Source: Escherichia coli
GTDB lineage: Bacteria; Pseudomonadota; Gammaproteobacteria; Enterobacterales; Enterobacteriaceae
Length of the DNA stretch: 64,000 nucleotides
Direction: 5' to 3' (one strand)
Assembly (NCBI RefSeq): GCF_048403405.1
Contig: NZ_CP183129.1
The position numbers and the translations under genes were made by a program. Below are positions 1 to 64,000 of the stretch, piece after piece. Every line of letters begins with the position of its first letter. Positions within the stretch are counted from its first letter, which is position 1. The notes under the pieces were generated by a model. That model was given only the letters and a program-made list of their open reading frames with translations. It searched no databases and was not told where the DNA came from.

Positions 1-570
1 CCTGGCAGTACAGGCTTCCCCTCTGACGGGATAGCCTGAAAAAATAACACAGAAAATTATTTGTTATAATTAATATAACTTACTCAAAAAAAAGCGACGA
101 GAAAATCAGCATCAACGAACAATAAGCGCCAATACGTGATAACAAATGGCAGCCATATTTATCTGCAGTATAAGCAATGGACAGGATAACCACTCCAGAA
201 ACCGTCAGCATAAAATCCATTTGAACTTCCCCGGACAAAATCGACTCATCTAAAGATTTACAGCTCTTTTTATTATCAATATGTTAAAAGTAAAATAAAC
301 AGATGTTCAATAACACGAATACAAAAACGTGCTGAAATTCAATGAATCCATTTCTGTGTCATCAATTAATAGTGATAAACATCCGGCTTCTTCCACCATC
401 GCACCGGACAGGCGACTATGAGGGGACAACGCCGCGCTCCGTTAACGCGGTAAACCCCGGTGTGTGTCGTTTTTGATTATCCCCGCACACTCGCGCAGAG
501 GAGTCTCCCTGTCGGGCTGCGGTCTCTGTTAATGCGGGGATACGGCGACAATACCGCGCATCAGCAAAAC

Positions 571-1044
571 CTATTTCAGGCACTGAGTGCGGATATAGTC
601 CTGCGCCCCTTCCAGCTGCTTCTGCATCAGCATCAACCGTTCTCTGAGAGTGAAATAATCCCGTTCAGCGGTGTCTGCCAGTTGGGGGCCGGTTGTATTA
701 TCCACGCGGGCGGTGCCGGTGGCTTCACGCACGGGACCTGGACAGGTGGCGTTGATACGCAGGCGCTTACGACCAGCGGCAACGTCAGCGCGAAGAGTTT
801 CATTTTCAGCTCTCGCATCGGCTAATTCCCTCGAGTATTTTGCATCGAGCGCAGCAACATCGCGCTGGCGCACCTGCATATCAGTAATGGTTGCGTTCGC
901 CAGCTTCAGTTCACTGGCTTTGTTATCGCGCTGCGCTTTGTAGGTAATCGCGTTATCACGGTAATGGTCTGTTGCCATCCACAGCGCTCCACAGGCCACC
1001 AGCAGAATAACGATAAACGCGGAAAGCATTCGGTTTATGTTCAC
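571..1044 (-). CDS. Rz-like i-spanin, last gene of the lysis cassette
   Basis: 157-aa ORF with N-terminal hydrophobic segment and charged/coiled-coil-like periplasmic part; fully contains an out-of-frame lipoprotein ORF (Rz1), the embedded spanin arrangement of lambdoid phages. Confidence 0.8.
633..818 (-). CDS. Rz1-like o-spanin lipoprotein, embedded in Rz in another frame
   Basis: Signal peptide ending in lipobox VSAC followed by proline-rich mature region ([14 protein letters not shown]); lies entirely inside 571..1044. Confidence 0.7.
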
Positions 1045-1172
1045 CCCAGCAGCCCCGACGAAGACAACATCATCCAGGCCATGGAAAGAAAAAGAGCAAC
1101 CAGCATTAGTGAAAATGAAATGCCGACAATTACACAGAGGATCTTCGCCAGCGTTATGAGTTTGTCTGACAT
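1041..1172 (-). CDS. small hydrophobic membrane peptide (43 aa), function unknown
   Basis: Internal ATG of the 73-aa ORF ([10 protein letters not shown]...); single TM helix; start of Rz overlaps its stop; no recognisable family. Confidence 0.35.
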
Positions 1173-1186
1173 GCTTAATCCTCCCT

Positions 1187-1369
1187 TCACGATTTCAACG
1201 CAATGACCAGTTTTGCCAGCCCATACAGCATCGGGGACACAGCAACACCGACCGCCACCCACTTAATGGCAAAAGCCAGTGCTCTGCTGATGTCATCAGT
1301 TACAGGCGCTTTCAGTTCAAGGCCGTTTTTCATAGTCAACCTCAACAGAATTCGTTTATACTTTTCCAT
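1187..1369 (-). CDS. small membrane-anchored protein (60 aa), possible lysis accessory
   Basis: ATG at 1369 preceded by AGGGAG Shine-Dalgarno; C-terminal hydrophobic helix; sits between endolysin and Rz. Confidence 0.4.
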
Positions 1370-1403
1370 GTTCTCCCTTGCCTTATCCAAGGTCAGAAAC
1401 ACA

Positions 1404-1436
1404 AAACCCCGCTTGCAGCCAACAAACGGGGTTTTT
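1404..1436. terminator. hairpin with flanking T/A runs between endolysin and downstream small gene
   Basis: aaccccg...cggggtt stem with ttttt on plus strand and T-rich tract on minus strand; large loop, so weak. Confidence 0.3.
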
Positions 1437-1525
1437 ACTTTTATTCACTTAGGTTTTGCCAGTTCTCAGGATTTCGTGTTATCCGTCCGCATTAGCCAAC
1501 GTCATTTTTCAACAAAATATTCTGC

Positions 1526-2059
1526 TTATTTGTCAATTCCCCAGCACGCCAGCGCGCTCTCCTGGTCACGCCGTGAGACCTGTCCATAGCAGTTATTTGA
1601 ACGAATACGGCAGTCTCTGCCACCGTCCTTAATCCACCAGCGAATCGCCTCACATGCTCCCCTGCGATCGCCAGCATTAATTCGTCTGTAAAACGTCGAC
1701 GGGAAACACTTACCGGGACCAATGTTGTACGGACAGAATGACGCGATCCCCGCTTTCTGGGGTTCGGTCAATGGCACTTTGATGTTTTTCTCCACCCATG
1801 CCAGCGCCTTATCACGCTCAATGGCGTTAACCCGGTCGCATTTTTCCTTCGACAACTTCATGCCCGGAACGACAGGTTTGCCATCCACCAGGATGGCACC
1901 GCGGCAGATGGTCCAGATACCCGCGCCATCACGGTATGCCGTGGTGTGGTTACCTTCCTTTTCATCCAGAAACTGGTCGAGAATGTCAGGCGCAGGCGCA
2001 CCAGCGGCAATCAGCGCCAGAACGGCAGCCGACAGGCCGTATCTGATTTTTGCGTTCAT
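1526..2059 (-). CDS. SAR-type phage endolysin (T4-lysozyme-like, GH24)
   Basis: N-terminal weakly hydrophobic Ala/Gly-rich signal-anchor-release segment (LSAAVLALIAAGAPAP) then E-x8-D-x5-T catalytic motif (EGNHTTAYRDGAGIWT); paired with a pinholin upstream. Confidence 0.85.
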   Translation of the reverse strand: MNAKIRYGLSAAVLALIAAGAPAPDILDQFLDEKEGNHTTAYRDGAGIWTICRGAILVDGKPVVPGMKLSKEKCDRVNAIERDKALAWVEKNIKVPLTEPQKAGIASFCPYNIGPGKCFPSTFYRRINAGDRRGACEAIRWWIKDGGRDCRIRSNNCYGQVSRRDQESALACWGIDK

Positions 2060-2164
2060 GGATATTTATCAGGATTTATCGGTTTCTGAGCCCTGGATAT
2101 GTTTATCAGTTCCAGCCTGTTGCCTCAGGCTGCTAACAGGTCAATACAATCATGAGGATTATTT

Positions 2165-2437
2165 ATGGACAATAACACCATTTCTCTACAGGAGTTGCTC
2201 GACAGCATTTCCAGGCTTCGGGAAGACGTGAATACCCTTACCGTCGCCTTCTCATATCTGGCATTCTCAATTCCAAGGGAACAGATGCAATCAACGCTGG
2301 CATCAATCCAGTTTGAATCATGCAATCCCAAATGGTCTCAGGAACAACAAGACTCTTTCAGGCGGCTTGCTGTATTACTGGATGAAAAATATGCTGGTAA
2401 AATTACCATTTCGGCGGACTCTTCAGAGAACCCGTAA
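2165..2437 (+). CDS. hypothetical 90-aa protein encoded antisense to the late operon
   Basis: ATG at 2165 with GAGGA Shine-Dalgarno 6 nt upstream; no TM or signal peptide; 3' end overlaps the convergent 114-aa gene by 35 bp. Confidence 0.45.
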   Translation: MDNNTISLQELLDSISRLREDVNTLTVAFSYLAFSIPREQMQSTLASIQFESCNPKWSQEQQDSFRRLAVLLDEKYAGKITISADSSENP

Positions 2438-2747
2438 TTATTCCCGGTAGTTTTCCTCTGTAGGTTATCAACACATCCTGCGCCTCTAAAATTACGGGGC
2501 GCTTTTCCGGCGACTGCTCATCCCCTTCACATAACCCGGCAGCAACATCCAGGAAGACCTGTCTGATGCTCCTTCTGGCTGCTGCCTCATAAAACTCCAG
2601 CGCGGCACCTTCAACACGGTCCAGCGAGATGTCCAGGTCAAAAATTTCACCGTCAAAGCGTTTTTTGTCCCGTAACGCTAAAGTTACCGTAACTTTATTC
2701 TCAAAATTGCGGATCCCTTTCACAATCAGTTTATAGTTTTGAGTCAT
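2403..2747 (-). CDS. hypothetical 114-aa protein between holin and endolysin
   Basis: ATG 4 nt after the holin stop with GGAGAG Shine-Dalgarno; no recognisable domain. Confidence 0.55.
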   Translation of the reverse strand: MTQNYKLIVKGIRNFENKVTVTLALRDKKRFDGEIFDLDISLDRVEGAALEFYEAAARRSIRQVFLDVAAGLCEGDEQSPEKRPVILEAQDVLITYRGKLPGIITGSLKSPPKW

Positions 2748-2751
2748 TGAA

Positions 2752-2967
2752 TTACTCTCCCCGTGCAGCCTTACGACGGTCCTCTCTGATTTTGAAATAC
2801 AGGTTAGTCAGATATGTCAGCAGCCCAAACAGCAGACTCCCCAGCACGCCTATTGCCGCCCACTGAGACGGGGAAACCCTGTCCAGCAACTGCAGGAACC
2901 AGTAGCCCGTTCCCACCGCTGACGTGGTGTATGACACACCTGTTGTGATTTTTTCCATCTGGTACAT
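2752..2967 (-). CDS. class II pinholin (phage 21 S21-like), dual-start motif
   Basis: [10 protein letters not shown]... two closely spaced Met starts; two TM segments; C-terminus ...[22 protein letters not shown] matches S21 as recalled. Confidence 0.8.
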
Positions 2968-3117
2968 ACCCCGTCTCCCGTTATCCGGAAGCTGACAACA
3001 ATAAAAAAAGCCACCAGTTAAGTACTGATGGCTCTGATAACTCATGCAGGCATCTCAGACGACCCACTGACACTACCGGTGAGTTTAACGATACCTTCCA
3101 TTTGGCTGGCTCACTTT

Positions 3118-4971
3118 TTATGATGATGCCGGTGCATTTATCTCCAGCACCAGACTTTCTATCTCAACGCCATACGCTGCATTTTTGGTAATATCCGTCA
3201 GCGTCAGCGCATTCAGCCCCAGTGTCAGACTGTCTTTTATGACCTGGAATGCCGGGCCAGCCACTCCATTCAGTTTCGGAGTAACCGTGGCACTGCCGGC
3301 GGTGAACACCAGCTCCAGCGTCTGCCAGTCGTTACTGTAATTCCCGAACTCGCCCAACTTTGTGTTTCCTGCTTTCTTGTGATGCATCAGATTCAGTTTG
3401 CCGTCTGTGGTCTGGGTGAAGAACGACATCAGGAACGGGTTACCAGTCCCGGTCATCGCCACGACGTCAGGTAACGCTACATCGGTATACAGATAAATTC
3501 CCAGACCGAACTGATTGTTGGTCAGTGCGCCTGACAGTCGAAACTTACAGCTCAGTCTGCCACCCCGTGTCAGCAGGGAGACTGCGTCATCCACCGGGCG
3601 CGTCAGGGACCAGGCTTTATTGCTCTGCTTGGTGATCTTAAATACACCATCTGACAACTGAATTCCGCCATTCTTAATGCTCCAGCCCTGCGCAGCAGCG
3701 TCTCCGGCTGTCGGCAACAGGGAGATTGTGCGTATGGATGCATCTTCAGACGGCCCCGATGGCGTGTCGCCGCCGGGCGAGAGTTTGATTTCCGGTGCCT
3801 TACCACTAATGAAGGCTAAGGTGCGACCGGCTACGTTCAGAATAGCAGTTGCCATACGATCGGGAATAATGCCACGACGCGCCCATGAGCTGAAATGCGT
3901 CGGGCGATTTGATGATACCCAGTTTTTGTTCGTTCGGGATGCCGAACCGTAATAACCAGACCCGACAATATCAGGATCTTCTGACGGGTTGTTTGTCGGT
4001 GTATTAACTCCGCTACCATCGGTCATAAAGGGAACAAAATAAATCTGCTGGGATTCTTTACCTTTATATGCACCATATACCACTTCATATTGCGTACCGT
4101 GTTCTTGTTTCCACGCGTATGTCGTGTCGCCACAAATCCAGGGGACTGATGCCGGACTTCCACCGTGACACTGCGCTGCCAGCCCGGCAAGGTCAGCACG
4201 GAACTGCTGTACCATTGCAAGAAATGCTGCTGGCTGCTGGGCGTAACTGGCATTCGTCATATCGAATTCCCCCTGCATCCAGCATATCGCCAGCAAAACG
4301 TTTTTCGGGTTTTTCTGCAATGCTGCCTTCGTGCGGAAAAGCAGATCCTGATATAACGGCTTACCCACTCCCCAGCGAGCCGAATCCTGACTGGCTCCCG
4401 TGGACTCGCTGAATGTCCCCTCCGTGCCCTGGGTGAATGCCGAACCACCACGACAGCATGGTACCAGCAGGATCCCCGCATTATTAGGGATATACGGAAG
4501 CAGTTTTTTGGCAATATGTAAGCCCTGTCCGACACAGCCGTACTGCCCTTTGCTCAGGTCAGCCCGGGGATGGTTAATCGTACTCATATCCTGAACATCA
4601 TGCAGACAATGGTCAGCAGGAATGATGTCGTTAAATACGCATACTTCACCACCGGGAGTCACTGTGTTACGACGGGCCAGTTGCTTAATGCGCGGATGGG
4701 GCGCATCGTATGAATCCGGAAGCGGAAGCCCTTCACCGTAAGCCATGGCATTGGATTGCCCGGCCAGTACGATGACGTAGTACCACTCCGGCTCAGTTGC
4801 ACCACTGACGACCACATCACCTTCTGCTGCAATCGCCTGCATCAGGGTATAAGGGGTTATGGCCACCGGACTACCAAACGGCTGCCAGCCCTCCTTCAGT
4901 TTTTGTGTCAGTCGTTTCGCAAGGTCTGACGGCGATGCCGCCCTGACCACGTCATAGTGTTTAAATGCCAT
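3118..4971 (-). CDS. nanS: prophage sialate O-acetylesterase (NanS-p-like, SGNH hydrolase)
   Basis: 617-aa protein with GQSN motif (VLAGQSNAMAYG) near N-terminus and long C-terminal beta-rich region; sits between the tRNA cluster and holin as in Stx phages. Confidence 0.75.
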   Translation of the reverse strand: MAFKHYDVVRAASPSDLAKRLTQKLKEGWQPFGSPVAITPYTLMQAIAAEGDVVVSGATEPEWYYVIVLAGQSNAMAYGEGLPLPDSYDAPHPRIKQLARRNTVTPGGEVCVFNDIIPADHCLHDVQDMSTINHPRADLSKGQYGCVGQGLHIAKKLLPYIPNNAGILLVPCCRGGSAFTQGTEGTFSESTGASQDSARWGVGKPLYQDLLFRTKAALQKNPKNVLLAICWMQGEFDMTNASYAQQPAAFLAMVQQFRADLAGLAAQCHGGSPASVPWICGDTTYAWKQEHGTQYEVVYGAYKGKESQQIYFVPFMTDGSGVNTPTNNPSEDPDIVGSGYYGSASRTNKNWVSSNRPTHFSSWARRGIIPDRMATAILNVAGRTLAFISGKAPEIKLSPGGDTPSGPSEDASIRTISLLPTAGDAAAQGWSIKNGGIQLSDGVFKITKQSNKAWSLTRPVDDAVSLLTRGGRLSCKFRLSGALTNNQFGLGIYLYTDVALPDVVAMTGTGNPFLMSFFTQTTDGKLNLMHHKKAGNTKLGEFGNYSNDWQTLELVFTAGSATVTPKLNGVAGPAFQVIKDSLTLGLNALTLTDITKNAAYGVEIESLVLEINAPASS

Positions 4972-5164
4972 GAATCCTCCCGGGCGGGATAATGTTGTGA
5001 GTCAGATAAGGAGCAGGCTGAAGTCCGGAAGTTACAGGACAATGGCAGAAGGGAGACTACAGCCCGCAATTCGAAAAAGACCGCGCAGTTGCGCAGAGTG
5101 ATTACTATGGGGTATTATTCGCCAGCTGAAATATTACTTCACGTTTTATTGTTTATTCCTTGCC

Positions 5165-5193
5165 GCCCGCGTCTCCCAGCGCGGGCTTTTTTT
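5165..5193 (+). terminator. intrinsic terminator oriented for the plus strand
   Basis: gcccgcg / cgcgggc 7-bp stem, 8-nt loop, then ttttttt. Confidence 0.6.
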
Positions 5194-5202
5194 GTCCATA
5201 AG

Positions 5203-5436
5203 AAAGCCCCTCCGGAGAGGGGCTAAAGCCGCGTATCTGTATCATCATGCACATGGTGCCGGGTGCCTCCCGGTGAGTTCAGCCCGGTGCCACTAAACCC
5301 GCGTCATTCTCGTTTTGATAATCAGAGATTATACCGTCACCAGTCGCCCCTCCGCTCAGGGGGATTCACCATGCGAAATTTTTTTAACAAATGCCCAGTC
5401 TGACAGGCAACTGTCAACTTACTGAATTGTGAGCAA
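5203..5436 (-). repeat. copy 1 of a tandem ~220-bp structured element (candidate sRNA unit)
   Basis: Direct repeat of 5690..5904 (roughly three-quarters identity by eye); shares the hairpins agcccctc-cgga-gaggggct and ggtgccgggtgcctcccggtga; on the minus strand the unit ends in hairpin plus T-tract. Confidence 0.6.
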
Positions 5437-5689
5437 CATAGCATTTAACGGGGAACCTGTTTTCTGCAGTAAAAAGGCCCACCGGAGCGGATGGGCCTGG
5501 AAGGATAGCGGTCATGTGATGCCGGTTTCCCGGTAACTCAGCACCGGTATCTGAGTCAACGTTTTCTCTACTGGGTCATTTCCGATACGCCCTGCCTGCT
5601 GACAGGCTTTCATCACATCTGAAAATATAGCACCCTGACTGATACTGTAGTACCTAAGGTTCCAGAAACTGTGATGTATCCGGCACAGA

Positions 5690-5904
5690 AAAGCCCCTCC
5701 GGAGAGGGGCTGGAGAGTGGCGCTATGTGCCATTGCATGGTGCCGGGTGCCTCCCGGTGAATTCAGTACCAGCACCTGAATCCGCGATTATCCCATATAC
5801 CTACTCGCTGATTGCCCCTCCGCACAGGGGGATTCACCATGCCAGTTTCTTTTAACAAACTCCCCGCAAACCAGACAACAGTCAACCGCCTGAATTGTGA
5901 GACA
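5690..5904 (-). repeat. copy 2 of the tandem structured element
   Basis: Same hairpin set and shared segments (gggggattcaccatgc, tgaattgtgag) as copy 1. Confidence 0.6.
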
Positions 5905-5945
5905 TTTAAAAAAAAGCCCGCAAAAGCGAGCCAGGGAAAATAAGT

Positions 5946-6022
5946 GTGGCGCGTTGTACTGGATTCGAACCAGTGACCGATTGCTTAGAAGGCAATTGCT
6001 CTGTCCGGCTGAGCTAACAACG
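5946..6022 (-). tRNA. argO: tRNA-Arg (anticodon UCU), phage argO-like
   Basis: Reverse complement folds as canonical cloverleaf: acceptor GCGTTGT/ACAACGC, anticodon loop CTTCTAA, T-loop TTCGAAT, 3' CCA. Confidence 0.85.
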
Positions 6023-6035
6023 CAGGATACAGATA

Positions 6036-6113
6036 ATGGACCGCCTTCGGGGACCCGAACTCCGCGCAACCAGCTTCGAAGGCTGGCGCTCTTTCCTGAT
6101 GAGCTAATGGCGG
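6036..6113 (-). tRNA. argN: tRNA-Arg-like (anticodon UCG inferred), phage argN-like, possibly degenerate
   Basis: Cloverleaf with anticodon stem CCAGC/GCTGG and loop CTTCGAA, but one acceptor mismatch, one T-stem mismatch and atypical T-loop TTCGGGT. Confidence 0.6.
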
Positions 6114-6120
6114 TATGTGA

Positions 6121-6196
6121 TGGTGGCCCTTGCTGGATTTGAACCAGCGACCTGGCGATTATGAGTCGCTCGCTCTCACCACTGAGCTAAAGGGCC
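6121..6196 (-). tRNA. ileZ: tRNA-Ile2-like (anticodon CAU), phage ileZ-like
   Basis: Reverse complement GGCCCTTTAGCTCAGTGGTGAGAGCG...CTCATAA...TTCAAATCCAGCAAGGGCCACCA closely resembles E. coli ileX as recalled. Confidence 0.85.
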
Positions 6197-6245
6197 GGAA
6201 GCAGAATAATAATGGTGCGTAATTAATTCTGCAATCTCATCCGTT

Positions 6246-6572
6246 TCAAACGATTAAATCCTGAACTTCCCTGACTGTCTGCTCAAAACGTCCGGTCTCC
6301 AGTTCAACGCCAATCGCACGACGCCCGAGCGCCAGTGCCGCTTTTACCGTTGAACCTGAGCCCATAAAAAAATCTGCAACCAGGTCTCCCGGACGACTGC
6401 TTGCGCTGATTATCTGCTGCAGCATTTCTGCCGGTTTTTCGCACGGATGTTTCCCGGGATAGAACTGCACCGGTTTATGCGTCCAGACATCGGTATACGG
6501 CACCTGCGCTGTCACGCCAAAATACCGCCGCAGTCGGCATTCACAACCACAAGCGTGTTTAACGTACTGCAC
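6246..6572 (-). pseudogene. 5'-truncated DNA methyltransferase remnant (C-terminal half only)
   Basis: Carries HPCEKP and FMGSGST motifs but no upstream DPPY-type catalytic motif; in-frame stop 2 codons upstream of the GTG; only ~110 bp to the next gene. Confidence 0.6.
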
Positions 6573-6585
6573 AGCTTTTCAGACA

Positions 6586-6612
6586 TAAAAAGGCCGCCTG
6601 ATAGCAGCCTTT
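6586..6612 (-). terminator. intrinsic terminator downstream of the PP2C gene
   Basis: On minus strand aggctgc-tatcag-gcggcct stem (one G-U pair) followed by ttttt. Confidence 0.5.
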
Positions 6613-6682
6613 TCACATTAAAATTAAGTTTTTCTTTACTCTGTAGTATGGGAAATTAGCATTCCCTACTGGGTTTATACAA

Positions 6683-7426
6683 CTAATCTGACGTCACACG
6701 CACCATTATACTTACTAAAGAAAAGTCATCATCAGGTCCGGCTCTCTCTATACGACGCAAAATACCATTAGAAAACTTCTGACTATTACTCATAGTATTT
6801 GATGTAAATCTGGGGCGTTTTTCCCAAACGTTATGAACTCCATCAGACATGATACACAGATGATACAACCCGTTAATACCAGGCAAATCTTTCCACGGGA
6901 TAAAATCACAGTCGTATTCCATATCAACATTTGAGGCTATGGCAGTCGTTAAGATATTTTTTCCCGGTTTATTCTTCAAATCTCTGGGTTTAAAAATATT
7001 CTGATCAATTAACATCTGATGTCTGGTATCGTCCTTCGTCAATTGATATGCTTTCTTTTCTCCAATGCAATACAAGCGACAATCACCAATATGACCAATA
7101 ATAATTCCGCTATCACAAACATAACAAAAGGTAAGTGTAGTAGCAGCTTTATCGAACTCATCATTAACTTCAGCTAACGACATAACTTTTCGCTTAACTT
7201 CAGCAAATACATTCGGAACTGCATCAAAAGATAAACTTGTCAATGCTGAAAGTTCAGCGATTGCCATGGATGAAGCATAACTGGCACCAGAGTATGAACC
7301 TACACCATCAGCTACGGCAAATAAGATGCCGTCTCCTACAATTTTTGGAGGAAGCAATGAATCTTCGTTGACCCTACCTGGTTCTTTTGGATACGAGAAT
7401 GATGAAGTCGCTATCAGCTGAATCAT
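6683..7426 (-). CDS. PP2C-family (PPM) Ser/Thr protein phosphatase
   Basis: Motifs NEDS, FAVADGVGS, GHIGDCR, MSDGV in PP2C order; ATG with AAGGAG Shine-Dalgarno; 103 bp downstream of the kinase gene. Confidence 0.8.
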   Translation of the reverse strand: MIQLIATSSFSYPKEPGRVNEDSLLPPKIVGDGILFAVADGVGSYSGASYASSMAIAELSALTSLSFDAVPNVFAEVKRKVMSLAEVNDEFDKAATTLTFCYVCDSGIIIGHIGDCRLYCIGEKKAYQLTKDDTRHQMLIDQNIFKPRDLKNKPGKNILTTAIASNVDMEYDCDFIPWKDLPGINGLYHLCIMSDGVHNVWEKRPRFTSNTMSNSQKFSNGILRRIERAGPDDDFSLVSIMVRVTSD

Positions 7427-7529
7427 GACTCACTCCTTAAAAAAGAATGCGCAAAATCAAACGCCACATCATCTATTGTCTGATATCTATCATCTTTATC
7501 CATCCTTGTGCACTTAGCTATGATAGGCT

Positions 7530-8186
7530 TTATTTTTTATCATCTAAATTTAAGTCTTCAATTAACCGTCCCACAGCATAAACATCAGTCTTAACTGAAT
7601 ACTCTGCATTATATAAAATCTCGGGAGCCATATATCTTGTACTTCCCATACGGGTACCGATCTCGGTCAATTTAGTGGTATCCCCTTCGGGATTCGTATC
7701 TTTTACCAGACCAAAATCAGACACCTTGTATGTTCCGTCGCTAAATCGCAAAACATTAAAGGGTTTTATATCTCTGTGTAAATAGCCTTTGGCATGGATG
7801 TAAGCTACACCATCTAATACCATTTTCACTATTGAAATTTTTTGATCTGTTGTAAGAAGGTTGTTCGTTATTTCGTGCTCAAGATCACATTCTGCTTTAT
7901 CCATAATGAACCATGGATTCTCAACAAACAAATCGCACAAATAAATAGGAACAATATTGCTATGTACGCAATGTGATTGATACACAACCTCCCTTTTAAA
8001 ACGCCTTCTAAACTGCTCTATTTGCGCCAAAAGCTCTGGTTTTTCGGGTGCTAAAACCTTTCTAGCATAATCCCCGCATTCACCTTTATTGAGGTTGTAA
8101 ACCTTAACGTGTTCAACAAAGCCAAATGCCCCTCTTCCAATCAACTGAATTCGTTTTATAAAGTAATTACCGTGCTGTTCTTCCAT
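7530..8186 (-). CDS. Hanks-type (eukaryotic-like) Ser/Thr protein kinase
   Basis: Gly-rich loop GRGAFGFV, catalytic loop HRDIKPFN, DFG (VSDFGLV) and APE (YMAPEIL) motifs; start taken at internal ATG 8186 because the ORF's TTG start lies inside the upstream terminator hairpin. Confidence 0.8.
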   Translation of the reverse strand: MEEQHGNYFIKRIQLIGRGAFGFVEHVKVYNLNKGECGDYARKVLAPEKPELLAQIEQFRRRFKREVVYQSHCVHSNIVPIYLCDLFVENPWFIMDKAECDLEHEITNNLLTTDQKISIVKMVLDGVAYIHAKGYLHRDIKPFNVLRFSDGTYKVSDFGLVKDTNPEGDTTKLTEIGTRMGSTRYMAPEILYNAEYSVKTDVYAVGRLIEDLNLDDKK

Positions 8187-8258
8187 TAAGCTCACCGACC
8201 TAAATTGTAACAATATCCATATATTACAACTACAGATAAAAAGGTCCACAGAGTTAAG

Positions 8259-8287
8259 CAAAAAACCCGCACATTTGAGCGGGTTTA
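8259..8287 (-). terminator. intrinsic terminator immediately after the Q-like gene (tR'-like)
   Basis: Minus strand aaacccgc-tcaaatgt-gcgggtttttt. Confidence 0.6.
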
Positions 8288-8332
8288 TACACTTTACAGC
8301 AATATATCACATTTACATAAAATATATGCTAT

Positions 8333-9028
8333 CTAATTGACTTTTGCAATATCTCGCTGCAAAAATGCCGCTTTTTGTTGAGATCTCCTTTTCACAGTGC
8401 AAATCAGAGATTCGGTATCGAGGTTCATAAAAATGTCGAGTATTTCACGCCAGTAGCTCACATAATTGTGGCTCCAGTTGTCAGGCTTAATCCCACACAG
8501 ACGGGCAAGCTCCTGTTGCTGGTAGATATCATGTCCTATAACCCATCTCCTGACATCCTGTGCAGCCAGCCAGATTAATTTTTTCAGGCGTTCCTGTGTC
8601 TTCCCTGCAATTTTCCTGGTACCAGAGTGAGTCTTAAATTCTGTCCATGCCCACTGCGTTATCGCGATCTGATACTCCCAGCAAGTATTTCCGCTGTAAC
8701 ACCACAACAACCAGGCTTTATGATGTTCTTCAAGAGACAAAACAGCCCGCCGCCATGATGATGTAGAAAAAGCAACCTGACTGACCAGAGGAATTGACGT
8801 CCCCTTCGCCAGCGATTGTTTTCCCGGGATTGGTGGATTATCCCGCGTTATCATTTTTCCGGTCACTTCATCGCGGTACCGGATTTTTTTACGCCTGTAA
8901 CGCCCTGTATCGAACATGGCATTCTCCTGCCAGGCTTCAAGCTGACCTTTTGTTGCCCCACTCAAATCAGCGGTGGCGATAATGAGCTGCTCACGCACAA
9001 ACTGTAAATACTGGTTATTCATGCGCAC
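8333..9028 (-). CDS. putative late-gene antiterminator (Q-like)
   Basis: 231-aa protein directly downstream of rusA and upstream of terminator, tRNAs and lysis genes; assignment by position, not by a recognised motif. Confidence 0.45.
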   Translation of the reverse strand: MRMNNQYLQFVREQLIIATADLSGATKGQLEAWQENAMFDTGRYRRKKIRYRDEVTGKMITRDNPPIPGKQSLAKGTSIPLVSQVAFSTSSWRRAVLSLEEHHKAWLLWCYSGNTCWEYQIAITQWAWTEFKTHSGTRKIAGKTQERLKKLIWLAAQDVRRWVIGHDIYQQQELARLCGIKPDNWSHNYVSYWREILDIFMNLDTESLICTVKRRSQQKAAFLQRDIAKVN

Positions 9029-9378
9029 TCCAGTTCTGTGATTTTTATCCCCAGCCGCCCACCAGGAACGAGCTGACCGCGCACAATATTGATTTCATCA
9101 AACTGCTCGTCGTCTATAAGTAGTCCGGCATGCGTCAGCGCATCCAGTGGTGCCTTCAGGATATTGTCCAGGTCGCGGCGGCGCTTATCCGGTGGCTCTG
9201 CAATCACCTTTATCGCCAGCCTTCCGGACAGGCTTAATTTCAGCCGCTGCTGGCGAACAATAAGCGCCACAGCCCGGCGATAACGCTTTCCCTCCTCCGA
9301 GATAAAATATGTGCTGCCACGGCGTCGCCAGTAAGTGTTCACCGTCGGCGGGTAAGGTAAAACCAAATCTATGAGCAT
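9019..9378 (-). CDS. rusA: RusA Holliday-junction resolvase
   Basis: 119 aa; conserved PDKRRRDLDN and GGRLGIKITE segments match RusA as recalled. Confidence 0.85.
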   Translation of the reverse strand: MLIDLVLPYPPTVNTYWRRRGSTYFISEEGKRYRRAVALIVRQQRLKLSLSGRLAIKVIAEPPDKRRRDLDNILKAPLDALTHAGLLIDDEQFDEINIVRGQLVPGGRLGIKITELECA

Positions 9379-9390
9379 CAGTCACCTCTT

Positions 9391-10437
9391 TTACCCAAGC
9401 ACGCCAGTTGCAAAGGCGTGATCAAGAAAACGAAAAATTAAATCAACCTGAGAACCATGCTTTTCTTCGAACGCCAGAGGATCCGCATGAAGCTCGTTGT
9501 GATGCTCCCGACACAGCGGTAGCGTGAAAATATCGTGAGATTTTGTCCCCATTCCGCCCTGACCATGACCAATCAGGTGATGGGGATCGTCGGCTGGCTT
9601 ACCACAACACGCACACGGCTGTGTCTTCACCCAGCGTGTGTATTTCTCGTTAACCCAGCGGCGACGTTTAGGTCGTTTCATGAAAGATTCCGGAGACTCA
9701 GGATCAACGGCAATGCTGACCACCGTCTCTTCCTGTGGCGGGTTTTGCTGGTGGGCGTGAGGCAGCGGCGCAAGATTTTTTGTGCGCTGCTTCAGTATGC
9801 TGGTGGCGGTCTGCTCTCCCGGTACGATGTCGCTTTCACGGTACATTGAGCGGATTTTTTCCGCACGCAACCCCAGCGAACGACGTAATACCGCTTCCGG
9901 TAGCGCGTCCGCCACCTGATTGCGGACCGCCCACCAGGATAATTCAGCCAGCGATAATTCCCGTTCCTGCGAGCCATTCATTGCATGGCGTATGACGTCA
10001 ATCATCCATGCAGACAGGTTTTGGTGAGCAAGTTGCCCGAGTGATTCGGAGGTCTGGTCGCGCAGCTGGTTGTCGCAGTGCCAGCACAACACCATTGCGC
10101 CGGTACCATAACGGTGAATGACGGTTTCACTGTGGTGATAATCGCCGTGTGGCCACTGGCAGGATTTAACATGGCGCAGTAACCAATCAGACAATGCGCC
10201 AGCGCCACCAGCAGCACGAATCACTCGTTCGTCGCTGAAAAATGGCAGTAATGATTTATCCTCCGCCAGCGGCTGGCGAACGGCAGGAACGACCCCGGAC
10301 GGCAGATTACGCATGCTTTTCGGTTCCGGCTCCACCAGTACCCGGGTATTGTGGAATACCGGCATGGATTCACGGCCCGGCTTAACGATCACCAGCCCGA
10401 GTTCCGGTACCAGAACAGGTCGAAGTAATACCCGCAC
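9391..10437 (-). CDS. YdfU-like prophage protein (DUF968 type) with C-terminal Cys/His-rich motif
   Basis: 348 aa; CACCG...HHLIGHGQGGMGTKSHD...CREHHNELH cluster; position equivalent to ydfU in Qin. Confidence 0.6.
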   Translation of the reverse strand: MRVLLRPVLVPELGLVIVKPGRESMPVFHNTRVLVEPEPKSMRNLPSGVVPAVRQPLAEDKSLLPFFSDERVIRAAGGAGALSDWLLRHVKSCQWPHGDYHHSETVIHRYGTGAMVLCWHCDNQLRDQTSESLGQLAHQNLSAWMIDVIRHAMNGSQERELSLAELSWWAVRNQVADALPEAVLRRSLGLRAEKIRSMYRESDIVPGEQTATSILKQRTKNLAPLPHAHQQNPPQEETVVSIAVDPESPESFMKRPKRRRWVNEKYTRWVKTQPCACCGKPADDPHHLIGHGQGGMGTKSHDIFTLPLCREHHNELHADPLAFEEKHGSQVDLIFRFLDHAFATGVLG

Positions 10438-10438
10438 G

Positions 10439-10723
10439 TTACCTCCAGATGCGTTGCTGGAATGTGCGGGACGGACGCGGTGGGCGTTCGGAATAAGGGA
10501 GTCTGACGTAGATTATCCAGTGACGATAATCGAGGGTGAGGGCTTTCCTAAACTCATATCCACGTCTGCGGTAGTTATGAATCAGCCATTCGGCCTGTTC
10601 TTCAGTACAGGGATCGTGCTGATACCAGTCATATTTGAATGCGTGAGAACGCCACCCGTGCCTGCTGGCAAAGGCAGAATCAGAATTGCGAAATTTGAAA
10701 TTATGCGCCATTGTCATCTCCAA
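10439..10723 (-). CDS. hypothetical nin-region protein (94 aa)
   Basis: ORF abutting the ydfU-like gene (2-nt gap); Trp/Tyr/His-rich; no recognised family. Confidence 0.4.
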   Translation of the reverse strand: MEMTMAHNFKFRNSDSAFASRHGWRSHAFKYDWYQHDPCTEEQAEWLIHNYRRRGYEFRKALTLDYRHWIIYVRLPYSERPPRPSRTFQQRIWR

Positions 10724-10770
10724 TGGCGCTGCAGGTTGCCAGTTGTTCAGGCTGGCTCACGTATTATAAC

Positions 10771-10992
10771 TTATTCCCGAACTACCTTGAAACCGAGTCT
10801 TTCCAAGTATTCAATGAATGCCTCAACAGATAACACTACATGATCATCAGGAATTAACGCTGTGTAGGTAATACCCCCATTCTCAACGCGCACAGCATAG
10901 AGGCCATCTTCACTAAAAATTTCACGTAATTCTTCGATTTTCATCAACAGAATCCTTCCAGATAAATAGCACTCCCCCTGTTCGGGGTCCAT
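10771..10992 (-). CDS. hypothetical small protein (57-73 aa, start ambiguous)
   Basis: Two candidate ATGs (10992, 10944), each with a purine-rich Shine-Dalgarno. Confidence 0.4.
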   Translation of the reverse strand: MDPEQGECYLSGRILLMKIEELREIFSEDGLYAVRVENGGITYTALIPDDHVVLSVEAFIEYLERLGFKVVRE

Positions 10993-11077
10993 CCCTCTTC
11001 TCCCTGCGCGCTACTTAAGTATTTTTGATTCTATTCTGGCACCGTCCAAAACTTCAAACACGTTGAAAATAAAAACA

Positions 11078-11100
11078 AAAAACCCGCCGAAGCGGGTATA
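11078..11100 (-). terminator. strong intrinsic terminator ending the two-gene cassette
   Basis: Minus strand acccgc-ttcg-gcgggt then ttttttgtttttatttt; same hairpin core as 12921..12938. Confidence 0.7.
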
Positions 11101-11101
11101 C

Positions 11102-12208
11102 TCAAACAATCTGGAAAATATTTCTTGGATTTGTAATAGGTCTGTTGATGGAGAACAACTCACGAATTAAATCTTGGCTCAAGCCAGTTTTCATAAGAAT
11201 TCTTAGCCAGGTTGCATCATCCAGCATTTCAATCGCCTCGGCCAGCATGCCGGGTTCTTCAGGGCGCAAAAGTTCATCACCAGGTTCAACTCTCGTATAC
11301 CCTCTGGAATTAAGATGCATATAGCCAGTTCTTGCCTGTTCCTGGGTCAATAAGCCTAATGCGCTGGCTCGATAAATACACATTTTAAGGCTGATTTTCC
11401 ATCTAAGTTTAAATTCAACCAGAGCATTCCAGTCGAATTGCTTACCTCGTATTCGTGGAAATTCTTTAATGAAAGATAACCTGGGAACTAATAAGGCGCT
11501 CGAAAAGTGATCGGCTTGTGATTCCGTAAGTTTATCACCTGTCGTTATGCCCTCATGCATTACTAAATGCCCTAATTCATGACCTAAATCAGAGCGAAAT
11601 CTACATATGCTTTTTTTAACATTGTTCCTGATGATAACAGGCCTGTTATTGTGAACAGTAAAAGCATCAACACGATCATCGACTCCCGTAACATGCGCAA
11701 CGATTACCCCTAAACTCTCCGCCAATTTAACCATTGATGATATAGGGCCAAGACCTAAATTCCAGGCACGGCGACAATCTTCTGCCACTCGCTCAATATC
11801 ATTCGGAGTAAGTAATTCAGCCCCTGGGTGCTCCGGTATGTTAACGTCAGGAAATTCGATTTCACCTTCAACAGCAGAAATTATAATATTAAGAATCTCA
11901 GCCCTGGCCAATACACTATTAGTCAGCGTTTGAGTCCTGGACTTCTTACTCCGAAAATGGCAGACATCACTTTCCAGAGCGTATTTTCGTTCAGTAAAAA
12001 GAAAACTGGACTTAATCATAAGCGCTGAAGATATTAACTCAAGACATTGCTCCGATGGCCTGCACCCCTTCTCCAGTTTGCTAACGAATTGCTTTGTCTT
12101 GCCAATTTTTTCGGCTAACTCTTCACAAGAAAGCCCAACAGCCATTCTCGCTAGTTTGAGCTTATCACCCCGATACTCAGTGAAGTTATTCACCTGATGT
12201 TCCATCAC
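11102..12208 (-). CDS. HTH (XRE-family) + ImmA/IrrE-type M78 zinc metallopeptidase fusion protein
   Basis: N-terminal helix-turn-helix (LKLARMAVGLSCEELAEKIGKTKQFVSKLEKG); C-terminal HExxH (HELGHLVMHE); start overlaps the upstream gene by 23 bp. Confidence 0.8.
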   Translation of the reverse strand: MMEHQVNNFTEYRGDKLKLARMAVGLSCEELAEKIGKTKQFVSKLEKGCRPSEQCLELISSALMIKSSFLFTERKYALESDVCHFRSKKSRTQTLTNSVLARAEILNIIISAVEGEIEFPDVNIPEHPGAELLTPNDIERVAEDCRRAWNLGLGPISSMVKLAESLGVIVAHVTGVDDRVDAFTVHNNRPVIIRNNVKKSICRFRSDLGHELGHLVMHEGITTGDKLTESQADHFSSALLVPRLSFIKEFPRIRGKQFDWNALVEFKLRWKISLKMCIYRASALGLLTQEQARTGYMHLNSRGYTRVEPGDELLRPEEPGMLAEAIEMLDDATWLRILMKTGLSQDLIRELFSINRPITNPRNIFQIV

Positions 12209-12836
12209 TGCTCACATCCAAATCTTTATCCTTCGTACGCCGACGAAGAGGCACCTTATTAATCTCCGCTTCGTCAGGGAGTGTGTTATAATCAAGAGGC
12301 ATAAGCGGCATCGATGCTGTAGATTGATGAGAAACTATACTAATCTGAGCACCATAAGTATTAAATCCAACAAGAGCTACCTCCCAACGAGGCAGTGTGG
12401 ACTCTAATTCACCATCGCCCTCTTCGGATAAAAAAGGCTCAGCTATGACTCGCCATGTAATATCTTGCTCAGCCTCAACATCACCAAACAATGAGAGCTG
12501 CTCATACTCTACTTTATTTCGACGCAGACGATGTTTCTTTTTGGGGTTATTAATGCAATCTTTGGTAAATTGTAGCGGAACTTTATTTAAAGCAACTACA
12601 TAGTCCAACCCCTTGGAAATCATCTCAAGGCCAGGAATTGCATCTTCATTTTGAATAAGATGATTTCTGACCCAATCATAAGCCCTTACACCTTCAGACC
12701 AGTTGCTGTCTAATGCGTGCTTATGATAGTACAGCTGCTCAAGTACGTTAGCGATCTCCGCCAACAAGTGGCGAACATAGTTTTCAGCAAGATAAGGTTG
12801 AAATTCCCAACAAGGAGCTAACTGATTTTCATTCAT
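12186..12836 (-). CDS. hypothetical 216-aa protein with no recognisable domain, first gene of the cassette
   Basis: ATG at 12836; basic patch NPKKKHRLRRNK, acidic C-terminus; translationally coupled to the HTH-peptidase gene. Confidence 0.6.
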   Translation of the reverse strand: MNENQLAPCWEFQPYLAENYVRHLLAEIANVLEQLYYHKHALDSNWSEGVRAYDWVRNHLIQNEDAIPGLEMISKGLDYVVALNKVPLQFTKDCINNPKKKHRLRRNKVEYEQLSLFGDVEAEQDITWRVIAEPFLSEEGDGELESTLPRWEVALVGFNTYGAQISIVSHQSTASMPLMPLDYNTLPDEAEINKVPLRRRTKDKDLDVSSDGTSGE

Positions 12837-12861
12837 TTCAAGTTTCGCTTTTTTTAGAATT

Positions 12862-12890
12862 CGTAAACCACATATTTTCGCATTTTTCTA
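12862..12890 (-). promoter_or_regulatory. candidate sigma70 promoter for the two-gene cassette
   Basis: Minus strand TTGACA, 17-bp spacer, AAATAT, about 25 bp upstream of the ATG. Confidence 0.4.
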
Positions 12891-12914
12891 TTTTTGTCAA
12901 CCAGACTAATGCAA

Positions 12915-12942
12915 AAACCCGCCGAAGCGGGTTAAGTGCGGG
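12915..12942 (-). terminator. intrinsic terminator downstream of hokD
   Basis: Minus strand aacccgc-ttcg-gcgggtt then tttgc; same hairpin core as 11081..11096. Confidence 0.55.
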
Positions 12943-13001
12943 TGCGTTGAGGATGCCTGGCACATCAGAGGTGGCGGGAGATTACTCCCCCGCCGGGTCT
13001 C

Positions 13002-13157
13002 TTACTCCTCAGGTTCGTAAGCTGTGAAGACAGCGACCTCCGTCTGGCCGGTTCGGATTCGTACCTCGCAGAGGTCTTTCCTCGTTACCAGTGCCGTCAC
13101 AATGACGGTTAAACAGATGACGATCAGGGCGATTAACATCGCCTTTTGCTGCTTCAT
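13002..13157 (-). CDS. hokD: Hok/Gef-family type I toxin (HokD/RelF-like), with overlapping mok-like leader ORF to 13214
   Basis: MKQQKAMLIALIVICLTVIVTALVTRKDLCEVRIRTGQTEVAVFTAYEPEE matches HokD as recalled. Confidence 0.85.
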   Translation of the reverse strand: MKQQKAMLIALIVICLTVIVTALVTRKDLCEVRIRTGQTEVAVFTAYEPEE

Positions 13158-13394
13158 AGCCTGCTTCCCCTTGCCTTTCGGCACGTAAGAGGCTAACCTA
13201 CATTTGTGAGACATAGATTGGGCCTCAGATTAATGTTAAGCGTCTTGCAGGACGCGAAATGTTAACTGGGGCTTTTCTCTATCTGCCTTTCAGTGTTCAT
13301 GCCTGAGACAGATAGCCTCAAGCACCCGCAGCCATTCTACTTAACTCACGTCACCTCGCCAATATGAAATCAATCAGAAAGGTGATCCATAAAA

Positions 13395-14081
13395 TCACTC
13401 CTTCTCTTCTTTTCCGTAGTGGAGTTGGCCAATTTTGATAAGAGGGCGTCCCTGAGATTTGCGGTGTAGATTGGTATCGCGCAGAGAATACACACAGCCA
13501 CAATATTCCTGCTGATAGAATTTTTCGCGCTTGCTGATTTCAATCATACGGGACGAGCCGCCCTGCTTGCGCCAGTTATAATCCCAGTACACCATACCCG
13601 GATAATGCGCAACAGCTCGCCGCCCACACTCGTTAACCTGCTGCATATTTTTCCAGCGTGAAATGCCCAGTGAACTGCTGATCACACTGAAACCATTTTC
13701 AGCAGCGTACAACGCTGTCCGCTCAAAACGCATGTCAAAACACATGGTACAACGGATCCCCCTCTCAGGCTCCCATTCCATTCCTTTGGCACGTTCAAAC
13801 CAGTTGTCGGTGTCGTAATCAGCATCGATAAACGGCACGCCGTGTTGTTCAGCAAAGCGAATATTTTCATCCTTACGAATTAAATACTCTTTCTGAGGAT
13901 GAATGTTCGGGTTGTAGAAAAAGATGGTGTAGTCGATTCCCGAGGCCTGAAGCGCCTCCATCACTTCACCGGAACATGGAGCACAGCAAGAGTGCAGTAG
14001 TAGTTTGTTTGCCCCGTTTGGGAGCTCCAATTTAGGCCGTTTGAAATCAGCAATAGTCATAAATATTTTTATTGGGGTCAT
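13395..14081 (-). CDS. QueH-like (DUF208) epoxyqueuosine reductase homologue
   Basis: HSCCAPCS motif plus additional conserved Cys; 228 aa from ATG 14081; the ORF-track start at 14123 is a TTG inside the IS150 inverted repeat and is rejected. Confidence 0.7.
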
Positions 14082-14135
14082 GAAAATAGCACAGAGTGTA
14101 GCATCAGAGTGTACTGACCCCAAAAAGTTGGACAG

Positions 14136-14987
14136 TTAAACACGAGGCATATAGGTCTGATTCCGATATTCAATTGGAGTCAGACCTTTTAATTTCAGGC
14201 TAATTCTTCTGCTGTTGTAGTATTCAATATATTCCGTAACAGCATCCTTCAGTTCGCTTATATTACTGAACTCATCAAGATAAAAACACTCCGACTTTAA
14301 GGTTCCAAAGAAACACTCCACCACAGCATTATCCAGACAATTGCCTTTTCTGGACATGCTTTGTTTAATACCATGTTCTTTAAGGATATTTTGATATCTT
14401 CTCATACGATACTGCCATCCCTGGTCAGAGTGCAGAACAGGATGCTCGTGAGGATTAAGCTTTTTGAATGCCTGATCGAGCATATTCTCAACCATGTTCA
14501 TCACTGGTCTTTCCGAAAGGCTGTAAGAAATAACTTCGTTGTTGAAGAGATCTATTACTGGAGACAAATACAGCTTGCGCCCATTGACTGCAAATTCAGT
14601 AACATCGGTAACCCACTTCTCGTTTGGCCGCGTAGCCTTGAAATCTCTTTGGAGAACATTAGGGGCGGTTTGCCCTACCTCTCCTCTGTAAGAGCGGTAT
14701 CGCTTGACCTTAATCGCTGCTTTAAGTGAGAGGGTTCCCATCAGGCGCTGAACAGCTTTATGGTTAATCTGTTTCCCTTCTCGATGAAGAGACAGCGTTA
14801 CCCTACGGTATCCGTATCGGCCTCTATTCTCGTGATAAATCTCACTAATACGCTTTTTAACGTCCGCATACTTGTCAGGCTTGCTGAGAGCCTTTAGATG
14901 ATAATAAAACGTACTGCGCGGTATCTCCGCAGCCCTGAGAAGCTCATCAAGAGGATAAAACTGCCTTAGCTCGTTGAGTACTTTCAC
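14136..14987 (-). CDS. insK: IS150 transposase OrfB (integrase/DDE domain)
   Basis: 283 aa; matches InsK as recalled; overlaps OrfA in the -1 frame. Confidence 0.9.
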
Positions 14988-15505
14988 TTTTTCGTGGGAT
15001 GAGCTAAGGCTTTCAGCTTTTTTAGATACATAAGCCGCGTTTCAAGAAATCGAACTTGCCTTTCAAGATCCTCAATGCGTCGGTCTTTTGACAGCTCCAA
15101 TGCTGATGCCGCTTTTTCTGGATCAACTGATATTGCAATGTTTCTTTTGGTGCCAATCTTGAGCGCGCGTAAACCAGCTTCTCCGCGCTCTTCATAGACC
15201 TTCAGCCACCTGGCTACAGAACCACTACCAGCAAGCATAAAGTGAGCAGCAGCCTGATTAAGGGACATGTGCTGCTCGATCACAGCTTTCACGACCTTAA
15301 TACGCAACTCTGGATCAGCACTAACGCCTTTAGGTTTGGGAATTAAACCTTTTTCTCCATGTTTTTCATAGAGGGCAACCCATGTCCTGACCTGGGTTCG
15401 GGGGACACCAAAACGTGCCGAGATGATCCTGTAACCATCATCAGTTGTGAAGTAGTGATTCACGACTTCAAGGCGCTTTTCAAAAGGGTATTTTGGCTTT
15501 GACAT
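14984..15505 (-). CDS. insJ: IS150 transposase OrfA (HTH)
   Basis: 173 aa; MSKPKYPFEKRLEVVNHYF... matches InsJ as recalled. Confidence 0.9.
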   Translation of the reverse strand: MSKPKYPFEKRLEVVNHYFTTDDGYRIISARFGVPRTQVRTWVALYEKHGEKGLIPKPKGVSADPELRIKVVKAVIEQHMSLNQAAAHFMLAGSGSVARWLKVYEERGEAGLRALKIGTKRNIAISVDPEKAASALELSKDRRIEDLERQVRFLETRLMYLKKLKALAHPTKK

Positions 15506-15680
15506 ATTAGGGGCTATTCCATTTCATCGTCCAACAAAATGGGTGCAGTACAGAGCAGGGCTATCGGGAATATATGTCTAAATCTGGTAATATCTGGTTT
15601 TGACGCAAAGCGGACAACCACGCTGGCTCTACCCTGCGCCATGAAAATGTCAATTCACATCTGAACTAATGCTCTTTAAT

Positions 15681-16121
15681 CTAGTAACGTCTAAAATACC
15701 TAACATTTCCTTGATAAAATGCCAGTACACGCTGCATAGCTTCGCTCTTCCGGCACTCGCGACAGATTATATTCAGGCGCCTGTCGTAGCGGCGTATTTC
15801 GCCGTCTGGTAACGACCAGATAAGGTCCGGATCAACCACTGCAGGTTTCTTCACCTTTGCCCTTGAGAGTTTTTTGCGAGCATTTTGCCAGTCCTTACGC
15901 GCCTGTTCAGACGGGAATAACCCGTAACCAGAGTTGTATACATCGCCACTGGCAACCAGCTCTCTGGCGAGAACACTCATCAGATATCTTGTCGCACCTG
16001 TCTTGGCTTCCAGTTGCCGCAACGTCTCGCGACCGCTCAGACGTACAAGTTCAACAACCTGCCCTTTAATTTTTTCCCGCTCTTCTTGTGTAAATACTTT
16101 TGCCATAAGCGCCTCCGGCAA
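15681..16121 (-). CDS. hypothetical prophage protein (146 aa)
   Basis: ORF abutting the 262-aa gene; Cys pair ICRECRK; no confident family. Confidence 0.45.
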   Translation of the reverse strand: MPEALMAKVFTQEEREKIKGQVVELVRLSGRETLRQLEAKTGATRYLMSVLARELVASGDVYNSGYGLFPSEQARKDWQNARKKLSRAKVKKPAVVDPDLIWSLPDGEIRRYDRRLNIICRECRKSEAMQRVLAFYQGNVRYFRRY

Positions 16122-16910
16122 TCACTTTTCCGATACAACACGGCGGGAAGAATCAGTAATCTGTCGAACAATATCCCGGTGCTTGTTCAGCTCCCGCAGC
16201 GCGGCGCAGACTCGCTCCCACTTCTGAACATCACTTTTCGCCCTGCGCAGCGCCAGGTTTGCCCTGCGAAGGGACGGAAAAATCAGCTCATCTGCTTGCG
16301 TTTCGGTAAACGATGGCAACGGCTGCACAATGTCCGCCACAGTTTCTGTTTTAATTTCTTCCTGTGTTGCGGCTTCCCGGACTGGTAACGCAGCACCTGC
16401 TGGCTGAGGAAAGGCCTTACCATCACTTTCCGTTACCAGCGCGGCTTTCGGCTCTGCTGGTAAATTATCGCCCGGCATGCAGTAACGAAATTTACCGTTC
16501 TGATTAACGCGTGCCAGCCGCCCCGTTGCGGTTACCACCGCCAGCGTGGAAGCAACCTTGCGAGTACTGACACCGAACTTACCCGCCAGTTCCTCACACG
16601 TTTTAGCCCCATCCTGACCGATAAACTCAATCATCATGTCTGCGGTAACTTTTTGTTCGACCTCCCCGGTCAGCATATCCTGTGCTTCAGATTTTACTGG
16701 CCGCTCTTCGGTTACCCGGGATTCACCTTCGCCAGCCAGAAACCAGGTGTGACCAGTTTTATCAACGACGCCTTTTCTTTTGAGTTCCCACAGCTCGTTG
16801 AGAACCTCTTCACGACTGATATCAAGTCGCGCGGCCAGTTCTACCGATGTGGCTTTTCCCATTGCTTTCAGTGCGTCAAATACGGTTTCCATTAAAATTT
16901 CCTCCGACAA
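16122..16910 (-). CDS. hypothetical replication-region protein (262 aa), possible winged-helix regions
   Basis: ORF downstream of the P-like gene; no P-loop. Confidence 0.45.
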
Positions 16911-16925
16911 AATCGTTTCTCAGAT

Positions 16926-17591
16926 TCAAATAAAACCAGCTGCCTTCCGGCGTTCGTATTCCTGTTTCAGCCGTTCAATTGGCGTTGGCCCTTGCGGGTG
17001 TTTCGCCCCTTCCAGTTGTCGTCGCACTGGCGGAACACTCATCCCGTTACCAACATGCTTTGCCCATTTCGTCAGTTGCCGTTCCGCAAGTCGTTTTAAC
17101 TCACCCTGCGTCATCTGGCGCTCAATCCCTCTGGTACGCATTTCGAGGCAGATGTGGTACAGCACAGGCTGAGGCCACGGATATTTGTCGCTTCCGTCAT
17201 ATCGCCAGGACTCATCACGCCAGCGGCGGTACTCCTCCATCACAGCATCCACCGTCAGGCCAAATGGATTGGCCCCGCTTTCTGAAATCAGCGCCACAAA
17301 CTCAGCCAGGTCCGGAGGCCATGTTTCACCCGCCCGGCAGCGGTCCATGCACTGGCGGCAGACCTGTCGGATTTGCTGCTCAGTCATCGCGCCAATCTGT
17401 GCAATCCAGAGCTTCGAAGGTGCGGCCCCGTTCTTCTGGGTCCAGCGGTTCGAATAAACCTCCCCCATGAGTTCCCACAGCTTCCAGACCGTTTCCGTCG
17501 CTGATAAATCCGTTTTCACGTTCCCACTGCTCACGTGCTGCCCGAATTTCCTGAACTGCCCGTGATGCGGTGCCACCTGGTGCTGCTGCAT
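16926..17591 (-). CDS. replication protein P-like (helicase loader)
   Basis: Segments ETWPPDLAEFVALI and YPWPQPVLYHICLEM parallel lambda P (RPFLPSPGQFVAWC, YPWKSNAHYWLV) as recalled; 5' 212 bp overlaps the O-like ORF in another frame, so start uncertain. Confidence 0.6.
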   Translation of the reverse strand: MQQHQVAPHHGQFRKFGQHVSSGNVKTDLSATETVWKLWELMGEVYSNRWTQKNGAAPSKLWIAQIGAMTEQQIRQVCRQCMDRCRAGETWPPDLAEFVALISESGANPFGLTVDAVMEEYRRWRDESWRYDGSDKYPWPQPVLYHICLEMRTRGIERQMTQGELKRLAERQLTKWAKHVGNGMSVPPVRRQLEGAKHPQGPTPIERLKQEYERRKAAGFI

Positions 17592-18426
17592 GGTTTACCC
17601 CCTTGCTGACTGGCTTAACCTGCGCCCTGACGTGATTTACGTGACGGGCGAATTTCTGCTCCCACTGAACCTGCGTGAAAACTTTCCCCTCCGCTGCCCA
17701 GTAGTCCCGGAAAGCGGCAAGTTCAGCAGGTGTAAATTCCGGCTCCGGCAAAGCCATCCCCCACAACGCAGCCCGTCGTCGAAAATCCGGCGACGGATGC
17801 CAGTCATCGACCATCGGAAATTTCCCGATGGGTTCGCTCAGTCCATCCAGGGATGCAGGTTCTGCTGCCTGCAACGGCGTACCACTCGACTCACTGGTCG
17901 GAGCACTCTCGCGCACGTGCGCGTTATGTGTGGGGTTTAATTCTTTATCTGTATCTTTATCTGTCGTGACTCGTCGTGACATGTCGTGACATATGCGTGA
18001 CTCGTCGTGACACCCCTCATTCTGTTTTCGTAATTTTTCCCTCTCGCGCTGCGCTCTCTTGCGCTCTGCCGGGGATTTCGCGGTTTGTGAAACGTTGCCA
18101 TTGTCCTCTTTCAGTACCTGGCGTTTTTCCCATCCGGTGATTAAATCTCCATCAAGTACCCGCCCCTGCATTGCCTGTAAAATTGAATCAATTACTTCTT
18201 CCGTCACATCAAGCGCACTTGCTAAATCTTCCGTCGTGACATCAATGTGACCACGTAGTGACACGCCGTGACATGTCGTGACATTTCGTGACGCGCTCAC
18301 CAGAAGGTGGATATACACTGCCATCACTGTTGCAATTGGCTGCCCTGACACCCTGGCAATTGTTCGCCACTTAGGGTCATTTGGCATGTCATGCCATAAT
18401 CTGAGCCAGGCGTTAGCCATACTCAC
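17380..18426 (-). CDS. replication initiator O-like protein containing the origin iterons
   Basis: 348-aa ORF upstream of P-like gene; two clusters of tandem ~10-bp GTCGTGAC repeats lie inside it. Confidence 0.6.
   Translation of the reverse strand: MSMANAWLRLWHDMPNDPKWRTIARVSGQPIATVMAVYIHLLVSASRNVTTCHGVSLRGHIDVTTEDLASALDVTEEVIDSILQAMQGRVLDGDLITGWEKRQVLKEDNGNVSQTAKSPAERKRAQREREKLRKQNEGCHDESRICHDMSRRVTTDKDTDKELNPTHNAHVRESAPTSESSGTPLQAAEPASLDGLSEPIGKFPMVDDWHPSPDFRRRAALWGMALPEPEFTPAELAAFRDYWAAEGKVFTQVQWEQKFARHVNHVRAQVKPVSKGVNHAAAPGGTASRAVQEIRAAREQWERENGFISDGNGLEAVGTHGGGLFEPLDPEERGRTFEALDCTDWRDD
17961..18011. repeat. iteron cluster A (5 tandem ~10-bp NNGTCGTGAC repeats), candidate ori
   Basis: Head-to-tail repeats at one helical-turn spacing, preceded by AT-rich tract 17935..17960. 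Confidence 0.65.
18231..18292. repeat. iteron cluster B (6 tandem ~10-11-bp repeats ending GTGAC)
   Basis: ccgtcgtgac, atcaatgtgac, cacgtagtgac, acgccgtgac, atgtcgtgac, atttcgtgac. Confidence 0.6.
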
Positions 18427-18491
18427 CTCTTCTGATACCGAATCTTTTTACTCACAAATTGCCGGAAGTGATCCGGTATGAATATTGCGAG

Positions 18492-18917
18492 TCAATGCAC
18501 AGCCACAATATTTCCTGCAGGGCCACCACGATTCATCTGGTTGAAACCAGCGATCGCCACTGCGACAAAATCATCAGCGTCTCTCACCAGTCGTTCCCGC
18601 GTCTCCACCAGCTCCCGAAAATAAGCTGAACTGTGGCTGCGCATTCGGGCCACCAGCAGAGGCGGCATTGCTTTTTCGATCGCTGGTAACAACGCCTGAA
18701 TTTTTTTAACCGCATCAGGAGTGTCTTTCTCCACCCAGCGGAAAATTTTCTGGGTATTGCGAGCCAGGGCTTCCGGATGGCTGTCGTCATATAATTCCGG
18801 GAACGTCATACCAAGCTCAAAATAAGCCCGGGTTATTTCAGCTGCCGGAACTTTTTCACCGTCCGGATGCGCCCAGGCATTCATCGCCATGCGGATGTGC
18901 TCATGCCTGATTTTCAT
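18492..18917 (-). CDS. YdaT-like protein (CII-position regulator)
   Basis: 141 aa; N-terminus MKIRHEHI and C-terminus ...VAVH resemble Rac YdaT as recalled; follows the YdaS-like gene. Confidence 0.55.
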   Translation of the reverse strand: MKIRHEHIRMAMNAWAHPDGEKVPAAEITRAYFELGMTFPELYDDSHPEALARNTQKIFRWVEKDTPDAVKKIQALLPAIEKAMPPLLVARMRSHSSAYFRELVETRERLVRDADDFVAVAIAGFNQMNRGGPAGNIVAVH

Positions 18918-19182
18918 GAATCAACTCCGATGCATTTGGTGTGTTAGCCTTGAATCCAACAGGTAAGCCGTCGGTTGGATTCGGGTAAATATCAGGCCGG
19001 AGTTCATGAGGTGTAACCTCGAAATTCGTTACTTCAGCAACACGTAATGCTTTTTCAGGGCTGAATCTTTCATAGCCCCCCAGCACTCGACTTACATGCA
19101 CCTGAGATAAACCCGTTAGCTTCCCAAACTGTAGCTGGGTGATATGTTTCTCTTTTAAATAGTCTCTTAAGTTCATAGCCAA
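18901..19182 (-). CDS. YdaS-like Cro-type HTH protein
   Basis: 93 aa; HTH (QLQFGKLTGLSQVHVSRVLGG) and HELRPDIYP segment; divergent from the repressor gene. Confidence 0.6.
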   Translation of the reverse strand: MAMNLRDYLKEKHITQLQFGKLTGLSQVHVSRVLGGYERFSPEKALRVAEVTNFEVTPHELRPDIYPNPTDGLPVGFKANTPNASELIHENQA

Positions 19183-19208
19183 CCTTCTACGTTATGCCTC
19201 GAGCAAAT

Positions 19209-19223
19209 ATTAGCCCCGCTAAT
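19209..19223. promoter_or_regulatory. perfect 15-bp palindrome ATTAGCcccGCTAAT in the divergent immunity promoter region (candidate operator)
   Basis: Lies between divergent YdaS-like and DicA-like genes. Confidence 0.4.
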
Positions 19224-19283
19224 TTTAAAGATCAATAGCCAGACTATCTTTGATAATATTGGTAAAACAAATAAACTCTATGT

Positions 19284-19745
19284 ATGAAAAAAACACGCGA
19301 AGTGATTGCAACTCCAGAAGCGAGCAAGAATTTAAAAGCCGCATGGAATGCAAGAAAAAAAGAGCTGAAGCTGACTCAAGAGCTGGCGGCTGAGTTGTTG
19401 GGATTCGAATCTCAAGGCACCGTTAGCCAGTATCTGAACGGCAAGATACCGGTAAATACCGACGCTGCGCTAAAATTTGCGGCTCTGTTAAAGGTAAAAC
19501 CAGAGGACATTCGAGAAGACCTTAAAGACTTAATGAATTATGTAAGATCATCAGATACTTATGATGATAACTTTTCAGGCAAAGGATGGAGGCTGGTCAA
19601 TGAAGAACAGGCAGAGTTACTTAACCTCTTCGAGATTCTACCTGCGTCAGAAAAAGCCAAACTCCTTAACCAGCTACGTGGACTAAACAAGCTCTACGAG
19701 GAAGCCTTCGAGAACATGCTGGCACTAAAGAAACGTAACCAGTAG
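19284..19745 (+). CDS. DicA-like prophage repressor (XRE HTH)
   Basis: 153 aa; HTH (LTQELAAELLGFESQGTVSQYLNG); C-terminal LLNLFEILPASEKAKLLNQL resembles DicA as recalled. Confidence 0.7.
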   Translation: MKKTREVIATPEASKNLKAAWNARKKELKLTQELAAELLGFESQGTVSQYLNGKIPVNTDAALKFAALLKVKPEDIREDLKDLMNYVRSSDTYDDNFSGKGWRLVNEEQAELLNLFEILPASEKAKLLNQLRGLNKLYEEAFENMLALKKRNQ

Positions 19746-19777
19746 CCACCGCTCACTACCCCATCCACAACAAAAAA

Positions 19778-19801
19778 ACCGACGTCTTAGTCGGTTTTTT
19801 T
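19778..19801 (+). terminator. intrinsic terminator after the repressor gene
   Basis: accgac-gtctta-gtcggt then ttttttt. Confidence 0.7.
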
Positions 19802-19998
19802 GTGCCATAACTTCTGCAAATCAGCTGTATAACTAATATTTTTCCCTTGAAAAAACATTTACATAGTTACCAAATCAAAAATATCATACGCCATACTGTT
19901 GACTTAAAATATCCGCGTTACTAATATTTCTATCAAGAACAGCACGGCGCTGTAGGTTTTAGTTCCGCCACCCGGCGTTAAGGGGAAATGAGGTCAGC

Positions 19999-20154
19999 AT
20001 GGATACTATCGAGCTTGGCAACAACGAATCTCTGGTGTACGGCGTGTTTCCCAACCAGGACGGCACATTCACCGCGATGACGTATACCAAAAGCAAAACG
20101 TTTAAAACCGAAAATGGTGCCCGTCGCTGGCTGGAAAGAAACTCAGGTGAGTGA
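19999..20154 (+). CDS. ydfA: YdfA-like small protein (51 aa)
   Basis: ATG with GAGG Shine-Dalgarno; MDTIELGNNESLVYGVFPNQDG... matches Qin YdfA as recalled. Confidence 0.6.
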   Translation: MDTIELGNNESLVYGVFPNQDGTFTAMTYTKSKTFKTENGARRWLERNSGE

Positions 20155-20155
20155 T

Positions 20156-20284
20156 ATGGATTTCGACACAATCATGGAAAAGGCTTACGAAGAATACTTC
20201 GATGGTCTTGCCGAAGGCGAAGAAGCTCTCAGCTTCAGTGAATTTAAACAGGCGCTTTCCAGTTCGGGAAAATCTAACGGCTGA
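20156..20284 (+). CDS. ydfB: YdfB-like small protein (42 aa)
   Basis: ATG 1 nt after ydfA stop with AGGTGAG Shine-Dalgarno. Confidence 0.55.
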   Translation: MDFDTIMEKAYEEYFDGLAEGEEALSFSEFKQALSSSGKSNG

Positions 20285-20313
20285 TAAGCGAAACAGCACC
20301 GCGAGGAATCAGT

Positions 20314-20532
20314 ATGCAGAAACGAGAACCCGTCATCATCGCGCCAGACTATACCGATGATGAACTTTATGAGTGGATGCGCCAGAAAATTAATGCAGTG
20401 CAGGATCTGAAATGGGCCAATGAAGCCAGGACTAAGCAGGCTGAAAATCTGTCCGCTCTGGAGCAGGATATCACCAGGCTGGAAAAAGCAGCGGCATTAA
20501 GCATTGCCAGAATGGTTACATACCCACGTTAA
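20314..20532 (+). CDS. ydfC: YdfC-like protein (72 aa)
   Basis: ORF in the dicB-operon position of ydfC. Confidence 0.55.
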   Translation: MQKREPVIIAPDYTDDELYEWMRQKINAVQDLKWANEARTKQAENLSALEQDITRLEKAAALSIARMVTYPR

Positions 20533-20554
20533 TAGCTAACCAACGAGGCTAATA

Positions 20555-20956
20555 ATGGAATTTAAAGATTTACCAATGCCATTCCAGGAAATGGCAGCGA
20601 ATGTGGTTCGCTCTCAACTGGCGACTCTTGACCTGAGTACTGTAGAAAAGGAAACCATCGATACTATATCCGGTAACGTGCGTCGTGCCTTTATAGGTCT
20701 GTATGAAGAGAAGCGCCTATTCGGCGGACAGAATTCGCCTGAAAACAAGAATCAAGCAAATGATGAGAAGCTGAAACACATTATCGCCTTACTTTTGGAA
20801 GACGCAAAACGTCTACAGCAACTGGAACCAAATGCAGGCACAGAGGCCCGCATTTGGATTGCCATGAAATCACTCAAATGTGAAAGCAGTGATTATTTCA
20901 AAACAACAATTAAAACTACTCAACTTTCGGGAGAGCTACTGAAGAAATTGCCATAA
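20555..20956 (+). CDS. hypothetical 133-aa protein, insertion between ydfC and dicF
   Basis: ATG with GAGG Shine-Dalgarno; no recognised domain. Confidence 0.5.
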   Translation: MEFKDLPMPFQEMAANVVRSQLATLDLSTVEKETIDTISGNVRRAFIGLYEEKRLFGGQNSPENKNQANDEKLKHIIALLLEDAKRLQQLEPNAGTEARIWIAMKSLKCESSDYFKTTIKTTQLSGELLKKLP

Positions 20957-21194
20957 GAGCATGGTCTTTCTCTTGTTCTGCAAGATGAGCATTAATACCT
21001 GGTATGGTTTTTTCAAATTTATCTATCTGTTGAATAACAACTTCGCGGTATACGTTTGTTTTTGTACCACCAAGCGCAGCCGTTAATGCAGAAAGCATAT
21101 TTAGTATCATATCAGTGCGATATGAAAGAATCCTGATAGCTTCATCTTGTTCTTCAATAATAGATTGCAGGGCCTCAATTTGCTTTTTATCCAT
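20916..21194 (-). CDS. hypothetical 92-aa protein antisense to the dicB operon
   Basis: ATG 21194 preceded by AGGAGG at ideal spacing; predicted helical; 3' end overlaps the 133-aa gene by 41 bp. Confidence 0.5.
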   Translation of the reverse strand: MDKKQIEALQSIIEEQDEAIRILSYRTDMILNMLSALTAALGGTKTNVYREVVIQQIDKFEKTIPGINAHLAEQEKDHALMAISSVALPKVE

Positions 21195-21529
21195 TTCACC
21201 CTCCTGAGGGTTGGTAATTAAGGAGTTCTCCACTGGTCAGGTGGAGTGCGTGCGCCGGACACGGGTGAGCATCCGGCACTGACAGTTTACTGAAAGGATA
21301 TGTCCCTGAAAAGTCAGGGCATAACGCGAAAGCGCACGGCGAAATTGGTCTCTCTGTACGGTGTCGTTAAATTTAGTTCGACCGTGCGCTTCCGGTTGTG
21401 GCACTCCGCGAAATGGCGCGGCGGTAAGTATGGCTGGGGTTTCCTCCATTGCTCCAGAAAATGCACCGGGTTGTCAGGTTGACCATACGCTTAAGTGACA
21501 ACCCCGCTACAACGCCCTCTGTTATCAAT

Positions 21530-21587
21530 TTTCTGGTGACATTTGGCGGTATCAGTTTTACTCCGTGACTGCTCTGCCGCCCTTTTT
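21530..21587 (+). ncRNA. dicF: DicF small RNA
   Basis: tttctggtgacatttggcggtatcagttttactccgtgactgctctgccgcccttttt is near-identical to K-12 DicF as recalled, including terminator hairpin. Confidence 0.85.
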
Positions 21588-21765
21588 AAAGTGAATTTTG
21601 TGATGCGGTGAATGCGGCTATGCGCACGCGGAACAGTTAAAGCAGTAAGGCGGTATTTTACGGGCGTAACGAGCATCAACTAACCCGGCGTTAATTGTTA
21701 ACTGGTTAACGTCACCTGGAGGCACCAGGCACTGCATCACAAAATTCATTGTTGAGGACGCGATA

Positions 21766-21954
21766 ATGGAAACGTTATTACCAAACGTTAATACGTCTGA
21801 AGGTTGTTTTGAAATTGGTGTCACTATCAGTAACCCTGTATTTACTGAAGATGCCATTAACAAGAGAAAACACGAACGGGAGTTATTAAATAAAATATGC
21901 ATTCTTTCAATGCTGGCCCGTTTACGTCCGATACAAAAAGGATGTGCACAATGA
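21766..21954 (+). CDS. dicB: DicB cell-division inhibitor
   Basis: 62 aa; METLLPNVNTSEGCFEIGVTISNPVFTEDAINKRK... matches DicB as recalled. Confidence 0.85.
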   Translation: METLLPNVNTSEGCFEIGVTISNPVFTEDAINKRKHERELLNKICILSMLARLRPIQKGCAQ

Positions 21955-22142
21955 ATACAGCATTTGCACTTGTTCTGACAGTTTTTCTTGTTTCCGGAGA
22001 GCCAGTTGATATTGCAGTCAGTGTTCACAGGACAATGCAGGAGTGTGTGACTGCAGCAACCGAACAGAAAATTCCCGGTAACTGTTACCCGGTCGATAAA
22101 GTTATTCACCAGGATAATAACGAAATCCCGGCAGGTCTTTAA
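21951..22142 (+). CDS. ydfD: YdfD-like small membrane protein
   Basis: 63 aa from ATG 21951 (overlaps dicB stop); N-terminal hydrophobic helix. Confidence 0.75.
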   Translation: MNTAFALVLTVFLVSGEPVDIAVSVHRTMQECVTAATEQKIPGNCYPVDKVIHQDNNEIPAGL

Positions 22143-22234
22143 AACAGTTCCGTAATAAATATCCGGTTTCATTCTTATATGCCAGCAATGGCAGGGATTT
22201 GTTCACCCTTAAATCTGTAATGAGGTAAAACAAA

Positions 22235-24706
22235 ATGAGTAAAGTCTTTATTTGCGCCGCCATTCCGGACGAACAGGCAATAAAGGAAGAAGGTGCAGTC
22301 GCTGTAGCCACTGCCATTGAAGCCGGTGATGAACGTCGCGCCCGCGCAAAATTTCACTGGCAATTCCTGGAACATTATCCGGCTGCTCAGGACTGCGCTT
22401 ATAAATTTCTTGTCTGCGAGGATAAACCCGGTATACCCCGCCCTGCCCTAGATTCCTGGGATGCTGAATATATGCAGGAAAACCGCTGGGATGAGGCGTC
22501 TGCTTCCTTTGTCCCGGTTGAGACTGAATCAGATCCGATGAACGTCACTTTTGACAAGCTGGCCCCTGAAGTACAGAACGCTGTCATGGTTAAGTTCGAC
22601 ACATGTGAAAACATCACCGTTGATATGGTGATTAGCGCGCAGGAACTGTTGCAGGAAGACATGGCAACATTCGACGGACATATCGTTGAAGCGTTGATGA
22701 AAATGCCAGAAGTTAACGCCATGTATCCGGAGCTTAAGCTGCATGCCATCGGGTGGGTTAAGCATAAATGTAAGCCTGGTGCCAAATGGCCCGAAATTCA
22801 GGCAGAGATGCGCATCTGGAAAAAACGTCGCGAAGGTGAACGCAAGGAAGCCGGAAAATACACGTCTGTTGTTGATCTCGCCCGCGCCAGAGCCAATCAA
22901 CAGCACACTGAAAATTCAACAGGAAAAATCAACCCGGTCATTGCTGCCATTCATCGCGAATACAAGCAGACATGGAAAACACTGGATGACGAACTGGCCT
23001 ACGCTCTCTGGCCTGGTGATGTGGATGCCGGAAACATTGACGGCAGCATCCATCGCTGGGCAAAAAATGAAGTTATCGACAACGACCGCGAAGACTGGAA
23101 GCGTATCTCGGCATCAATGCGCAAACAGCCTGATGCCCTTCGCTACGACCGCCAGACTATTTTTGGCCTTGTCCGTGAACGTCCGATCGACATTCACAAA
23201 GACCCTGTGGCACTGAACAAATACATTACTGAATACCTGACTACAAAGGGCGTGTTTGAAGATGAAGGAACAAATCAGAGCGCAACTGATACTCTCTCGT
23301 CGCCAGTACCAGAAACTGATGCAGTGGAAACGGCAATTCCGGACAACGAAAAAACCGAATGCAAAGTGGAAGTCGAACCATCTGTAGAACGTGAGGGGCC
23401 GTTCTACTTCCTCTTCACCGACAAGGATGGCGAAAAATACGGTCGCGCAAACAAACTTTCTGGTCTGGATAAGGCGCTGTCTGCTGGGGCTACTGAAATC
23501 ACGAAAGAAGAATATTTCGCCCGCAAAAACGGTACATACTCAGGTTCACAACAAAATACTGGTGCATCTGACACGACCGCACAACCAGGGTCAGTAAAAG
23601 TTACCGCTGACGAAGTAAACAAAATTATGCAGGCAGCCAATATCAGCCAGCCTGACGCCGATGAACTGCTTGCAGTATCACGTGGTGAATTTGTTGAAGG
23701 GATTAGCGACCCGAATGATCCGAAATGGGTTAAGGGGAACCAGACCCGCGATTCTGTGAACCAGAACCAGCAAGAAACGGAACAGAACGACCAGAAAGCG
23801 GAACAAAACAGCCCAAATGCGTTACAAAACGAGCCAGAAACGAAACAGCCTGAATCAGTGGCGCAACAGGAAGTGGAAAAAGTCTGCACCGCCTGCGGTC
23901 AGACCGGCGGCGGCAACTGCCCTGATTGTGGCGCGGTAATGGGCGACGCAACATACCAGGAAACATTCGATGAAGAGTATCAGCCTGAAGTTCAGGAAGA
24001 TGATCCGGAGGAAATGGAAGGCGCTGAACATCCACACAAGGAGAACACTGGCGGCAATCAGCATCACGATAGCGATAATGAAACTGGCGAGACGGCAGAT
24101 CACTCAATTAAGGTGAACGGTCATCAAGAAATCACATCCACCAGCAGGACGTGTGACCATCTAATGATCGACCTTGAAACCATGGGAAAAAATCCTGATG
24201 CCCCGATCATCTCAATAGGTGCAATATTTTTCGATCCGCAAACCGGAGATATGGGACCGGAATTTAGTAAGACTATCGATCTGGAAACTGCTGGCGGAGT
24301 CATTGATCGGGACACCATTAAATGGTGGCTTAAGCAATCACGCGAAGCGCAATCTGCCATTATGACCGATGAAATCCCGTTAGATGATGCACTGTTACAA
24401 TTGCGGGAATTTATCGACGAAAACTCCGGTGAATTTTTTGTTCAGGTTTGGGGAAATGGAGCCAACTTCGACAACACGATTTTGCGCCGTTCATACGAAC
24501 GGCAGGGGATCCCCTGCCCGTGGCGTTACTACAACGATCGCGATGTACGCACAATCGTTGAGCTGGGGAAAGCCATAGACTTCGATGCCAGAACGGCTAT
24601 TCCATTCGAAGGTGAGCGCCATAATGCACTTGATGACGCCCGTTACCAGGCAAAATACGTTTCAGCTATCTGGCAAAACCTGATCCCAAATCAGGCTGAT
24701 TTTTAA
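22235..24706 (+). CDS. YdfE-like prophage exonuclease, full length (C-terminal DnaQ-like DEDDh 3'-5' exonuclease domain)
   Basis: 823 aa; C-terminal MIDLETMG and HNALDDARYQ motifs; central acidic/Gln-rich linker with C-x2-C-x8-C-x2-C zinc ribbon (CTACGQTGGGNCPDCG). Confidence 0.7.
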   Translation: MSKVFICAAIPDEQAIKEEGAVAVATAIEAGDERRARAKFHWQFLEHYPAAQDCAYKFLVCEDKPGIPRPALDSWDAEYMQENRWDEASASFVPVETESDPMNVTFDKLAPEVQNAVMVKFDTCENITVDMVISAQELLQEDMATFDGHIVEALMKMPEVNAMYPELKLHAIGWVKHKCKPGAKWPEIQAEMRIWKKRREGERKEAGKYTSVVDLARARANQQHTENSTGKINPVIAAIHREYKQTWKTLDDELAYALWPGDVDAGNIDGSIHRWAKNEVIDNDREDWKRISASMRKQPDALRYDRQTIFGLVRERPIDIHKDPVALNKYITEYLTTKGVFEDEGTNQSATDTLSSPVPETDAVETAIPDNEKTECKVEVEPSVEREGPFYFLFTDKDGEKYGRANKLSGLDKALSAGATEITKEEYFARKNGTYSGSQQNTGASDTTAQPGSVKVTADEVNKIMQAANISQPDADELLAVSRGEFVEGISDPNDPKWVKGNQTRDSVNQNQQETEQNDQKAEQNSPNALQNEPETKQPESVAQQEVEKVCTACGQTGGGNCPDCGAVMGDATYQETFDEEYQPEVQEDDPEEMEGAEHPHKENTGGNQHHDSDNETGETADHSIKVNGHQEITSTSRTCDHLMIDLETMGKNPDAPIISIGAIFFDPQTGDMGPEFSKTIDLETAGGVIDRDTIKWWLKQSREAQSAIMTDEIPLDDALLQLREFIDENSGEFFVQVWGNGANFDNTILRRSYERQGIPCPWRYYNDRDVRTIVELGKAIDFDARTAIPFEGERHNALDDARYQAKYVSAIWQNLIPNQADF

Positions 24707-24770
24707 TGTTCAACCCCGGTCGTTGCCCACCAGCTATAGTGGCGGCGACCATGATTAGCGAACGACGCTC

Positions 24771-25019
24771 ATGGCAAGACTTATTCTGCTCACTGAGTGG
24801 GCAAAAGAGGAATTCAGTGAACCGGTCCCTACTCCGAGTACGTTAAGTAAATACGCTAAAGCCGGAATGATATTTCCTCTCCCCAAAAAAGTTGGAAGAC
24901 GCTGGCGAGTGGATCCGCAAGCTCGCTTTGTCGGAATGGTAAACAAGCCGGAGGTGATCGCCACAGATCACCCTGCTTTGAAGAGGATACTGGAAGATGG
25001 CGCGCCCGCGAAAATATAA
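24771..25019 (+). CDS. excisionase (Xis/AlpA-like)
   Basis: 82 aa; MIFPLPKKVGRRWRVDPQARF resembles lambda Xis; 3' end overlaps int start. Confidence 0.7.
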   Translation: MARLILLTEWAKEEFSEPVPTPSTLSKYAKAGMIFPLPKKVGRRWRVDPQARFVGMVNKPEVIATDHPALKRILEDGAPAKI

Positions 25020-26127
25020 AACCGATGTTCCGGGATTATCTCCGTATTTTGACAAAAGAAATAACAAAGTTTACTGGCGTTACAGGCATCCCATAACAGG
25101 CAAAAATCACGGTCTCGGCAGTATTGACCAGAAACTGGCAGAAACTATTGCAGCAGAAGCGAACAGCCGTCTTGCCCGGCAGCAAATGGAACAAATGCTC
25201 AGTCTGCAGGAGAAAATTATTAGTGATACCGGCGGTTCATCAACCGTTACCATTTTTCTGAATAATTACAGAAAAATTCAACAGGAAAGATATGAAAACG
25301 GCGAGATCAAACTCAACACGCTGAAACAGAAAGCGGCCCCTCTCAGGGTATTTGATGAACGTTTTGGCACCAGACCGTTAGATGCCATAACCGTAAAAGA
25401 TGTGGTATCAGTACTGGAAGAGTACAAGGCCAGAGGACATAACAGAATGGGACAAATTTTCAGGAAAGTACTGATCGATGTTTTCCGGGAAGCTCAGCAA
25501 ACGGGCGATGTCCCGCCAGGCTTTAACCCTGCAGAATCGGCAAAAAAACCGCAGGTGCGGATATCAAGACAGCGACTGACTTTTGATGAGTGGATGATGA
25601 TTTATAACGCAGCGGAAAAGAATGGTTACTTTTTACAGCGCGGTATGCTGCTGGCACTGATGACAGGCCAGCGCCTTTCAGATATTTGCAAAATGCAATT
25701 TTCGGATATCCGGGATGGTTATCTTCATGTCGAACAGCAAAAAACAGGAACCCGGATTGCCATCCCTCTGGCTCTGCGTTGCGATAAATTAAATCTCACC
25801 CTGGATGATGTAGTGTCATCCTGCCGCGATTGCGTTCTTAGTCCGTGGCTATTGCACCACCATCACGCGAAAGGGACAGCTAAGCGCGGCGGGATGGTTA
25901 AGCCAGCAACATTAACCGTTGCATTTAAAAAAGCCCGGGATTCTGTGGATTACAACTGGCGTGCTAATGGCACCCCACCCTCTTTCCATGAGCAGAGATC
26001 TTTATCAGAGCGATTGTTCAGAGAGCAGGGGGTTGATACCAAAATTTTGCTAGGCCATTCGAATCAAAAAATGACCGATATTTACAACGATGTACGCGGT
26101 AAGGAGTGGAAAAAACTGGTCATTTGA
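24997..26127 (+). CDS. phage integrase (tyrosine recombinase)
   Basis: 376 aa; C-terminal catalytic region ...LLGHSNQKMTDIYNDVRG; ends 45 bp from the ompW stop. Confidence 0.9.
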   Translation: MARPRKYKTDVPGLSPYFDKRNNKVYWRYRHPITGKNHGLGSIDQKLAETIAAEANSRLARQQMEQMLSLQEKIISDTGGSSTVTIFLNNYRKIQQERYENGEIKLNTLKQKAAPLRVFDERFGTRPLDAITVKDVVSVLEEYKARGHNRMGQIFRKVLIDVFREAQQTGDVPPGFNPAESAKKPQVRISRQRLTFDEWMMIYNAAEKNGYFLQRGMLLALMTGQRLSDICKMQFSDIRDGYLHVEQQKTGTRIAIPLALRCDKLNLTLDDVVSSCRDCVLSPWLLHHHHAKGTAKRGGMVKPATLTVAFKKARDSVDYNWRANGTPPSFHEQRSLSERLFREQGVDTKILLGHSNQKMTDIYNDVRGKEWKKLVI

Positions 26128-26133
26128 TGACCA

Positions 26134-26169
26134 GTTTTGCAGAAGAGTTTTGCAGAGGTTTTGCAGAGA
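26134..26169. repeat. three tandem ~12-bp repeats (GTTTTGCAGAG) at the prophage-chromosome junction
   Basis: gttttgcagaag / agttttgcagag / gttttgcagaga between int stop and ompW stop. Confidence 0.6.
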
Positions 26170-26172
26170 AAA

Positions 26173-26826
26173 TTAAAAACGATATCCTGCCGAGAACATA
26201 AACACCCACGGGTCAAGGCGTACATTGTCGCTATAACTGCCTTTAGCCAGTTTACGACCATCAGATTTATACTTCGCGGTGGTATCGATATCCATGTACC
26301 AGACTGACATGTTAACCAACCAGTCACGGTTAATCAGATAATCAACCCCCACCTGCCCGGCAGCTCCCCAGGAATCTTTCAGACTGAGATCGGAAAGCCC
26401 CGCCTCTTTGCCATGATCGTTAAATCCATTATCAAAGAAGGTGGTGTAGTTAATACCTGCCCCAACGTAAGGACGGAATTTGCTGCTGGCATCACCAAAA
26501 TACCACTGCGCCATCAGTGTTGGCGGCAGATGATGAACGGTTGCAATATCGCCGGTCGCCCGGGTGCCGATTTTATGGCGGAACGGCGTCGCTGCCAGCA
26601 ATTCCACACCAATGTTATCGGTCGCCATATAAGTAAACGTCAGGCCCAGTTGCGTGTTATTGGTCACGCTGAATCCACCCAGACTTCCTAACGTACCACC
26701 AGCACCTTCTGTTGGACGTACGGTTGCAGACCCTGCACGCATAAAAAATTCGCCTGCTTCATGCGCATAGGCACTGCCAGAGAGAAGAGTTGTTACTGCC
26801 AAAGCCGCCACTGTTAACTTTTTCAT
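26173..26826 (-). CDS. ompW: outer membrane protein OmpW (variant C-terminal loop)
   Basis: Signal peptide MKKLTVAALAVTTLLSGSAYA and body match OmpW; residues ~183-200 differ from the K-12 sequence as recalled. Confidence 0.9.
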   Translation of the reverse strand: MKKLTVAALAVTTLLSGSAYAHEAGEFFMRAGSATVRPTEGAGGTLGSLGGFSVTNNTQLGLTFTYMATDNIGVELLAATPFRHKIGTRATGDIATVHHLPPTLMAQWYFGDASSKFRPYVGAGINYTTFFDNGFNDHGKEAGLSDLSLKDSWGAAGQVGVDYLINRDWLVNMSVWYMDIDTTAKYKSDGRKLAKGSYSDNVRLDPWVFMFSAGYRF

Positions 26827-27182
26827 ATCCGCTCCGTCGTTATGGTTATAAAAACGTGACGAATATACCTACATTGGAGTAACAAATGATCCTACATAGG
26901 TCACATTACATATGATAATTCACCATTTATTGATCTGGATTAATTTAGAAGTTGCATTGAGAATCCTGGTTAATGTGATTTAAATCAATTTTTAAATATT
27001 TTCGCTACGCAAATATTAACTCGACCGCCACTTGCCGCGATTTGCCCACGTCTGAAGGCCAGCAATTACCTCCGCTTTACAAAGATATGCTTTTCCATAC
27101 AAGACCTGATGCTGCCACCCGAGGCTTAACCAGGGTACAATTGCCCGCTAATTAACACCTGCATAAAACTCAAGGAGAGTGC

Positions 27183-27926
27183 ATGTCTATCACGGCGCAG
27201 TCCGTATACCGTGACACCGGAAATTTCTTCCGTAATCAATTTATGACCATTCTGTTGGTATCGTTGCTATGTGCGTTTATCACAGTGGTGTTAGGGCATG
27301 TTTTCTCACCCAGTGATGCACAGCTTGCGCAGCTCAATGACGGCGTGCCCGTTAGCGGCAGTAGTGGGTTGTTCGACCTGGTTCAGAATATGTCACCGGA
27401 ACAGCAACAAATTTTGCTGCAGGCTTCAGCGGCGTCCACTTTTTCAGGATTAATCGGTAACGCCATTCTCGCCGGAGGCGTAATATTAATTATCCAGCTG
27501 GTGTCTGCGGGTCAGAGAGTCAGTGCGCTGCGAGCTATTGGTGCCAGTGCGCCGATATTGCCAAAGTTATTTATTCTGATTTTTCTGACTACCCTTTTAG
27601 TACAGATTGGCATCATGCTGGTGGTCGTTCCGGGAATTATCATGGCCATTTTACTGGCCCTGGCACCGGTGATGTTGGTACAGGACAAAATGGGCGTTTT
27701 TGCCTCGATGCGTAGCAGTATGCGGCTGACTTGGGCGAATATGCGTCTGGTGGCACCCGCAGTACTGAGCTGGTTGCTGGCAAAAACACTGTTGCTGCTT
27801 TTTGCCTCTTCTTTTGCCGCATTAACCCCGGAAATTGGTGCCGTACTGGCGAACACCTTGAGCAACCTGATTTCAGCCGTACTGCTCATCTATCTGTTCC
27901 GCCTGTATATGTTGATTCGCCAATAA
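27183..27926 (+). CDS. yciC: inner membrane protein YciC (UPF0259)
   Basis: 247-aa multi-TM protein; K-12 synteny. Confidence 0.9.
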
Positions 27927-27955
27927 CCTTAAGCATTTGATTACGGAATCGTAAA

Positions 27956-28495
27956 ATGAAGCAGTTTCTTGATTTTTTACCGCTGGTTGTCTTTTTCGCG
28001 TTTTACAAGATTTATGACATCTATGCGGCTACTGCGGCGCTGATCGTCGCCACGGCGATTGTGCTTATATATAGCTGGGTTCGCTTTCGTAAGGTTGAGA
28101 AGATGGCCCTGATCACTTTTGTTCTGGTGGTCGTCTTCGGTGGCTTGACCCTGTTCTTCCACAATGATGAGTTTATTAAATGGAAGGTTACTGTCATTTA
28201 TGCCCTGTTTGCGGGTGCCCTGTTAGTCAGCCAATGGGTGATGAAAAAGCCGCTAATTCAGCGGATGCTGGGTAAAGAACTCACGCTGCCGCAACCGGTA
28301 TGGTCGAAGCTGAATCTGGCCTGGGCTGTTTTCTTTATCCTTTGCGGTCTTGCAAACATCTACATCGCATTCTGGCTGCCGCAAAATATTTGGGTCAACT
28401 TTAAAGTCTTTGGCCTGACCGCCCTTACCTTAATCTTCACATTGTTAAGCGGTATCTATATCTACCGCCACATGCCGCAGGAAGATAAATCCTAA
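27956..28495 (+). CDS. yciB: intracellular septation protein YciB
   Basis: 179-aa membrane protein; K-12 synteny. Confidence 0.9.
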
Positions 28496-28599
28496 CCAGA
28501 CTGCCAGTCCTTCGGGGCTGGCGCTGTATCTCCTCTGTTCTCCTCAGGAAAATCATAGTAGCATCGCGCCTGTGATTTTCCTTTTAAGTCGGTTTTACC

Positions 28600-28998
28600 A
28601 TGTCTACAACACATAACGTCCCTCAGGGCGATCTTGTTTTACGTACTTTAGCCATGCCCGCCGATACCAATGCCAATGGTGACATCTTTGGTGGTTGGTT
28701 AATGTCACAAATGGATATTGGCGGCGCTATTCTGGCGAAAGAAATTGCCCACGGTCGCGTAGTGACTGTGCGGGTTGAAGGAATGACTTTCTTACGGCCG
28801 GTTGCGGTCGGCGATGTGGTGTGCTGCTATGCACGCTGTGTCCAGAAAGGGACGACATCGGTCAGCATTAATATTGAAGTGTGGGTGAAAAAAGTAGCGT
28901 CTGAACCCATCGGGCAACGCTATAAAGCGACAGAAGCATTATTTAAGTATGTCGCGGTTGATCCTGAAGGAAAACCTCGCGCCTTACCTGTTGAGTAA
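28600..28998 (+). CDS. yciA: acyl-CoA thioesterase YciA
   Basis: 132 aa hotdog-fold thioesterase; K-12 synteny. Confidence 0.9.
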   Translation: MSTTHNVPQGDLVLRTLAMPADTNANGDIFGGWLMSQMDIGGAILAKEIAHGRVVTVRVEGMTFLRPVAVGDVVCCYARCVQKGTTSVSINIEVWVKKVASEPIGQRYKATEALFKYVAVDPEGKPRALPVE

Positions 28999-29037
28999 TA
29001 ATCAAAAGCCTCCGGTCGGAGGCTTTTGACTTTCTGC

Positions 29038-29757
29038 TTACTGAATTTCGGTGGTGCCGTTAATTTTAAACAGGATATTCACCACAATCCCACTGCCTGG
29101 CTTACCCGGCTCATAACGCCATCTGCGCATCGCATTTTTCACCTCACGCTCAAACATATTCGCAGGCTTGGCTGAGAGGATTTGTACGTTATCCACGCGA
29201 CCATCCGGCGTGACGTCAAATTTAACTTTAACCTGCCCTTCAATGCGCAATGCCTGTGCTCGTGCCGGATACTGCGGCTGATTACGGCTTAATGCGCGTG
29301 GTCCTGAAGCCACACTGGTAACCGGCTTGCTGGTTGCAGCCGTCGCCGTACTTGATGTCGGGCGTGCCGGTGCCGTATTTTCAAACGGTGATGCCGGACG
29401 CGACTCTACGGGTTTGACATCGCGTTTTGGCTGTTCCTGTACCTTTTTCACCGGCTTCGGTTTTGGCTTAGGTTTCGGCTTCGGCTTTTCAATGACCACC
29501 GGTGCTTCTTTTGGCGGTTCGGGGATCGGCTCAGGTTCCGGTTCTGGCTCTACCACCGGCTCCGGTGGCGGCTGAACGGCTTGTGGCGGTTCGAGATCCG
29601 CAGGCGCAACCATCGTGACAGAAATTGGCTGCGCAGGCGCAGGTAGTTCAATAACCTGATGTACCGAGGTATAGAGCAGACCCGCCACAACAGCACCATG
29701 AATGCAGACCGAAAGTAACGTCGGCCAGGGGAAGCGGCGAGGTAAATCAAGGGTCAT
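29038..29757 (-). CDS. tonB: TonB energy transducer
   Basis: Start at MTLDLPRR; Pro-Glu and Pro-Lys repeats ([16 protein letters not shown]). Confidence 0.95.
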
Positions 29758-29980
29758 TGAAGTCATAATCATTTCAGTAGAAAAACCAGGCCTCGATTTT
29801 AAATGCAAATAGCAATCATATTCAATAAGGCAAGACGATCAGGATCAGTGAAAATGTCATTTTTGGCGTAATTGACCTTACTTTATGCATGGTCTTAACA
29901 AAGACATCATCTTTCCGTTGCAGATCTTCGCCCTTTCAAATAACGTACTTTACAACTTTCCCGAACAAGGAGTTGTGCCC

Positions 29981-30277
29981 GTGTTGTATGTTATTTACGC
30001 TCAAGACAAAGCTGATAGCCTCGAAAAACGCCTTTCCGTTCGTCCGGCACATTTAGCACGTTTACAGTTACTGCATGATGAAGGTCGTTTGTTGACAGCT
30101 GGTCCAATGCCAGCGGTAGACAGTAACGATCCAGGGGCTGCGGGATTTACTGGCTCAACCGTTATTGCTGAATTTGAATCGCTGGAAGCAGCTCAGGCCT
30201 GGGCCGATGCTGACCCGTACGTAGCGGCAGGAGTCTATGAACACGTTTCAGTGAAACCATTTAAGAAAGTGTTCTGA
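29981..30277 (+). CDS. yciI: YciI-like protein
   Basis: GTG start at 29981 with AAGGAG Shine-Dalgarno; 98 aa. Confidence 0.85.
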
Positions 30278-30577
30278 ATAGAGATTCAATATTTAAGGGC
30301 ACGGTTTTTGCAACCGTGTTCTTGTTTGGCCTTTCCTTATAGGTCGGTCAGTGCATTCCCCCCCACAAGCAGATAATAACTTTATCTGTATTTCTTTATA
30401 TGATGTGAGCATATTCAGGAAAAATGCCCTTTCCTGACGCAGAGTTGCTCACTCAAAACCTTTGATTACTGCGGATAAAGTCATCTACTATTGTTTAACA
30501 CATTCACGCGCTGCATGTATGTTCAGAAAATGTGCACGCTAAGATAATTAAACAAAATTGTGGTTACAGAGGTATCA

Positions 30578-31831
30578 GTGAGTCACTGGGCTACATTCAA
30601 ACAAACAGCAACTAATTTATGGGTGACCCTACGGCACGACATTCTCGCGCTGGCCGTCTTTTTAAATGGATTGCTTATTTTTAAAACAATCTATGGTATG
30701 TCGGTCAATTTGCTAGATATTTTCCATATCAAAGCATTTTCAGAGTTGGATCTCTCATTGCTGGCAAACGCCCCACTCTTTATGCTCGGCGTCTTTCTTG
30801 TCCTGAACTCCATTGGCTTACTGTTCCGGGCAAAGCTCGCATGGGCAATCAGTATCATTTTGTTGTTGATAGCGCTAATTTACACCCTGCATTTTTATCC
30901 CTGGCTGAAATTTAGTATTGGATTTTGCATTTTTACGCTGGTGTTTTTGCTGATACTGCGCAAAGACTTCTCCCACAGTAGCGCCGCAGCCGGGACAATT
31001 TTCGCATTTATTAGTTTCACGACGTTACTGTTTTACTCCACCTACGGTGCGCTTTATTTAAGCGAAGGTTTTAATCCGCGAATAGAAAGTTTGATGACCG
31101 CGTTCTATTTTTCGATAGAAACCATGTCAACCGTCGGCTATGGCGATATTGTCCCTGTTTCTGAATCAGCACGATTGTTCACTATTTCGGTCATTATTTC
31201 CGGCATTACCGTTTTTGCCACCTCCATGACTTCAATTTTTGGTCCGCTTATCCGCGGGGGATTCAACAAACTTGTAAAAGGAAACAATCATACAATGCAT
31301 CGTAAAGATCATTTTATTGTTTGCGGACATTCGATTCTCGCCATCAATACGATTCTGCAACTGAATCAACGCGGACAAAACGTAACGGTTATCAGCAATT
31401 TGCCTGAAGATGATATCAAGCAACTTGAGCAACGCTTAGGTGATAACGCTGATGTTATCCCCGGTGACAGTAATGACAGTTCAGTATTAAAGAAAGCAGG
31501 AATCGATCGATGCCGGGCCATTCTGGCGCTGAGTGATAACGATGCAGATAACGCGTTTGTTGTACTCTCGGCAAAAGATATGAGCAGTGATGTCAAAACA
31601 GTTCTCGCCGTCAGTGATAGCAAAAACCTGAATAAGATTAAGATGGTACATCCGGATATCATTCTCTCACCGCAACTGTTTGGCAGCGAAATTCTGGCGC
31701 GAGTTTTAAATGGTGAAGAGATTAATAATGATATGCTCGTTTCAATGTTGTTGAACTCCGGTCATGGTATTTTCAGCGATAACGATGAACAAAAAACGAA
31801 AGCTGACAATAAAGAATTGGCGCAAAAATAG
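30578..31831 (+). CDS. kch: voltage-gated potassium channel Kch
   Basis: Selectivity filter TVGYGD; C-terminal RCK/TrkA domain; start at MSHWATFK (GTG). Confidence 0.9.
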   Translation: MSHWATFKQTATNLWVTLRHDILALAVFLNGLLIFKTIYGMSVNLLDIFHIKAFSELDLSLLANAPLFMLGVFLVLNSIGLLFRAKLAWAISIILLLIALIYTLHFYPWLKFSIGFCIFTLVFLLILRKDFSHSSAAAGTIFAFISFTTLLFYSTYGALYLSEGFNPRIESLMTAFYFSIETMSTVGYGDIVPVSESARLFTISVIISGITVFATSMTSIFGPLIRGGFNKLVKGNNHTMHRKDHFIVCGHSILAINTILQLNQRGQNVTVISNLPEDDIKQLEQRLGDNADVIPGDSNDSSVLKKAGIDRCRAILALSDNDADNAFVVLSAKDMSSDVKTVLAVSDSKNLNKIKMVHPDIILSPQLFGSEILARVLNGEEINNDMLVSMLLNSGHGIFSDNDEQKTKADNKELAQK

Positions 31832-31885
31832 ACTTTAAAGACGGAAGAGTAAACTTATTGGGCACCGCAATGGTGCCCAGTACAT

Positions 31886-32059
31886 TTAGATATTGTAGAT
31901 CGCAAACAATAACGAGTTACGCTGTTTGTTTAGAATGCACTTCCTGATGCTGTGGATACGCATATTTCGGCGCGACTGCCCCTCAAGCCAACGCGATTTA
32001 CGTCGGCTAGCCTGACGCTGCATGCGCCAGCGCCCCACTTCCGTTCTACTCCGCTTCAT
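31886..32059 (-). CDS. yciY: small protein YciY
   Basis: 57-aa Arg-rich ORF between kch and clsA. Confidence 0.5.
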   Translation of the reverse strand: MKRSRTEVGRWRMQRQASRRKSRWLEGQSRRNMRIHSIRKCILNKQRNSLLFAIYNI

Positions 32060-32201
32060 GTTAACTACTCTATGCAATAACAGAATGGTCATTATACCCC
32101 CGCCCCCGACGCTGACCAGTGCTTTTCCCGCGTTTTTATTTGCCAGATGAATCCATATGCGTAAACTCATAACAATGCGCTTTCAAAAGGATTTCTAATC
32201 T

Positions 32202-34026
<1,825 letters not shown>

Positions 34027-34077
34027 ATAATCGCTTTCGGCGTAATAAATATCCTCCGGCATAGCCGGAGGTTTTTC

Positions 34078-34762
34078 AAATGCGCCTATAAGGCTCTCTT
34101 ACCAGCCGCGCCCTAACAGGCGCACACGATCTGACATTTGCATCCAACTTCGTTACTTACGGCCCGTAAACGGGCTGCCCGGATAGGGAATCGATAACTG
34201 CTCTCCCATTTTATCCTCTTCAAGCTGGTGCTTTATGTAATCCTGTATCTTCGCCGTGTTCTTACCCACCGTATCGACGTAGTACCCTCTGCACCAGAAC
34301 TCCCTGTTCCTGTATTTGAATTTCAAATCACCAAACTGCTCGTAAAGCATCAGACTGCTTTTCCCTTTCAGATATCCCATAAAGCCGGATACGCTCATTT
34401 TGGGCGGGATCTCCACAAGCATATGGATATGATCTGCACAGCATTCAGCTTCCAGAATCCGTACACTTTTCCACTCACACAGCTTTCTCAAAATACTGCC
34501 TATTGCTCTACGCTTCTCTCTGTAGAACACCTGTCTTCGGTATTTTGGCGCAAAAACTATGTGATATTTACAGTTCCATCGGGTGTGCGCTAAGCTCTTT
34601 TCGTTCCCCATTGGGACCCCCTTTTGATTTCTTGTTTGACACTTGCAGTTGCCAGACCGCAAGGTGTTTTAACAAATCAAAAGGGGTTTTAATAACTGGC
34701 TTAAAGCTGAAAGCTTTCCGGAACCCCCAGCCTAGCTGGGGGTTTTCTGTGCACAAAAAAGG
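34078..34762 (-). mobile_element. IS200-like insertion sequence (IS200/IS605 family), boundaries approximate
   Basis: Single Y1 transposase ORF; hairpin ccccagc-cta-gctgggg near the tnpA-upstream end; occupies a short intergenic in K-12. Confidence 0.65.
34153..34611 (-). CDS. tnpA: IS200-type TnpA (HUH/Y1 transposase)
   Basis: 152 aa from MGNEKSLAHTRW; HxH motif (ADHIHMLVEIPP) and conserved Tyr region. Confidence 0.85.
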   Translation of the reverse strand: MGNEKSLAHTRWNCKYHIVFAPKYRRQVFYREKRRAIGSILRKLCEWKSVRILEAECCADHIHMLVEIPPKMSVSGFMGYLKGKSSLMLYEQFGDLKFKYRNREFWCRGYYVDTVGKNTAKIQDYIKHQLEEDKMGEQLSIPYPGSPFTGRK

Positions 34763-34789
34763 GCTGACAACTGTCAGCCCTTATTTTGT

Positions 34790-35794
34790 TTAAAGCGGAT
34801 CGACTTTCAGGCAAGAAACGGCGTGTCTGAAACTCCCCTCCAGCACAGGACGTGTTTTGGCACACTCCGGACCGGCAATCGGACAACGGGTACGGAAAAC
34901 ACAACCGGAAGGCGGGTTGATCGGCGACGGTAATTCCCCTTCCAGTAACTGGATGGTTTTGTTCTTCTCCAGATCCGGATCAGGTATGGGAACTGCCGAC
35001 ATCAATGCCCGGGTGTAAGGATGTAGTGGATTGTGGTAGACCTCATCATAGGTCCCCAGTTCTACCGCATGGCCGAGATACATCACCAGCACACGATCGG
35101 AAATGTGTTTTACCACGGCCAGGTCGTGAGCGATAAAAATTAATGACAATCCCATCTCGCGTTGCAGCTGCTGGAGCAAGTTGACCACCTGCGCCTGAAT
35201 TGACACGTCCAGCGCCGACACCGGCTCATCACAGATAATCAGCTTCGGTTCAAGAATAAGAGCACGAGCAATCCCGATACGCTGGCACTGCCCACCAGAG
35301 AACTCATGCGGATAGCGGTTAATCAGGTTAGGCAATAACCCGACTTTCAGCATCATCGCCTTCACGCGCTCGCGAACTTCCTGGCGTGACATTTTCGGAT
35401 GATAAGTACGCAGTGGTTCAGCGATGATCTCGCCGATGGTCATACGCGGGTTAAGCGATGCCAACGGATCCTGGAAAATCATCTGAATATCACTGCGAAC
35501 GGCACGCCATTCATCGGGCTTCATGCCCAGCAACTCTTTACCTAACCAGGCAACATGACCGTCGGTCGCCTTGACCAAACCGATGATGGCGCGAGCAAAG
35601 GTGGACTTACCGCATCCCGATTCCCCTACCACACCTAATGTTTCCCCTTCATACAGACGAAGAGTGACACCATCGACGGCTTTGAGCGTTTTCGGCGGTT
35701 GCCAGAACCACTGTTTGCCATCTTTGATTTCAAAGTGCACTTTCAGATCGGCGATTTCAAGGAGGACTTTTCTTCCTTCAGTTACAGCATTCAT
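34790..35794 (-). CDS. oppF: oligopeptide ABC transporter ATPase OppF
   Basis: Walker A GESGCGKST, ABC signature LSGGQ. Confidence 0.95.
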   Translation of the reverse strand: MNAVTEGRKVLLEIADLKVHFEIKDGKQWFWQPPKTLKAVDGVTLRLYEGETLGVVGESGCGKSTFARAIIGLVKATDGHVAWLGKELLGMKPDEWRAVRSDIQMIFQDPLASLNPRMTIGEIIAEPLRTYHPKMSRQEVRERVKAMMLKVGLLPNLINRYPHEFSGGQCQRIGIARALILEPKLIICDEPVSALDVSIQAQVVNLLQQLQREMGLSLIFIAHDLAVVKHISDRVLVMYLGHAVELGTYDEVYHNPLHPYTRALMSAVPIPDPDLEKNKTIQLLEGELPSPINPPSGCVFRTRCPIAGPECAKTRPVLEGSFRHAVSCLKVDPL

Positions 35795-36804
35795 AACAGT
35801 TCCTCCACCGGTTTAAAGCAAGCACGCAGACGGCCAGGCGTAAACTCTTCCAGCGGCGGTGCGCTACTACAAATTTCCATCGCATGTGGACAACGTGGCT
35901 GGAACGGGCAACCTTTCGGTAATCGCAGCAAGTTTGGCGGATTACCCGGGATGGTCAACATTGTTTCACCTTCCGCATCAAGACGCGGCACCGCGTTGAG
36001 CAAACCGATAGAATAAGGATGAACGGGTTGATAAAAGACATCGCGCGCATTGCCATATTCCATCGTGCGCCCGGCGTACATTACCAGCACTTTGTCGCAG
36101 ATCCCTGCCACCACGCCAAGATCGTGGGTGATCATAATGATGGCGGTATTAAATTCCCGCTTCAGTTCATTTAATAGCGTCATGATCTGTGCCTGTACGG
36201 TGACGTCCAGCGCAGTAGTGGGTTCATCCGCAATCAGCAGCTTAGGTCGACATAGCAATGCCATCGCAATCATGACTCGCTGACGCATGCCGCCAGAAAA
36301 TTCGTGCGGGTACATTTTCATGCGTTTACGCGCTTCCGGCATTTTTACCGCATCGAGCATCCGCACCGACTCTTCAAACGCCTCAGCTTTGCTCATGTTC
36401 TTATGCAGCATCAGCACTTCCATCAACTGCTCACCGACACGCATATAGGGATTCAACGAAGTCATTGGGTCCTGAAAAATCATTGAGATTTGTTCAGCGC
36501 GCAGTTTATTGAGTTCACGCTCTGGCAAATTGAGGATTTCACGCCCATTGAAGGTTGCCGATCCGCCAATACGTCCGTTGGCAGCCAACAGGCCCATCAA
36601 CGCAAATGCAGTTTGCGATTTACCCGAACCAGACTCACCTACAATGCCCAGCGTTTCTCCGGCACGTAGGGAAAAATTCAAATCATTGACCGCCGTGACG
36701 TCGCCGTCCGGGGTACTAAAGGTGACACGCAAATCTTTCACGTTCAGCAGTGCGTCAGCCTGTTGTTGTGCGAGCGGCACAGTTGCAGTTTCAATTACGC
36801 TCAT
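35791..36804 (-). CDS. oppD: oligopeptide ABC transporter ATPase OppD
   Basis: Walker A GESGSGKSQ; ABC signature. Confidence 0.95.
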   Translation of the reverse strand: MSVIETATVPLAQQQADALLNVKDLRVTFSTPDGDVTAVNDLNFSLRAGETLGIVGESGSGKSQTAFALMGLLAANGRIGGSATFNGREILNLPERELNKLRAEQISMIFQDPMTSLNPYMRVGEQLMEVLMLHKNMSKAEAFEESVRMLDAVKMPEARKRMKMYPHEFSGGMRQRVMIAMALLCRPKLLIADEPTTALDVTVQAQIMTLLNELKREFNTAIIMITHDLGVVAGICDKVLVMYAGRTMEYGNARDVFYQPVHPYSIGLLNAVPRLDAEGETMLTIPGNPPNLLRLPKGCPFQPRCPHAMEICSSAPPLEEFTPGRLRACFKPVEELL

Positions 36805-36815
36805 GGCTGCACTCC

Positions 36816-37724
36816 TTAACGATCTTTCGGGTCGAGGGCATCACGCAAGCCATCGCCGATAAAGTTGAAACAAAACAGCGTCACCACGAGGAATCCCGCT
36901 GGGAACAACAGTAACCATGGAGAGACTTCCATCGAGTTCGCGCCATCACTCAGCAATGCACCCCAGCTGCTTAACGGCTCTTGCGTACCCAACCCCAGGA
37001 AGCTAAGGAAAGATTCAAAGAGGATCATGCTGGGCACCAGAAGTGATGCGTAGACCACCACCACACCGAGTACATTCGGCACAATGTGGCGAATAACAAT
37101 GCCCGACGTCGATACACCGCCAACTTGTGCCGCCTCAATAAACTCCTTGCGCTTCAGACTCAGGGTTTGCCCACGCACAATACGAGCCATATCCAGCCAG
37201 GAAACCATGCCTATCGCCACGAAAATCAGCAGGATGTTTTGACCGAAAAAGGTCACCAGCAAAATGACGAAGAACATGAATGGGAAGGAGTTGAGGATTT
37301 CCAGCAGACGCATCATTACCGAATCCACTTTACCGCCCAGATAACCGGAAAGCGAACCATAAAGTGTCCCGACGACCACAGCCACCAGTGCCGCAGCAAC
37401 ACCGACCATGAGTGAGATACGCCCGCCAATCGCAACGCGTACAAGCAGGTCGCGACCGGATGAGTCAGTACCAAAGTAGTGACCGGACTCCATATCCGGG
37501 GCGCTGGACATCATCGCCCAGTCAGTATCGTCATAGGCAAACTGCGAAAGCATCGGTGCCAGGATTACAAATAACGCGATCAGCACCAGCACTATCAGAC
37601 TGGCAACCGCCGCACGGTTATGCATAAAACGTCGACGTGCGTCCTGCCACAAGCTGCGCCCTTCGACCTCCAGCTTTTCACTGAAATTTTCCAGCGTCTC
37701 GCTGTTTTTCTTACTTAACATCAT
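36816..37724 (-). CDS. oppC: oligopeptide ABC transporter permease OppC
   Basis: 302-aa multi-TM permease; synteny. Confidence 0.95.
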   Translation of the reverse strand: MMLSKKNSETLENFSEKLEVEGRSLWQDARRRFMHNRAAVASLIVLVLIALFVILAPMLSQFAYDDTDWAMMSSAPDMESGHYFGTDSSGRDLLVRVAIGGRISLMVGVAAALVAVVVGTLYGSLSGYLGGKVDSVMMRLLEILNSFPFMFFVILLVTFFGQNILLIFVAIGMVSWLDMARIVRGQTLSLKRKEFIEAAQVGGVSTSGIVIRHIVPNVLGVVVVYASLLVPSMILFESFLSFLGLGTQEPLSSWGALLSDGANSMEVSPWLLLFPAGFLVVTLFCFNFIGDGLRDALDPKDR

Positions 37725-37738
37725 CGCGAGCTCCAGTA

Positions 37739-38659
37739 TCAGTAACGGATTTTCGGGTCGATAACCGCATATAGCACATCGACAATGGCATTAAACAAAA
37801 TGGTTAACGCACCAACCAGAATGGTCAGACTTAACACTAAGGAATAGTCACGGTTCAATGCGCCATTAACGAACAATTGCCCAATCCCCGGTAAACCATA
37901 AATGGTTTCGATGACCATAGAACCGGTAATAATGCCGACAAATGCAGGGCCCATATAGGAGAGCACGGGTAACAGAGCTGGTTTTAATGCGTGGCGTAAA
38001 ATGATCCGCCGCATAGGTAACCCTTTCGCCCGGGCAGTACGAATAAAGTTGGAGTGTAAAACCTCAATCATAGAGCCACGGGTAATACGCGCAATACTGG
38101 CGATATAGGCGAGTGACAACGCCACCATCGGCAATATCATGAATTTAAGCGCCCCACCATTCCAGCCACCGCCCGGCAGCCAATGCAAAATGATCGCAAA
38201 TATCATGACTAATAATGGCGCAACCACAAAACTGGGGATAACAACCCCGGTCATTGCCAGCCCCATCACGGTATAGTCCCATTTGGTGTTTTGTTTTAAT
38301 GCGGCAATAACGCCAGCACTAACACCCAGTATTACCGCAAGGAAAAATGCTGCGGCTCCCAGTTTGGCAGAAACGGGAAAACTGGATGCAACCAGGTCGT
38401 TGACCGAATAATCTTTATATTTAAACGATGGACCGAAATCGCCATGCGCCAGTTGTTTCAGGTAGCTGAAATACTGTGTCATGATCGGATCATTTAGATG
38501 ATATTTCGCTTCGATATTGGCCATCACTTCTGGCGGTAAAGTACGTTCGCCGGTAAAAGGGCTTCCCGGCGCGAGGCGCATCATGAAGAACGAAATAGTA
38601 ATAAGAATAAATAGCGTCGGAATCGCTTCCAGACAGCGACGTAGAATAAATTTTAACAT
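37739..38659 (-). CDS. oppB: oligopeptide ABC transporter permease OppB
   Basis: 306-aa multi-TM permease; synteny. Confidence 0.95.
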   Translation of the reverse strand: MLKFILRRCLEAIPTLFILITISFFMMRLAPGSPFTGERTLPPEVMANIEAKYHLNDPIMTQYFSYLKQLAHGDFGPSFKYKDYSVNDLVASSFPVSAKLGAAAFFLAVILGVSAGVIAALKQNTKWDYTVMGLAMTGVVIPSFVVAPLLVMIFAIILHWLPGGGWNGGALKFMILPMVALSLAYIASIARITRGSMIEVLHSNFIRTARAKGLPMRRIILRHALKPALLPVLSYMGPAFVGIITGSMVIETIYGLPGIGQLFVNGALNRDYSLVLSLTILVGALTILFNAIVDVLYAVIDPKIRY

Positions 38660-38744
38660 TGCCCTACCTTCTGGCCTGTGCCTTCTGTAATGCGATAAAA
38701 ATCAGACACCGTGGAGCAGGACACGCCTGCCCCACGTATTGCCA

Positions 38745-40376
38745 TTAGTGCTTCACAATGTACATATTCCGGGTGTAGGTATTATCCAGCGGATCTTTGC
38801 CGGTATAGCCACCAACCCACGGTTTCACCAGACGCGCATTCACGTAGTAATAAACAGGAACAATGGCCGAATCCTTATCCAGCTGTTGTTCTGCTTTAGT
38901 GTACAGAGCTGTGCGCTGCGCCTCGTCAGTCGCTTTCAGCGTTTCCGCCATAATGCTGTCAAAGGCCGGGCTCTTATAATGCGCGGTATTCATCGAGCTG
39001 TTCGACAGCATGGTGTTCAGGAAGGAAGTTGGTTCGTTGTAGTCTGCACACCAGCCTGCACGGGCCACATCAAAAGTGCCCTGGTGACGGGTGTCGAGGA
39101 ATGTTTTCCACTCCTGGTTAACCAGTTTGACGTTTACACCAATGTTTTTCTTCCACAATGAAGAGGCAGCAATCGCCAGCTTTTTATGCAGATCGGAGGT
39201 GTTATACAACAGGTTGATGGTTAACGGTTTGTCTGCGGTATAACCCGCTTCAGCCAGCAGTTTTTTCGCTTCTTCGTTACGTTTTTCCTGGCTCCAGCCA
39301 AACCATTCCGGCTGAGTCAATTTTGCGCCATCAGTATACGGTGGAGTGTAACTATAGGCGGGCATGTCGCCCTGCGCTTTCACTTTATTAACAATGATAT
39401 CGCGGTCCATACCCAGTTTCAGTGCGGTACGCACACGTACATCGTTAAATGGCGGTTTCTGGTTGTTAATTTCGTAATAATAAGTGCACAGGTATGGATC
39501 AACGTGAACTTCGTCCGGGATCTCTTTTTTCAGCTTCTGGAACAATTCGATCGGCATGTTGTTATAAGTCATGTCGATTTCACCACTACGGTAGCGATTG
39601 ACATCGGTAACTTCAGAAGCAATAGGCAAATAGGTTACCTGGTTAATAACGGTTTTCGCGTTGTTCCAGTAGGTCGGGCTGCGTTCAAGAACGATTCGTT
39701 CGTTTACGACCCAATCTTTTAAGGTATAGGCACCGTTGGTGACGATATTACCAGGCTGGGTCCATTTTTCGCCGAATTTCTCGATAGCGGCTTTTGGCAC
39801 CGGTGAAGTTGACGGGTGAACAAGTAATTTATAGAAGTACGGAACGGGTTCACTTAAGGTGACTTCTAATGTGTGATCATCAATAGCTTTCACGCCGAGA
39901 TCGGTAATCGGTTTTTTCCCTTCAAGAATTTCATCAATACCGGCGATATGCCCATATTGCAGATAACTGGCATACGGAGAAGCGGTGTTCGGATCAACAG
40001 AACGTTGCCAGCTATACACAAAGTCTTGGGCTGTGACTGGCGTGCCATCAGACCATTTCGCATCTTTACGCAAATGGAAGGTCCAGACTTTCGCGTCTTT
40101 ATTATCCCAGGATTCAGCGACGCCAGGTGCCGGATGGCCGTCAAGATCGCTGACCAGTAAGCCTTCAAACAGGTCTCGGCTGATATTAGACTCCGGAACA
40201 CCTTCAATTTTGTGCGGATCTAATGACTGAACTTCTGAACCATTGTTACGTACCAGCGTTTGTTTTTCCGCCAGTGTGACGCCTGCGGGTACATCAGCTG
40301 CCAGCGCGACATTCCCTGCCATAAGCGCAGCCAGAACGCCAGCTGCTACTAAACTTCTCTTGGTGATGTTGGTCAT
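38745..40376 (-). CDS. oppA: periplasmic oligopeptide-binding protein OppA
   Basis: 543 aa from MTNITKRS with signal peptide. Confidence 0.95.
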   Translation of the reverse strand: MTNITKRSLVAAGVLAALMAGNVALAADVPAGVTLAEKQTLVRNNGSEVQSLDPHKIEGVPESNISRDLFEGLLVSDLDGHPAPGVAESWDNKDAKVWTFHLRKDAKWSDGTPVTAQDFVYSWQRSVDPNTASPYASYLQYGHIAGIDEILEGKKPITDLGVKAIDDHTLEVTLSEPVPYFYKLLVHPSTSPVPKAAIEKFGEKWTQPGNIVTNGAYTLKDWVVNERIVLERSPTYWNNAKTVINQVTYLPIASEVTDVNRYRSGEIDMTYNNMPIELFQKLKKEIPDEVHVDPYLCTYYYEINNQKPPFNDVRVRTALKLGMDRDIIVNKVKAQGDMPAYSYTPPYTDGAKLTQPEWFGWSQEKRNEEAKKLLAEAGYTADKPLTINLLYNTSDLHKKLAIAASSLWKKNIGVNVKLVNQEWKTFLDTRHQGTFDVARAGWCADYNEPTSFLNTMLSNSSMNTAHYKSPAFDSIMAETLKATDEAQRTALYTKAEQQLDKDSAIVPVYYYVNARLVKPWVGGYTGKDPLDNTYTRNMYIVKH

Positions 40377-41113
40377 TGTTTTTTGGACTCCCTCATTATA
40401 ATTACTGGTATTAACCAGCATGTGTAATCCCGGATTGGGACCCTGCACAGGCTCGGAGACTTTCTGCTGTCAGGTTACTTTATCGTTACGTATTACTATC
40501 ACCGACTTTATTTATTCTGGTGATTCAGACGATCACCTTATGTCGATTCGTACTGTGTCTCCCCTGTCGAGACACATTATTCTTTCGCGACGCTCTTTAA
40601 TTGTTAATTATTCTCATTACCAATAAAGAATCGTCTGGCGGTTGCCCGGAAAGTACCAAATGCGCTTCTTACTCGCCAATACATTTTGCAAAATTGTTAA
40701 GCAATTCTCTTTTATTGACCGTATCAGAATCTATAGCTTGCATCCATGTCTTAACAAACATCTTTTAATTCAATCAAATAGAGATTGGTTAAGCATGTCT
40801 CTCTTTTCTGATTACAGTTCCAGTAGTGAAATGCACAATAATTTAACAATTGATTATTATTTAGCACTTTCCTCTACCAAAGGCAGTGGAATTACTAATA
40901 TCATTTCAATTATTCTTCAGCAAGCCCAGGATTATGATGTGGCGAAAATAACATGATGGTGAGGAGAAGCAGTTACGGAAATCCTTATAACTAACTGTAA
41001 TTTGAGAAGAATATTTTTACCTATTCCTTTTGCTTTTGATAACTGCACCGGAACAAAGTAAAAATAATGACGAAGTAAACGGAGCATGGCAGCTCCGTTT
41101 CATTTGAAAGGAA

Positions 41114-41761
41114 TTAATTAAGCAGGCCGGGGAAAATCCCCTTAATACCAGTAACGATAAATTCAATCCCCAATGCCATCAGCAATAGCCCCATAATACG
41201 CGTGATCACGTTGATGCCGGTTTGGCGTAAAACCCGTACCAGCCACGGTGCCATGCGGAACAATCCCCAGCAACATAAAGCGAACAATGCAATAGCCACA
41301 AAGAAACCAAACAGATAGCTAATGCTGTGATAACGCGTACCCCAGACGATGGTAGAACTGATCGCCCCTGGCCCCGCCATCAACGGCAACGCCAGTGGCA
41401 CCACACCAATGCTTTCACGTACCGCGGTTTCTGATTTTTCTTGCTTGTTCTGTTTATCCTCGCCAAGCTTGCCGCTGATCATCGACATCGCTATCGTCAC
41501 CACCAGGATGCCCCCGGCGATACGGAACGAATCAATTGATATACCAAAAAGTTGCAGAATCGTGTCGCCGAGAAAAAGCGAGATCCACAAGATAATGGCC
41601 ACAGACAGGTTGGCTGTAAGGTTAGTTTTGTTTCGCGCTGCCGCTGTCTGATAACTGGTCATGCTGATAAAGACGGGAATAATCCCTACCGGGTTGACCA
41701 GCGCAAATAACCCGATGAAAAATTTGAAGTAAACGGGAAAATCAAAAAGGGTCTGAATCAC
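41114..41761 (-). CDS. ychE: MarC-family inner membrane protein YchE
   Basis: 215-aa multi-TM protein; synteny. Confidence 0.9.
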   Translation of the reverse strand: MIQTLFDFPVYFKFFIGLFALVNPVGIIPVFISMTSYQTAAARNKTNLTANLSVAIILWISLFLGDTILQLFGISIDSFRIAGGILVVTIAMSMISGKLGEDKQNKQEKSETAVRESIGVVPLALPLMAGPGAISSTIVWGTRYHSISYLFGFFVAIALFALCCWGLFRMAPWLVRVLRQTGINVITRIMGLLLMALGIEFIVTGIKGIFPGLLN

Positions 41762-42237
41762 GGTTAGCTCCGAAGCAAAAGCCGGATAATGTTAGCCATA
41801 AATAAGGTTAAAAAGACGCGCTGACAATACGCCTTTTGACAGCATTTTTCACCTCCTAACTACTTAAAATTGCTATCATTCGTTATTGTTATCTGGTTGT
41901 GCAAAACATGATAATGTAGCCAACAAATCATACTACAATTTATTAACTGTTAGCTATAATGGCGAAAAGCGATGCTGAAAGGTGTCAGCTTTGCAAAAAT
42001 TTGATTTGGATCACGTAATCAGTACCCAGAAGTGAGTAATCTTGCTTACGCCACCTGGAAGTGACGCATTAGAGATAATAACTCTAATGTTTAAACTCTT
42101 TTAGTAAATCACAGTGAGTGTGAGCGCGAGTAAGCTTTTGATTTTCATCGGTTAAGCAAATCATCACCGCACTGACTATACTCTCGTATTCGAGCAGATG
42201 ATTTACTAAAAAAGTTTAACATTATCAGGAGAGCATT

Positions 42238-44913
42238 ATGGCTGTTACTAATGTCGCTGAACTTAACGCACTCGTAGAGCGTGTAAAAAAAGCCCAGCGT
42301 GAATATGCCAGTTTCACTCAAGAGCAAGTAGACAAAATCTTCCGCGCCGCCGCTCTGGCTGCTGCAGATGCTCGAATCCCACTCGCGAAAATGGCCGTTG
42401 CCGAATCCGGCATGGGTATCGTCGAAGATAAAGTGATCAAAAACCACTTTGCTTCTGAATATATCTACAACGCCTATAAAGATGAAAAAACCTGTGGTGT
42501 TCTGTCTGAAGACGACACTTTTGGTACCATCACTATCGCTGAACCAATCGGTATTATTTGCGGTATCGTTCCGACCACTAACCCGACTTCAACTGCTATC
42601 TTCAAATCGCTGATCAGCCTGAAGACCCGTAACGCCATTATCTTCTCCCCGCACCCGCGTGCAAAAGATGCAACCAACAAAGCAGCTGATATCGTTCTGC
42701 AGGCTGCTATCGCTGCCGGTGCTCCGAAAGATCTGATCGGCTGGATCGATCAACCTTCTGTTGAACTGTCTAACGCACTGATGCACCACCCAGACATCAA
42801 CCTGATCCTCGCGACTGGTGGTCCGGGCATGGTTAAAGCCGCATACAGCTCCGGTAAACCAGCTATCGGCGTAGGCGCGGGCAACACTCCAGTTGTTATC
42901 GATGAAACTGCTGATATCAAACGTGCAGTTGCATCTGTACTGATGTCCAAAACCTTCGACAACGGCGTAATCTGTGCTTCTGAACAGTCTGTTGTTGTTG
43001 TTGACTCTGTTTATGACGCAGTACGTGAACGTTTCGCAACCCACGGCGGCTATCTGTTGCAGGGTAAAGAGCTGAAAGCTGTTCAGGACGTTATCCTGAA
43101 AAACGGTGAGCTGAACGCGGCTATCGTTGGTCAGCCAGCCTATAAAATTGCTGAACTGGCAGGCTTCTCTGTACCAGAAAACACCAAGATTCTGATCGGT
43201 GAAGTGACCGTTGTTGATGAAAGCGAACCGTTCGCACATGAAAAACTGTCCCCGACTCTGGCAATGTACCGCGCTAAAGATTTCGAAGACGCGGTAGAAA
43301 AAGCAGAGAAACTGGTTGCTATGGGCGGTATCGGTCATACCTCTTGCCTGTACACTGACCAGGATAACCAACCGGCTCGCGTTTCTTACTTCGGTCAGAA
43401 AATGAAAACGGCTCGTATCCTGATTAACACCCCGGCTTCTCAGGGTGGTATCGGTGACCTGTATAACTTCAAACTCGCACCTTCCCTGACTCTGGGTTGT
43501 GGTTCCTGGGGTGGTAACTCCATCTCTGAAAACGTTGGTCCGAAACACCTGATCAACAAGAAAACCGTTGCTAAGCGAGCTGAAAACATGTTGTGGCACA
43601 AACTTCCGAAATCTATCTACTTCCGCCGTGGCTCCCTGCCAATCGCGCTGGATGAAGTGATTACTGATGGCCACAAACGTGCGCTCATCGTGACTGACCG
43701 CTTCCTGTTCAACAATGGTTATGCTGATCAGATCACTTCCGTACTGAAAGCAGCAGGCGTTGAAACTGAAGTCTTCTTCGAAGTAGAAGCTGACCCGACC
43801 CTGAGCATCGTTCGTAAAGGTGCAGAACTGGCAAACTCCTTCAAACCAGACGTGATTATCGCGCTGGGTGGTGGTTCCCCGATGGACGCCGCGAAGATCA
43901 TGTGGGTCATGTACGAACATCCGGAAACTCACTTCGAAGAACTGGCGCTGCGCTTTATGGATATCCGTAAACGTATCTACAAGTTCCCGAAAATGGGCGT
44001 GAAAGCGAAAATGATCGCTGTCACCACCACTTCTGGTACAGGTTCTGAAGTCACTCCGTTTGCGGTTGTAACTGACGACGCTACTGGTCAGAAATATCCG
44101 CTGGCAGACTATGCGCTGACCCCGGATATGGCGATTGTCGATGCCAACCTGGTTATGGACATGCCGAAGTCCCTGTGTGCTTTCGGTGGTCTGGACGCAG
44201 TAACTCACGCCATGGAAGCTTATGTTTCTGTACTGGCATCTGAGTTCTCTGATGGTCAGGCTCTGCAGGCGCTGAAACTGCTGAAAGAATATCTGCCAGC
44301 GTCCTACCACGAAGGATCTAAAAATCCGGTAGCGCGTGAACGTGTTCACAGTGCAGCAACTATCGCGGGTATCGCGTTTGCGAACGCCTTCCTGGGTGTA
44401 TGTCACTCAATGGCGCACAAACTGGGTTCCCAGTTCCATATTCCGCACGGTCTGGCAAACGCCCTGCTGATTTGTAACGTTATTCGCTACAACGCGAACG
44501 ACAACCCGACCAAGCAGACTGCATTCAGCCAGTATGACCGTCCGCAAGCTCGCCGTCGTTATGCTGAAATTGCTGACCACCTGGGTCTGAGCGCACCGGG
44601 CGACCGTACTGCTGCTAAGATCGAGAAACTGCTGGCATGGCTGGAAACGCTGAAAGCTGAACTGGGTATTCCGAAATCTATCCGTGAAGCTGGCGTTCAG
44701 GAAGCAGACTTCCTGGCGAATGTGGATAAACTGTCTGAAGATGCATTCGATGACCAGTGCACCGGCGCTAACCCGCGTTACCCACTGATCTCCGAGCTGA
44801 AACAGATTCTGCTGGATACCTACTACGGTCGTGATTATGTAGAAGGTGAAACTGCAGCGAAAAAAGAAGCCGCTCCGGCTAAAGCTGAGAAAAAAGCGAA
44901 GAAATCCGCTTAA
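42238..44913 (+). CDS. adhE: bifunctional aldehyde/alcohol dehydrogenase AdhE
   Basis: 891 aa; N-terminal aldehyde DH and C-terminal iron-type alcohol DH domains. Confidence 0.97.
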
Positions 44914-45215
44914 TCAGTAGCGCTGTCTGGCAACATAAACGGTCCCTTCTGGGGCCGTTTTTTTGTTTTACCCAAAGCAACTTTCCCATAAACCGACAGC
45001 ATTTGCCTTCATCATATTTACGGCGATGTATAACGCCTACACACAGCGATATTGTACTTTACAGGTCACAAGTCAACGTCACTGTAAAAGCGCTCTGTGA
45101 GGGGTATAGTGGCGTTAAAGAACTGTCGAGAAGGGTATATACACCGGATGAAGTGAGTAAAACGAACTGACAGGATAAAAGCGCCCTGCTCACCCTGTCA
45201 GTAAAGAAATTCTTA

Positions 45216-45833
45216 TTAATCGTGGCGATGCCTTTCCTGAATAGCCGTTAATGAACCGACTTCTAACGCCTCTTTATAGTGTTTACGGCATACAGAAACG
45301 TAGCGTTCATTACCACCAATAACCACCTGCTCACCTTCGTTATAAGGTCTGCCTGCTTGATCAAGACGCAGCACCATGCTTGCTTTGCGGCCACAAAAAC
45401 AGATGGTTTTTAATTCAACCAGTTTGTCGGACCATGCCAGTAAGTATTGGCTGCCAATAAATAACTCACCTCGAAAATCGGTACGTAAACCATAACAAAG
45501 TACGGGTATATCGAGTTGATCGACAACCTCCGATAATTCATATACTTGTTGTCTGGTTAAAAACTGGCATTCATCAACCAGTACGCAATGAATTGCCTGC
45601 TGTTCATGTTCCGCACGAATCTCATCAAATAATGATGAATTTTGGTTAAATAATTTTGCAGGCGATGACAAACCTATACGCGAGCTGACTTTCCCGGCAC
45701 CAAAGCGATCATCAATTTCTGCCGTATATACGACAGTGCGCATGCCGCGTTCCTGGTAATTGTATGAAGATTGCAACAATGCTGTAGACTTACCCGCATT
45801 CATTGCGGAATAGTAGAAATATAGCTGTGCCAT
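45216..45833 (-). CDS. tdk: thymidine kinase
   Basis: 205 aa; P-loop MNAGKST. Confidence 0.95.
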
Positions 45834-46436
45834 CAGCCACAGGCCCTCAATGATATGAATTAAAGTTGGCTGGAGTTTATCATAATTCGTCAGTTTTTCA
45901 GCTCAACAGTATGCACAGAAGTGGTATATGCGTTCTCCCTTACGAAGCCTTGCATAATCCTTCTGAGCTATCATTACAACTGCCTCGCTTGTTATAAGCG
46001 GGTAAATGACTGCTGGTAACTATTCACAATCTTTAACCTGTTGCGCAAGTAATAGCCCTCTGTTGACCTCCAGGAGATAGTGCAATACTAAGTCCCTGCT
46101 CTTATTGCGACTGTTCTACTTTTCATCATTCGCTTAATAGGGAATTCTCGTAAACACGACTAATACAGAAGACTGAAAGGTCGTCAGCCTACGATAATCT
46201 CCCCATAAAATGTGACATGAATCAGGAAGTTTTAACCTCACGTGCTGCGAAATCATCGGCGCAAATAGGGCTATATGCCGCGTCTTTTCTGGCTAATTTT
46301 ATGAAAAGATATTTATTGGCGGCACAAAATAAAGAACAATTTTGAATTCCTTACATTCCTGGCTATTGCACAACTGAATTTAAGGCTCTATTATTACCTC
46401 AACAAACCACCCCAATATAAGTTTGAGATTACTACA

Positions 46437-46850
46437 ATGAGCGAAGCACTTAAAATTCTGAACAACATCCGTACTCTTCGTGCGCAGGCAAGAGAATGTA
46501 CACTTGAAACGCTGGAAGAAATGCTGGAAAAATTAGAAGTTGTTGTTAACGAACGTCGCGAAGAAGAAAGCGCGGCTGCTGCTGAAGTTGAAGAGCGCAC
46601 TCGTAAACTGCAGCAATATCGCGAAATGCTGATCGCTGACGGTATTGACCCGAACGAACTGCTGAATAGCCTTGCTGCCGTTAAATCTGGCACCAAAGCT
46701 AAACGTGCTCAGCGTCCGGCAAAATATAGCTACGTTGACGAAAACGGCGAAACTAAAACCTGGACTGGTCAGGGCCGTACTCCAGCTGTAATCAAAAAAG
46801 CAATGGATGAGCAAGGTAAATCCCTCGACGATTTCCTGATCAAGCAATAA
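46437..46850 (+). CDS. hns: nucleoid protein H-NS
   Basis: 137 aa; [20 protein letters not shown]...TWTGQGRTP. Confidence 0.97.
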
Positions 46851-46994
46851 TCTTTTGTAGATTGCACTTGCTTAAAAATCCCGCCATCGGCGGGATTTTT
46901 TATTGTCCGGTTTAAGACAATTTAATAAGAATAAGCTATAAAAAAACGGCGTCGATTGCTCAACGCCGTTTCGTGGATAACACCGATACGGATG

Positions 46995-47903
46995 TTACTT
47001 CTTAATGCCCATCTCTTCTTCAAGCCAGGCTTTAAATTCCGTGCCAAGGGTGTTATGACGAATACCGTATTCAACGAAGGCCTGCATGTAACCTAATTTA
47101 TTACCGCAGTCATGGCTCTTCCCTTTCATATGATAGGCTTCCACCGTTTCTTTTTCGATCAGCATATCAATTGCGTCGGTGAGCTGAATTTCATCACCAG
47201 CTCCCGGAGGAGTTTTTGCCAGCAACGGCCAAATATCCGCGCTAAGTACGTAACGACCCACAATAGCGAGATTAGACGGCGCAACATCCGCTTTCGGTTT
47301 TTCTACCACACCAACCATCGGTACGCTTTCACCCGGCGCTAATTCAACGCCTTTGCAATCCACAACGCCATATGCGGTAACATCAGCAACCGGTTCAACC
47401 ATGATCTGGCTATGACCCGTTTCATCAAAGCAGCGGATCATCTCTGCCAGGTTATCCTGTGACAAATCGGATTCATATTCATCCAGAATAACGTCAGGCA
47501 AAATAACAGCCACAGGTTCATCACCCACTACCGGGTGAGCACACAATACCGCATGTCCCAGGCCTTTCGCCAGCCCCTGACGAACTTGCATAATAGTCAC
47601 GTGCGGCGGACAAATAGACTGCACTTCATCAAGCAGTTGACGTTTTACACGTTTTTCCAGCATTGCTTCCAGTTCAAAACTGGTATCAAAGTGGTTTTCA
47701 ATCGAGTTTTTAGATGAGTGAGTAACCAGCACAATTTCAGTAATGCCAGCCGCAATACATTCATTCACGACGTATTGAATTAATGGCTTATCGACAAGTG
47801 GCAGCATCTCTTTCGGGATGGCTTTCGTCGCCGGCAACATCCTGGTTCCTAATCCCGCAACGGGGATAACGGCTTTTTTGACTTTCGTATTAATGGCAGC
47901 CAT
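46995..47903 (-). CDS. galU: UTP-glucose-1-phosphate uridylyltransferase GalU
   Basis: 302 aa; nucleotidyltransferase motif [16 protein letters not shown]. Confidence 0.95.
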
Positions 47904-48104
47904 TTAAATTCTCCTGGACTGTTCGTGTTTTGAACGTGTTCATATTTCTGTATCGCATCCCAGTATATCAGCACCCCGAAGGGGCTAAGTTCTGAAAAGG
48001 AGGCGAGTTAGCATAATTAAGACAATTACTTATACGAATGGCGACGATAGTAACACCAGCCGACATTAGCAGGTAATGCAAATTTAGCCCGCGTTATCGT
48101 TTGC

Positions 48105-49118
48105 TCATTCTGCAGACAACATCAAGCGAAGCCGACCACCGGTTCCCCATATTTGGCATTGCCAGGCATCGCATCGCTGGCTCAATTGATTCAAATAAGC
48201 GTTACCTAAAGTGCCTAACGGAACACCATTACTGATTTGCACCTGGTGTTCGCCAGTATTTAATGTCGCATTCAGACCCGCAGAAACCAGAATGAGATTT
48301 TTCAGTTCGCGATGATAATAGCCAACTAATAGCGGAAACTGCCCCGGTAGATTGGCCTGACGGAGTAAATGGTTTACCTGCTTCAATAACGCGCCCAACT
48401 CTGGCAACCGTTGATTTTGATGTGCAAGCTGTTCCTGTAATAATCCGTTAAACAATGCGCGTAATAACAAGGCAGCAAGTACGCCATTATGTCCAGCTCG
48501 GGTGACATCAAGGCAATAAAATGCCAGATCGTTTTCCGAAAGTGCGGCAATATCAAGCACCAGGCCGGGTTTGTCCGCGGCAACCAATTGACGATAATTA
48601 ACCCGGCAATGGGAAATCACCTGCTGAACCGGCGGTTGCAATTCCTGTAATAATTTCGCCGCTGCGGCAGGGTTATCAACCATTGCATCCCAGTCGCGAA
48701 AAAGCCTCTCCTCTTCCTCAACGCGGGAATTAAACATGCTGGGATAGAGACAGGCAAAAACCATCTCGCGCAAGCGATTCAGATCTTTAACTGGTTTCAG
48801 CAAAACATCTTCAACGCCCAGACGTAACGCTTTGGCAATATCTGCCATATTTTCAGTGGCAGATATCACCAGAACAGGTGTCTGGTCGCCTCTGTTACGT
48901 ATATGCTCCAGCAGTTTAAGCCCGTTCATTCGTGGCATCGCGATATCACATATCATCAGGTCTGGAGTGAAACCTCCCAGCAACTCAAGGGCATCCACCC
49001 CATCAGCCGCCAGTACCGTTGTCGCTCCCAATGAGGAAAACCACGAATCCAGAAGCGAGCGAAATACCTGCTCATCTTCAACAATGAGAATCTGTTTTCC
49101 GACCAATGGCTGCGTCAT
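48105..49118 (-). CDS. rssB: RpoS proteolysis adaptor RssB (response regulator)
   Basis: 337 aa; receiver domain N-terminus. Confidence 0.95.
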   Translation of the reverse strand: MTQPLVGKQILIVEDEQVFRSLLDSWFSSLGATTVLAADGVDALELLGGFTPDLMICDIAMPRMNGLKLLEHIRNRGDQTPVLVISATENMADIAKALRLGVEDVLLKPVKDLNRLREMVFACLYPSMFNSRVEEEERLFRDWDAMVDNPAAAAKLLQELQPPVQQVISHCRVNYRQLVAADKPGLVLDIAALSENDLAFYCLDVTRAGHNGVLAALLLRALFNGLLQEQLAHQNQRLPELGALLKQVNHLLRQANLPGQFPLLVGYYHRELKNLILVSAGLNATLNTGEHQVQISNGVPLGTLGNAYLNQLSQRCDAWQCQIWGTGGRLRLMLSAE

Positions 49119-49209
49119 GTTCTCTCCCCTGACTGGCTTTACTCAATAGTGGCATGCTATTGCCACCTGCGCCTGTCAGAATTAACTTAAGTGTAGATAA
49201 AAATTCTGG

Positions 49210-50115
49210 TCAAATGTTGGTGCGTACCAACGGCAAAAGTTCATCCATTTTCTTTTCCACTGCCAGCTGCCCAGCCGCAATGGCAGCGTGCGCGCGATGG
49301 AAATCAAGCGTAGATATTTGCGGGCAAACAGGTTGAATCAGAATATCGGGCGGATCACCTGCCATGCGGTTCCTTTTAAGGCGGTTCTCCAGCACCTGGA
49401 TAGAAGTGGTCATAATCTCTGTTGCCGTTGGCGCTGTCACCGCCCGACGTGTCGTTATGCTGCCCAACCTTTCTTTCAGACGCGCATGCCACGGCAGAGA
49501 ATCACCATTCTCGCTATTTTCTTCACTAACATTAAAGGAGAGCAGATCTTGTTGCATCAAATGAGCATCGTGCTGCAGGTCGACCGCTATCACAATATCA
49601 GCACCCAATGCACGCGTGAGCGAAATAGGAATTGGGTTAACTACAGCGCCATCAACCAGCCAGTAGCCGTTATGCGCAACGGGTGCCATTAGTCCTGGAA
49701 TACTGCATGATGCACGAATAGCAAGATGGAGATCGCCTTCAGTAAACCATAATTCGCGCCCAGTACTTAAATTGGTGGCAACAGCCGCGAAGCGACGGGA
49801 ACAATTTTCGATCTCTGTTTCCGGCATTATTTCGCGATATTGATTGAAGACACGCTCGCCGCGCAGTAACCCACCGCGCTGCCAGGAGAGATCCATCAGG
49901 CGTAAAACATCCCAATAACTGAAAGAGGTCACCCAATCTTCCAGCGCAGATAGTCGATCGCATGCATAGGCAGCGCCCACCAGCGAACCAATTGAACATC
50001 CTGCAACGATATCAATTTCAATACCCACTTTTTTTAGCGCATTAATAACGCCAATATGCGACCAACCTCTCGCCGCGCCAGATCCCAGCGCCAGCCCTAT
50101 TTTTATCTTTCTCAT
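49210..50115 (-). CDS. rssA: patatin-like phospholipase RssA
   Basis: GxSxG (GCSIGS) and oxyanion motif. Confidence 0.9.
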   Translation of the reverse strand: MRKIKIGLALGSGAARGWSHIGVINALKKVGIEIDIVAGCSIGSLVGAAYACDRLSALEDWVTSFSYWDVLRLMDLSWQRGGLLRGERVFNQYREIMPETEIENCSRRFAAVATNLSTGRELWFTEGDLHLAIRASCSIPGLMAPVAHNGYWLVDGAVVNPIPISLTRALGADIVIAVDLQHDAHLMQQDLLSFNVSEENSENGDSLPWHARLKERLGSITTRRAVTAPTATEIMTTSIQVLENRLKRNRMAGDPPDILIQPVCPQISTLDFHRAHAAIAAGQLAVEKKMDELLPLVRTNI

Positions 50116-50227
50116 TATTCCCGCAAGATTCCCCTGGAATGCAATCGTAGCAACATCGCTACTGCTCGGTTAACATAGTGCTACTCAGGCGGTTAATACG
50201 CCGTTATTGTTTCCAGGGAGATTATTT

Positions 50228-50686
50228 GTGTCTCAGCTTTGTCCCTGTGGTAGTGCTGTCGAGTATAGCCTATGTTGCCACCCTTATGTGTCTGGTGAAA
50301 AGGTTGCACCTGATCCAGAACATCTCATGCGTTCGCGTTACTGCGCTTTTGTGATGAAAGACGCAGATTATTTAATAAAGACCTGGCATCCATCTTGTGG
50401 AGCGGCGGCGTTACGTGCCGAATTGATTGCCGGATTTGCGCATACTGAATGGTTAGGATTGACCGTATTTGAACATTGTTGGCAGGACGTCGACAATATC
50501 GGATTTGTCAGTTTTGTTGCGCGATATACCGAAGGTGGCAAAACAGGTGCAATCATTGAACGTTCGCGATTTTTGAAAGAAAACGGTCAATGGTACTATA
50601 TTGACGGTACACGTCCGCAGTTTGGCCGCAACGATCCCTGCCCTTGTGGTTCAGGTAAAAAATTTAAAAAGTGCTGCGGCCAATAA
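50228..50686 (+). CDS. ychJ: YchJ (SEC-C motif protein)
   Basis: GTG start; CPCGS motifs at both termini. Confidence 0.85.
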
Positions 50687-50735
50687 TGGTTGACGGTACG
50701 GTTTAGCAAACACTCTCAACAAGGTTTTTCCAGCA

Positions 50736-51578
50736 ATGCATTCACTCCAACGTAAAGTTCTGCGTACTATTTGTCCGGACCAAAAAGGTCTGATCGCACG
50801 TATTACCAATATTTGCTACAAGCACGAGTTAAATATCGTGCAGAACAATGAATTTGTTGATCACCGTACCGGGCGCTTTTTTATGCGCACGGAACTGGAA
50901 GGAATTTTTAATGATTCCACCCTGCTGGCGGATCTCGATAGCGCATTGCCAGAAGGCTCCGTACGTGAGCTGAATCCTGCCGGTCGTCGCCGGATAGTGA
51001 TTCTGGTCACTAAAGAGGCGCATTGCCTCGGCGATTTGTTGATGAAAGCCAATTATGGCGGCCTGGATGTCGAAATCGCGGCAGTTATTGGTAACCACGA
51101 TACTTTACGTTCTCTGGTTGAGCGTTTTGATATTCCATTTGAGCTGGTAAGCCATGAAGGGTTAAGCCGCAACGAGCACGATCAAAAGATGGCGGATGCC
51201 ATTGATGCTTATCAACCTGACTATGTGGTACTGGCGAAGTATATGCGGGTATTAACGCCGGAATTTGTGGCACGCTTCCCGAATAAGATCATCAATATTC
51301 ACCATTCATTCCTGCCAGCGTTTATCGGCGCACGTCCTTATCACCAGGCCTATGAACGTGGCGTGAAGATTATTGGCGCAACCGCTCACTATGTGAATGA
51401 CAATCTGGACGAAGGTCCAATCATCATGCAGGACGTTATTCATGTCGATCATACCTACACAGCTGAAGATATGATGCGCGCAGGTCGTGACGTCGAGAAA
51501 AACGTCTTAAGTCGCGCACTCTACAAAGTACTGGCGCAGCGCGTCTTTGTTTACGGTAATCGGACGATTATTCTTTAA
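50736..51578 (+). CDS. purU: formyltetrahydrofolate deformylase PurU
   Basis: 280 aa; ACT domain then formyltransferase domain. Confidence 0.95.
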   Translation: MHSLQRKVLRTICPDQKGLIARITNICYKHELNIVQNNEFVDHRTGRFFMRTELEGIFNDSTLLADLDSALPEGSVRELNPAGRRRIVILVTKEAHCLGDLLMKANYGGLDVEIAAVIGNHDTLRSLVERFDIPFELVSHEGLSRNEHDQKMADAIDAYQPDYVVLAKYMRVLTPEFVARFPNKIINIHHSFLPAFIGARPYHQAYERGVKIIGATAHYVNDNLDEGPIIMQDVIHVDHTYTAEDMMRAGRDVEKNVLSRALYKVLAQRVFVYGNRTIIL

Positions 51579-51737
51579 TCGCCAGCAAAAATAACTGGTT
51601 ACCTTTAATCCGTTACGGATGAAAATTACGCAACCAGTTCATTTTTCTCAACGTAACACTTTACAGCGGCGCGTCATTTGATATGATGCGCCCCGCTTCC
51701 CGATAAGGGAGCAGGCCAGTAAAAAGCATTACCCCGT

Positions 51738-51822
<85 letters not shown>

Positions 51823-51856
51823 TCTCAAGCATTACCTCAAAATTTGAATTACCCTT

Positions 51857-51941
<85 letters not shown>

Positions 51942-52007
51942 TCACTTTCAAAAGTCCCTGAACTCTCAAACGAATCCGTAATTAAATATTCTGCCCAAGC
52001 GGGGAAG

Positions 52008-52097
52008 GATGAGAAGCTTCGACCAAGGTTCGACTCGAGCGCCAGCGAGAGAGCGTTGCCGCAGGCAACGACCCGAAGGGCGAAGCGCGCAGCGCTG
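52008..52097 (+). CDS. tpr: protamine-like protein Tpr in the tyrT operon 3' region
   Basis: 29-aa [32 protein letters not shown] followed by partial tRNA 3'-end repeat. Confidence 0.6.
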
Positions 52098-52303
52098 AGT
52101 AATCCTTCCCCCACCACCATCACTTCCTGTAAATACTCAAAACCTGTTACTCCGAGCTAATTCTGCCCAATGGCACCGCGTTTACCGGACCTACAATATC
52201 CTCCCCTGAAGTTCGGATAAGCGAAGCGCATCCGACAACTCACCCCGTACCGTGCCCATAAAAAAACCCCGCCGAAGCGGGGTCTATGCAAACTAAAATT
52301 CGC

Positions 52304-52981
52304 TTAGTGACGAGCGCGCACCAGCTGATACTTACGTGTCAAATACTCCACCGGTACGCTCCAGATGTGCACCAGACGTGAGAACGGGAACAGCAAGAAT
52401 AACGTCATCCCCAGCACCAGGTGCAGACGGAAGATAAACGCCACACCATCAAGGTGTTGAGAAGCGCCACCGTGGAAGGTCACTACCGACTGCGCCCAGC
52501 CAACCAGTTTCATCATCTCGCTACCGTCCATATGCTGGGCTGAGAACGGAATGGTCAGCAAGCCCAGCGCGCACTGGATAACGAGCAGCGACAGGATCAG
52601 GATATCCGCTCCGGTAGTCGTTGCACGCACGCGTGGGCTGAACAGACGACGTTTCAGCAACAGCACGCCGCCAATCAGACACAGCACGCCGCTGGCACCA
52701 CCAGCAAACATCGCCATTTTTTGTTTCACTTCAATCGGCAGCCAGGCTTCATACATCCAGTGCGGCGTCAGCATACCGAAGAAGTGACCGACAAAAATCC
52801 CCAGAATACCGATATGGAACAGGTTCGACGCCAGGTTCATCCCTTTGCGATCCAGCATCTGGCTGGACGCCGCGCGCCAGGTGTACTGCCCGTAGTCATA
52901 ACGCAGCCAGCTACCAATCAGGAAGACCGCCCCGGCTATGTACGGGTAGATATCAAAGAAGAACATATTCAGGAATTGCAT
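52304..52981 (-). CDS. narI: nitrate reductase A gamma subunit NarI
   Basis: 225-aa haem b membrane subunit; synteny. Confidence 0.95.
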
Positions 52982-53691
52982 TAGTGCTGTCCTCCGGTGG
53001 TGATATTCAGATATTGCGGCGCGACGGCACCAGCAAAGCGACGCTGATGAGCAGTGATTGCTGAATCACCGCAGCCTTTGTCAGCAAAAAACTTAACCTG
53101 CTCTTCTTCCCAGACGGCATCCAGCGCCTGCGGCGTATCGTCGCGCGCTTCGTCGGCAATTTTTTCCGCCACTTTGTCGCTGTCGATTGCGGTATTCGCC
53201 AGTTTCAGCAGCAGATCAAACAGCACGGCATAACGGCTTTCACGCTGTTGCAGACGCGCACTCAGCAATGCCAGAATCGGCGCAATATCTTTCAAACCCT
53301 CCACGGCTTCGATTTGCGGCAGCTGCGCCAGGTACTCCAGATACAGCGGCAGATGGTCGGGCAATTCGCGGCTGTTTAACTGCAAGCCGTGCTGCTCGTA
53401 CTGTGCCAGCAGGTCAACCATTGCCTGACCACGGTCGCGGGATTCCCCGTGAACATGTTCAAACAGCAACAGCGACGTGGCACGACCACGGTCGAACAGT
53501 TCGCTGTACTGCGCCTGAGCATCGAGCGGATCCATCGCCGTTAAATCGCGCAGGAAAATGCCCAGCGCATGGGCATCTTCTTTCGACAGATTTTTCGACG
53601 CGGCAATCGCCTCAAACATCTCTTGTTGATGCTGCCATAAGGCAGCATCCGGATATTCAAGGAGACGCGATACAATCACGAGTTCGATCAT
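52981..53691 (-). CDS. narJ: nitrate reductase chaperone NarJ
   Basis: 236 aa; synteny. Confidence 0.95.
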
Positions 53692-55226
53692 GGGTGCGGC
53701 TCCGTTTTGCTCGTTACGTCAATGGCATCGATACGGCGGCTGTTGAACAGATTGAATTTGGTATCTGAACCGTGGCAGCCATCACCAAAGGTAAAGCCGC
53801 AGCCATTTTTCTCCGGGAAGGCTTCCCGCGCCAATTCACGATGACTGCTCGGGACCACAAAGCGATCTTCGTAGTTAGCAATCGCCAGATAACGGTACAT
53901 CTCCTGTGCCTGGGCTTCGGTCAGACCGACCTCTTCCAGCGCACGGGTATCGACTTTACCGTCAACGGTTTCAGCACGTTTGTAATGACGCATCGCCAGC
54001 ATACGTTTCAGCGCGCGCAGTACTGGTTTGGTATCACCGGCGGTCAGCAGATTCGCCAGATACTGTACCGGAATACGCAGACTTTCGACGTCTGGCAGAA
54101 TGCCATTGCTGCCCAGTTCACCCGCATCTGCCGCAGACTGAATCGGCGACAGAGGCGGCACGTACCAGACCATCGGCAGTGTGCGATATTCCGGATGCAG
54201 CGGCAGCGCCAGTTTCCATTCCATCGCCATTTTATAAACCGGCGACTGCTGTGCGGCTTCAATAACGCTCAGCGGAATACCGTCTTTAATTGCCTGCTCG
54301 ATGACTTTCGGATCGTTCGGATCGAGGAACACCTCCAGCTGACGCTGGTAGAGATCTTTCTCGTTCTCGGTGCTGGCTGCACGTTCAATGGCGTCCGCAT
54401 CGTACAGCAGCACGCCGAGATAACGGATACGACCGACACAGGTTTCAGAGCACACCGTCGGCTGACCGGCTTCAATACGCGGATAGCAGAAGATGCACTT
54501 CTCAGACTTACCGCTCTTCCAGTTGAAGTAGATTTTTTTGTACGGGCATCCGGTGATGCACATACGCCAGCCACGGCATTTATCCTGGTCGATCAGGACG
54601 ATGCCATCTTCTTCACGCTTGTAAATCGCACCGCTCGGGCAGGTCGCCACACATGCCGGGTTCAGGCAGTGTTCGCACAGGCGCGGCAAATACATCATGA
54701 AGGTGTTTTCGAACTGGCTATACATCGCCTTCTGGATGTTGTCGAAGTTCTTGTCTTTCGCCAGCTTGTCAAACTCACCGCCCAGGTCATCTTCCCAGTT
54801 CGGCCCTTTTTCGATTTTCGCCATCCGTTCGCCGGTAATCAGCGAACGCGGACGGGCAATCGGCTGCGATTTGCTGCCTTCCGGCGCGGTATGCAGGTTC
54901 TGATAATCAAAATCGAACGGCTCGTAATAATCGTCGATACCCGGCAGATGCGGGTTAGCAAAGATTTTACCCAGCAGCATGGCGCGGTTACCCATGCGCG
55001 GCTGCAGTTTGCCGTTGATTTTACGAATCCAGCCGCCTTTGTATTTTTCCTGGTTTTCCCAGTCAGTCGGGAAGCCCTGGCCCGGCTTGGTTTCCACGTT
55101 GTTGAACCACGCGTATTCCACGCCTTCGCGGCTGGTCCAGACGTTTTTACAGGTAACTGAACAGGTGTGGCAGCCGATGCACTTATCGAGATTCAGCACC
55201 ATGCCGACTTGTGAACGAATTTTCAT
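53688..55226 (-). CDS. narH: nitrate reductase A beta subunit NarH
   Basis: 512 aa; multiple Cys ferredoxin-like clusters. Confidence 0.95.
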   Translation of the reverse strand: MKIRSQVGMVLNLDKCIGCHTCSVTCKNVWTSREGVEYAWFNNVETKPGQGFPTDWENQEKYKGGWIRKINGKLQPRMGNRAMLLGKIFANPHLPGIDDYYEPFDFDYQNLHTAPEGSKSQPIARPRSLITGERMAKIEKGPNWEDDLGGEFDKLAKDKNFDNIQKAMYSQFENTFMMYLPRLCEHCLNPACVATCPSGAIYKREEDGIVLIDQDKCRGWRMCITGCPYKKIYFNWKSGKSEKCIFCYPRIEAGQPTVCSETCVGRIRYLGVLLYDADAIERAASTENEKDLYQRQLEVFLDPNDPKVIEQAIKDGIPLSVIEAAQQSPVYKMAMEWKLALPLHPEYRTLPMVWYVPPLSPIQSAADAGELGSNGILPDVESLRIPVQYLANLLTAGDTKPVLRALKRMLAMRHYKRAETVDGKVDTRALEEVGLTEAQAQEMYRYLAIANYEDRFVVPSSHRELAREAFPEKNGCGFTFGDGCHGSDTKFNLFNSRRIDAIDVTSKTEPHP

Positions 55227-58200
55227 TTTACGCTCTCCTGTACCTGGTCATTGCCTTCGCCATCTAACCAGTCAATGTTCTTCATCTTACGCACTACAAC
55301 AAACTCATCGCGGTTAGAACCTACGGTGCCGTAGTAGTTAAAGCCGTATGCCAGATGGGCATAGCCGCCAATCATATGCGTCGGTTTCGGCGTGATACGG
55401 GTGACCGAGTTATGGATACCACCACGCTGTTGGGTAATTTCCGAACCCGGCAGGTTAACGATACGTTCCTGCGCGTGGTACATCATGGTCATCCCTGCCG
55501 GAACACGCTGGCTGACAACCGCACGGGCAGTCAGAGCACCGTTGCTGTTGAAGACTTCAATCCAGTCGTTATCGGCAATGCCCAGATCTTTGGCATCGGC
55601 TTCACTCAGCCAGACCACCGGACCACCGCGACCTAAAGTCAGCATCAGCAGGTTGTCGCTGTAGGTGGAGTGGATACCCCACTTCTGGTGCGGCGTCAGG
55701 AAGTTGAGCGCTTTTTCCGGGTTGCCGTTGGATTTCTGGCCTATCACTTCTTTCACCGAACGGGTGTCGATCGGCGGACGATAAACCAGCAGGCTTTCAC
55801 CGAAATCACGCATCCACTGGTGATCCTGATACAGCTGCTGACGGCCAGAGAGCGTACGCCACGGGATCAGCTCGTGAACGTTGGTGTAACCGGCGTTGTA
55901 AGAAACGTGTTCATCTTCAAGGCCAGACCAGGTCGGGCTGGAGATGATTTTGCGCGGCTGTGCCTGAATATCGCGGAAGCGAATCTTCTCGTCTTCTTTA
56001 TTCAGCGCCAGATGCGTATGGTCACGACCGGTAAACTCGCTCAGGGCAGCCCAGGCTTTCACGGCTACCTGACCGTTGGTTTCCGGTGCCAGCGTCAGGA
56101 TCATCTCTGCCGCATCAATGGCGGTGTTCAGCATCGGCTGACCTTTCGCCGGACCTTCCGCTTTGGTGTAGTTGAGCTTACGCAGCAGATCCATCTCGCT
56201 CTGGGTGTTCCAGGCAATCCCTTTACCGCCATTACCGATTTTCTCCATCAGCGGGCCGATAGAGGTAAAGCGTTCGTAAGTTGCCGGATAATCGCGCTCT
56301 ACGACCATAATGTGCGGTGCAGTTTTACCTGGGATCAGGTCGCATTCGCCTTTTTTCCAGTCTTTCACATCCAGCGGCTGCGCCAGTTCAGCGGCAGAGT
56401 CGTGCTGGATAGGCAGCGTGACGATGTCAGTTTCTTTACCCAGATGACCAACGCACACTTCGGAGAATTTCTTCGCGATGGCTTTGTAGATTTCCCAGTC
56501 GCTTTTCGCTTCCCAGGCCGGATCGACCGCCGCAGACAGCGGGTGAATAAACGGATGCATATCCGAAGTATTCATGTCGTCTTTTTCGTACCAGGTCGCC
56601 GTCGGCAAAATGATGTCGGAATAGAGACAGGTGCTCGACAGACGGAAGTCCAGCGTCACCACCAGATCCAGCTTGCCTTCCAGACCGTTGTCCTGCCAGT
56701 CCACTTCTTCCGGCTTCACGCCGCCCTGCTGCCCCAGGTCTTTGCCCTGGATACCGTGCTCCGTCCCCAGCAGGTACTTGAGCATAAACTCATGACCTTT
56801 ACCGGAAGAACCGAGCAGGTTAGAACGCCAGATGAACAGGTTACGCGGGTGGTTTTTACCGTTTTCCGGCTGTTCTGCCGCAAAACGGATAGAACCCTCT
56901 TTCAGGGATTTCACGGTGTAATCCACCGGATTCATGCCCGCTTTTTCCGCTTCGCGAGCGATAGTTAGCGGGTTAGTGCCTAACTGCGGCGCAGACGGCA
57001 GCCAGCCCATACGTTCTGCACGGACGTTAAAGTCGATCAGATGTCCGGTATAACGGGATTTATCCGCCATCGGCGACAACAACTCTTCTGCGGTCACGGT
57101 TTCATAACGCCACTGGCTGGAGTGGTTATAGAAGTACGAGGTGCTGTTCATGTGACGCGCCGGACGCTGCCAGTCAAGAGCAAACGCCAGCGGCTGCCAG
57201 CCAGTTTGCGGACGCAGTTTTTCCTGACCTACATAGTGCGCCCAGCCACCACCGCTCTGACCGACACAGCCGCAGAAAATCAGCATGTTGATCAGACCAC
57301 GATAGTTCATATCGAGGTGATACCAGTGGTTCAGCCCCGCACCGACGATAATCATCGAACGACCGTGCGTTTTATCCGCGTTATCGGCAAATTCACGGGC
57401 GATGCGAATAATCTGGCTGCGAGAAACGCCGGTAATCTGCTCGGCCCACGCAGGGGTGTAAGCTTTCACGTCGTCATAACTGGTTGCACAATTAACGTCG
57501 TTCAGGCCACGTTCCAGACCGTAGTTTGCCAGCGTCAGATCATAAACGGTGGTCACCAGGGCGGTGCTGCCATCAGCCAGTTGCAGGCGTTTCACCGGCA
57601 GCTTGTGCAGCAGCACGTTTTCCAGTTCCACTTTGTTGAAGTGTTCCGTGCCGTCGCCACCAAAGTACGGGAAGCCCACCTCAGCGATCTCATCCTGGCT
57701 ACCCAGCAGACTCAGTTGCAGCTCGGTTTCTTCGCCAGTTTTGCCGTCGCGCTGCTCAAGATTCCATTTGCCCTTCTCGCCCCAGCGGAAGCCAATAGAA
57801 CCGTTCGGCGCAACCATTTCGCCATTGGTATTAAAGGCGACAGTTTTCCATTCCGGATTGTTTTCCTGGCCCAGCGCATCCACCAGATCGGCAGCGCGCA
57901 GCATACGACCTGCGGCGTAGTAACCGTCGCGTTCTTCCAGCATCACCAGCATCGGCATGTCGGTGTAGCGACGCACATAGTCGGTGAAATACTGGCTTGG
58001 GTTGTCGAGGTGGAATTCACGCAGCATTACGTGGCCCATCGCCAGCGCCATTGCCGCATCGGTGCCCTGTTTCGGTGCCAGCCACAGATCGCACAGTTTG
58101 GCGATTTCAGCGTAGTCTGGTGTGACGGCAACAGTTTTGGTGCCTTTGTAACGCACTTCAGTAAAGAAGTGAGCATCCGGGGTACGCGTCTGCGGCACGT

Positions 58201-58966
58201 TTGAACCCCAGGCGATGATGTAGCTGGAGTTGTACCAGTCAGCAGATTCCGGTACGTCAGTTTGCTCGCCCCAGGTTTGCGGAGACGCAGGAGGCAGGTC
58301 GCAGTACCAGTCGTAGAAGCTTAAGCAAGTACCGCCAAGCAGCGAGAGATAGCGCGCCCCCGATGCGTAAGAAACCATCGACATTGCCGGAATTGGCGAG
58401 AAACCAGCGACACGGTCCGGGCCGTAGTTTTTGATGGTGTAAACGTTAGATGCGGCGATCAGTTCGTTCACTTCCTGCCAGGAAGAACGAACAAAACCAC
58501 CGCGTCCACGCGCCTGCTTAAAGCTTTTCGCTTTATCGGCGTCTTCAATGATAGAAGCCCATGCCTCAACCGGATCGCTATGCAGCGCCTTCGCTTCACG
58601 CCACATTTTCATCAGGCGTTTGCGCATCATCGGGTATTTCAGGCGGTTGGCACTGTAAAGATACCAGGAGTAGCTGGCACCGCGCGGGCAGCCGCGAGGT
58701 TCATGGTTTGGCAGATCCGGACGGGTACGCGGATAGTCAGTCTGCTGGGTTTCCCAGGTGACCAGACCGTTTTTGACGTAGATTTTCCAGCTGCAGGAGC
58801 CGGTGCAGTTTACCCCGTGGGTAGAGCGGACGATTTTGTCATGCTGCCAACGCTGGCGATATCCATCCTCCCAGTCGCGGTTGGTATTGAGAAGCTGGCC
58901 ATGCCCATCGGCAAAGGTTTCACCCTTCTGTTTGAAGTAGCGAAACCGGTCCAGGAATTTACTCAT
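55223..58966 (-). CDS. narG: nitrate reductase A alpha subunit NarG
   Basis: 1247-aa molybdopterin enzyme. Confidence 0.97.
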   Translation of the reverse strand: MSKFLDRFRYFKQKGETFADGHGQLLNTNRDWEDGYRQRWQHDKIVRSTHGVNCTGSCSWKIYVKNGLVTWETQQTDYPRTRPDLPNHEPRGCPRGASYSWYLYSANRLKYPMMRKRLMKMWREAKALHSDPVEAWASIIEDADKAKSFKQARGRGGFVRSSWQEVNELIAASNVYTIKNYGPDRVAGFSPIPAMSMVSYASGARYLSLLGGTCLSFYDWYCDLPPASPQTWGEQTDVPESADWYNSSYIIAWGSNVPQTRTPDAHFFTEVRYKGTKTVAVTPDYAEIAKLCDLWLAPKQGTDAAMALAMGHVMLREFHLDNPSQYFTDYVRRYTDMPMLVMLEERDGYYAAGRMLRAADLVDALGQENNPEWKTVAFNTNGEMVAPNGSIGFRWGEKGKWNLEQRDGKTGEETELQLSLLGSQDEIAEVGFPYFGGDGTEHFNKVELENVLLHKLPVKRLQLADGSTALVTTVYDLTLANYGLERGLNDVNCATSYDDVKAYTPAWAEQITGVSRSQIIRIAREFADNADKTHGRSMIIVGAGLNHWYHLDMNYRGLINMLIFCGCVGQSGGGWAHYVGQEKLRPQTGWQPLAFALDWQRPARHMNSTSYFYNHSSQWRYETVTAEELLSPMADKSRYTGHLIDFNVRAERMGWLPSAPQLGTNPLTIAREAEKAGMNPVDYTVKSLKEGSIRFAAEQPENGKNHPRNLFIWRSNLLGSSGKGHEFMLKYLLGTEHGIQGKDLGQQGGVKPEEVDWQDNGLEGKLDLVVTLDFRLSSTCLYSDIILPTATWYEKDDMNTSDMHPFIHPLSAAVDPAWEAKSDWEIYKAIAKKFSEVCVGHLGKETDIVTLPIQHDSAAELAQPLDVKDWKKGECDLIPGKTAPHIMVVERDYPATYERFTSIGPLMEKIGNGGKGIAWNTQSEMDLLRKLNYTKAEGPAKGQPMLNTAIDAAEMILTLAPETNGQVAVKAWAALSEFTGRDHTHLALNKEDEKIRFRDIQAQPRKIISSPTWSGLEDEHVSYNAGYTNVHELIPWRTLSGRQQLYQDHQWMRDFGESLLVYRPPIDTRSVKEVIGQKSNGNPEKALNFLTPHQKWGIHSTYSDNLLMLTLGRGGPVVWLSEADAKDLGIADNDWIEVFNSNGALTARAVVSQRVPAGMTMMYHAQERIVNLPGSEITQQRGGIHNSVTRITPKPTHMIGGYAHLAYGFNYYGTVGSNRDEFVVVRKMKNIDWLDGEGNDQVQESVK

Positions 58967-59057
58967 CGGTTTTCTCCTGTGGGAGCCTGTCGGCCCTCTG
59001 ATAAATCGACATTGCTAATGTTTAAGGGCAAGGTAACGCTCTGAAACAGCGTGGGAA

Positions 59058-59071
59058 TTGATAACGATCAA
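59058..59071 (-). promoter_or_regulatory. FNR-box-like palindrome TTGATaacgATCAA upstream of narG
   Basis: Perfect TTGAT-N4-ATCAA about 95 bp upstream of the narG start; narG is FNR-activated. Confidence 0.55.
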
Positions 59072-59359
59072 GAGTGATGGGGATGAAAAATAAAGTAAAT
59101 TCCTAAGATACCCCTTTAGGATAATTAACAGCCACCACATAACAGACTGTAAATTAAGACGTTTTATACCTGTAGTTATTTAAACTATTAAGATTTTTAT
59201 GCAGATGGGTATTAAGGAGTATTCCCCATGGGTAACATATTAATGGCTCTTAATGAAATCCGGCGAAATAAGCCACTCACACATAAGTATGTTGTAACTA
59301 AAAGACAGATAAAAAAAGCGCGACATCATGCCGCGCAAAGGATAATCAAATATTAAGAT

Positions 59360-60751
59360 TTATTTTTTAGAATGCCGACCATATACCGCCCAGGTAATCA
59401 CTACGCAGGCGATATAGAAAATCAAAAATACTTTCATTGCGCCGACTGGAGAACCCGTTAATGCCAGCGAGCTACCGAACGCTTTCGGGATAAAGAAGCC
59501 ACCAATCGCGCCAATCGCAGAGATGAAACCCAGCGCCGCCGCCGTGTCGGTTGCCGCTTCACGCATCGCACGTTCGTCAGAACCCCCTTCTGCTTTCACG
59601 CGATCCATTGTCAGTTTACGGAAGATCACGGAAATCATCTGGAAAGTGGAACCACTACCCAGCCCAGCTGTCAGGAACAGCGCCAGGAAGACTGCGAAGA
59701 ACGCCATGAAGCTTCCGCCCTGCCCGTCAGTCGGTAAGGTCAGGAACAGCAGGCCGCTGAAAATCGCCATCAGGATAAAGTTCACCAGTGTAACACGAGT
59801 TCCGCCCAGACGGTCAGATAATGCACCACCTGCAGAACGCGCCAGCGCACCAATAAACGGCCCGAAGAAAGCGTATTGCAGAATCTGAACATCCGGGAAC
59901 TGCGTTTTTGACAGCATCGCAAAGCCCGCGGAGAAGCCGATGAAGGAGCCGAAGGTTGCCAGATACAGCAGGCTCATAATCCACAGATGACCCCGTTTGA
60001 GTACCGGCAACTGCTCCTTGATGGAGGCTTTCGAGGTAGCAAGATCGTTCATGCCAAACCACGCCGCAATGGTGAAGATGGCAAGGAACGGCACCCATAC
60101 CCAGGACGCATTCGCCAGATACAGCTCACTCCCATCCGGCTGTTTGACACCCTGGCTACCAAATACTGCGAAAATCGACAGTGATACCACCAGCGGAGCA
60201 ACCAACTGCATGACGCTGACGCCCATGTTGCCCAGACCACCATTCAGGCCCAGCGCGCCACCCTGCTTCTGTTTCGGAAAGAAGAAGCTGATGTTTGCCA
60301 TACTGGATGCGAAGTTCGCGCCAGCAAAGCCGCACAGCAGAGAGATGATGATGAAGACGCTATAAGGCGTGGAGGTATCCTGCACGGCAAAACCCAGCCA
60401 GACGCAAGGAATAATCAGAATACCGGTGCTGAACGCCGTCCAGCGACGACCACCGAAGATAGGAACCATAAAGGAGTATGGAACACGTAATAACGCGCCA
60501 GAAACCGAAGGCAGCGCAGTCAACATAAATAGCTGATCTGTCGTAAAATTAAAACCAACTTTTGGTAAGTTCACCGCAACAGCGCTGAACAACATCCATA
60601 CGCAAAACGCCAGCAGCAGACAGGGAACGGAAATCCACAGGTTGCGGCTGGCAATACGTTGACCGCGTTGTTGCCAGAACGCAGGATCTTCCGGTCGCCA
60701 ATCTGTAATGACAGCTCCAGTAGCCCTTTCGGGGGCGGATGAGTGACTCAT
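59360..60751 (-). CDS. narK: nitrate/nitrite transporter NarK (MFS)
   Basis: 463 aa from MSHSSAPERATG; 12-TM MFS. Confidence 0.95.
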   Translation of the reverse strand: MSHSSAPERATGAVITDWRPEDPAFWQQRGQRIASRNLWISVPCLLLAFCVWMLFSAVAVNLPKVGFNFTTDQLFMLTALPSVSGALLRVPYSFMVPIFGGRRWTAFSTGILIIPCVWLGFAVQDTSTPYSVFIIISLLCGFAGANFASSMANISFFFPKQKQGGALGLNGGLGNMGVSVMQLVAPLVVSLSIFAVFGSQGVKQPDGSELYLANASWVWVPFLAIFTIAAWFGMNDLATSKASIKEQLPVLKRGHLWIMSLLYLATFGSFIGFSAGFAMLSKTQFPDVQILQYAFFGPFIGALARSAGGALSDRLGGTRVTLVNFILMAIFSGLLFLTLPTDGQGGSFMAFFAVFLALFLTAGLGSGSTFQMISVIFRKLTMDRVKAEGGSDERAMREAATDTAAALGFISAIGAIGGFFIPKAFGSSLALTGSPVGAMKVFLIFYIACVVITWAVYGRHSKK

Positions 60752-61089
60752 AGACACCTCTGATACTCGTTTCGATGTCTGCCACCTTAGTGTCTGTAGC
60801 TAAAGGCAATTTGATGTAAATCAAACGATAAGATAACTTTATCTATCATTGATATTTATCATTACCCATAGTGAGTACAGTGATTTCATAAAAATTATGA
60901 GATTTTTCACGGTGCTGTAGAATCCCTACCCTTACCGATGTAAAGCGACTAACCACACGGCAAATAAGGAGTAACTCTTTCCGGGTATGGGTATACTTCA
61001 GCCAATAGCCGAGAATACTGCCATTCCAGAATGTATCGTCACATTCATTAAGGTTATTGCTCATTTAAAGCCTGAAGGAAGAGGTTTAC

Positions 61090-62886
61090 ATGCTTAAACG
61101 TTGTCTCTCTCCGCTCACCCTGGTTAATCAGGTTGCGCTTATTGTGTTGCTTTCTACTGCTATTGGACTGGCAGGGATGGCAGTTTCTGGCTGGCTGGTG
61201 CAAGGCGTTCAGGGCAGCGCCCATGCGATCAACAAAGCGGGATCGCTGCGCATGCAAAGTTACCGTCTGTTGGCAGCAGTGCCATTAAGCGAGAAAGACA
61301 AGCCCTTAATTAAAGAAATGGAACAAACGGCATTTAGCGCCGAGTTAACCCGAGCAGCAGAACGAGACGGACAACTGGCGCAATTACAGGGTTTACAAGA
61401 TTACTGGCGTAATGAACTGATCCCTACGCTGATGCGTGCACAAAACCGCGAAACGGTGTCAGCGGATGTCAGCCAGTTTGTTGCCGGGCTTGATCAGCTG
61501 GTGTCTGGTTTTGACCGCACCACGGAAATGCGTATTGAGACAGTGGTGCTGGTCCATCGGGTAATGGCGGTATTTATGGCACTTTTACTGGTGTTCACTA
61601 TTATCTGGTTGCGGGCGCGATTGCTACAACCGTGGCGGCAACTGCTGGCAATGGCGAGTGCCGTCAGCCATCGCGATTTTACCCAACGCGCGAACATCAG
61701 CGGGCGCAACGAAATGGCGATGCTTGGAACTGCGTTGAACAATATGTCTGCAGAACTGGCCGAAAGTTATGCCATACTTGAGCAGCGGGTTCAGGAGAAA
61801 ACCGCCGGGCTGGAGCATAAAAATCAGATCCTCTCTTTTTTATGGCAGGCCAACCGCCGATTGCATTCCCGCGCCCCGCTGTGTGAACGCCTGTCACCTG
61901 TACTCAACGGCTTACAGAATTTGACCCTGCTACGTGATATTGAACTGCGGGTGTATGACACTGATGATGAAGAGAATCATCAGGAGTTTACCTGCCAGCC
62001 AGATATGACTTGTGATGATAAAGGCTGCCAGCTCTGCCCGCGCGGCGTATTACCCGTTGGCGATCGCGGCACAACCCTGAAGTGGCGGCTGGCTGACTCT
62101 CATACGCAGTACGGTATTTTGCTGGCGACCCTGCCGCAGGGGCGTCATCTTAGCCATGATCAACAACAACTGGTGGATACCCTGGTTGAACAACTCACCG
62201 CCACGCTGGCGTTGGATCGCCATCAGGAACGTCAGCAACAGTTGATCGTGATGGAAGAGCGTGCCACCATTGCGCGCGAACTGCATGATTCTATTGCCCA
62301 ATCTCTCTCTTGCATGAAGATGCAGGTGAGTTGTTTACAGATGCAGGGCGATGCGCTGCCAGAAAGCAGTCGCGAACTGTTAAGTCAGATCCGTAACGAA
62401 CTGAATGCATCCTGGGCGCAGTTGCGTGAATTGCTCACCACATTCCGTTTGCAGCTCACCGAGCCTGGATTACGTCCGGCGCTGGAGGCGAGTTGCGAAG
62501 AGTACAGCGCCAAATTTGGCTTCCCGGTGAAGCTGAATTATCAATTGCCGCCTCGTCTGGTGCCTTCGCATCAGGCAATCCACTTGTTGCAAATTGCCCG
62601 TGAGGCATTAAGTAACGCCCTCAAACATTCGCAAGCGAGTGAAGTCGTGGTGACGGTGGCGCAAAACGATAATCAGGTCAAACTGACCGTCCAGGATAAC
62701 GGCTGCGGCGTGCCTGAAAATGCCATCCGCAGCAATCACTACGGCATGATAATAATGCGCGACCGTGCGCAAAGTTTACGAGGCGATTGCCGCGTCCGCC
62801 GTCGTGAATCAGGTGGCACCGAAGTGGTGGTCACCTTTATTCCCGAAAAAACTTTCACAGACGTCCAAGGAGATACCCATGAGTAA
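61090..62886 (+). CDS. narX: nitrate sensor histidine kinase NarX
   Basis: 598 aa; two TM segments, HAMP, H-box ([10 protein letters not shown]) and ATPase domain. Confidence 0.95.
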
Positions 62887-63529
62887 TCAGGAACCGGCTA
62901 CTATCCTGCTGATCGACGATCACCCGATGCTGCGAACTGGCGTAAAACAGCTTATCAGTATGGCACCAGATATCACCGTGGTTGGCGAAGCGAGTAATGG
63001 CGAACAGGGTATTGAACTGGCGGAATCTCTTGATCCCGATTTGATCCTGTTAGATCTCAATATGCCCGGCATGAACGGTCTGGAAACGCTGGATAAACTG
63101 CGCGAAAAGTCCCTCTCCGGGCGCATTGTGGTATTCAGCGTTTCTAACCATGAAGAAGATGTGGTCACCGCACTGAAACGCGGCGCGGATGGCTATCTGT
63201 TAAAAGATATGGAACCGGAAGATCTGCTGAAAGCGTTACATCAGGCAGCTGCTGGCGAAATGGTATTAAGCGAAGCATTAACGCCTGTTCTGGCCGCCAG
63301 CTTGCGTGCTAACCGTGCCACTACTGAGCGCGATGTTAACCAGTTAACCCCACGCGAGCGCGATATTCTCAAGCTGATTGCCCAGGGTTTGCCGAACAAG
63401 ATGATTGCCCGCCGCCTGGACATCACCGAAAGCACAGTAAAAGTGCACGTCAAGCACATGCTGAAGAAAATGAAGCTCAAGTCTCGCGTGGAAGCAGCGG
63501 TATGGGTGCATCAGGAGCGCATTTTCTGA
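62879..63529 (+). CDS. narL: nitrate response regulator NarL
   Basis: 216 aa from [19 protein letters not shown]; receiver plus LuxR-type HTH. Confidence 0.95.
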
Positions 63530-64000
63530 TTACGGTTCCCAGCGCAGTTCGTCGTTTGACAATGCATCGAACGGTTCGACAAGCGTTAGCGTGATCTCAT
63601 TGGAGGAGACACGCTGCCCCTGGTTATCTTCCACCACCACCGACAATCGCCAGTGATTGCTCGCCCCTTCCCCGTTCTGCCAGTCAGGCATGATCAGCGT
63701 CCAGCCCTCCACGCTGTTGGCTTGTGCGCCCGGCGTCAAACTTAATATCTGCGTATCGCCCTGCCAAATCAGTTGCCGAATACCGTAACGACTGCGGATT
63801 TGTAATTTCAGCGGCACTGTTTCGCCAGGTTTTAGATCCCACGGAGGTGTCGCCAGAAACACCGTTAACGTTTTTCGCTGTCGGTACTCAAGAGTCGGTA
63901 GATTATTTCGCTGCGGATTGTCATAGCGACTACCACGTAACGACTGACTTTCGGCAACCTCGCCCGCAGAAAGTTGTTTTTTGAGCGGTACACCAAAGCG
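63530..64000 (-). CDS. ychO: ychO-like invasin-family protein, 3' portion only (gene continues beyond window)
   Basis: Open frame running off the window end, convergent with narL; K-12 synteny. Confidence 0.5.
   Translation of the reverse strand, partial: RFGVPLKKQLSAGEVAESQSLRGSRYDNPQRNNLPTLEYRQRKTLTVFLATPPWDLKPGETVPLKLQIRSRYGIRQLIWQGDTQILSLTPGAQANSVEGWTLIMPDWQNGEGASNHWRLSVVVEDNQGQRVSSNEITLTLVEPFDALSNDELRWEP

What the first reader, a model, noticed from the sequence alone, without database searches (positions are those of the whole stretch)
5160..5905. Tandem pair of ~220-bp structured elements with terminators between the phage tRNAs and nanS, and no stx
Two direct-repeat units share several hairpins and conserved single-stranded segments. 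On the minus strand (the late-transcription direction) each unit ends in a GC-rich hairpin plus T-tract, so each could be a discrete small RNA of roughly 200 nt. A strong convergent plus-strand terminator (5165..5193) abuts copy 1. The locus is where Stx phages encode toxin, and no stxA/stxB-like ORFs are present. No protein-coding potential is apparent; the only long ORF (5512..5775) looks spurious.
Basis: seen in the sequence. Interest (0 to 1): 0.6.

Follow-up and report, generated by a model that had tools for sequence, protein, structure and literature searches.

The report
Tandem STnc100 prophage small-RNA genes
The two repeats are copies of a small-RNA gene family already catalogued as STnc100 (EcOnc27/sRNA103 in E. 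coli O157, related to PasD), sitting with a third diverged copy and a short convergent small-RNA gene at the spot where Shiga-toxin phages carry their toxin; the locus is real but ordinary.

Summary
On the minus (late-transcription) strand, between the phage tRNA genes and nanS-p, lie two repeat units that each end in an intrinsic terminator. There is no stx gene.

Both units match Rfam RF02076 (STnc100) over the full model, at 165 and 136 bits against a gathering score of 47. In Stx2 phages the same element lies 75 nt after stx2B. There it overlaps the Hfq-binding RNA EcOnc27/sRNA103, and the EPEC sRNAs PasD1/PasD2 are relatives.

The convergent plus-strand terminator is the 3' end of a fourth gene. 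It occupies the slot that AsxR fills in Sakai prophage Sp5. It is near-identical (~95%) to an EPEC RIL-seq sRNA whose EHEC homologues are EcOnc08/21/42. This "sRNA dyad at the moron site" was described in 2014.

Three details go beyond what the papers I read describe:
- A diverged third unit (5470-5618) with the same fold lies between the two copies.
- Compensatory changes support the closing helix and a pseudoknot in the conserved core.
- The constant core is joined to more than 50 unrelated 3' tails.

The exact 861-bp locus is in hundreds of E. coli genomes. Verdict: already known, low interest.

The parts
5907..5932 (-). Intrinsic terminator that closes the phage tRNA operon (Ile2/Met-Arg-Arg). 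It marks the upstream edge of the sRNA cluster.
   Evidence: stem 5932-5915, then a T run; tRNAs.
5890..5901 (-). Conserved 12-nt box CTCACAATTCAG at the 5' edge of repeat unit B. Homology with the Stx2-phage locus begins here.
   Evidence: Alignment. The same box precedes unit A and the Stx2a, Sakai and PhiR5_2 copies. Its function is unknown. It may mark the 5' end of the longer 235/247-nt isoform seen for EcOnc27.
5849..5878 (-). Predicted sigma-70 promoter of unit B: -35 TTGTCT (5878-5873), 18-nt spacer, extended -10 TGT-TAAAAG (5857-5849).
   Evidence: Read from the sequence. The same geometry occurs in most of 105 distinct upstream regions of family members. The PasD2 5' end from RNA-seq coverage maps 8 nt after the homologous -10.
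5684..5842 (-). Unit B, an STnc100-family sRNA. Core 5842-5735 (helix P1 is GCAUGGUG/CACCAUGC), single-stranded tail 5734-5712, terminator 5711-5692, U tract to 5684.
   Evidence: Rfam RF02076 match at 5681-5871, 136.3 bits against a gathering score of 47, E 4.5e-31. Terminator.
5624..5632 (-). Predicted extended -10 (TGC-TATATT) of the middle unit.
   Evidence: Sequence. It is invariant between the two alleles, which are 86% identical, while the spacer upstream of it is the most variable stretch.
5470..5618 (-). Middle unit, a strongly diverged paralogue with the same architecture. P1 is AUGUGAUG/CAUCACAU. The P2 hairpin is drawn as GCCUG-UCAG-CAGGC by the MFE fold, with CUGUC-AGCA-GGCAG as an alternative register. 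A hairpin with a pairing loop follows, then P5 (CCGG-GAAA-CCGG), tail 5513-5499, terminator 5498-5475 and a U tract.
   Evidence: Weak Rfam STnc100 match at 5469-5642 (30.1 bits, E 7e-4, below the gathering score). The MFE fold reproduces the family architecture, z -2.6. Present in 672 of 5426 complete E. coli genomes as two alleles. Allele differences keep the P2 and terminator stems paired but cost one pair near the outer end of P1.
5422..5433 (-). The CTCACAATTCAG box at the 5' edge of repeat unit A.
5381..5410 (-). Predicted sigma-70 promoter of unit A: -35 TTGCCT (5410-5405), 18-nt spacer, extended -10 TGT-TAAAAA (5389-5381).
   Evidence: homology with the PasD2 5' end.
5197..5374 (-). 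Unit A, an STnc100-family sRNA. Core 5374-5251, tail 5250-5225, terminator 5224-5205, U tract to 5197.
   Evidence: Rfam RF02076 match at 5194-5403, 165.4 bits, E 1.5e-38. Terminator.
5089..5118 (+). Predicted promoter of the convergent short sRNA: -35 TTGCGC (5089-5094), 18-nt spacer, -10 TATTAT (5113-5118).
   Evidence: Sequence. The -35 lies in the block shared with Sakai Sp5, where the AsxR cassette starts just downstream of it.
5125..5193 (+). Convergent short sRNA (~69 nt if the predicted promoter is used). Seed-like CCUUGCC at 5158-5164, terminator stem 5165-5186, U tract 5187-5193. It occupies the AsxR/AgvB slot of the 'sRNA dyad'.
   Evidence: Near-identical (~95% by eye in the alignment) over this stretch to the EPEC RIL-seq sRNA 'E2348C_1409.E2348C_1408.IGR', whose EHEC homologues are EcOnc08/21/42 and whose target motif is GGCAAGG. 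Fold z -3.8. No match to Rfam AsxR or AgvB, although both models detect the Sakai copy.

Best explanation
The region is a cluster of four prophage-encoded small-RNA genes in the 'moron' site of a lambdoid, Qin-like prophage that carries no stx. The site lies downstream of Q and the phage tRNAs and upstream of nanS-p and the lysis genes.

Three genes lie head to tail on the late strand: unit B, a diverged middle unit, and unit A. All three belong to the STnc100 superfamily (EcOnc27/sRNA103 in O157; PasD1/PasD2 are relatives).

Each unit appears to have:
- its own sigma-70 promoter ending a few bases before the closing helix P1;
- a constant, highly structured 105-125-nt domain (P1, hairpin P2, a hairpin whose loop pairs with the strand after P2 to form a pseudoknot, and hairpin P5);
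- a 15-26-nt single-stranded tail that differs between units;
- an intrinsic terminator with a U tract.

A fourth, short (~70 nt) sRNA gene converges on unit A from the plus strand, so the two terminators abut.

Inferred mechanism:
1. In the lysogen, each unit is transcribed on its own and terminated.
2. The RNA is bound by Hfq through the terminator/U tract.
3. It acts in trans by base pairing through its variable 3' tail, so the three units would address different targets.
4. The constant domain serves as a stable scaffold, or has an unknown extra role.
5. During lytic growth, Q-modified RNA polymerase reads through all these terminators into nanS-p and the lysis genes.

Shown here: family membership, anatomy, covariation and conservation. 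Inferred from homologues: expression, Hfq binding and trans action.
For: Family membership:
- Rfam STnc100 matches at 165.4 and 136.3 bits (gathering score 47), full length, plus a weak third match.

Same locus in Stx2 phages:
- The order is tRNAs, stx2A, stx2B, STnc100 (75 nt after stx2B), a convergent short sRNA, then nanS-p.

Literature on homologues:
- EcOnc27 overlaps STnc100 (PMC12711010). It is recovered by Hfq CRAC, runs at ~235/247 nt on Northern blots, and its 247-nt form is destabilised without hfq (PMC4104026 supplement).
- Tree et al. describe convergent sRNA pairs at the moron site of at least eight Sakai prophages.
- PasD1/PasD2 are 172-173 nt, confirmed by Northern blot with Hfq-dependent stability, and have RIL-seq targets through a seed in the 3' tail.
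- PasD and STnc100 have been proposed to share an ancestor (bioRxiv 10.64898/2026.05.13.724894).

Promoter:
- The PasD2 5' end coincides with the first base of P1, 8 nt after a TAAAAA -10.
- A promoter-like element is found at that position, with the -10 ending 7-10 nt before TGGTG, in 79 of 105 distinct upstream sequences, including mutually unrelated ones.

Structure:
- The outer P1 pairs covary (A-U 11 / G-C 10; C-G 10 / U-A 6). All four pseudoknot pairs that were scored change on both sides. Overall 92% of cells are paired, and 37 cells change on both sides against 13.7 in shuffles (0 of 500 shuffles reach this).
- For both the pseudoknot and the hairpin that carries it, each RNA's own (cognate) strand pairs better than strands swapped in from other members (0 of 2000 permutations each).

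Modularity:
- 94 of 122 distinct 3' modules have a terminator, mostly after a 20-29-nt tail.
- There are 51 unrelated tail clusters on the constant core, and 77 pairs of cores at least 95% identical that carry different tails.

Gene order and strand come from RefSeq annotation of an identical locus.
Against: - There are no expression data for this strain or these exact alleles.
- The 5' end is uncertain: P1 by analogy with PasD2, about 29 nt upstream in the Rfam model, or near the CTCACAATTCAG box if the 235/247-nt EcOnc27 size applies.
- Single-sequence MFE folds of units A and B are not clearly better than shuffles (z -1.6 and -0.6, folded from a start 6 nt too far downstream).
- No target is known for any of the three tails. 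The only reported effects of EcOnc27/sRNA103 are on fimZ and espA after overexpression, with the mechanism unclear.
- Trans pairing through the tail does not explain why a pseudoknotted domain is so strongly conserved.
- The invariance of P2 and of inner P1 in my alignment is partly forced by the search pattern used to collect sequences.
Confidence: 0.72

Rival explanations
1. The units are cis-acting leader elements, riboswitch-like or attenuator-like. The conserved pseudoknotted domain would sense a ligand or factor and decide whether transcription stops at the unit's terminator or continues into nanS-p and the lysis genes. The tandem copies would sharpen the response, as in tandem riboswitches. 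The 'sRNAs' would then be terminated leaders.
For: - The layout is promoter, then a closing helix a few nt after the start site, then a complex conserved junction with a pseudoknot, then a variable 3' platform ending in an intrinsic terminator.
- Tandem arrays recur in several genera.
- In this window the units are co-oriented with nanS-p, holin and lysozyme.
Against: - There is no conserved complementarity between the terminator's 5' arm and the P5/P1-3'/tail segment: mean z -0.25, with only 3 of 94 below -2.
- The same three-unit array is followed by an opposite-strand gene (iraM) in strain CREC-629.
- A convergent sRNA gene sits between the last unit and nanS-p.
- PasD has many trans partners in RIL-seq through its tail.
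- No riboswitch family in Rfam matches.
Confidence: 0.1
2. The constant domain itself is the active part. It would be a decoy or binding platform for a host or phage protein (or for another RNA), and the variable tail would merely be whatever lies before the terminator.
For: - Extreme conservation of junction and loop nucleotides (GGUGAAU, UCACCGGGAGGCACCCGGCACC) across at least 15 genera, on otherwise unrelated flanks.
- The pseudoknot is kept by compensatory change.
- The tails are replaced freely.
Against: - The PasD seed and its target motif map to the tail, not the core.
- The Hfq CRAC peak of EcOnc27 covers the 3' 80 nt.
- PasD2 and the middle unit change the 'invariant' P2 and P5 sequences yet are kept and, for PasD, expressed.
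Confidence: 0.1
3. The repeats are duplicated promoter/terminator debris left by recombination at the moron site. Their only role is as transcription stops that insulate the lysis genes in the lysogen.
For: - The locus is mosaic. The single copy in the Stx2a phage combines the 5' part of unit A with the tail of unit B.
- Four terminators lie on the late strand within 750 nt: those of the tRNA operon and of units B, middle and A.
Against: - Covariation maintains long-range helices that a terminator does not need.
- The promoter-like element is conserved at a fixed distance.
- The three-unit array is kept as two alleles 86% identical, with changes that preserve structure.
- Homologues are abundant Hfq-bound transcripts.
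Confidence: 0.06
4. The region encodes small proteins: ORF 5512-5775 on the minus strand, and the plus-strand ORFs 5263-5403 and 5727-5855 that annotators sometimes call.
For: - The translations match PHROG families of unknown function (phrog_23557 at E 7e-30; phrog_24488 at E 4e-11).
- RefSeq carries a pseudo 'hypothetical protein' antisense to unit B.
Against: - Those PHROGs are 55-aa families without function and cover only the part of each ORF that overlaps the conserved RNA.
- Between alleles, the first 34 codons of ORF 5512-5775 fall in the most variable spacer, and conservation runs on past its stop codon to the terminator.
- ORFs on both strands of the same repeat are 'conserved', which is the expected result for a conserved RNA gene.
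Confidence: 0.02

Closest known systems
STnc100 (Rfam RF02076), which overlaps EcOnc27 / sRNA103 of E. coli O157:H7
   Same: Units A and B match the full model well above the gathering score. They have the same position (after the moron, before nanS-p and the lysis genes), the same core helices, and the same terminator-ended layout. The Sakai Sp5 copy scores 207.7 bits and aligns along the whole core.
   Different: Here the gene is present three times in tandem, with one copy strongly diverged, and no stx lies upstream. The tails and terminators differ from the Sakai allele. Unit B carries the tail found in many Stx2a phages, and unit A a different one.
PasD1 / PasD2 of EPEC E2348/69 (EHEC homologue EcOnc13)
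   Same: Same superfamily architecture and the same promoter geometry. PasD2 also lies directly upstream of a nanS-p type esterase gene.
   Different: PasD2 reaches only 41 bits on the STnc100 model. Its P2 is altered, it lacks the P5 hairpin, and it has its own tail (seed UGUGAG) and terminator. Reported PasD copies are distal to one another, not tandem.
The 'sRNA dyad' at the lambdoid moron site: EcOnc27 with AsxR in Sp5, and EcOnc06 with AgvB (Tree et al. 2014)
   Same: A long sense sRNA and a short convergent sRNA with abutting terminators, between the late promoter and the lysis genes. The flanks of the short gene are shared with Sp5.
   Different: The short partner here is not an AsxR/AgvB anti-sRNA; there is no Rfam match to either. 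It belongs to the type seen as 'E2348C_1409.E2348C_1408.IGR' in EPEC (EHEC homologues EcOnc08/21/42), with seed CCUUGCC. The sense partner is triplicated.
Tandemly duplicated sRNA genes such as OmrA/OmrB and PrrF1/PrrF2
   Same: Adjacent paralogous sRNA genes, each with its own promoter and terminator. A conserved part is combined with a divergent part (from established knowledge; cited as a contrast to PasD).
   Different: In OmrA/B the seed end is the conserved part and the rest diverges. Here the large structured domain is constant and the 3' tail next to the terminator varies.
Tandem riboswitches (a resemblance in layout only)
   Same: A conserved pseudoknotted domain next to the promoter, followed by a variable segment and an intrinsic terminator, repeated in series.
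   Different: No conserved antiterminator was found. The downstream context is variable or even on the opposite strand. Relatives have trans targets.

Membership tests
Rfam RF02076 STnc100 | Covariance-model score at or above the curated gathering score (47 bits), over the full model length | tested here: met
   Unit A scores 165.4 bits and unit B 136.3 bits, both covering model positions 1-206. The middle unit does not meet it (30.1 bits, E 7e-4).
Rfam RF02076 STnc100 | Conserved core helices: the closing helix, the C-rich hairpin, and the CCGGG-AGGCA-CCCGG hairpin | tested here: met
   cmscan alignments. In an alignment of 23 diverse members, 92% of cells are paired.
Rfam RF02076 STnc100 | Expressed as a discrete small RNA | not testable with these tools
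   Known only from homologues: EcOnc27 at ~235/247 nt on Northern blots and PasD at 172-173 nt.
Lambdoid moron-site sRNA dyad (Tree et al. 2014) | Located between Q / late promoter and the lysis genes, on the late strand, at the site where morons such as stx insert | tested here: met
   The order is Q 9028-8333, tRNAs 6196-5947, the sRNA units, nanS-p 4971-3118, then holin, all on the minus strand. The layout is collinear with Sp5 and an Stx2a phage.
Lambdoid moron-site sRNA dyad (Tree et al. 2014) | A convergent short sRNA gene whose terminator abuts that of the sense sRNA | tested here: met
   The plus-strand terminator 5165-5193 lies 4 nt from the end of unit A's U tract (5197). It is homologous to an EPEC sRNA supported by RIL-seq.
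AsxR / AgvB anti-sRNA families (RF02703, RF02702) | Match to the conserved ~42-nt 3' region of the anti-sRNAs | tested here: not met
   No match at E up to 10 in 5060-5210. The same models score 88 and 41 bits on Sakai Sp5. The alignment shows a cassette replacement.
PasD1/PasD2 | Near-identity to the E2348/69 PasD sequence, including its tail seed UGUGAG and its GGCUGCGCA terminator | tested here: not met
   By eye, the PasD2 sequence shows a different P2, no P5 hairpin, and a different tail and terminator compared with the window units. PasD2 scores 41 bits on STnc100.
Transcription-terminating riboswitch / attenuator | A conserved alternative (antiterminator) pairing between the sensor's 3' part and the terminator's 5' arm | tested here: not met
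   In 94 distinct 3' modules the mean z was -0.25 against shuffled arms, with 3 of 94 below -2.
Transcription-terminating riboswitch / attenuator | A co-oriented regulated gene consistently lying downstream | tested here: inconclusive
   Co-oriented nanS-p lies downstream here and in Stx phages. In CREC-629, however, opposite-strand iraM follows the same array, and a convergent sRNA gene intervenes here. I made no systematic survey.

The most novel reading that the evidence does not exclude
The constant 105-125-nt domain may be a dedicated functional RNA module with a specific partner (a protein, a ligand or RNA polymerase), rather than a passive scaffold. The features that prompt this reading:
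- It consists of P1, P2, a loop-to-linker pseudoknot and P5.
- Its junction nucleotides hardly change across at least 15 genera of Enterobacteriaceae.
- It is joined to more than 50 unrelated 3' tails.

Under this reading, STnc100-type units would be two-part regulators, and the tandem arrays would be a phage device for delivering several differently addressed copies of the same module. In the papers I read, nobody has assigned a role to this domain, and I did not see the pseudoknot described.
Probability: 0.15. Interest if true: 0.6.

Novelty: already known. Interest (0 to 1): 0.2.

Why it matters
It matters little as a discovery. The family is curated in Rfam, its O157 and EPEC members have been detected experimentally, and the locus layout was published in 2014.

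It is useful as annotation. RefSeq leaves this 975-nt stretch either empty or labelled 'hypothetical protein', although it holds four likely sRNA genes. About 6% of complete E. coli genomes carry this exact arrangement, and about 12% carry the middle unit.

The side observations give a concrete handle on an open question stated in the literature: why these sRNA dyads sit between the late promoter and the lysis genes, and what the large conserved domain does. Those observations are the third hidden paralogue, a pseudoknot supported by covariation, and a constant domain joined to freely exchanged tails.

Tried and rejected
- **AsxR/AgvB identity of the convergent gene.** Rejected: there is no Rfam match, although the models detect the Sakai copy.
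- **OmrA-B identity** (25 bits, below the gathering score of 40). I treat this as a generic hit to a terminator plus U tract.
- **PasA/PasC between nanS-p and holin.** The PasA probe sequence is absent from the window even with 3 mismatches. Only a sense-strand terminator is there.
- **Protein-coding reading of ORF 5512-5775 and the antisense ORFs.** Only function-less PHROGs match, and conservation follows the RNA boundaries rather than the ORF boundaries.
- **Riboswitch-type antiterminator.** No signal.
- **Single-sequence folding of units A and B.** This was uninformative. The MFE mixes the C-rich P2 with the near-repeat terminator, giving z -1.6 and -0.6, and my start coordinates were 6 nt short. 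One batch fold call failed on the length limit.
- **Column-based counting of the pseudoknot and of the hairpin before P5 on the MAFFT alignment.** Register shifts blurred the counts, so I also scored each RNA's own strands against strands swapped in from other members, which needs no alignment.
- **The promoter scanner.** It missed the unit promoters because it requires T at the last -10 position. I scanned for them with my own script (a first version crashed).
Full report
**Context.** The window reads a lambdoid prophage backwards. RefSeq annotation of an identical locus in E. coli VR50, together with the ORF and tRNA scans, gives this order on the minus strand:
- antiterminator Q (9028-8333)
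- a Ser/Thr kinase (8261-7530)
- a PP2C phosphatase (7426-6683)
- a truncated methyltransferase (6572-6246)
- tRNA-Ile2/Met(cat), tRNA-Arg(tcg) and tRNA-Arg(tct) (6196-5947)
- a 975-nt gap without credible ORFs
- the SASA/nanS-p esterase (4971-3118)
- holin and lysozyme

The finding lies in the gap. This is the position where Stx2 phages carry stx2AB. In an Stx2a phage and in Sakai prophage Sp5 the order is tRNAs, stx2A, stx2B, one repeat-like unit, then nanS-p.

The repeat finder returns three direct-repeat families 468-487 nt apart: 88 nt at 80% identity, 31 nt at 97% and 22 nt at 100%. The terminator scan finds ten terminator-like sites in 4800-6400, against 1.5 expected. They include minus-strand terminators at 5711-5692, 5498-5475 and 5224-5205, and the plus-strand one at 5165-5186. 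No ORF between the tRNAs and nanS-p exceeds 93 aa, so there is no stx.

**Identity.** Against Rfam 15, the two units match RF02076 (STnc100) on the minus strand over the full model:
- 5194-5403: 165.4 bits, E 1.5e-38
- 5681-5871: 136.3 bits, E 4.5e-31

The gathering score is 47. A third, weak match (5469-5642, 30.1 bits, E 7e-4) lies between them.

The literature places this family exactly here:
- STnc100 lies 75 nt downstream of stx2B in Stx2 phages (PMC12370729).
- It overlaps EcOnc27 (sRNA103 in EDL933), an Hfq-binding sRNA (PMC12711010).
- EcOnc27 was recovered by Hfq CRAC, runs at ~235/247 nt on Northern blots, and its 247-nt form is destabilised without hfq (PMC4104026 supplement).
- Zhu, Shabalina and Storz propose that the EPEC sRNAs PasD1/PasD2 and STnc100 share an ancestor (bioRxiv 10.64898/2026.05.13.724894).
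- PasD1/PasD2 are 172-173 nt, were confirmed by Northern blot, and have RIL-seq partners through a seed in the 3' tail (PMC8550237).

I confirmed the collinearity directly. Sakai Sp5 has STnc100 (207.7 bits) immediately followed by the convergent AsxR gene (88 bits) between stx2B and the nanS-p homologue. Its flanks align with the window.

**The convergent terminator is a gene.** Tree et al. described 'convergent sRNA pairs' at the moron site of at least eight Sakai prophages. In the window, the AsxR slot holds a different cassette. It is near-identical (~95% by eye in the alignment) to the EPEC locus 'E2348C_1409.E2348C_1408.IGR'.

That EPEC locus is a RIL-seq sRNA candidate. Its partners include the cfa 5'UTR, and its target motif GGCAAGG is complementary to CCUUGCC. 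Its EHEC homologues are EcOnc08/21/42.

In the window:
- CCUUGCC is at 5158-5164, directly before the terminator.
- A promoter (-35 TTGCGC at 5089-5094, 18-nt spacer, -10 TATTAT at 5113-5118) predicts a ~69-nt RNA at 5125-5193.
- The fold is a clean terminator behind an open seed region, z -3.8.
- It does not match Rfam AsxR or AgvB.

**The middle unit.** From 5618 to 5470 on the minus strand, the MFE structure reproduces the family architecture with almost every stem rewritten (z -2.6):
- P1: AUGUGAUG/CAUCACAU
- a P2 hairpin
- a hairpin that could pair, through its loop, with the strand after P2 (UAUCGG/CCGGUG by eye; the MFE fold pairs that strand differently)
- P5: CCGG-GAAA-CCGG
- a 15-nt tail and a terminator

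An extended -10 (TGC-TATATT, 5632-5624) lies 5 nt upstream of P1. The unit occurs in 672 of 5426 complete E. coli genomes, as two alleles 86% identical. The differences between alleles cluster in the non-transcribed spacer. Within the RNA they keep the P2 and terminator stems paired, and the single change in the pairing loop (G to A) turns a G-U pair into an A-U pair; one change (U to C) does break a pair near the outer end of P1.

The same B-middle-A array occurs in phage PhiR5_2 and in strain CREC-629. In CREC-629 it is followed by iraM on the opposite strand rather than by nanS-p. The array is therefore an old, portable module, not a recent duplication.

**Anatomy of a unit.** I collected 153 distinct units from viral contigs, species-representative genomes and the loci above, using an exact pattern in P1-P2. 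They come from at least 15 genera of Enterobacteriaceae. Tandem arrays with ~257-nt spacing recur, for example three in a row in Superficieibacter and two in Leclercia.

- **Promoter.** A promoter-like element (TTGnnn, 17-18 nt, TAAAAA or TAAATT, often preceded by TGn) is found with its -10 ending 7-10 nt before TGGTG in 79 of 105 distinct upstream sequences, including mutually unrelated ones. The RNA-seq 5' end of PasD2 falls on the first base of P1, 8 nt after its TAAAAA.
- **Predicted RNAs.** By homology, unit B would be about 5842-5684 and unit A about 5374-5197. The longer EcOnc27 species and the Rfam model boundary leave room for an upstream start near the conserved CTCACAATTCAG box.
- **Covariation in the alignment.** On 23 representatives (under 90% identical), the outer P1 pairs covary (A-U 11 / G-C 10; C-G 10 / U-A 6). 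The four pseudoknot pairs scored all change on both sides. Overall 92% of cells pair, and 37 cells change on both sides against 13.7 in shuffles (0 of 500 shuffles reach this).
- **Alignment-free test.** I compared each RNA's own (cognate) strand pairs with strands swapped in from other members. The pseudoknot appears in at least seven sequence versions at a fixed position: CUGGUG/CACCGG, AUCAGC/GCUGGU, CCAGUC/GACUGG, GCUAGGC/GUCUAGC, UUAACC/GGUUAA, CCAGAC/GUCUGG and ACCAGUUA/UAACUGGU. The hairpin that carries it also covaries. In both cases 0 of 2000 permutations reach the observed score.
- **Caveats.** The invariance of P2 and of inner P1 in this sample is forced by the search pattern. The controls do not remove phylogenetic relatedness.

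**Modularity.** After the P1 3' strand come a tail, mostly 20-29 nt, and a terminator; 94 of 122 distinct 3' modules have one by a simple rule. The 45 nt after P1 fall into 51 clusters at 75% identity. Seventy-seven pairs of cores that are at least 95% identical carry different tails.

The window shows this directly. Unit B has the tail found on the single copy of many Stx2a phages, while that phage copy has unit A's promoter and downstream flank. Sakai has yet another tail and terminator.

This matches the way PasD works, with its seed in the tail. It suggests that the three units address different targets. Their tails are AAUGGCACAUAGCGCCACUCUCC, GACCGCUAUCCUUCC and GCAUGAUGAUACAGAUACGCGGCUUU. 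Two of them end in C/U-rich stretches that could pair with ribosome-binding sites; this last point is inference.

**Mechanism.** The best-supported reading is four independently transcribed sRNA genes that stop at their own terminators.
- **In the lysogen:** they are Hfq-associated and act in trans through their variable single-stranded segments.
- **During lytic growth:** the late polymerase, modified by Q, reads through their terminators, as is established for lambdoid late operons.

What I showed here is membership, anatomy, covariation and distribution. Expression, Hfq binding and trans action are inferred from EcOnc27, PasD and the EPEC homologue of the short sRNA.

I considered four rivals:
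- **Riboswitch-like cis regulator.** It has no conserved antiterminator, and it is contradicted by the opposite-strand neighbour in CREC-629 and by the intervening convergent gene.
- **Core-centred decoy or binding platform.** It is attractive because of the conservation, but untested.
- **Recombination debris.** It is contradicted by the covariation and the conserved promoters.
- **Small proteins.** The only support is function-less PHROGs built on translations of this same DNA, and the conservation pattern follows the RNA boundaries, not the ORF boundaries.

**Novelty.** The two units are members of a curated family, in a published arrangement. The exact 861-bp sequence is present at 100% identity in at least 25 complete genomes. 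At least 80% of it is present in 351 of 5426 genomes, and some match to it occurs in 2906.

In the papers I read I did not see the following described:
- the cryptic third paralogue, and hence a triple array;
- the pseudoknot;
- the quantified 'constant domain plus exchangeable tail' pattern.

These are incremental. I file the finding as already known, with low interest. There is a modest chance that the conserved domain hides a specific function.

Noticed in passing
window 5181-5193 and 5909-5921: A perfect 13-nt inverted repeat (GCGGGCTTTTTTT / AAAAAAAGCCCGC) brackets the whole sRNA array. One arm is in the plus-strand sRNA terminator and the other in the tRNA-operon terminator. It may simply reflect two similar terminators, or it may be a recombination handle for the module.
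   Followed up: no
window 5081-5096 (-): A further terminator-like hairpin on the late strand (CTGCGCAACTGCGCGG followed by TCTTTTT) lies in the leader of nanS-p and overlaps the predicted -35 of the convergent sRNA. The hairpin and the block around it are conserved, with a few substitutions, in the Sakai, EPEC and Stx2a-phage loci.
   Followed up: partly
window 5727-5852 (+), 5263-5403 (+), 5512-5775 (-): Public annotation places ORFs on this RNA locus. RefSeq has a pseudo 'hypothetical protein' antisense to unit B. PHROG families 23557 and 24488 (unknown function, 55 aa) match translations of the repeat. These protein families are probably artefacts of a conserved RNA gene.
   Followed up: partly
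L002 3034-3235 (Stx2a phage) versus window units A and B: The single STnc100 copy of many Stx2a phages is a mosaic. Its promoter, 5' part and downstream flank resemble unit A, its tail and terminator are identical to unit B, and its central variable hairpin region is its own.
   Followed up: partly
L131 1373-1912, L145, L149, L176, L178 (Superficieibacter, Leclercia): In other Enterobacteriaceae, units of the same family stand directly head to tail at ~257-nt spacing, up to three in a row. Tandem arrays are therefore a recurrent feature of the family.
   Followed up: no
window 6683-8261 (-): A Ser/Thr protein kinase and a PP2C phosphatase gene pair sit between Q and the phage tRNAs, another moron in the late leader. 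A truncated DNA methyltransferase follows at 6246-6572.
   Followed up: no
window 2999-3040 (-): The 150-nt gap between nanS-p and holin, where EPEC carries PasA on the opposite strand, has no PasA-like sequence here. It holds only a sense-strand terminator (GCCATCAG...CTGGTGGC followed by TTTTTTT).
   Followed up: partly
window 13152-13327 (-), 21531-21582 (+), 34621-34744 (-), 51738-52119 (+): Other Rfam matches above the gathering score in the window: sok (next to hokD), DicF, STnc490, and two tRNAs (51738-51819, 51857-51938) followed by RtT. DicF, sok and hokD fit a Qin-like prophage; the chromosomal site was not determined.
   Followed up: no
L127 (E. coli CREC-629) 1315-1972: The same three-unit array occurs in a different prophage context. 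It is preceded by a DUF3927 gene and a single tRNA, and followed by the anti-adapter gene iraM on the opposite strand instead of nanS-p.
   Followed up: partly

What the first reader, a model, noticed from the sequence alone, without database searches (positions are those of the whole stretch)
6246..6612. Decapitated DNA methyltransferase remnant beside the kinase/phosphatase cargo
Only the C-terminal half of an N6/N4 methyltransferase remains (HPxxKP and FxGxG motifs, no catalytic DPPY region), beginning directly after the terminator that closes the PP2C gene. It is the kind of scar left when a cargo module replaces the 5' part of a resident gene, and it supports recent acquisition of the kinase/phosphatase pair.
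Basis: partly seen in the sequence, partly recalled or inferred. Interest (0 to 1): 0.35.

Follow-up and report, generated by a model that had tools for sequence, protein, structure and literature searches.

The report
Truncated phage methyltransferase pseudogene, unrelated to cargo
This is an ordinary, already-annotated pseudogene: the last 95 codons of a well-known prophage DNA adenine methyltransferase (M.EcoGI/M.EcoGII family), left by a 1.2-kb internal deletion that was not made by the neighbouring kinase/phosphatase insertion.

Summary
Window 6246-6533 (minus strand) encodes only residues 255-349 of a 349-aa beta-class N6-adenine methyltransferase. HPCEKP and FMGSG are present; DPPY and the target-recognition region are absent from the whole 64-kb window. 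RefSeq already annotates the identical sequence as a pseudogene "missing N-terminus". The intact gene belongs to the M.EcoGI/M.EcoGII family and is near full length in 1905 of 5426 complete E. coli genomes.

The causal interpretation does not hold.
- The cargo's right edge (about 6613/6614) lies 80 nt upstream of the truncation junction (6533|6534). The native tR'-type terminator and leader sit between them.
- E24377A and STEC388 carry the same kinase-PP2C cassette followed by orf65 and an intact 349-aa methyltransferase.
- The same junction, including shared derived bases, occurs without this cargo: directly after a short Q gene (AF18, phage PhiR49_2, PU-1) and after a porin gene.

The scar is therefore a roughly 1183-bp deletion from the leader to codon 254. 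It removed orf65 and three quarters of the methyltransferase gene, then spread by recombination. The cassette's foreign origin is supported by its 37% GC and its absence from relatives, not by this scar. Low interest; already known.

The parts
6246..6533 (-). Methyltransferase remnant: codons 255-349 plus the stop of an M.EcoGI/GII-family beta-class N6-adenine methyltransferase. It keeps HPCEKP and the AdoMet motif FMGSG.
   Evidence: 100% protein identity to residues 255-349 of WP_000935539.1. Pfam PF01555 profile positions 134-219/221. PGAP pseudogene 'missing N-terminus' in identical sequence of strains 118UI and 55989.
6533..6534 (-). Deletion junction. The leader (...GTGGTTGTGAATGCCGA) is joined to methyltransferase codon 255 (CTGCGGCGGTATTTTGG...). 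About 1183 bp are missing relative to AF3: orf65 plus methyltransferase codons 1-254.
   Evidence: Alignments A1, A2 and A3 and motif mapping. The deleted segment is absent from the window.
6534..6587 (-). Remainder of the native leader, between the tR'-type terminator and the position where orf65 would begin. The GTG at 6572 opens the mechanical 108-aa ORF inside it.
   Evidence: Homologous to the leader upstream of orf65 in AF3, HCP5S3_I4, AR_0067 and E24377A.
6588..6616 (-). Terminator T2 (GGCTGC-loop-GCGGCC followed by a T-run). It is homologous to the tR' terminator that follows Q/pR' directly in the cargo-free prophage AF3.
   Evidence: Fold dG -21.7 kcal/mol, z -6.6. Alignment to AF3 4257-4288.
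6614..8298 (-). Kinase-PP2C cargo module. It contains terminator T1 (8263-8286), the Ser/Thr kinase (ATG at 8186 to 7530, frameshifted allele), PP2C (7426-6683) and 70 nt of trailer. It takes the place of about 27 nt between pR' and tR' of AF3-type prophages.
   Evidence: Boundaries from AF3 versus window and E24377A. Pfam hits. GC about 37% against 50-56% in the flanks.
8333..9028 (-). Antiterminator Q, the upstream anchor of the locus.
   Evidence: PF06323, E 5.6e-84.
5947..6196 (-). tRNA cluster (Ile/Met-CAT, Arg-TCG, Arg-TCT) immediately downstream of the remnant; the downstream anchor of the locus.
   Evidence: ARAGORN, Rfam, PGAP annotation.

Best explanation
The remnant is a non-functional pseudogene. 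In lambdoid prophages of E. coli the ancestral order is Q, pR', tR', leader, orf65, a 349-aa non-specific m6A methyltransferase of the M.EcoGI/GII family, tRNA genes, then late and lysis genes. One illegitimate deletion of about 1.18 kb joined the leader just downstream of tR' to methyltransferase codon 255. It removed orf65, the catalytic DPPY motif and the target-recognition region. That deletion allele then moved by homologous recombination among lambdoid prophages and now sits behind at least three different upstream modules. The kinase-PP2C cassette is a separate, low-GC insertion between pR' and tR'. It is found with either the intact or the deleted methyltransferase. Shown here: the truncation, the junction, the cargo boundaries and the four configurations. 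Inferred: loss of enzymatic function, because only the AdoMet-binding third of a single-domain fold remains; a single origin of the junction; and spread by recombination. The remnant is presumably still transcribed as part of the Q-dependent late transcript that runs into the tRNAs, with no role of its own. The phage has lost the ability to hypermethylate its progeny DNA against restriction.
For: The remnant corresponds to residues 255-349 at 100% identity and the rest is absent from the window. Pfam covers only profile positions 134-219/221. PGAP calls it a pseudogene. Intact 349-aa genes occupy the syntenic position and are near full length in 1905 of 5426 genomes. The family link comes from three points: 349 aa, the DPPY-TRD-FxGxG order, and 95% identity to the phage 1720a-02 gene that Murray et al. 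name as very similar to M.EcoGII (PMC5778455). The sequence before the junction is native leader. The cargo edge is 80 nt away. Cargo occurs with the intact gene in E24377A and STEC388. The same junction occurs without this cargo in AF18, PhiR49_2, PU-1, L014 and L015. A probe spanning the junction is covered at 80% or more in 103 genomes, of which 29 match at 99% or more; the same number carry the window-type cassette at 99% or more. The remnant is mosaic. Window versus AF18 shows 1 difference in the first 130 nt after the junction and 17 in the next 140. Window versus intact HCP5S3_I4 shows the opposite pattern. This fits one deletion event followed by recombination.
Against: No expression or activity data exist, so 'non-functional' is inferred from the missing motifs. 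All remnants examined remain open and identical in protein to intact C-termini. That is expected for a young deletion or for recombination with intact alleles, but it does not exclude selection on the fragment. The order of events is unresolved: the deletion may have arisen in a prophage that already carried the cargo, or in one that did not. The leader variant ACGTTAAA is shared by the cargo types B and C and by the cargo-free deleted types, but not by the cargo-free intact type. No microhomology explains the junction.
Confidence: 0.88

Rival explanations
1. One reading: insertion of the kinase/PP2C cargo replaced the 5' part of the resident methyltransferase gene, so the remnant is the insertion scar and marks a recent acquisition.
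For: Compared only with AF3-type prophages, the window lacks orf65 and methyltransferase codons 1-254 and has the cassette in roughly the same interval. The cassette is compositionally foreign, 37% GC.
Against: The cargo edge (about 6613) and the deletion junction (6533|6534) are 80 nt apart, with native tR' and leader between them. E24377A and STEC388 have cargo plus an intact gene. The identical junction occurs in prophages without this cargo. The cassette alleles differ by about 5%, which does not suggest a very recent single acquisition.
Confidence: 0.04
2. The remnant is kept because it acts in cis for the downstream tRNA cluster, for example as a promoter, a processing site or a spacer.
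For: The remnant always ends about 50 nt upstream of tRNA-Ile and is retained in three upstream contexts.
Against: Many prophages carry the same tRNA cluster with homology starting only about 38 nt upstream of tRNA-Ile and no methyltransferase sequence at all. Another truncation keeps only the last 100 nt or so (rows H57-H67). No promoter-like site was found on the minus strand within 6200-6600. No Rfam element lies in the remnant.
Confidence: 0.04
3. The 108-aa ORF is translated and acts as a small protein, for example an AdoMet-binding fragment or a dominant-negative partner of intact M.EcoGII-family enzymes encoded by co-resident prophages.
For: The ORF is open, lies in the late operon, and its methyltransferase-derived part is identical in protein to intact alleles. 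Genomes can hold up to 6 copies of the family.
Against: It has a GTG start with no evident ribosome-binding site, and a stop codon lies two codons upstream. Different junction-bearing alleles have different N-terminal extensions or none, so no conserved start exists. In beta-class enzymes the N- and C-terminal motifs build one domain (established knowledge; PMC5778455), so a C-terminal third is unlikely to fold. Sequence identity is explained by the youth of the deletion and by recombination.
Confidence: 0.03

Closest known systems
M.EcoGI / M.EcoGII, prophage-encoded non-specific N6-adenine DNA methyltransferases of E. coli O104:H4 C227-11 (Murray et al. 2018, PMC5778455)
   Same: The intact counterpart of the remnant is 349 aa. 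It has an N-terminal DPPY, a central target-recognition region and a C-terminal FxGxG, and it lies in lambdoid prophages. It is 95% identical to the phage 1720a-02 enzyme that the paper names as very similar to M.EcoGII.
   Different: The window keeps only residues 255-349 and has no catalytic motif and no target-recognition region. I did not have the M.EcoGII sequence itself, so the link is indirect, through its length, architecture and the 1720a-02 homologue.
PGAP pseudogene 'site-specific DNA-methyltransferase, incomplete, missing N-terminus' (for example Eco118UI_RS07620 and EC55989_RS07145)
   Same: Identical sequence and coordinates, 288 nt corresponding to window 6246-6533.
   Different: None. 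This is the same feature, already annotated.
Moron or cargo slot downstream of Q/pR' in lambdoid phages (the position of stx in Stx phages)
   Same: The kinase-PP2C cassette and, in other prophages, a porin gene occupy the interval between Q and the methyltransferase or tRNA block. In phage 1720a-02 the methyltransferase lies between Q and stx2A.
   Different: The methyltransferase remnant is not part of the cargo and was not made by it.

Membership tests
Beta-class N6/N4 amino-methyltransferase (Pfam PF01555), M.EcoGI/GII subfamily | Significant sequence similarity to the family | tested here: met
   PF01555 at E 3.5e-24. 100% identity to residues 255-349 of an intact 349-aa member.
Beta-class N6/N4 amino-methyltransferase (Pfam PF01555), M.EcoGI/GII subfamily | N-terminal catalytic motif IV (DPPY) | tested here: not met
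   Only profile positions 134-219/221 are matched. Residues 1-254, which include TDPPYF, are absent from the whole window.
Beta-class N6/N4 amino-methyltransferase (Pfam PF01555), M.EcoGI/GII subfamily | Central target-recognition region | tested here: not met
   The residues between the DPPY region and residue 255 of the intact protein have no counterpart in the window.
Beta-class N6/N4 amino-methyltransferase (Pfam PF01555), M.EcoGI/GII subfamily | C-terminal AdoMet-binding motif I (FxGxG) | tested here: met
   FMGSG is present in the ORF, with HPCEKP upstream of it.
Beta-class N6/N4 amino-methyltransferase (Pfam PF01555), M.EcoGI/GII subfamily | Methyltransferase activity | not testable with these tools
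   Needs an enzyme assay or SMRT/nanopore methylome of induced phage DNA. Activity is expected to be absent.
Pseudogene (truncated derivative of a syntenic intact gene) | Intact orthologue at the same position in related elements, and the local copy lacks part of it | tested here: met
   AF3, HCP5S3_I4, E24377A and STEC388 carry 1050-nt genes between the Q/leader and the tRNAs. The gene is near full length in 1905 of 5426 genomes. The window keeps 288 nt.
Cargo-insertion scar (gene truncated by the inserted module itself) | The truncation junction coincides with the edge of the inserted module | tested here: not met
   The cargo edge is at about 6613/6614 and the junction at 6533|6534. The sequence between them is native tR' and leader.
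Cargo-insertion scar (gene truncated by the inserted module itself) | The truncation co-occurs with the cargo and is absent without it | tested here: not met
   Cargo occurs with an intact gene. The same junction occurs without this cargo.

The most novel reading that the evidence does not exclude
The remnant ORF, a 95-aa AdoMet-binding fragment with a new 13-aa leader-derived N-terminus, might be made during late transcription. It could then bind AdoMet, or poison intact M.EcoGII-family enzymes of co-resident or superinfecting lambdoid phages. Alternatively, loss of the toxic non-specific methyltransferase might have been positively selected and spread for that reason.
Probability: 0.03. Interest if true: 0.4.

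Novelty: already known. Interest (0 to 1): 0.08.

Why it matters
It matters little. The feature is a routine prophage pseudogene that RefSeq already flags, derived from a well-characterised enzyme family. The useful result is negative: the scar cannot be used as evidence for how or when the kinase-PP2C cassette arrived. A minor practical point follows. Prophages with this allele have lost the late-expressed non-specific m6A methyltransferase, so their progeny DNA should be less protected against restriction than that of relatives such as the E24377A prophage. The locus also illustrates how one deletion allele spreads behind different upstream modules by recombination among lambdoid phages.

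Tried and rejected
1. I used the search for homologous proteins with the 108-aa ORF to get a length distribution. The listed hits were all under 190 aa, and many were 'partial' fragments at contig ends or the same truncated alleles. That list cannot show that stand-alone short forms are the norm. The DNA search with the intact gene gave the proper picture.
2. A literature search on ileZ/argN/argO plus methyltransferase returned nothing relevant. One query failed on syntax.
3. I looked for microhomology at the deletion endpoints. GTGAAT and CGG occur near both sides, but the observed junction does not fit a crossover in either. The deletion is best called illegitimate.
4. I looked for a promoter or an RNA element inside the remnant that could explain its retention and found none.
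5. I considered that the 37 nt before the methyltransferase homology might belong to a divergent full-length allele, because a QYV tripeptide is shared with the intact protein. I rejected this because that stretch aligns to the leader upstream of orf65 in four intact prophages.
6. I did not run a structure prediction of the fragment. It would not decide function.

Full report
**Setting.** The window is an E. coli lambdoid prophage read on the minus strand. The gene order is:
- DUF968/NinG-like gene (9391-10437)
- RusA (9019-9378)
- antiterminator Q (8333-9028, PF06323)
- a terminator hairpin, T1 (8263-8286)
- a Ser/Thr kinase (8186-7530)
- a PP2C phosphatase (7426-6683)
- a second terminator, T2 (6588-6616)
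- the ORF in question (6572-6246)
- three tRNAs (6196-5947)
- a SASA/DUF1737/DUF6645 esterase (4971-3118), then holin, lysozyme and Rz

The 2.5 kb around the finding is 100% identical to E. coli strain 118UI.

**Observation.**
- The 108-aa ORF matches Pfam PF01555 (N6_N4_Mtase) at E 3.5e-24, but only over profile positions 134-219 of 221.
- An intact homologue at the same position in strain HCP5S3_I4 is 349 aa, with TDPPYF at residues 33-38.
- tblastn of that protein places residues 255-349 at window 6533-6249 with 100% identity. It finds nothing for residues 1-254 or for the upstream 65-aa ORF anywhere in the 64 kb.
- HPCEKP and FMGSG are present.
The remnant is the last 27% of the protein rather than half. 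The homology ends at 6533.
- PGAP already annotates the identical 288 nt as a pseudogene, [quoted passage not shown], in strains 118UI and 55989.

**What the intact gene is.**
- Near-full-length copies occur in 1905 of 5426 complete E. coli genomes, up to six per genome. They lie between Q and the tRNA or late genes.
- In phage 1720a-02 the gene lies between Q and stx2A.
- Murray et al. (PMC5778455) describe M.EcoGII and its near-twin M.EcoGI as follows: 349 aa, beta class (DPPY, target-recognition region, FxGxG), prophage-encoded, silent in the lysogen, harmful when expressed constitutively, and methylating adenine in any sequence context. They name the 1720a-02 enzyme as very similar.
- The intact counterpart of our remnant is 95% identical to the 1720a-02 protein.
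- I therefore assign the remnant to the M.EcoGI/GII family. The link is indirect because I did not hold the M.EcoGII sequence itself.

**Where the truncation comes from.** Four configurations of the Q-to-tRNA interval were recovered:
- A: Q, tR', leader, orf65, methyltransferase (349 aa), tRNAs. Found in AF3 and HCP5S3_I4.
- B: Q, T1, kinase, PP2C, T2, leader, orf65, intact methyltransferase (349 aa), tRNA. Found in E24377A and STEC388, whose cassettes are about 95% identical to the window's.
- C: the window type, with the cassette and then the remnant. Found in 118UI and 55989.
- D: a short Q gene, tR', leader, the same remnant, tRNAs, with no cassette. Found in AF18, phage PhiR49_2 and PU-1.
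- A fifth context has a porin gene on the opposite strand between Q and the same remnant.

**The junction.**
- Alignments and motif mapping show what lies just before the methyltransferase homology. The 37 nt GCAGTACGTTAAACACGCTTGTGGTTGTGAATGCCGA are the native leader that precedes orf65 in types A and B.
- In the window this leader is fused to codon 255 (CTGCGGCGGTATTTTGG).
- Relative to AF3 the missing segment is L007 4335-5517, 1183 bp: orf65 plus codons 1-254.
- The 40 nt across the junction are identical in types C and D and in the porin context. All share GAATGCCGA, where intact leaders have GAATACCGG, GAATACGGG or GAATACCTG. This argues for a single deletion event.
- A 91-nt probe spanning the junction is covered at 80% or more in 103 genomes. 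Twenty-nine of these match at 99% or more, equal to the number of genomes that carry the window-type cassette at 99% or more. The rest match at about 95% and start at probe position 16; the three examined (AF18, PhiR49_2, PU-1) are cassette-free.
- About 1200 genomes match only the methyltransferase side of the probe.

**Where the cargo ends.**
- Comparing AF3 with the window and with E24377A, homology on the Q side stops at window 8299 and resumes at window 6613.
- The inserted module is therefore about 6614-8298. It comprises T1, kinase, PP2C and 70 nt of trailer, and it replaces about 27 nt between pR' and tR'.
- The cargo edge and the deletion junction are thus 80 nt apart, separated by resident sequence.
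- Together with configuration B (cargo with the intact gene) and the cassette-free copies of the same junction, this refutes the idea that the cargo decapitated the methyltransferase.
- The foreign nature of the cassette is real but rests on other evidence: about 37% GC against 50-56% in the flanks, and its absence from type A.
- The roughly 5% divergence between the two cassette alleles does not suggest a very recent single acquisition.

**Recombination.**
- Within the remnant, window versus AF18 shows 1 difference in the first 130 nt after the junction and 17 in the next 140.
- Window versus the intact HCP5S3_I4 allele shows 6 differences in the first 53 nt and 1 afterwards.
- The junction-proximal part is therefore shared among deletion alleles. 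The distal part has been exchanged with different intact alleles, including the alternative C-terminal endings DLIV and DLVSQNG, both of which exist in intact genes.
- This mosaic explains why the remnants show no decay.

**Function.**
- The remnant lacks the catalytic motif and the target-recognition region. In beta-class enzymes the N- and C-terminal motifs build one domain (PMC5778455), so I infer that it is enzymatically dead.
- The ORF has a GTG start with no evident ribosome-binding site, and a stop codon lies two codons upstream.
- Junction alleles in other contexts have different N-terminal extensions, or none.
- A cis role for the tRNAs is unlikely for three reasons. Other prophages carry the same tRNA cluster with no methyltransferase sequence, or with only about 100 nt of it (rows H57-H67). 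No promoter-like site lies in 6200-6600 on the minus strand. Rfam finds nothing there.
- The likely consequence is simply that this phage no longer hypermethylates its progeny DNA.

**Unresolved.** It is not clear whether the deletion first arose in a cassette-bearing or a cassette-free prophage. The leader variant ACGTTAAA is shared by types B and C and the cassette-free deletion alleles, but not by type A, which is compatible with either order. No microhomology explains the junction.

**Verdict.** The causal link to the cargo is not supported. The feature is already annotated and belongs to a well-known family. Interest is low.

Noticed in passing
window 7530-8186 (minus strand); indel at about 7538/7539: The kinase gene carries a 1-nt deletion relative to the 55989 and E24377A alleles. 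This shortens the protein from 254 to 218 aa, so that it ends ...LDDKK*, and abolishes the overlap of its stop codon with the PP2C start. Only 4 of 49 genomes with the cassette match the window at 100% (118UI, ECO_2_R, ECO_1_S, MSB1_7C).
   Followed up: partly
window 6614-8298 (minus strand): The kinase-PP2C cassette looks like a low-GC moron (about 37% GC) inserted between pR' and the native tR', with its own terminator T1 at its 5' end. The kinase matches PADLOC models mad6 (E 1e-40), PD-T4-6 and Stk2. The PP2C has no PADLOC hit. The cassette occurs in 49 of 5426 E. coli genomes as two alleles that differ by about 5%. A phage-defence or exclusion kinase with a partner phosphatase is a reasonable hypothesis.
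   Followed up: partly
window 8205-8230 (minus strand): An imperfect palindrome (GTTGTAATATATGGATATTGTTACAA) lies between T1 and the kinase start. It could be an operator or promoter element of the cassette. This rests on visual inspection only.
   Followed up: no
window 5194-5403, 5681-5871 and (weak) 5469-5642, minus strand: Two strong matches and one sub-threshold match to the Rfam sRNA family STnc100 (RF02076; 165, 136 and 30 bits) lie between the tRNA cluster and the SASA esterase gene.
   Followed up: no
window 6121-6196 (minus strand): ARAGORN calls this tRNA Met (anticodon CAT), while PGAP calls the identical gene tRNA-Ile in most genomes and tRNA-Met in PU-1. This is the usual ambiguity for a tRNA-Ile whose CAT anticodon is read as Ile after lysidine modification (ileZ type).
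   Followed up: no
L010 (EPSSH018) 4366-5412; L006 (AR_0067) 4409-5311; L014 and L015: The slot downstream of the leader is highly variable among relatives. In EPSSH018 the methyltransferase is replaced by a 237-aa helix-turn-helix protein. AR_0067 has orf65 but neither methyltransferase nor tRNAs, and has iraM instead. Other prophages have a porin gene between Q and the same truncated methyltransferase.
   Followed up: partly
L001 (strain 118UI) 5669-6882, compared with window 4972-5946: Strain 118UI has an IS3-family element between the tRNAs and the esterase gene that the window lacks. The window is therefore not from 118UI, despite 100% identity over 5900-8400.
   Followed up: no
row H57; proteins P0005, P0045 and P0114: The M.EcoGII-family gene has been truncated or fused independently at other breakpoints in other prophages. 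One example is an in-frame fusion at ...LDYVELQSEYKHLRRYFGV; another copy keeps only about the last 100 nt. Decay of this gene is therefore recurrent.
   Followed up: partly

Follow-up and report, generated by a model that had tools for sequence, protein, structure and literature searches.

A two-gene cassette encoding a Hanks-type Ser/Thr kinase and a PP2C-family phosphatase was located in the window (the whole stretch of 64,000 nucleotides of Escherichia coli DNA that was analysed). The cassette is horizontally mobile and was inserted in the leader of the late promoter; its host element is a Qin-like lambdoid prophage, in which it is accessory cargo of the Q-dependent late-operon leader. An earlier note on this DNA had described a co-directional Ser/Thr kinase and PP2C pair between Q and the tRNAs and had read it as late-operon cargo; the pair was borne out by domain matches (PF00069, PF13672) and by the RefSeq annotation, and the cargo reading by the comparison of empty and occupied sites, which identified an accessory insertion. 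The kinase gene is frameshifted in the window, and the locus should therefore be left out of any count of functional kinase systems; whatever the family does, it is probably not done here. For the family, a toxin/antidote or exclusion function is the best available hypothesis, based on the invariable linkage of the two genes, their mobility, their occurrence in lysogen-expressed or defence-type neighbourhoods and the recurrent knock-out of the kinase.

Locus layout

Both open reading frames, kinase and PP2C, run on the minus strand. They lie in the interval from the Q gene (9028..8333) to the tRNA cluster (6196..5947); Q is followed in turn by the cassette, the methyltransferase remnant, the tRNAs, the STnc100 copies and the esterase. 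Of 5426 complete E. coli genomes, 49 carry a pair that RefSeq annotates as serine/threonine-protein kinase and PP2C family phosphatase. The region from Q to the tRNAs was matched at up to 13 places per genome, several lambdoid prophages per host being common. The following features were assigned:

8333..9028, minus strand: late antiterminator Q, 229-231 aa (phrog_304 anti-termination protein Q-like, E 5.8e-102; RefSeq 'bacteriophage antitermination protein Q')
8321..8349, minus strand: putative late promoter pR' (TTGCAA-17-TATATT), position inferred by consensus scan, overlapping the Q stop codon
6615..8298, minus strand: inserted kinase-PP2C cassette, about 1.68 kb (37-38% GC vs ~52% in the flanks; three-way comparison)
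8263..8286, minus strand: cassette-borne intrinsic terminator upstream of the kinase (terminator scan; RNA fold dG -15.5 kcal/mol, z -3.06)
7530..8186, minus strand: Hanks-type Ser/Thr kinase, truncated allele, 218 aa (Pkinase PF00069 E 3.5e-33; phrog_2361 E 6.8e-88)
7533..7538, minus strand: frameshift site, A6 run vs A7 in intact alleles, creating a TAA stop at 7532..7530
7423..7530, minus strand: former C-terminal part of the kinase, now out of frame (KPIIAKCTRMDKDDRYQTIDDVAFDFAHSFLRSES*), its end overlapping PP2C by ATGA (from the translated ML35 allele and the window sequence itself)
6683..7426, minus strand: PP2C-family Ser/Thr phosphatase, 247 aa, intact (PP2C_2 PF13672 E 1.1e-13; own AAGGAG ribosome-binding site)
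6583..6618, minus strand: resident leader terminator (tR'-type, of the recipient phage), now 3' of PP2C (RNA fold dG -20.4, z -6.42)
6246..6533, minus strand: DNA methyltransferase 3' remnant (PADLOC MTase_II positions 238-333 of 333; deletion junction ~6532-6535)
5947..6196, minus strand: phage tRNA cluster with a CAT-anticodon tRNA (ileZ-like), tRNA-Arg(TCG) and tRNA-Arg(TCT) (ARAGORN; RefSeq; 933W annotation)
4972..5946, minus strand: equivalent of the 933W stx2AB slot, from the last tRNA to the SASA esterase/nanS-p (933W gene map); no toxin genes

Insertion of the cassette

The insertion was mapped in a three-way comparison of the window, E24377A (occupied) and APEC O18 (empty site). The insertion point lies ~36 nt past the Q stop, the cassette taking the place of 26 bp of the empty site; the stretch with the putative pR' is common to the cassette-free APEC O18 site as far as window position 8299, and the resident terminator is homologous to one directly 3' of Q in the empty site. 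Insertion between conserved genes, deviant GC, a terminator and absence from sibling phages are among the marks of an autonomous prophage 'moron', and these four were found here. Each gene had been described as bracketed by intrinsic terminators: in the window, in phiES15 and in the Yersinia prophage, terminators enclose the two genes together, but no terminator was found between the kinase and PP2C genes, the intact alleles of which overlap. A match to the Rfam Leu_leader model at 8260-8362 (27 bits vs a gathering score of 50) was rejected as merely the terminator hairpin. The cassette is also flanked by an 11-nt direct repeat, although an 11-mer repeat within 3.5 kb is about the chance expectation.

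Methyltransferase remnant and stx slot

The open reading frame 6572..6246 corresponds to the 3' end of a gene for an N6/N4 DNA methyltransferase (RefSeq: pseudogene missing the N-terminus), and its match to profile positions 238-333 of 333 agrees with the decapitated methyltransferase that had been pointed out beside the pair. The truncation corresponds to a 1182-bp deletion, mapped against E24377A. In E24377A-type prophages, the cassette stands beside a 65-aa ORF and a methyltransferase gene, both of them intact; since cassette and whole methyltransferase coexist there, the truncation is an independent deletion, separate from the insertion of the cassette and later. This also rules out the truncation as a scar of the insertion, and the recent cargo swap that had been suggested for the locus has to be given up.

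The placement of the pair in the slot in which Stx phages carry stx was not upheld either. According to the gene map of 933W, the order is Q, tRNAs, stx2AB, SASA esterase and S, so that stx2AB, after the tRNAs and before the esterase, corresponds to window positions 4972-5946 and not to 6573-8332. This position (after the last tRNA, argO, and before the esterase) is not occupied by the cassette; two copies of the STnc100 sRNA were detected in it (Rfam RF02076 at 5194-5403, 165 bits, and at 5681-5871, 136 bits).

Kinase and phosphatase

The PF00069 match of the window kinase spans model positions 3-187 of 263. Other E. coli carry intact alleles of 254 aa, of which the window allele lacks the last 36 residues; over 1760 nt, the 1-nt deletion in the A run is the sole difference from strain ML35 (alignment), and the A6 allele is common to four RefSeq genomes and one IMG/VR contig. 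The out-of-frame remnant can be aligned with the C-terminal ends of the kinases of Flotzy and phiES15.

Degeneracy of the kinase catalytic residues was checked on an alignment of 51 family sequences, as the earlier note had proposed: the GRGAFG G-loop (residues 17-22), K43, E66, HRDIKPFN (137-144), DFG (157-159), APE (187-189) and D201 are all retained in the window kinase and invariant across the 51 kinases. In the phosphatase, the metal-binding residues D22, D40-G41-G43, G114-D115, D195-G196 and D233-D234 are present and invariant in 58 family sequences; it further matched the Stp1/IreP PP2C model (E 2.2e-27) and the PstP structure (1TXO, E 2e-11). The 'complete motif sets' claimed for both proteins thus stand for PP2C and for the kinase catalytic residues, but not for the kinase C-lobe, the end of which was lost by the A7-to-A6 frameshift. 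The truncation falls after helix F: the C-lobe is incomplete, with loss of R234/Y235 (at least 90% conserved), which include the near-invariant subdomain-XI Arg, and of the helices at model positions 220-226 and 238-250, all of which are present in the 254-aa allele. From its sequence, the window kinase is probably inactive or unstable, leaving just the phosphatase intact.

Full-length kinase was modelled with AlphaFold, giving a canonical kinase fold (pLDDT 90.2). A structure search with the kinase returned only generic kinase folds (BTK, PknB; TM ~0.73) and no specific functional lead, and Pfam assigned the kinase domain only, with no sensor domain.

Relatives, pairing and decay

In all 89 related loci, down to 36% kinase identity, PP2C was found directly 3' of the kinase and in the same orientation, and in ~70 of these the genes overlap by the 4 nt ATGA, as do the intact kinase alleles and the PP2C start at this locus. 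Together with the catalytic invariance (51 kinases, 58 phosphatases), this adjacency shows purifying selection on the pair. A near-identity DNA search of phage genomes for the cassette gave no match; its occurrences were in prophages of bacterial assemblies and in IMG/VR contigs, and two diverged phage genomes were recovered by protein search.

The neighbourhoods are diverse. The pair comes after Q in E. coli, in phiES15 of Cronobacter and in a prophage of Yersinia; phage Flotzy and Enterobacter prophages have it between Rz and terminase. In Ferrimonas, a cI-like S24 repressor gene stands immediately upstream of the pair in the same orientation, a placement that matches that of 933W stk. Elsewhere, it adjoins a NACHT NTPase and SymE (Xanthomonas) or a Panacea antitoxin-domain gene at a P2-like tail end (P. 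syringae), lies in a transposase island (P. putida) or was seen near an integrase.

An intact 254-aa kinase is encoded in ~43 of the 49 E. coli genomes. Five to six independent kinase disruptions (the A7-to-A6 change, a deletion of 10 nt, an inserted IS1, a nonsense mutation, a frameshift in an A run of the copy L094, and a partial duplication) compare with one of PP2C, an asymmetry that is not significant (one-sided binomial ~0.06-0.11) and to which some assembly errors may contribute. The sole PP2C disruption is an IS3, in a genome in which the kinase was already broken. Strain SY033 carries IS1 and IS3 insertions in Q, kinase and PP2C, and strain 118UI an IS3 adjoining the tRNAs. A homopolymer 'phase switch' was rejected as a conserved family trait: of 72 distinct kinase genes, only 11, from two clades, had linker runs of at least 7 nt, and the run is a lineage quirk.

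Comparison with known systems

The closest characterised system is KKP (PfkA/PfkB/PfpC), of which the cassette is not a member. In KKP, the kinases are toxic and the PP2C neutralises them, and inhibition of the phosphatase by T4 Gp59 leads to defence (Guo et al. 2024, PMC11341870). It resides on Pf6 and P2/P4/Mu-like prophages, also on E. coli prophages, and defends against lytic phages; for toxicity, its kinases need the C-terminal CSD (PfkA) and FHA (PfkB) domains (PMC11341870). The first function described for it was prophage control through MvaU (PMC11341870). The cassette resembles KKP in the combination of prophage-borne Hanks-type kinase and PP2C (PF13672) phosphatase in one operon. KKP, however, consists of three genes of 900-1300 bp (PP2C, kinase, kinase), whereas the cassette consists of a kinase (765 bp when intact) followed by PP2C (744 bp); both products are bare catalytic domains, and a 254-aa kinase has no room for a KKP-type CSD or FHA domain. 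Membership was rejected on this architecture (no triplet, no CSD/FHA), the cassette being set apart by the published description of KKP.

A relation to 933W Stk, a eukaryote-like kinase on a lambdoid E. coli prophage that excludes HK97 and was described as a tyrosine kinase (PMC3681748), had been proposed for examination by domain search and alignment. The domain search confirmed kinase and PP2C, but Stk proved distant: 24% identity over 215 columns, in the C-lobe only (BLASTP, E 6e-13). The 348 aa of Stk include an additional segment of ~50 residues and an extension at the C-terminus, and its gene lies between cI and N with no adjacent phosphatase, whereas the window kinase follows Q. A close relationship was rejected on the identity and the different genomic position.

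Of the defence kinases modelled in PADLOC, mad6 (4.1e-40), PD-T4-6 (3.2e-32) and Stk2 (2e-25) were matched by the window kinase domain, but only over the kinase-domain part of much longer profiles (for example positions 51-243 of 659, 11-201 of 327 and 160-311 of 500). As these systems carry additional domains and lack a PP2C partner, membership was rejected on architecture; the NCBIfam scores of the window kinase lay far under the curated cut-offs (61 vs 460 for MAD6). The phosphatase had no significant PADLOC match (best E 0.0035), and the pair is therefore not a catalogued defence system. The TerY-P triad, a described defence system, combines the vWA protein TerY with a PP2C and a kinase; membership was rejected, as the cassette lacks the third gene. 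No vWA family was among the Pfam matches listed for the genes flanking the pair in nine genome loci, and no TerY-P model was among the best 25 of 34 kinase matches in PADLOC or among the PP2C matches.

The housekeeping pairs PknB/PstP, Stk1/Stp1 and PrkC/PrpC belong to the same two enzyme superfamilies, and S. aureus PknB and M. tuberculosis PstP were the best solved-structure matches. Those kinases, however, are core-genome membrane proteins with PASTA or other sensor domains, in contrast to bare soluble domains on mobile elements, and the NCBIfam scores (96 vs 450 and 96 vs 230) lay well under the housekeeping equivalog cut-offs. True family members are phiES15 gp21/gp22 and Flotzy CDS0008/0009 (kinase 43-48% and PP2C 41-43% identity, full length), annotated by domain only, which share the gene order, the 4-nt overlap and the location in the late operon; in phiES15, two terminators enclose the pair, which follows Q directly. 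Both have an intact kinase (255-259 aa), in contrast to the truncated one of the window. Literature searches for a two-gene kinase/PP2C module of defence or toxin-antitoxin type led only to KKP, the DefensePredictor paper held no PP2C system, and no functional experiment on the kinase-PP2C family was found in the searched literature.

Possible function of the family

By analogy with known systems, the family is quite possibly a minimal phosphorylation-based toxin/antidote module for superinfection exclusion or abortive infection. In lytic growth, Q-modified RNA polymerase would read through the cassette, which the flanking terminators otherwise insulate. Such a module could work as follows: the stand-alone kinase would phosphorylate itself as well as essential host or phage proteins, and the translationally coupled PP2C would continuously reverse this phosphorylation. 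If an infecting phage inhibited, titrated or out-ran the phosphatase, the kinase would be freed and would arrest the cell and block phage production. In a more specific form, which we regard as possible but less likely than not, the pair would be an undescribed two-component system of Gammaproteobacteria prophages and islands, in which the bare kinase is the toxin, the coupled PP2C is both antidote and phage sensor, and slippage at the A run in the kinase linker is a possible off-switch. Several features speak against a toxin/antidote function: in the lambdoid phages the cassette lies in a Q-dependent late transcript behind a terminator, which favours lytic over lysogen expression; the excess of kinase disruptions is not significant; the phosphatase lacks a significant PADLOC match; the kinase is without a sensor domain; and the gene order is toxin-first, unlike that of most type II toxin-antitoxin pairs.

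The first of these features is shared ground with lytic-phase host reprogramming, in which late Q-dependent proteins would retune host or phage proteins in virion production or lysis timing, the phosphatase limiting or shaping the target range of the kinase; the pair would then act neither in the lysogen nor in exclusion. The gp0.7 kinase of phage T7, which does such retuning early in infection, offers a parallel. The pair lies inside the late operon in five lambdoid contexts (after Q or between Rz and terminase), and in the window a terminator separates the putative pR' from the cassette, with no promoter-like site at scan threshold between this terminator and the kinase; the sub-threshold candidate there (TGGACC-16-TAATAT) has 8/12 matches, consensus matches being no commoner than in shuffled sequence. 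The Yersinia copy, however, has a 10/12 promoter-like site between terminator and kinase (consensus matches again no commoner than in shuffled sequence), and the pair also occurs outside late operons and prophages, beside the cI-like repressor, the integrase, NACHT/SymE and in the transposase island. Its presence in <1% of E. coli genomes and absence from closely related prophages indicate that it is dispensable for the phage. Reprogramming of this kind is therefore considered unlikely.

Decay of passenger DNA by ordinary prophage erosion, with no current function in the source genome, would account for the kinase frameshift, the methyltransferase deletion and the IS insertions of SY033 and 118UI. 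As an explanation it is considered improbable: it describes the state of the window copy, in which PP2C is still intact, and not that of the family, in which the invariant catalytic residues, the adjacency in all 89 loci and the many E. coli genomes with an intact kinase speak against it.

Lower still is the probability that we assign to a regulator of prophage or lysogeny, in which the balance of kinase and phosphatase would set prophage induction or silencing by phosphorylation of a nucleoid or repressor protein. KKP provides a precedent (PMC11341870), the Ferrimonas copy sits in the immunity region, and several co-resident lambdoid prophages are common in host genomes; yet the minimal kinase lacks the domains that KKP requires, and the copies on non-prophage islands have no prophage to regulate.

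A eukaryote-directed effector kinase, like prophage-borne NleH or the minimal Shigella kinase OspG, is highly improbable: a small stand-alone kinase on a lambdoid prophage is carried by pathotype strains (ETEC E24377A, EAEC 55989, APEC BEN2908), but the obligately coupled cytoplasmic phosphatase argues for action inside the bacterium, and carriers include environmental Pseudomonas, Vibrio, Ferrimonas and Xanthomonas as well as commensal E. coli ML35.

If the toxin/antidote function is correct, the family would be the simplest known kinase/phosphatase defence system, made of two bare catalytic domains of ~250 aa with no sensor or adaptor. It would add a new class of cargo to the accessory region between Q and the lysis genes, in the same transcription unit as Shiga toxin, and would offer a tractable system for studying how a balance of phosphorylation is tipped by an infecting phage. 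As the family is compact and its pairing invariant, it is easy to recognise and to test.

Locus layout in the window

A kinase gene and a PP2C phosphatase gene, together termed the cassette, lie between the antiterminator gene Q and three phage tRNAs, as the earlier note had described, and both assignments were confirmed by profile matches. The genes concerned are all minus-strand and are listed in the direction of transcription.

10437..9391, minus: DUF968 gene
9378..9019, minus: RusA
9028..8333, minus: antiterminator Q (phrog_304, E 5.8e-102)
8286..8263, minus: cassette-borne 5' terminator (dG -15.5, z -3.1)
8186..7530, minus: kinase ORF, ATG at 8186 (RefSeq start agrees), stop at 7530 (Pfam Pkinase, E 3.5e-33)
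7426..6683, minus: PP2C ORF (PP2C_2, E 1.1e-13; Stp1/IreP PP2C model, E 2.2e-27)
6618..6583, minus: resident leader terminator, now after PP2C (dG -20.4, z -6.4)
6533..6246, minus: methyltransferase 3' fragment
6196..5947, minus: three tRNAs
between tRNAs and esterase: ~975 bp without long ORFs
5681-5871 (136 bits) and 5194-5403 (165 bits), minus: strong STnc100 sRNA copies (RF02076), with a weak copy at 5469-5642
4971..3118, minus: SASA-family esterase, followed by holin and lysis genes

The tRNA at 6121-6196 (minus) was called tRNA-Met (CAT anticodon) by ARAGORN, and its equivalent is annotated as tRNA-Ile (ileZ-like) in RefSeq and the 933W record; as tRNA-Ile (CAT), it would presumably need lysidine modification. 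Further upstream, between hokD and the DUF968 gene, two minus-strand ORFs overlap (11102-12208 and 12186-12836). One product, 368 aa long, combines an HTH at its N-terminus with the HExxH motif GHELGHLVMH and by eye resembles an ImmA/IrrE-type metalloprotease fusion; the ORF before it encodes 216 aa of unknown function. The two genes may be another accessory or regulatory prophage pair.

Insertion site

The insertion was mapped by comparing three arrangements: the window, E24377A (cassette with intact 65-aa ORF and intact methyltransferase) and APEC O18 (without cassette). A segment of ~1.68 kb (window ~8298..6615) stands in place of 26 bp, ~36 nt past the Q stop, with a GC content of 37-38% vs ~52% on either side. 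On one side of the insertion point is a promoter-like site, a putative pR', that overlaps the Q gene end, and on the other is the resident leader terminator. Since terminators were found at 8286..8263 and 6618..6583, the pair is bracketed as a unit; the bracketing of each single gene, as first proposed, did not hold, with no terminator between the kinase and PP2C genes. Terminator-like hairpins also flank the Cronobacter phiES15 and Yersinia copies, and in the latter a 10-of-12 promoter-like site, of a kind no commoner than in shuffled sequence, is positioned between upstream terminator and kinase.

The window lineage later lost 1182 bp, a deletion that took away the 65-aa ORF together with two-thirds of the methyltransferase gene at its 5' end. 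With cassette and intact methyltransferase side by side in E24377A, the truncation is an event separate from the insertion and not as the scar of a recent cargo swap, which the methyltransferase remnant had been taken to suggest. The cassette had also been placed in the stx slot. The gene order in Stx phage 933W is Q, pR', tRNAs, stx2AB, esterase, S, and the equivalent slot is therefore window 4972-5946, past the tRNAs; the cassette shares the Q-dependent transcription unit with this slot, but lies outside it. The STnc100 copies occupy the exact stx2AB position of 933W, between phage tRNAs and SASA esterase gene, and belong to direct repeats ~470-485 bp apart, each with a terminator hairpin at its end.

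Two smaller repeats were observed within the cassette. An exact 11-nt direct repeat (TGTATAAACCC, minus strand) is present at 8281-8291, just before the 5' terminator stem, and at 6671-6681, immediately past the stop codon of PP2C. Recombination or insertion could have left it as a footprint, but about one 11-mer repeat is expected by chance in 3.5 kb, and E24377A conserves it less well. In the kinase 5' UTR, just upstream of the ribosome-binding site, TTGTAATAT...ATATTGTTACAA (8229-8205, minus) form an imperfect inverted repeat. Between window and E24377A its arms change T->G and G->C, turning a U-G into a G-C pair; this fits an RNA hairpin or operator, with a whole-UTR fold z of only -1.1.

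Truncation of the kinase

The window and E. coli ML35 were compared over a shared 1760-nt segment, and a single-base difference was found: an A run of seven (A7) in ML35 and of six (A6) in the window (7538-7533). In ML35 the kinase is 254 aa long and ends in an ATGA common to its stop and the PP2C start codon, whereas the window product has 218 aa, and the lost C-terminus (KPIIAKCTRMDKDDRYQTIDDVAFDFAHSFLRSES) is still readable out of frame from 7530 to 7423. Consistent lengths were obtained from the homologues of Escherichia phage Flotzy and Cronobacter phage phiES15 (255-259 aa, ~37 residues longer than the window's), and the window's Pfam Pkinase match ends at model position 187 of 263.

In a 51-sequence alignment, the invariant residues G17, G19, G22, K43, E66, H137, R138, D139, K141, N144, D157-F158-G159, E189 and D201 are all kept, and R234 and Y235 (>=90% conserved) fall in the missing segment. 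The AlphaFold model of the full-length kinase shows a canonical kinase fold (pLDDT 90.2, pTM 0.87) with helix F at 198-211 and helices at 220-226 and 238-250, the last two of which are removed by the truncation. In kinases generally, the subdomain-XI Arg forms a bridge with the APE Glu, and the terminal helices pack on the C-lobe; because both features are lost, we infer an inactive or unstable 218-aa product, and the window kinase is most likely non-functional. The A6 allele is carried by four RefSeq genomes (118UI, ECO_1_S, ECO_2_R, MSB1_7C) and IMG/VR contig L032 and is therefore probably real, not an assembly error. Strain 118UI, with the same allele, has an IS3-family element between tRNAs and esterase gene (L001 9947-11160) that is absent from the window (~5900), so the window represents a different strain of the same lineage.

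The PP2C gene has its own AAGGAG ribosome-binding site and is intact: D22, D40-G41-G43, G114-D115, D195-G196 and D233-D234, invariant in 58 family sequences, are all present. Thus, of the two complete motif sets reported in the earlier note, that of the phosphatase stands and that of the kinase does not; the gene pair is real and was rightly recognised, with three details (motif completeness, slot, swap) wrong.

Distribution, pairing and decay

Of 5426 complete E. coli genomes, 49 contain the cassette segment, in every case on the chromosome; it occurs in two prophage backgrounds at the same site with alleles ~92% identical. The kinase family is uniform in length (~241-284 aa) and extends over Enterobacterales, Pseudomonas, Vibrio, Aeromonas, Haemophilus, Xanthomonas and others. 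The PP2C subfamily has few members, with 19 representative clusters among 1.84 billion reaching E <= 1e-30. A PP2C homologue follows immediately downstream on the same strand in 89/89 kinase loci, of which 80 come from IMG/VR and 9 from genomes, even where kinase identity is as low as 36%; ~70 of the loci have a 4-nt overlap.

The pair comes directly after Q or a Q-like antiterminator in E. coli, Cronobacter phiES15 and a Yersinia prophage, between Rz and terminase in phage Flotzy and Enterobacter prophages and near the integrase end in a Haemophilus prophage. In a Ferrimonas prophage it directly follows a cI-like HTH-S24 repressor gene in the same orientation, the position that stk has in 933W. 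In P. syringae it has a Panacea antitoxin-domain gene on one side and P2-like tail genes on the other, in Xanthomonas it adjoins a NACHT NTPase and SymE, and in P. putida it is part of a transposase island. These are accessory or defence-type positions, and the cassette clearly does not belong to the core functions of a phage.

Besides the A7 to A6 change of the window lineage, the kinase is disrupted by loss of 10 nt in strain 510016 and L033, by IS1 in SY033, by a nonsense codon within the gene in L063, by a frameshift in A7/A9 runs of the same linker (IMG/VR contig L094, ~1581-1612, a 42%-identical relative) and by a partial duplication, possibly an assembly artefact (L093). The L094 frameshift is independent and located in the Lys-rich linker that joins helix F to the C-terminal helices. 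The runs are A6 and A8 in L087, an intact relative, and only two clades (11/72 distinct genes) have long A runs there. PP2C is disrupted in SY033 only, by IS3; this sister prophage (L098) is heavily eroded: Q carries an IS3, the kinase an IS1, and PP2C has lost its C-terminus to an IS3. Counted without tree placement, 5-6 kinase disruptions vs 1 in PP2C are not significant (binomial ~0.06-0.11), though such an asymmetry is expected of a toxic kinase with a harmless antidote.

Known systems and possible function

The closest characterised system is KKP, in which two prophage kinases are jointly toxic and a PP2C phosphatase neutralises both; when the phosphatase is inhibited by T4 Gp59, the kinases are released, essential proteins become phosphorylated and phage production is blocked (PMC11341870). 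Membership was rejected, since KKP has three genes and kinases with CSD and FHA domains, whereas the cassette has two genes in opposite order and neither domain. Stk of 933W, a single prophage kinase, excludes HK97 (PMC3681748); a Stk-type gene was rejected on 24% identity, in the C-lobe only, and a different location. PD-T4-6, Stk2 and Mad6 were rejected as well, the catalytic domain alone matching longer profiles with NCBIfam scores far under cut-off, and so was TerY-P, for lack of a vWA gene. PP2C gave no significant match in PADLOC (best E 0.0035), RefSeq and phage annotations name both genes by domain only, and a literature search for a two-gene kinase/PP2C family found no paper.

By analogy with KKP and Stk, and from distribution, neighbourhoods and decay pattern, it is plausible that the family serves phage exclusion, with the kinase acting as toxin and PP2C as antidote; such a minimal module is the best explanation, held tentatively at slightly under an even chance. 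Its main rival is a pair for late-phase host reprogramming, a reading suggested by the lambdoid phages, whose copies are part of the Q-dependent transcript and are preceded by a terminator. Less weight was given to regulation of lysogeny and to plain decay, and the obligate coupling of kinase and phosphatase makes an effector role unlikely. The family is a good candidate for a kinase/phosphatase defence module of a new, minimal form, and the locus in the window genome is a frameshifted copy of it.

What the first reader, a model, noticed from the sequence alone, without database searches (positions are those of the whole stretch)
8187..8332. Terminator and palindrome-containing promoter region immediately after the Q-like gene
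A strong intrinsic terminator directly follows the Q-like gene, in the position expected for the late promoter and its terminator. Downstream of the hairpin and upstream of the kinase start is an inverted repeat (ttgtaa...ttacaa). This would make the kinase/phosphatase Q-dependent late cargo, or separately regulated if the palindrome is an operator.
Basis: inference. Interest (0 to 1): 0.3.

Follow-up and report, generated by a model that had tools for sequence, protein, structure and literature searches.

The report
Phage-82-type late promoter and terminator

Summary
All genes here are on the minus strand of an E. coli lambdoid prophage (near-identical to one in strain VR50).

**What is there.** The Q gene (8333-9022) belongs to Pfam PF06323. 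Its last codons overlap a sigma-70 promoter: -35 TTGCAA 8349-8344, 17-nt spacer, -10 TATATT 8326-8321. The inferred start is AAA at 8314. An extended -10-like pause element, TGaTATATT, lies at +6..+14. An intrinsic terminator follows (hairpin 8286-8263, U-tract to about 8257), predicting a terminated RNA of about 57 nt.

**How typical it is.** The promoter and pause motif keep the same spacing in 52 unique Q-downstream regions, and 61 of 63 carry a terminator there. The features match published descriptions of 82 pR'.

The terminator and its meaning are right. The promoter lies upstream of the hairpin, not downstream.
- The palindrome TTGTAA-N13-TTACAA (8229-8205) is real but at chance level: 19% of shuffles have one as good.
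- It is lost in the nearest diverged homologue.

**The cargo.** The kinase/PP2C pair is a low-GC cassette with its own 3' terminator. It sits directly behind the late terminator of three different Q modules, so Q-dependent late expression is the best reading. A weak own promoter is not excluded.

**Verdict.** Ordinary: a new member of a known kind.

The parts
8333..9022 (-). Q antiterminator gene. It is 229 aa from ATG 9022; the open frame extends to GTG 9028. Stop codon TAG is at 8335-8333.
   Evidence: Pfam PF06323, E 5.6e-84, covering 1-216 of 220 profile positions. PHROG 304 'anti-termination protein Q-like', E 5.6e-102. RefSeq annotation in VR50. 2769 homologues, mostly 229 aa.
8344..8349 (-). 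-35 hexamer TTGCAA of the late promoter pR'. It lies inside the last codons of Q.
   Evidence: TTG and AAAA are invariant in 52 unique homologous regions.
8327..8343 (-). 17-nt promoter spacer, the candidate Q-binding element (QBE/qut). It contains the Q stop codon.
   Evidence: Positions -28A, -26T, -23A, -22T, -19A and -18A are at least 94% conserved, which is unusual for a promoter spacer. The QBE of 82/lambda lies between -35 and -10 (PMC4914094, PMC6266700). Binding was not tested.
8321..8326 (-). -10 hexamer TATATT of pR'.
   Evidence: -12T, -11A and -7T are conserved.
8312..8314 (-). Inferred transcription start. +1 is A 8314 and the initial sequence is AAA.
   Evidence: It lies 7 nt after the -10 hexamer. 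82 pR' starts with AAA (PMC5001585). +2A and +3A are 96-98% conserved. Inferred, not mapped.
8298..8309 (-). Sigma-70-dependent pause element. It comprises the extended -10-like TGaTATATT (+6..+14) and the discriminator-like GCT (+15..+17).
   Evidence: T.TG.TAT sits at a fixed 38-nt offset from the -35 hexamer in 55 of 57 unique regions. It matches the description of 82 pR' in PMC5001585: a -10-like element with an extended -10, and GCC at +15-17. The composite motif has one exact match in the 64 kb.
8289..8291 (-). Predicted pause site, +24..+26 (U, G, U).
   Evidence: By analogy with the +25/+26 pause of 82 pR' (PMC5001585). Here a 1-nt insertion puts G at +25. Not testable in silico.
8257..8286 (-). 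Intrinsic terminator tR'. The hairpin is at 8286-8263 (+29..+52) and the U-tract runs from 8265 to about 8257.
   Evidence: 61 of 63 unique homologous regions have a terminator whose hairpin ends at +49..+93.
8257..8314 (-). Predicted short terminated pR' transcript of about 55-58 nt, the analogue of lambda 6S RNA or StxS.
   Evidence: Inferred from the +1 and tR' positions. The precedent is in PMC7547250.
8187..8256 (-). Leader of the kinase cassette. It contains four features:
- the inverted repeat TTGTAA (8229-8224) / TTACAA (8210-8205);
- a weak promoter-like match, TGGACC 8248-8243 and TAATAT 8226-8221;
- TGtTACAAT at 8212-8204;
- the Shine-Dalgarno sequence GGTGAG at 8196-8191.
   Evidence: The leader is homologous in L031 behind a different Q module.
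7422..8186 (-). Hanks-type Ser/Thr kinase gene. It is 254 aa in relatives. In the window an A7-to-A6 run (about 7527-7532) shifts the frame and stops the protein at 219 aa (stop at 7530).
   Evidence: Pfam Pkinase, E 2e-33. PHROG 2361. Frameshift shown.
6683..7426 (-). PP2C-type Ser/Thr phosphatase gene. In intact copies its start overlaps the kinase stop by 4 nt.
   Evidence: Pfam PP2C_2, E 3.9e-14. NCBIfam Stp1-like, E 2e-27, below the curated cut-off. PHROG 5650.
6581..6613 (-). Intrinsic terminator closing the kinase/PP2C cassette (AAAAGGCTGCT-atca-GGCGGCCTTTT, then TAT).
   Evidence: -14.9 kcal/mol. A terminator follows the PP2C gene in all six contexts examined.
5947..6572 (-). Downstream late-leader cargo: a DNA methylase remnant (6246-6572) and three tRNA genes (CAT anticodon, Arg-TCG, Arg-TCT).

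Best explanation
**What it is.** The segment 8349-8257 (minus strand) is the late-gene regulatory region of a lambdoid prophage, of the phage 82 type.

**How it works.**
1. A sigma-70 promoter (pR') overlaps the 3' end of the Q gene. By analogy with lambda and Stx phages it is constitutive. It starts transcription at about 8314.
2. Sigma-70 retained on the early elongation complex re-binds the extended -10-like repeat TGaTATATT at +6..+14 and pauses RNA polymerase near +25.
3. Without Q, the polymerase escapes the pause and terminates at the hairpin that begins only 3-4 nt further on (+29..+52). This releases an RNA of about 57 nt.
4. When Q has accumulated after induction, Q bound to the promoter spacer (QBE) loads onto the paused complex and makes it terminator-resistant.
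5. That complex then reads through tR', the kinase/PP2C cassette and its own terminator, the methylase remnant, the three tRNA genes and at least five further terminators, and reaches the esterase, holin and lysis genes.

**The cargo.** The kinase/PP2C pair is a horizontally acquired low-GC cassette inserted at the variable cargo site just behind tR'. Most likely it is expressed mainly as a Q-dependent late transcript.

**Shown versus inferred.**
- Shown: sequence elements, their conservation and spacing, the terminator, and gene order.
- Inferred: the start site, the pause, Q binding, and Q-dependence of the cargo.
For: **Q family.** PF06323, E 5.6e-84.

**Promoter.** TTGCAA-17-TATATT at 8349-8321.

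**Match to published 82 pR'** (PMC5001585): AAA start, extended -10-like pause element, and a G/C discriminator at +15-17. The PPompW variant of this family matches every stated feature, including GCC at +15-17, G at +24 and U at +25.

**Conservation.**
- The -35 hexamer and the pause element keep a fixed 38-nt offset in 55 of 57 unique regions, including Cronobacter phage phiES15 and phage Flotzy.
- Spacer positions are conserved.
- The composite motif has one exact match in the 64 kb; allowing one mismatch, 0.43 matches are expected by chance.
- 1624 of 5426 complete E. coli genomes match this Q-end/promoter segment.

**Terminator.** z = -3.2. 61 of 63 unique homologues have a terminator at +49..+93.

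**Downstream context.**
- Late genes (holin, lysozyme, Rz, terminase) lie downstream and are co-oriented.
- Further minus-strand terminators lie at 6613-6588, 5932, 5711, 5498, 5224, 5096 and 3035.

**Cargo.**
- No promoter at 9 of 12 or better lies in the kinase leader in haplotypes A, B and C, or in phiES15 or Flotzy.
- The same gene pair sits behind three different Q/pR'/tR' modules.
- The cassette is 34-40% GC against 50-57% in its flanks.
Against: - No transcript mapping or Q assay exists for this locus. The start site, the pause and the QBE are assigned by homology.
- The window differs from 82 pR' at +17 (T, not C). It also carries a 1-nt insertion after +18, which puts the disfavoured G at +25. 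In 82 a 1-nt insertion at +18 greatly weakens the pause (PMC5001585), so pausing and Q loading here could be shifted or less efficient.
- Strict Q-dependence of the cargo is uncertain for four reasons:
  - The cassette has its own 3' terminator in every context.
  - The same doublet family occurs outside Q contexts, in Pseudomonas and Vibrio, where it must have its own promoter.
  - L034 has a 10-of-12 promoter-like site upstream of its kinase.
  - A weak TnGACC-16-TAAnAT match is retained in all three E. coli-type haplotypes.
Confidence: 0.82

Rival explanations
1. The kinase/PP2C cassette is a true moron: an independent transcription unit with its own weak promoter in the 76-nt leader and its own terminator. 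Candidate promoters are TGGACC-16-TAATAT (8248-8221) and the extended -10 TGtTACAAT (8212-8204). On this reading the cassette is expressed in the lysogen, for example as a kinase/phosphatase defence or regulatory module, and Q read-through only adds to that expression.
For: - A cassette-specific terminator follows the PP2C gene in all six contexts.
- The cassette is a low-GC island.
- The doublet family occurs at prophage edges without a Q gene upstream.
- L034 has TTAAAA-18-TATAAT, a 10-of-12 match, upstream of its kinase.
- The conserved block GACCTTTTTATCTGTnGTTGTAAnATA in haplotypes A, B and C coincides with the 8-of-12 promoter-like match.
- The kinase domain resembles defence kinases: PD-T4-6 at E 1e-34, Stk2 and mad6.
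Against: - An 8-of-12 match occurs in 23% of shuffles, and at 0.48 per 76 nt within the cassette itself.
- The TG of the extended -10 is lost in the majority haplotype B.
- No promoter-like site is present in the phiES15, Flotzy or L031 leaders.
- Terminators are abundant throughout this late-leader region, so a 3' terminator is weak evidence for an independent unit.
Confidence: 0.3
2. The inverted repeat TTGTAA-N13-TTACAA is an operator for a dimeric regulator, or a regulatory mRNA hairpin. Either way it would give the kinase/PP2C genes separate control.
For: - The only two substitutions between haplotypes A and B downstream of tR' fall at mirror positions of the repeat. They turn U.G into G-C and lengthen the arms to 7 bp.
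- The repeat overlaps the weak promoter-like -10 hexamer and the Shine-Dalgarno-proximal leader.
Against: - 18.6% of shuffles and 30% of 76-nt tiles have an equal or better repeat.
- The right arm is lost in L031, where the kinase is 93% identical.
- Nothing comparable is present in phiES15, Flotzy or L034.
- Leader folds have z-scores of -0.2 to -0.9.
- Only three haplotypes exist, even after a metagenome scan, so the paired change is a single event.
- No candidate repressor gene lies adjacent.
Confidence: 0.1
3. The hairpin is only the terminator of the early-right operon that ends with Q, or an amino-acid-type attenuator. On this reading no late promoter lies between Q and the hairpin.
For: - The hairpin lies 47 nt after the Q stop codon.
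- Rfam gives weak matches to Leu_leader (27.4 bits, E 0.0086) and Trp_leader (21.1 bits) over 8257-8362.
Against: - Both Rfam matches are far below the gathering scores (50 and 41).
- There is no leader peptide with a ribosome-binding site.
- A conserved promoter and pause element occupy the interval at fixed spacing in more than 50 unique loci.
- The hairpin would also stop non-antiterminated transcripts reading through Q, but that does not exclude its role as tR'.
Confidence: 0.04

Closest known systems
Phage 82 late regulatory region (82 pR', QBE, sigma-70-dependent +25 pause, downstream terminator; Roberts and Hochschild laboratories: PMC5001585, PMC4914094)
   Same: - The Q protein is PF06323, which I take from memory (not verified here) to be the 82 Q family.
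- The promoter overlaps the end of Q.
- Transcription starts with AAA.
- An extended -10-like pause element lies at +6..+14.
- G and C occupy +15 and +16.
- An intrinsic terminator lies within 100 nt.
- Conserved bases in the -35/-10 spacer lie where the QBE sits.
   Different: - +15-17 is GCT rather than GCC.
- One extra nucleotide after +18 puts G, not U, at +25.
- The terminator belongs to the 'short' class (hairpin +29..+52), not the majority class (+45..+69).
- I could not obtain the phage 82 sequence itself. The comparison rests on features stated in the papers and on the PPompW variant, which matches all of them.
Lambda pR'-qut-tR' and its 6S RNA
   Same: The logic is the same: a constitutive late promoter, a sigma-70-dependent promoter-proximal pause, Q loading, a terminated short RNA, and processive antitermination into the lysis and structural genes.
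   Different: - The Q family differs (PF03589).
- The pause is at +16/17.
- tR' is at +194, giving a 194-nt RNA against about 57 nt here.
Stx-phage pR'-tR' region and the sRNA StxS (PMC7547250; pR' region diversity in PMC6266700)
   Same: - The region holds the same place in the genome: Q, pR'/tR', cargo, DNA methylase, a three-tRNA cluster (here CAT, Arg-TCG, Arg-TCT anticodons), the toxin site, esterase, lysis genes.
- The cargo is expressed by Q read-through.
- A short terminated RNA is made in lysogens.
   Different: - There are no stx genes here.
- In Sakai Stx phages pR' and tR' are 258 nt apart and the RNA is processed to 74 nt.
- No sequence match to a known sRNA family was found here.
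Morons of lambdoid phages (accessory genes with their own promoter and terminator inside late operons, e.g. stx1 with its Fur-regulated promoter)
   Same: The cassette is a foreign-composition insert in the late operon. It is co-oriented with the operon and has its own 3' terminator.
   Different: No convincing own promoter was found.
KKP kinase-kinase-phosphatase module of Pf prophages (PMC11341870)
   Same: It is a prophage-borne module pairing a Hanks-type Ser/Thr kinase with a PP2C phosphatase.
   Different: - KKP is a triplet in the order PP2C-kinase-kinase, with CSD and FHA fusions and genes of 900-1300 bp.
- Here the module is a kinase-then-PP2C doublet of about 250 aa each, with no extra domains.
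- Function was not tested.

Membership tests
Phage-82-type Q-dependent late regulatory region (pR'-QBE-pause element-tR') | Lies immediately downstream of, and co-oriented with, a Q gene of the 82 family | tested here: met
   PF06323, E 5.6e-84. PHROG 304. The Q stop codon is at 8335-8333 and the promoter at 8349-8321. That PF06323 is the 82 Q family is from memory.
Phage-82-type Q-dependent late regulatory region (pR'-QBE-pause element-tR') | A sigma-70 promoter with -35 and -10 hexamers at canonical spacing | tested here: met
   TTGCAA-17-TATATT, a 9-of-12 match. Conserved in 52 unique homologues.
Phage-82-type Q-dependent late regulatory region (pR'-QBE-pause element-tR') | A -10-like (extended -10) pause-inducing element in the initial transcribed region, about +6..+14 | tested here: met
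   TGaTATATT at 8309-8301. It sits at a fixed 38-nt offset from the -35 hexamer in 55 of 57 unique regions. Described for 82 in PMC5001585.
Phage-82-type Q-dependent late regulatory region (pR'-QBE-pause element-tR') | A G/C-rich discriminator-like segment at +15-17 (GCC in 82), with the pause at +25 ending in U | tested here: inconclusive
   The window has GCT, and a 1-nt insertion puts G at +25 with U at +24 and +26. In the family, +17 is C in 92% and +25 is T in 90% of regions. The pause itself cannot be tested in silico.
Phage-82-type Q-dependent late regulatory region (pR'-QBE-pause element-tR') | A Q-binding element between -35 and -10 | tested here: inconclusive
   Spacer positions -28, -26, -23, -22, -19 and -18 are at least 94% conserved, which is consistent with a QBE. 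Binding was not tested.
Phage-82-type Q-dependent late regulatory region (pR'-QBE-pause element-tR') | An intrinsic terminator shortly downstream of the pause site | tested here: met
   Hairpin at +29..+52 plus a U-tract. 61 of 63 homologues have one.
Phage-82-type Q-dependent late regulatory region (pR'-QBE-pause element-tR') | Q-dependent read-through into the lysis and morphogenesis genes | not testable with these tools
   Gene order is compatible: holin, lysozyme, Rz and terminase lie downstream and are co-oriented.
Moron (autonomous accessory transcription unit in a prophage late operon) | Own promoter upstream of the accessory gene | tested here: inconclusive
   No match at 9 of 12 or better. 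An 8-of-12 match is retained in three haplotypes but is at chance level, with 23% of shuffles showing one.
Moron (autonomous accessory transcription unit in a prophage late operon) | Own terminator downstream, and atypical base composition | tested here: met
   Terminator at 6613-6588, -14.9 kcal/mol, conserved in six contexts. GC is 34-40% against 50-57% in the flanks.
   18.6% of shuffles and 30% of tiles have an equal repeat. The right arm is lost in L031, and the repeat is absent in phiES15, Flotzy and L034.
KKP kinase-kinase-phosphatase module | A triplet in the order PP2C-kinase-kinase, with CSD- and FHA-bearing kinases | tested here: not met
   Only one kinase is present, followed by one PP2C. 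Pfam shows no CSD or FHA domain.

The most novel reading that the evidence does not exclude
Two readings remain open, and they can be tested separately.

**(a) A Q-gated mobile cassette.** The kinase/PP2C doublet is a mobile two-gene cassette that lambdoid phages have repeatedly captured directly behind tR' of unrelated Q modules (82-type and lambda-type). If so, a burst of Ser/Thr phosphorylation would be gated by Q at the onset of the late phase. It could also be triggered in trans by the Q of a superinfecting phage with the same Q specificity, which would make it a Q-sensing exclusion device. The leader hairpin that carries the one compensatory change would fine-tune translation.

**(b) A regulatory small RNA.** The terminated pR' RNA of about 57 nt, presumed to be made constitutively, has an AU-rich 5' half followed by a terminator hairpin and a U6 tail. 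It may act as a trans-acting sRNA, as StxS does.
Probability: 0.15. Interest if true: 0.5.

Novelty: new member of a known kind. Interest (0 to 1): 0.2.

Why it matters
The switch itself is textbook, so the finding mainly serves correct annotation. It places pR', the pause element and tR' of this prophage to the base, and it shows that the palindrome should not be annotated as an operator.

Modest added value comes from three observations:
- 82-type late regions fall into two terminator-distance classes. In the 'short' class the hairpin starts only 3-4 nt after the pause site.
- The kinase-associated variants carry the same kind of 1-nt insertion that weakens pausing in phage 82, which is a natural test case for pause-position rules.
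- A kinase/PP2C doublet recurs as the first gene pair behind the late terminator of different Q families. That makes its timing (late, Q-gated, or lysogenic) a simple experimental question.

Tried and rejected
- **Rfam (E up to 1) over 5800-9100.** It returned the tRNAs, a truncated STnc100 match and sub-threshold Leu/Trp leader matches over the terminator. I rejected these as attenuators because the scores are far below gathering and there is no leader peptide.
- **Published 82 pR' sequence.** Supplements are not held for PMC4914094 or PMC5001585, and a full-text search for sequence strings found nothing relevant. The comparison with 82 therefore rests on features stated in the text.
- **PDB sequence search with Q.** No solved relative was found.
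- **More leader haplotypes.** A metagenome scan with GGTCGGTGAGNTTAATGGAAGA gave four contigs, all haplotype A or B. The covariation test therefore stays at one event.
- **933W Stk as a relative of the kinase.** tblastn against 50,697 phage records found no Stx-phage hit at E up to 1e-5. The nearest relatives are Flotzy (48%) and phiES15 (43%).
- **KKP membership.** Rejected on gene number, gene order and domain content.
- **LexA, CRP, Fur or TyrR boxes at the palindrome.** I considered these from memory. The spacing does not fit, and I did not pursue them.
- **Plus-strand promoter-like site at 8337-8366** (TTGACT-18-AAAAAT, antisense to Q). It is a 9-of-12 match in a region where 6.7 such matches are expected by chance. 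I did not follow it up.

Full report
**Setting.** All genes between about 500 and 13000 lie on the minus strand. The window is near-identical (99.98%) to a lambdoid prophage of E. coli VR50. The gene order, read 5' to 3' on the minus strand, is:
- DUF968, RusA, Q;
- the region under study;
- Ser/Thr kinase, PP2C phosphatase;
- a truncated DNA methylase;
- three tRNA genes (CAT, Arg-TCG and Arg-TCT anticodons);
- a terminator-rich non-coding stretch where Stx phages carry stx;
- SASA-family esterase, holin, lysozyme, Rz, terminase.

**The observation.** The hairpin is real. AAACCCGC-tcaaatgt-GCGGGTTT lies at 8286-8263 and is followed by TTTGCTT.
- The RNA from the inferred start folds at -16.5 kcal/mol, z = -3.2, and no shuffle out of 200 folds as well.
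- The inverted repeat is also real: TTGTAA at 8229-8224 and TTACAA at 8210-8205. However, 18.6% of dinucleotide shuffles of the 76-nt leader, and 30% of 76-nt tiles of the window, contain a repeat at least as good.

**What the region is.** The Q protein is a full-length member of PF06323 (E 5.6e-84) and of PHROG 304. From memory, PF06323 is the phage 82 Q family.
- The only promoter-like site at 9 of 12 or better on this strand near the finding is TTGCAA-17-TATATT at 8349-8321. Its -35 hexamer lies in the last Q codons, and the Q stop codon lies in the spacer.
- Seven nucleotides after the -10 hexamer comes AAA (8314-8312).
- The repeat TGaTATATT follows at +6..+14, then GCT at +15-17.
- PMC5001585 describes 82 pR' as starting with AAA, carrying a -10-like pause element with an extended -10, GCC at +15-17, and a pause at +25/+26 whose RNA ends in U with G just before it. 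PMC4914094 and PMC6266700 place the Q-binding element between -35 and -10.
- The related phage PPompW has the same Q family and the same promoter, and its initial transcribed region fits every one of those statements.

**Conservation.** I collected Q-downstream regions from 80 IMG/VR contigs and added the window, PPompW, an O157:H7 prophage, Cronobacter phage phiES15 and phage Flotzy.
- In 55 of 57 unique sequences the -35 hexamer (TTGnAAA) and the pause element (TnTGrTAT) sit exactly 38 nt apart.
- Beyond the bases used to find them, spacer positions -28A, -26T, -23A, -22T, -19A and -18A, the -10 hexamer, +2/+3 AA, +14T, +17C and +25T are at least 90% conserved.
- The composite motif has a single exact match in the 64-kb window, at 8349-8304. 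Allowing one mismatch gives four matches where 0.43 are expected by chance.
- 61 of 63 unique regions have an intrinsic terminator whose hairpin ends between +49 and +93, with a median of +69.
- There are two classes. The majority class has its hairpin at about +45..+69. A short class has it at +27/29..+49/52; this class includes the window, haplotype B, an O157:H7 prophage, Flotzy, phiES15 and L031.
- About 30% of complete E. coli genomes (1624 of 5426) match the Q-end/promoter segment.

This is therefore a very common and well-understood element.

**Differences from 82.**
- The window has T at +17.
- It also has one extra nucleotide after +18, so +25 is G, flanked by U at +24 and +26. Haplotype B shares the insertion.
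[quoted passage not shown] The exact pause position and strength here are therefore uncertain.

**The cargo and how it is probably expressed.** Homology to other 82-type loci ends at the terminator. Behind it different prophages carry tRNAs, a methylase, hypothetical genes, or the holin directly. This is the variable cargo site.

Features of the cassette in the window:
- The cargo is a low-GC cassette (34-40% against 50-57% in the flanks).
- It encodes a Hanks-type kinase with intact G-loop, HRD, DFG and APE motifs, and a PP2C phosphatase.
- It is closed by its own terminator at 6613-6588. A terminator follows the PP2C gene in all six contexts examined.

Where else the pair occurs:
- In phiES15 and in L031 the same pair lies directly behind an 82-type Q and tR'.
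- In L034 and in Yersinia prophages it lies behind a lambda-type Q (PF03589) with its own terminator.
- In Flotzy it lies between the spanin and terminase genes.
- In L031 the mosaic joint falls exactly at the start of the terminator hairpin.

Promoter evidence:
- No promoter-like site at 9 of 12 or better lies in the kinase leader of haplotypes A, B or C, or in phiES15 or Flotzy. Only L034 has one, a 10-of-12 match.
- Together with at least six further minus-strand terminators before the holin gene, this favours expression by Q-modified polymerase from pR'.

Points against strict Q-dependence:
- The doublet family is widespread in Gammaproteobacteria. It also occurs away from any Q gene, at the edge of a P2/HP1-like prophage in Pseudomonas syringae and in Vibrio.
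- A weak TnGACC-16-TAAnAT match (8 of 12) is retained in all three haplotypes, but 23% of shuffles have one.

I put the own-promoter (moron) reading at about 0.3.

**The palindrome.**
- It is at chance level.
- Its right arm is lost in L031, where the kinase is 93% identical.
- It has no counterpart in the more distant loci.
- One observation remains unexplained. The only two substitutions between haplotypes A and B downstream of tR' lie at mirror positions of the repeat. They change a U.G pair into G-C in the predicted leader hairpin.
- This is a single event. The folds are not more stable than shuffles (z = -0.2 to -0.9), and a metagenome scan yielded no further haplotypes.
- An operator or regulatory hairpin is therefore possible but unsupported, at about 0.1.

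**Comparison with known systems.**
- The region works like, and by sequence belongs to, the phage 82 class of lambdoid late regulatory regions.
- It follows the same logic as lambda pR'-qut-tR' and the Stx-phage pR' region. In those systems the constitutively made, terminated RNA (6S RNA, StxS) is known, and StxS is a functional sRNA (PMC7547250).
- The cargo resembles a moron in composition and in having a terminator, but not in having a demonstrable promoter.
- It is not a KKP module (PMC11341870).

**Verdict.**
The terminator holds. The palindrome is present but at chance level. The promoter is mislocated.
The late promoter/terminator reading and the Q-dependent cargo hold. The operator does not.
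- Novelty: a new member of a known kind. Interest is low.

Noticed in passing
window 7527-7532 (kinase gene 7422-8186, minus strand): The window has an A6 run where 26 of 28 related loci have A7. The frameshift truncates the kinase from 254 to 219 aa and uncouples it from the overlapping PP2C start. Two other assemblies (L032, L120) share the A6 allele, so it is either a real minority allele or a homopolymer sequencing error.
   Followed up: yes
window 14110-15550: There is a 1441-bp insertion relative to the otherwise identical VR50 prophage. It encodes two minus-strand ORFs with HTH and rve integrase-core domains, so it is an IS3-family element.
   Followed up: partly
window 5081-5932, minus strand: Five strong intrinsic terminators lie within 850 bp between the tRNA genes and the esterase gene, at the site where Stx phages carry stx. 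One hairpin (AGCCCCTCTCCGGAGGGGCT) occurs twice. There is also an Rfam STnc100 match at 5800-5871 (48.7 bits against a gathering score of 47), cut off by the search boundary.
   Followed up: no
window 6246-6572, minus strand: This DNA methylase gene lacks its N-terminal part. In the related prophage L003 the kinase/PP2C cassette is followed by a small hypothetical gene and a full-length methylase, so the window carries a deletion between the cassette terminator and the methylase.
   Followed up: partly
L031 2841-2960, compared with phiES15 (L005) and the window: A mosaic joint lies exactly at the start of the tR' hairpin. L031 is phiES15-like up to the pause element and window-like from AAACCCGC onward. 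This suggests that the shared terminator stem serves as a recombination boundary between the Q modules and the cargo modules.
   Followed up: partly
window 11102-12836, minus strand: A 368-aa protein with HTH_3 and IrrE/ImmA-like Peptidase_M78 domains overlaps the end of a 216-aa protein that has no Pfam match. The pair lies in the prophage early region and could be an anti-repressor or an accessory regulatory pair.
   Followed up: no
window 8337-8366, plus strand: A promoter-like site (TTGACT-18-AAAAAT, with TG) points antisense into the Q gene, which recalls lambda paQ. It is a 9-of-12 match in a region where about 7 such matches are expected by chance.
   Followed up: no
L121/L122 (Yersinia), L123 (Pseudomonas syringae), L124 (Vibrio vulnificus): The doublet of a roughly 250-aa kinase and a roughly 245-aa PP2C, with overlapping genes, is a conserved cassette across Gammaproteobacteria. 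It always occurs as a pair, and it is often found in or at the edge of prophages. Its function is unknown.
   Followed up: partly
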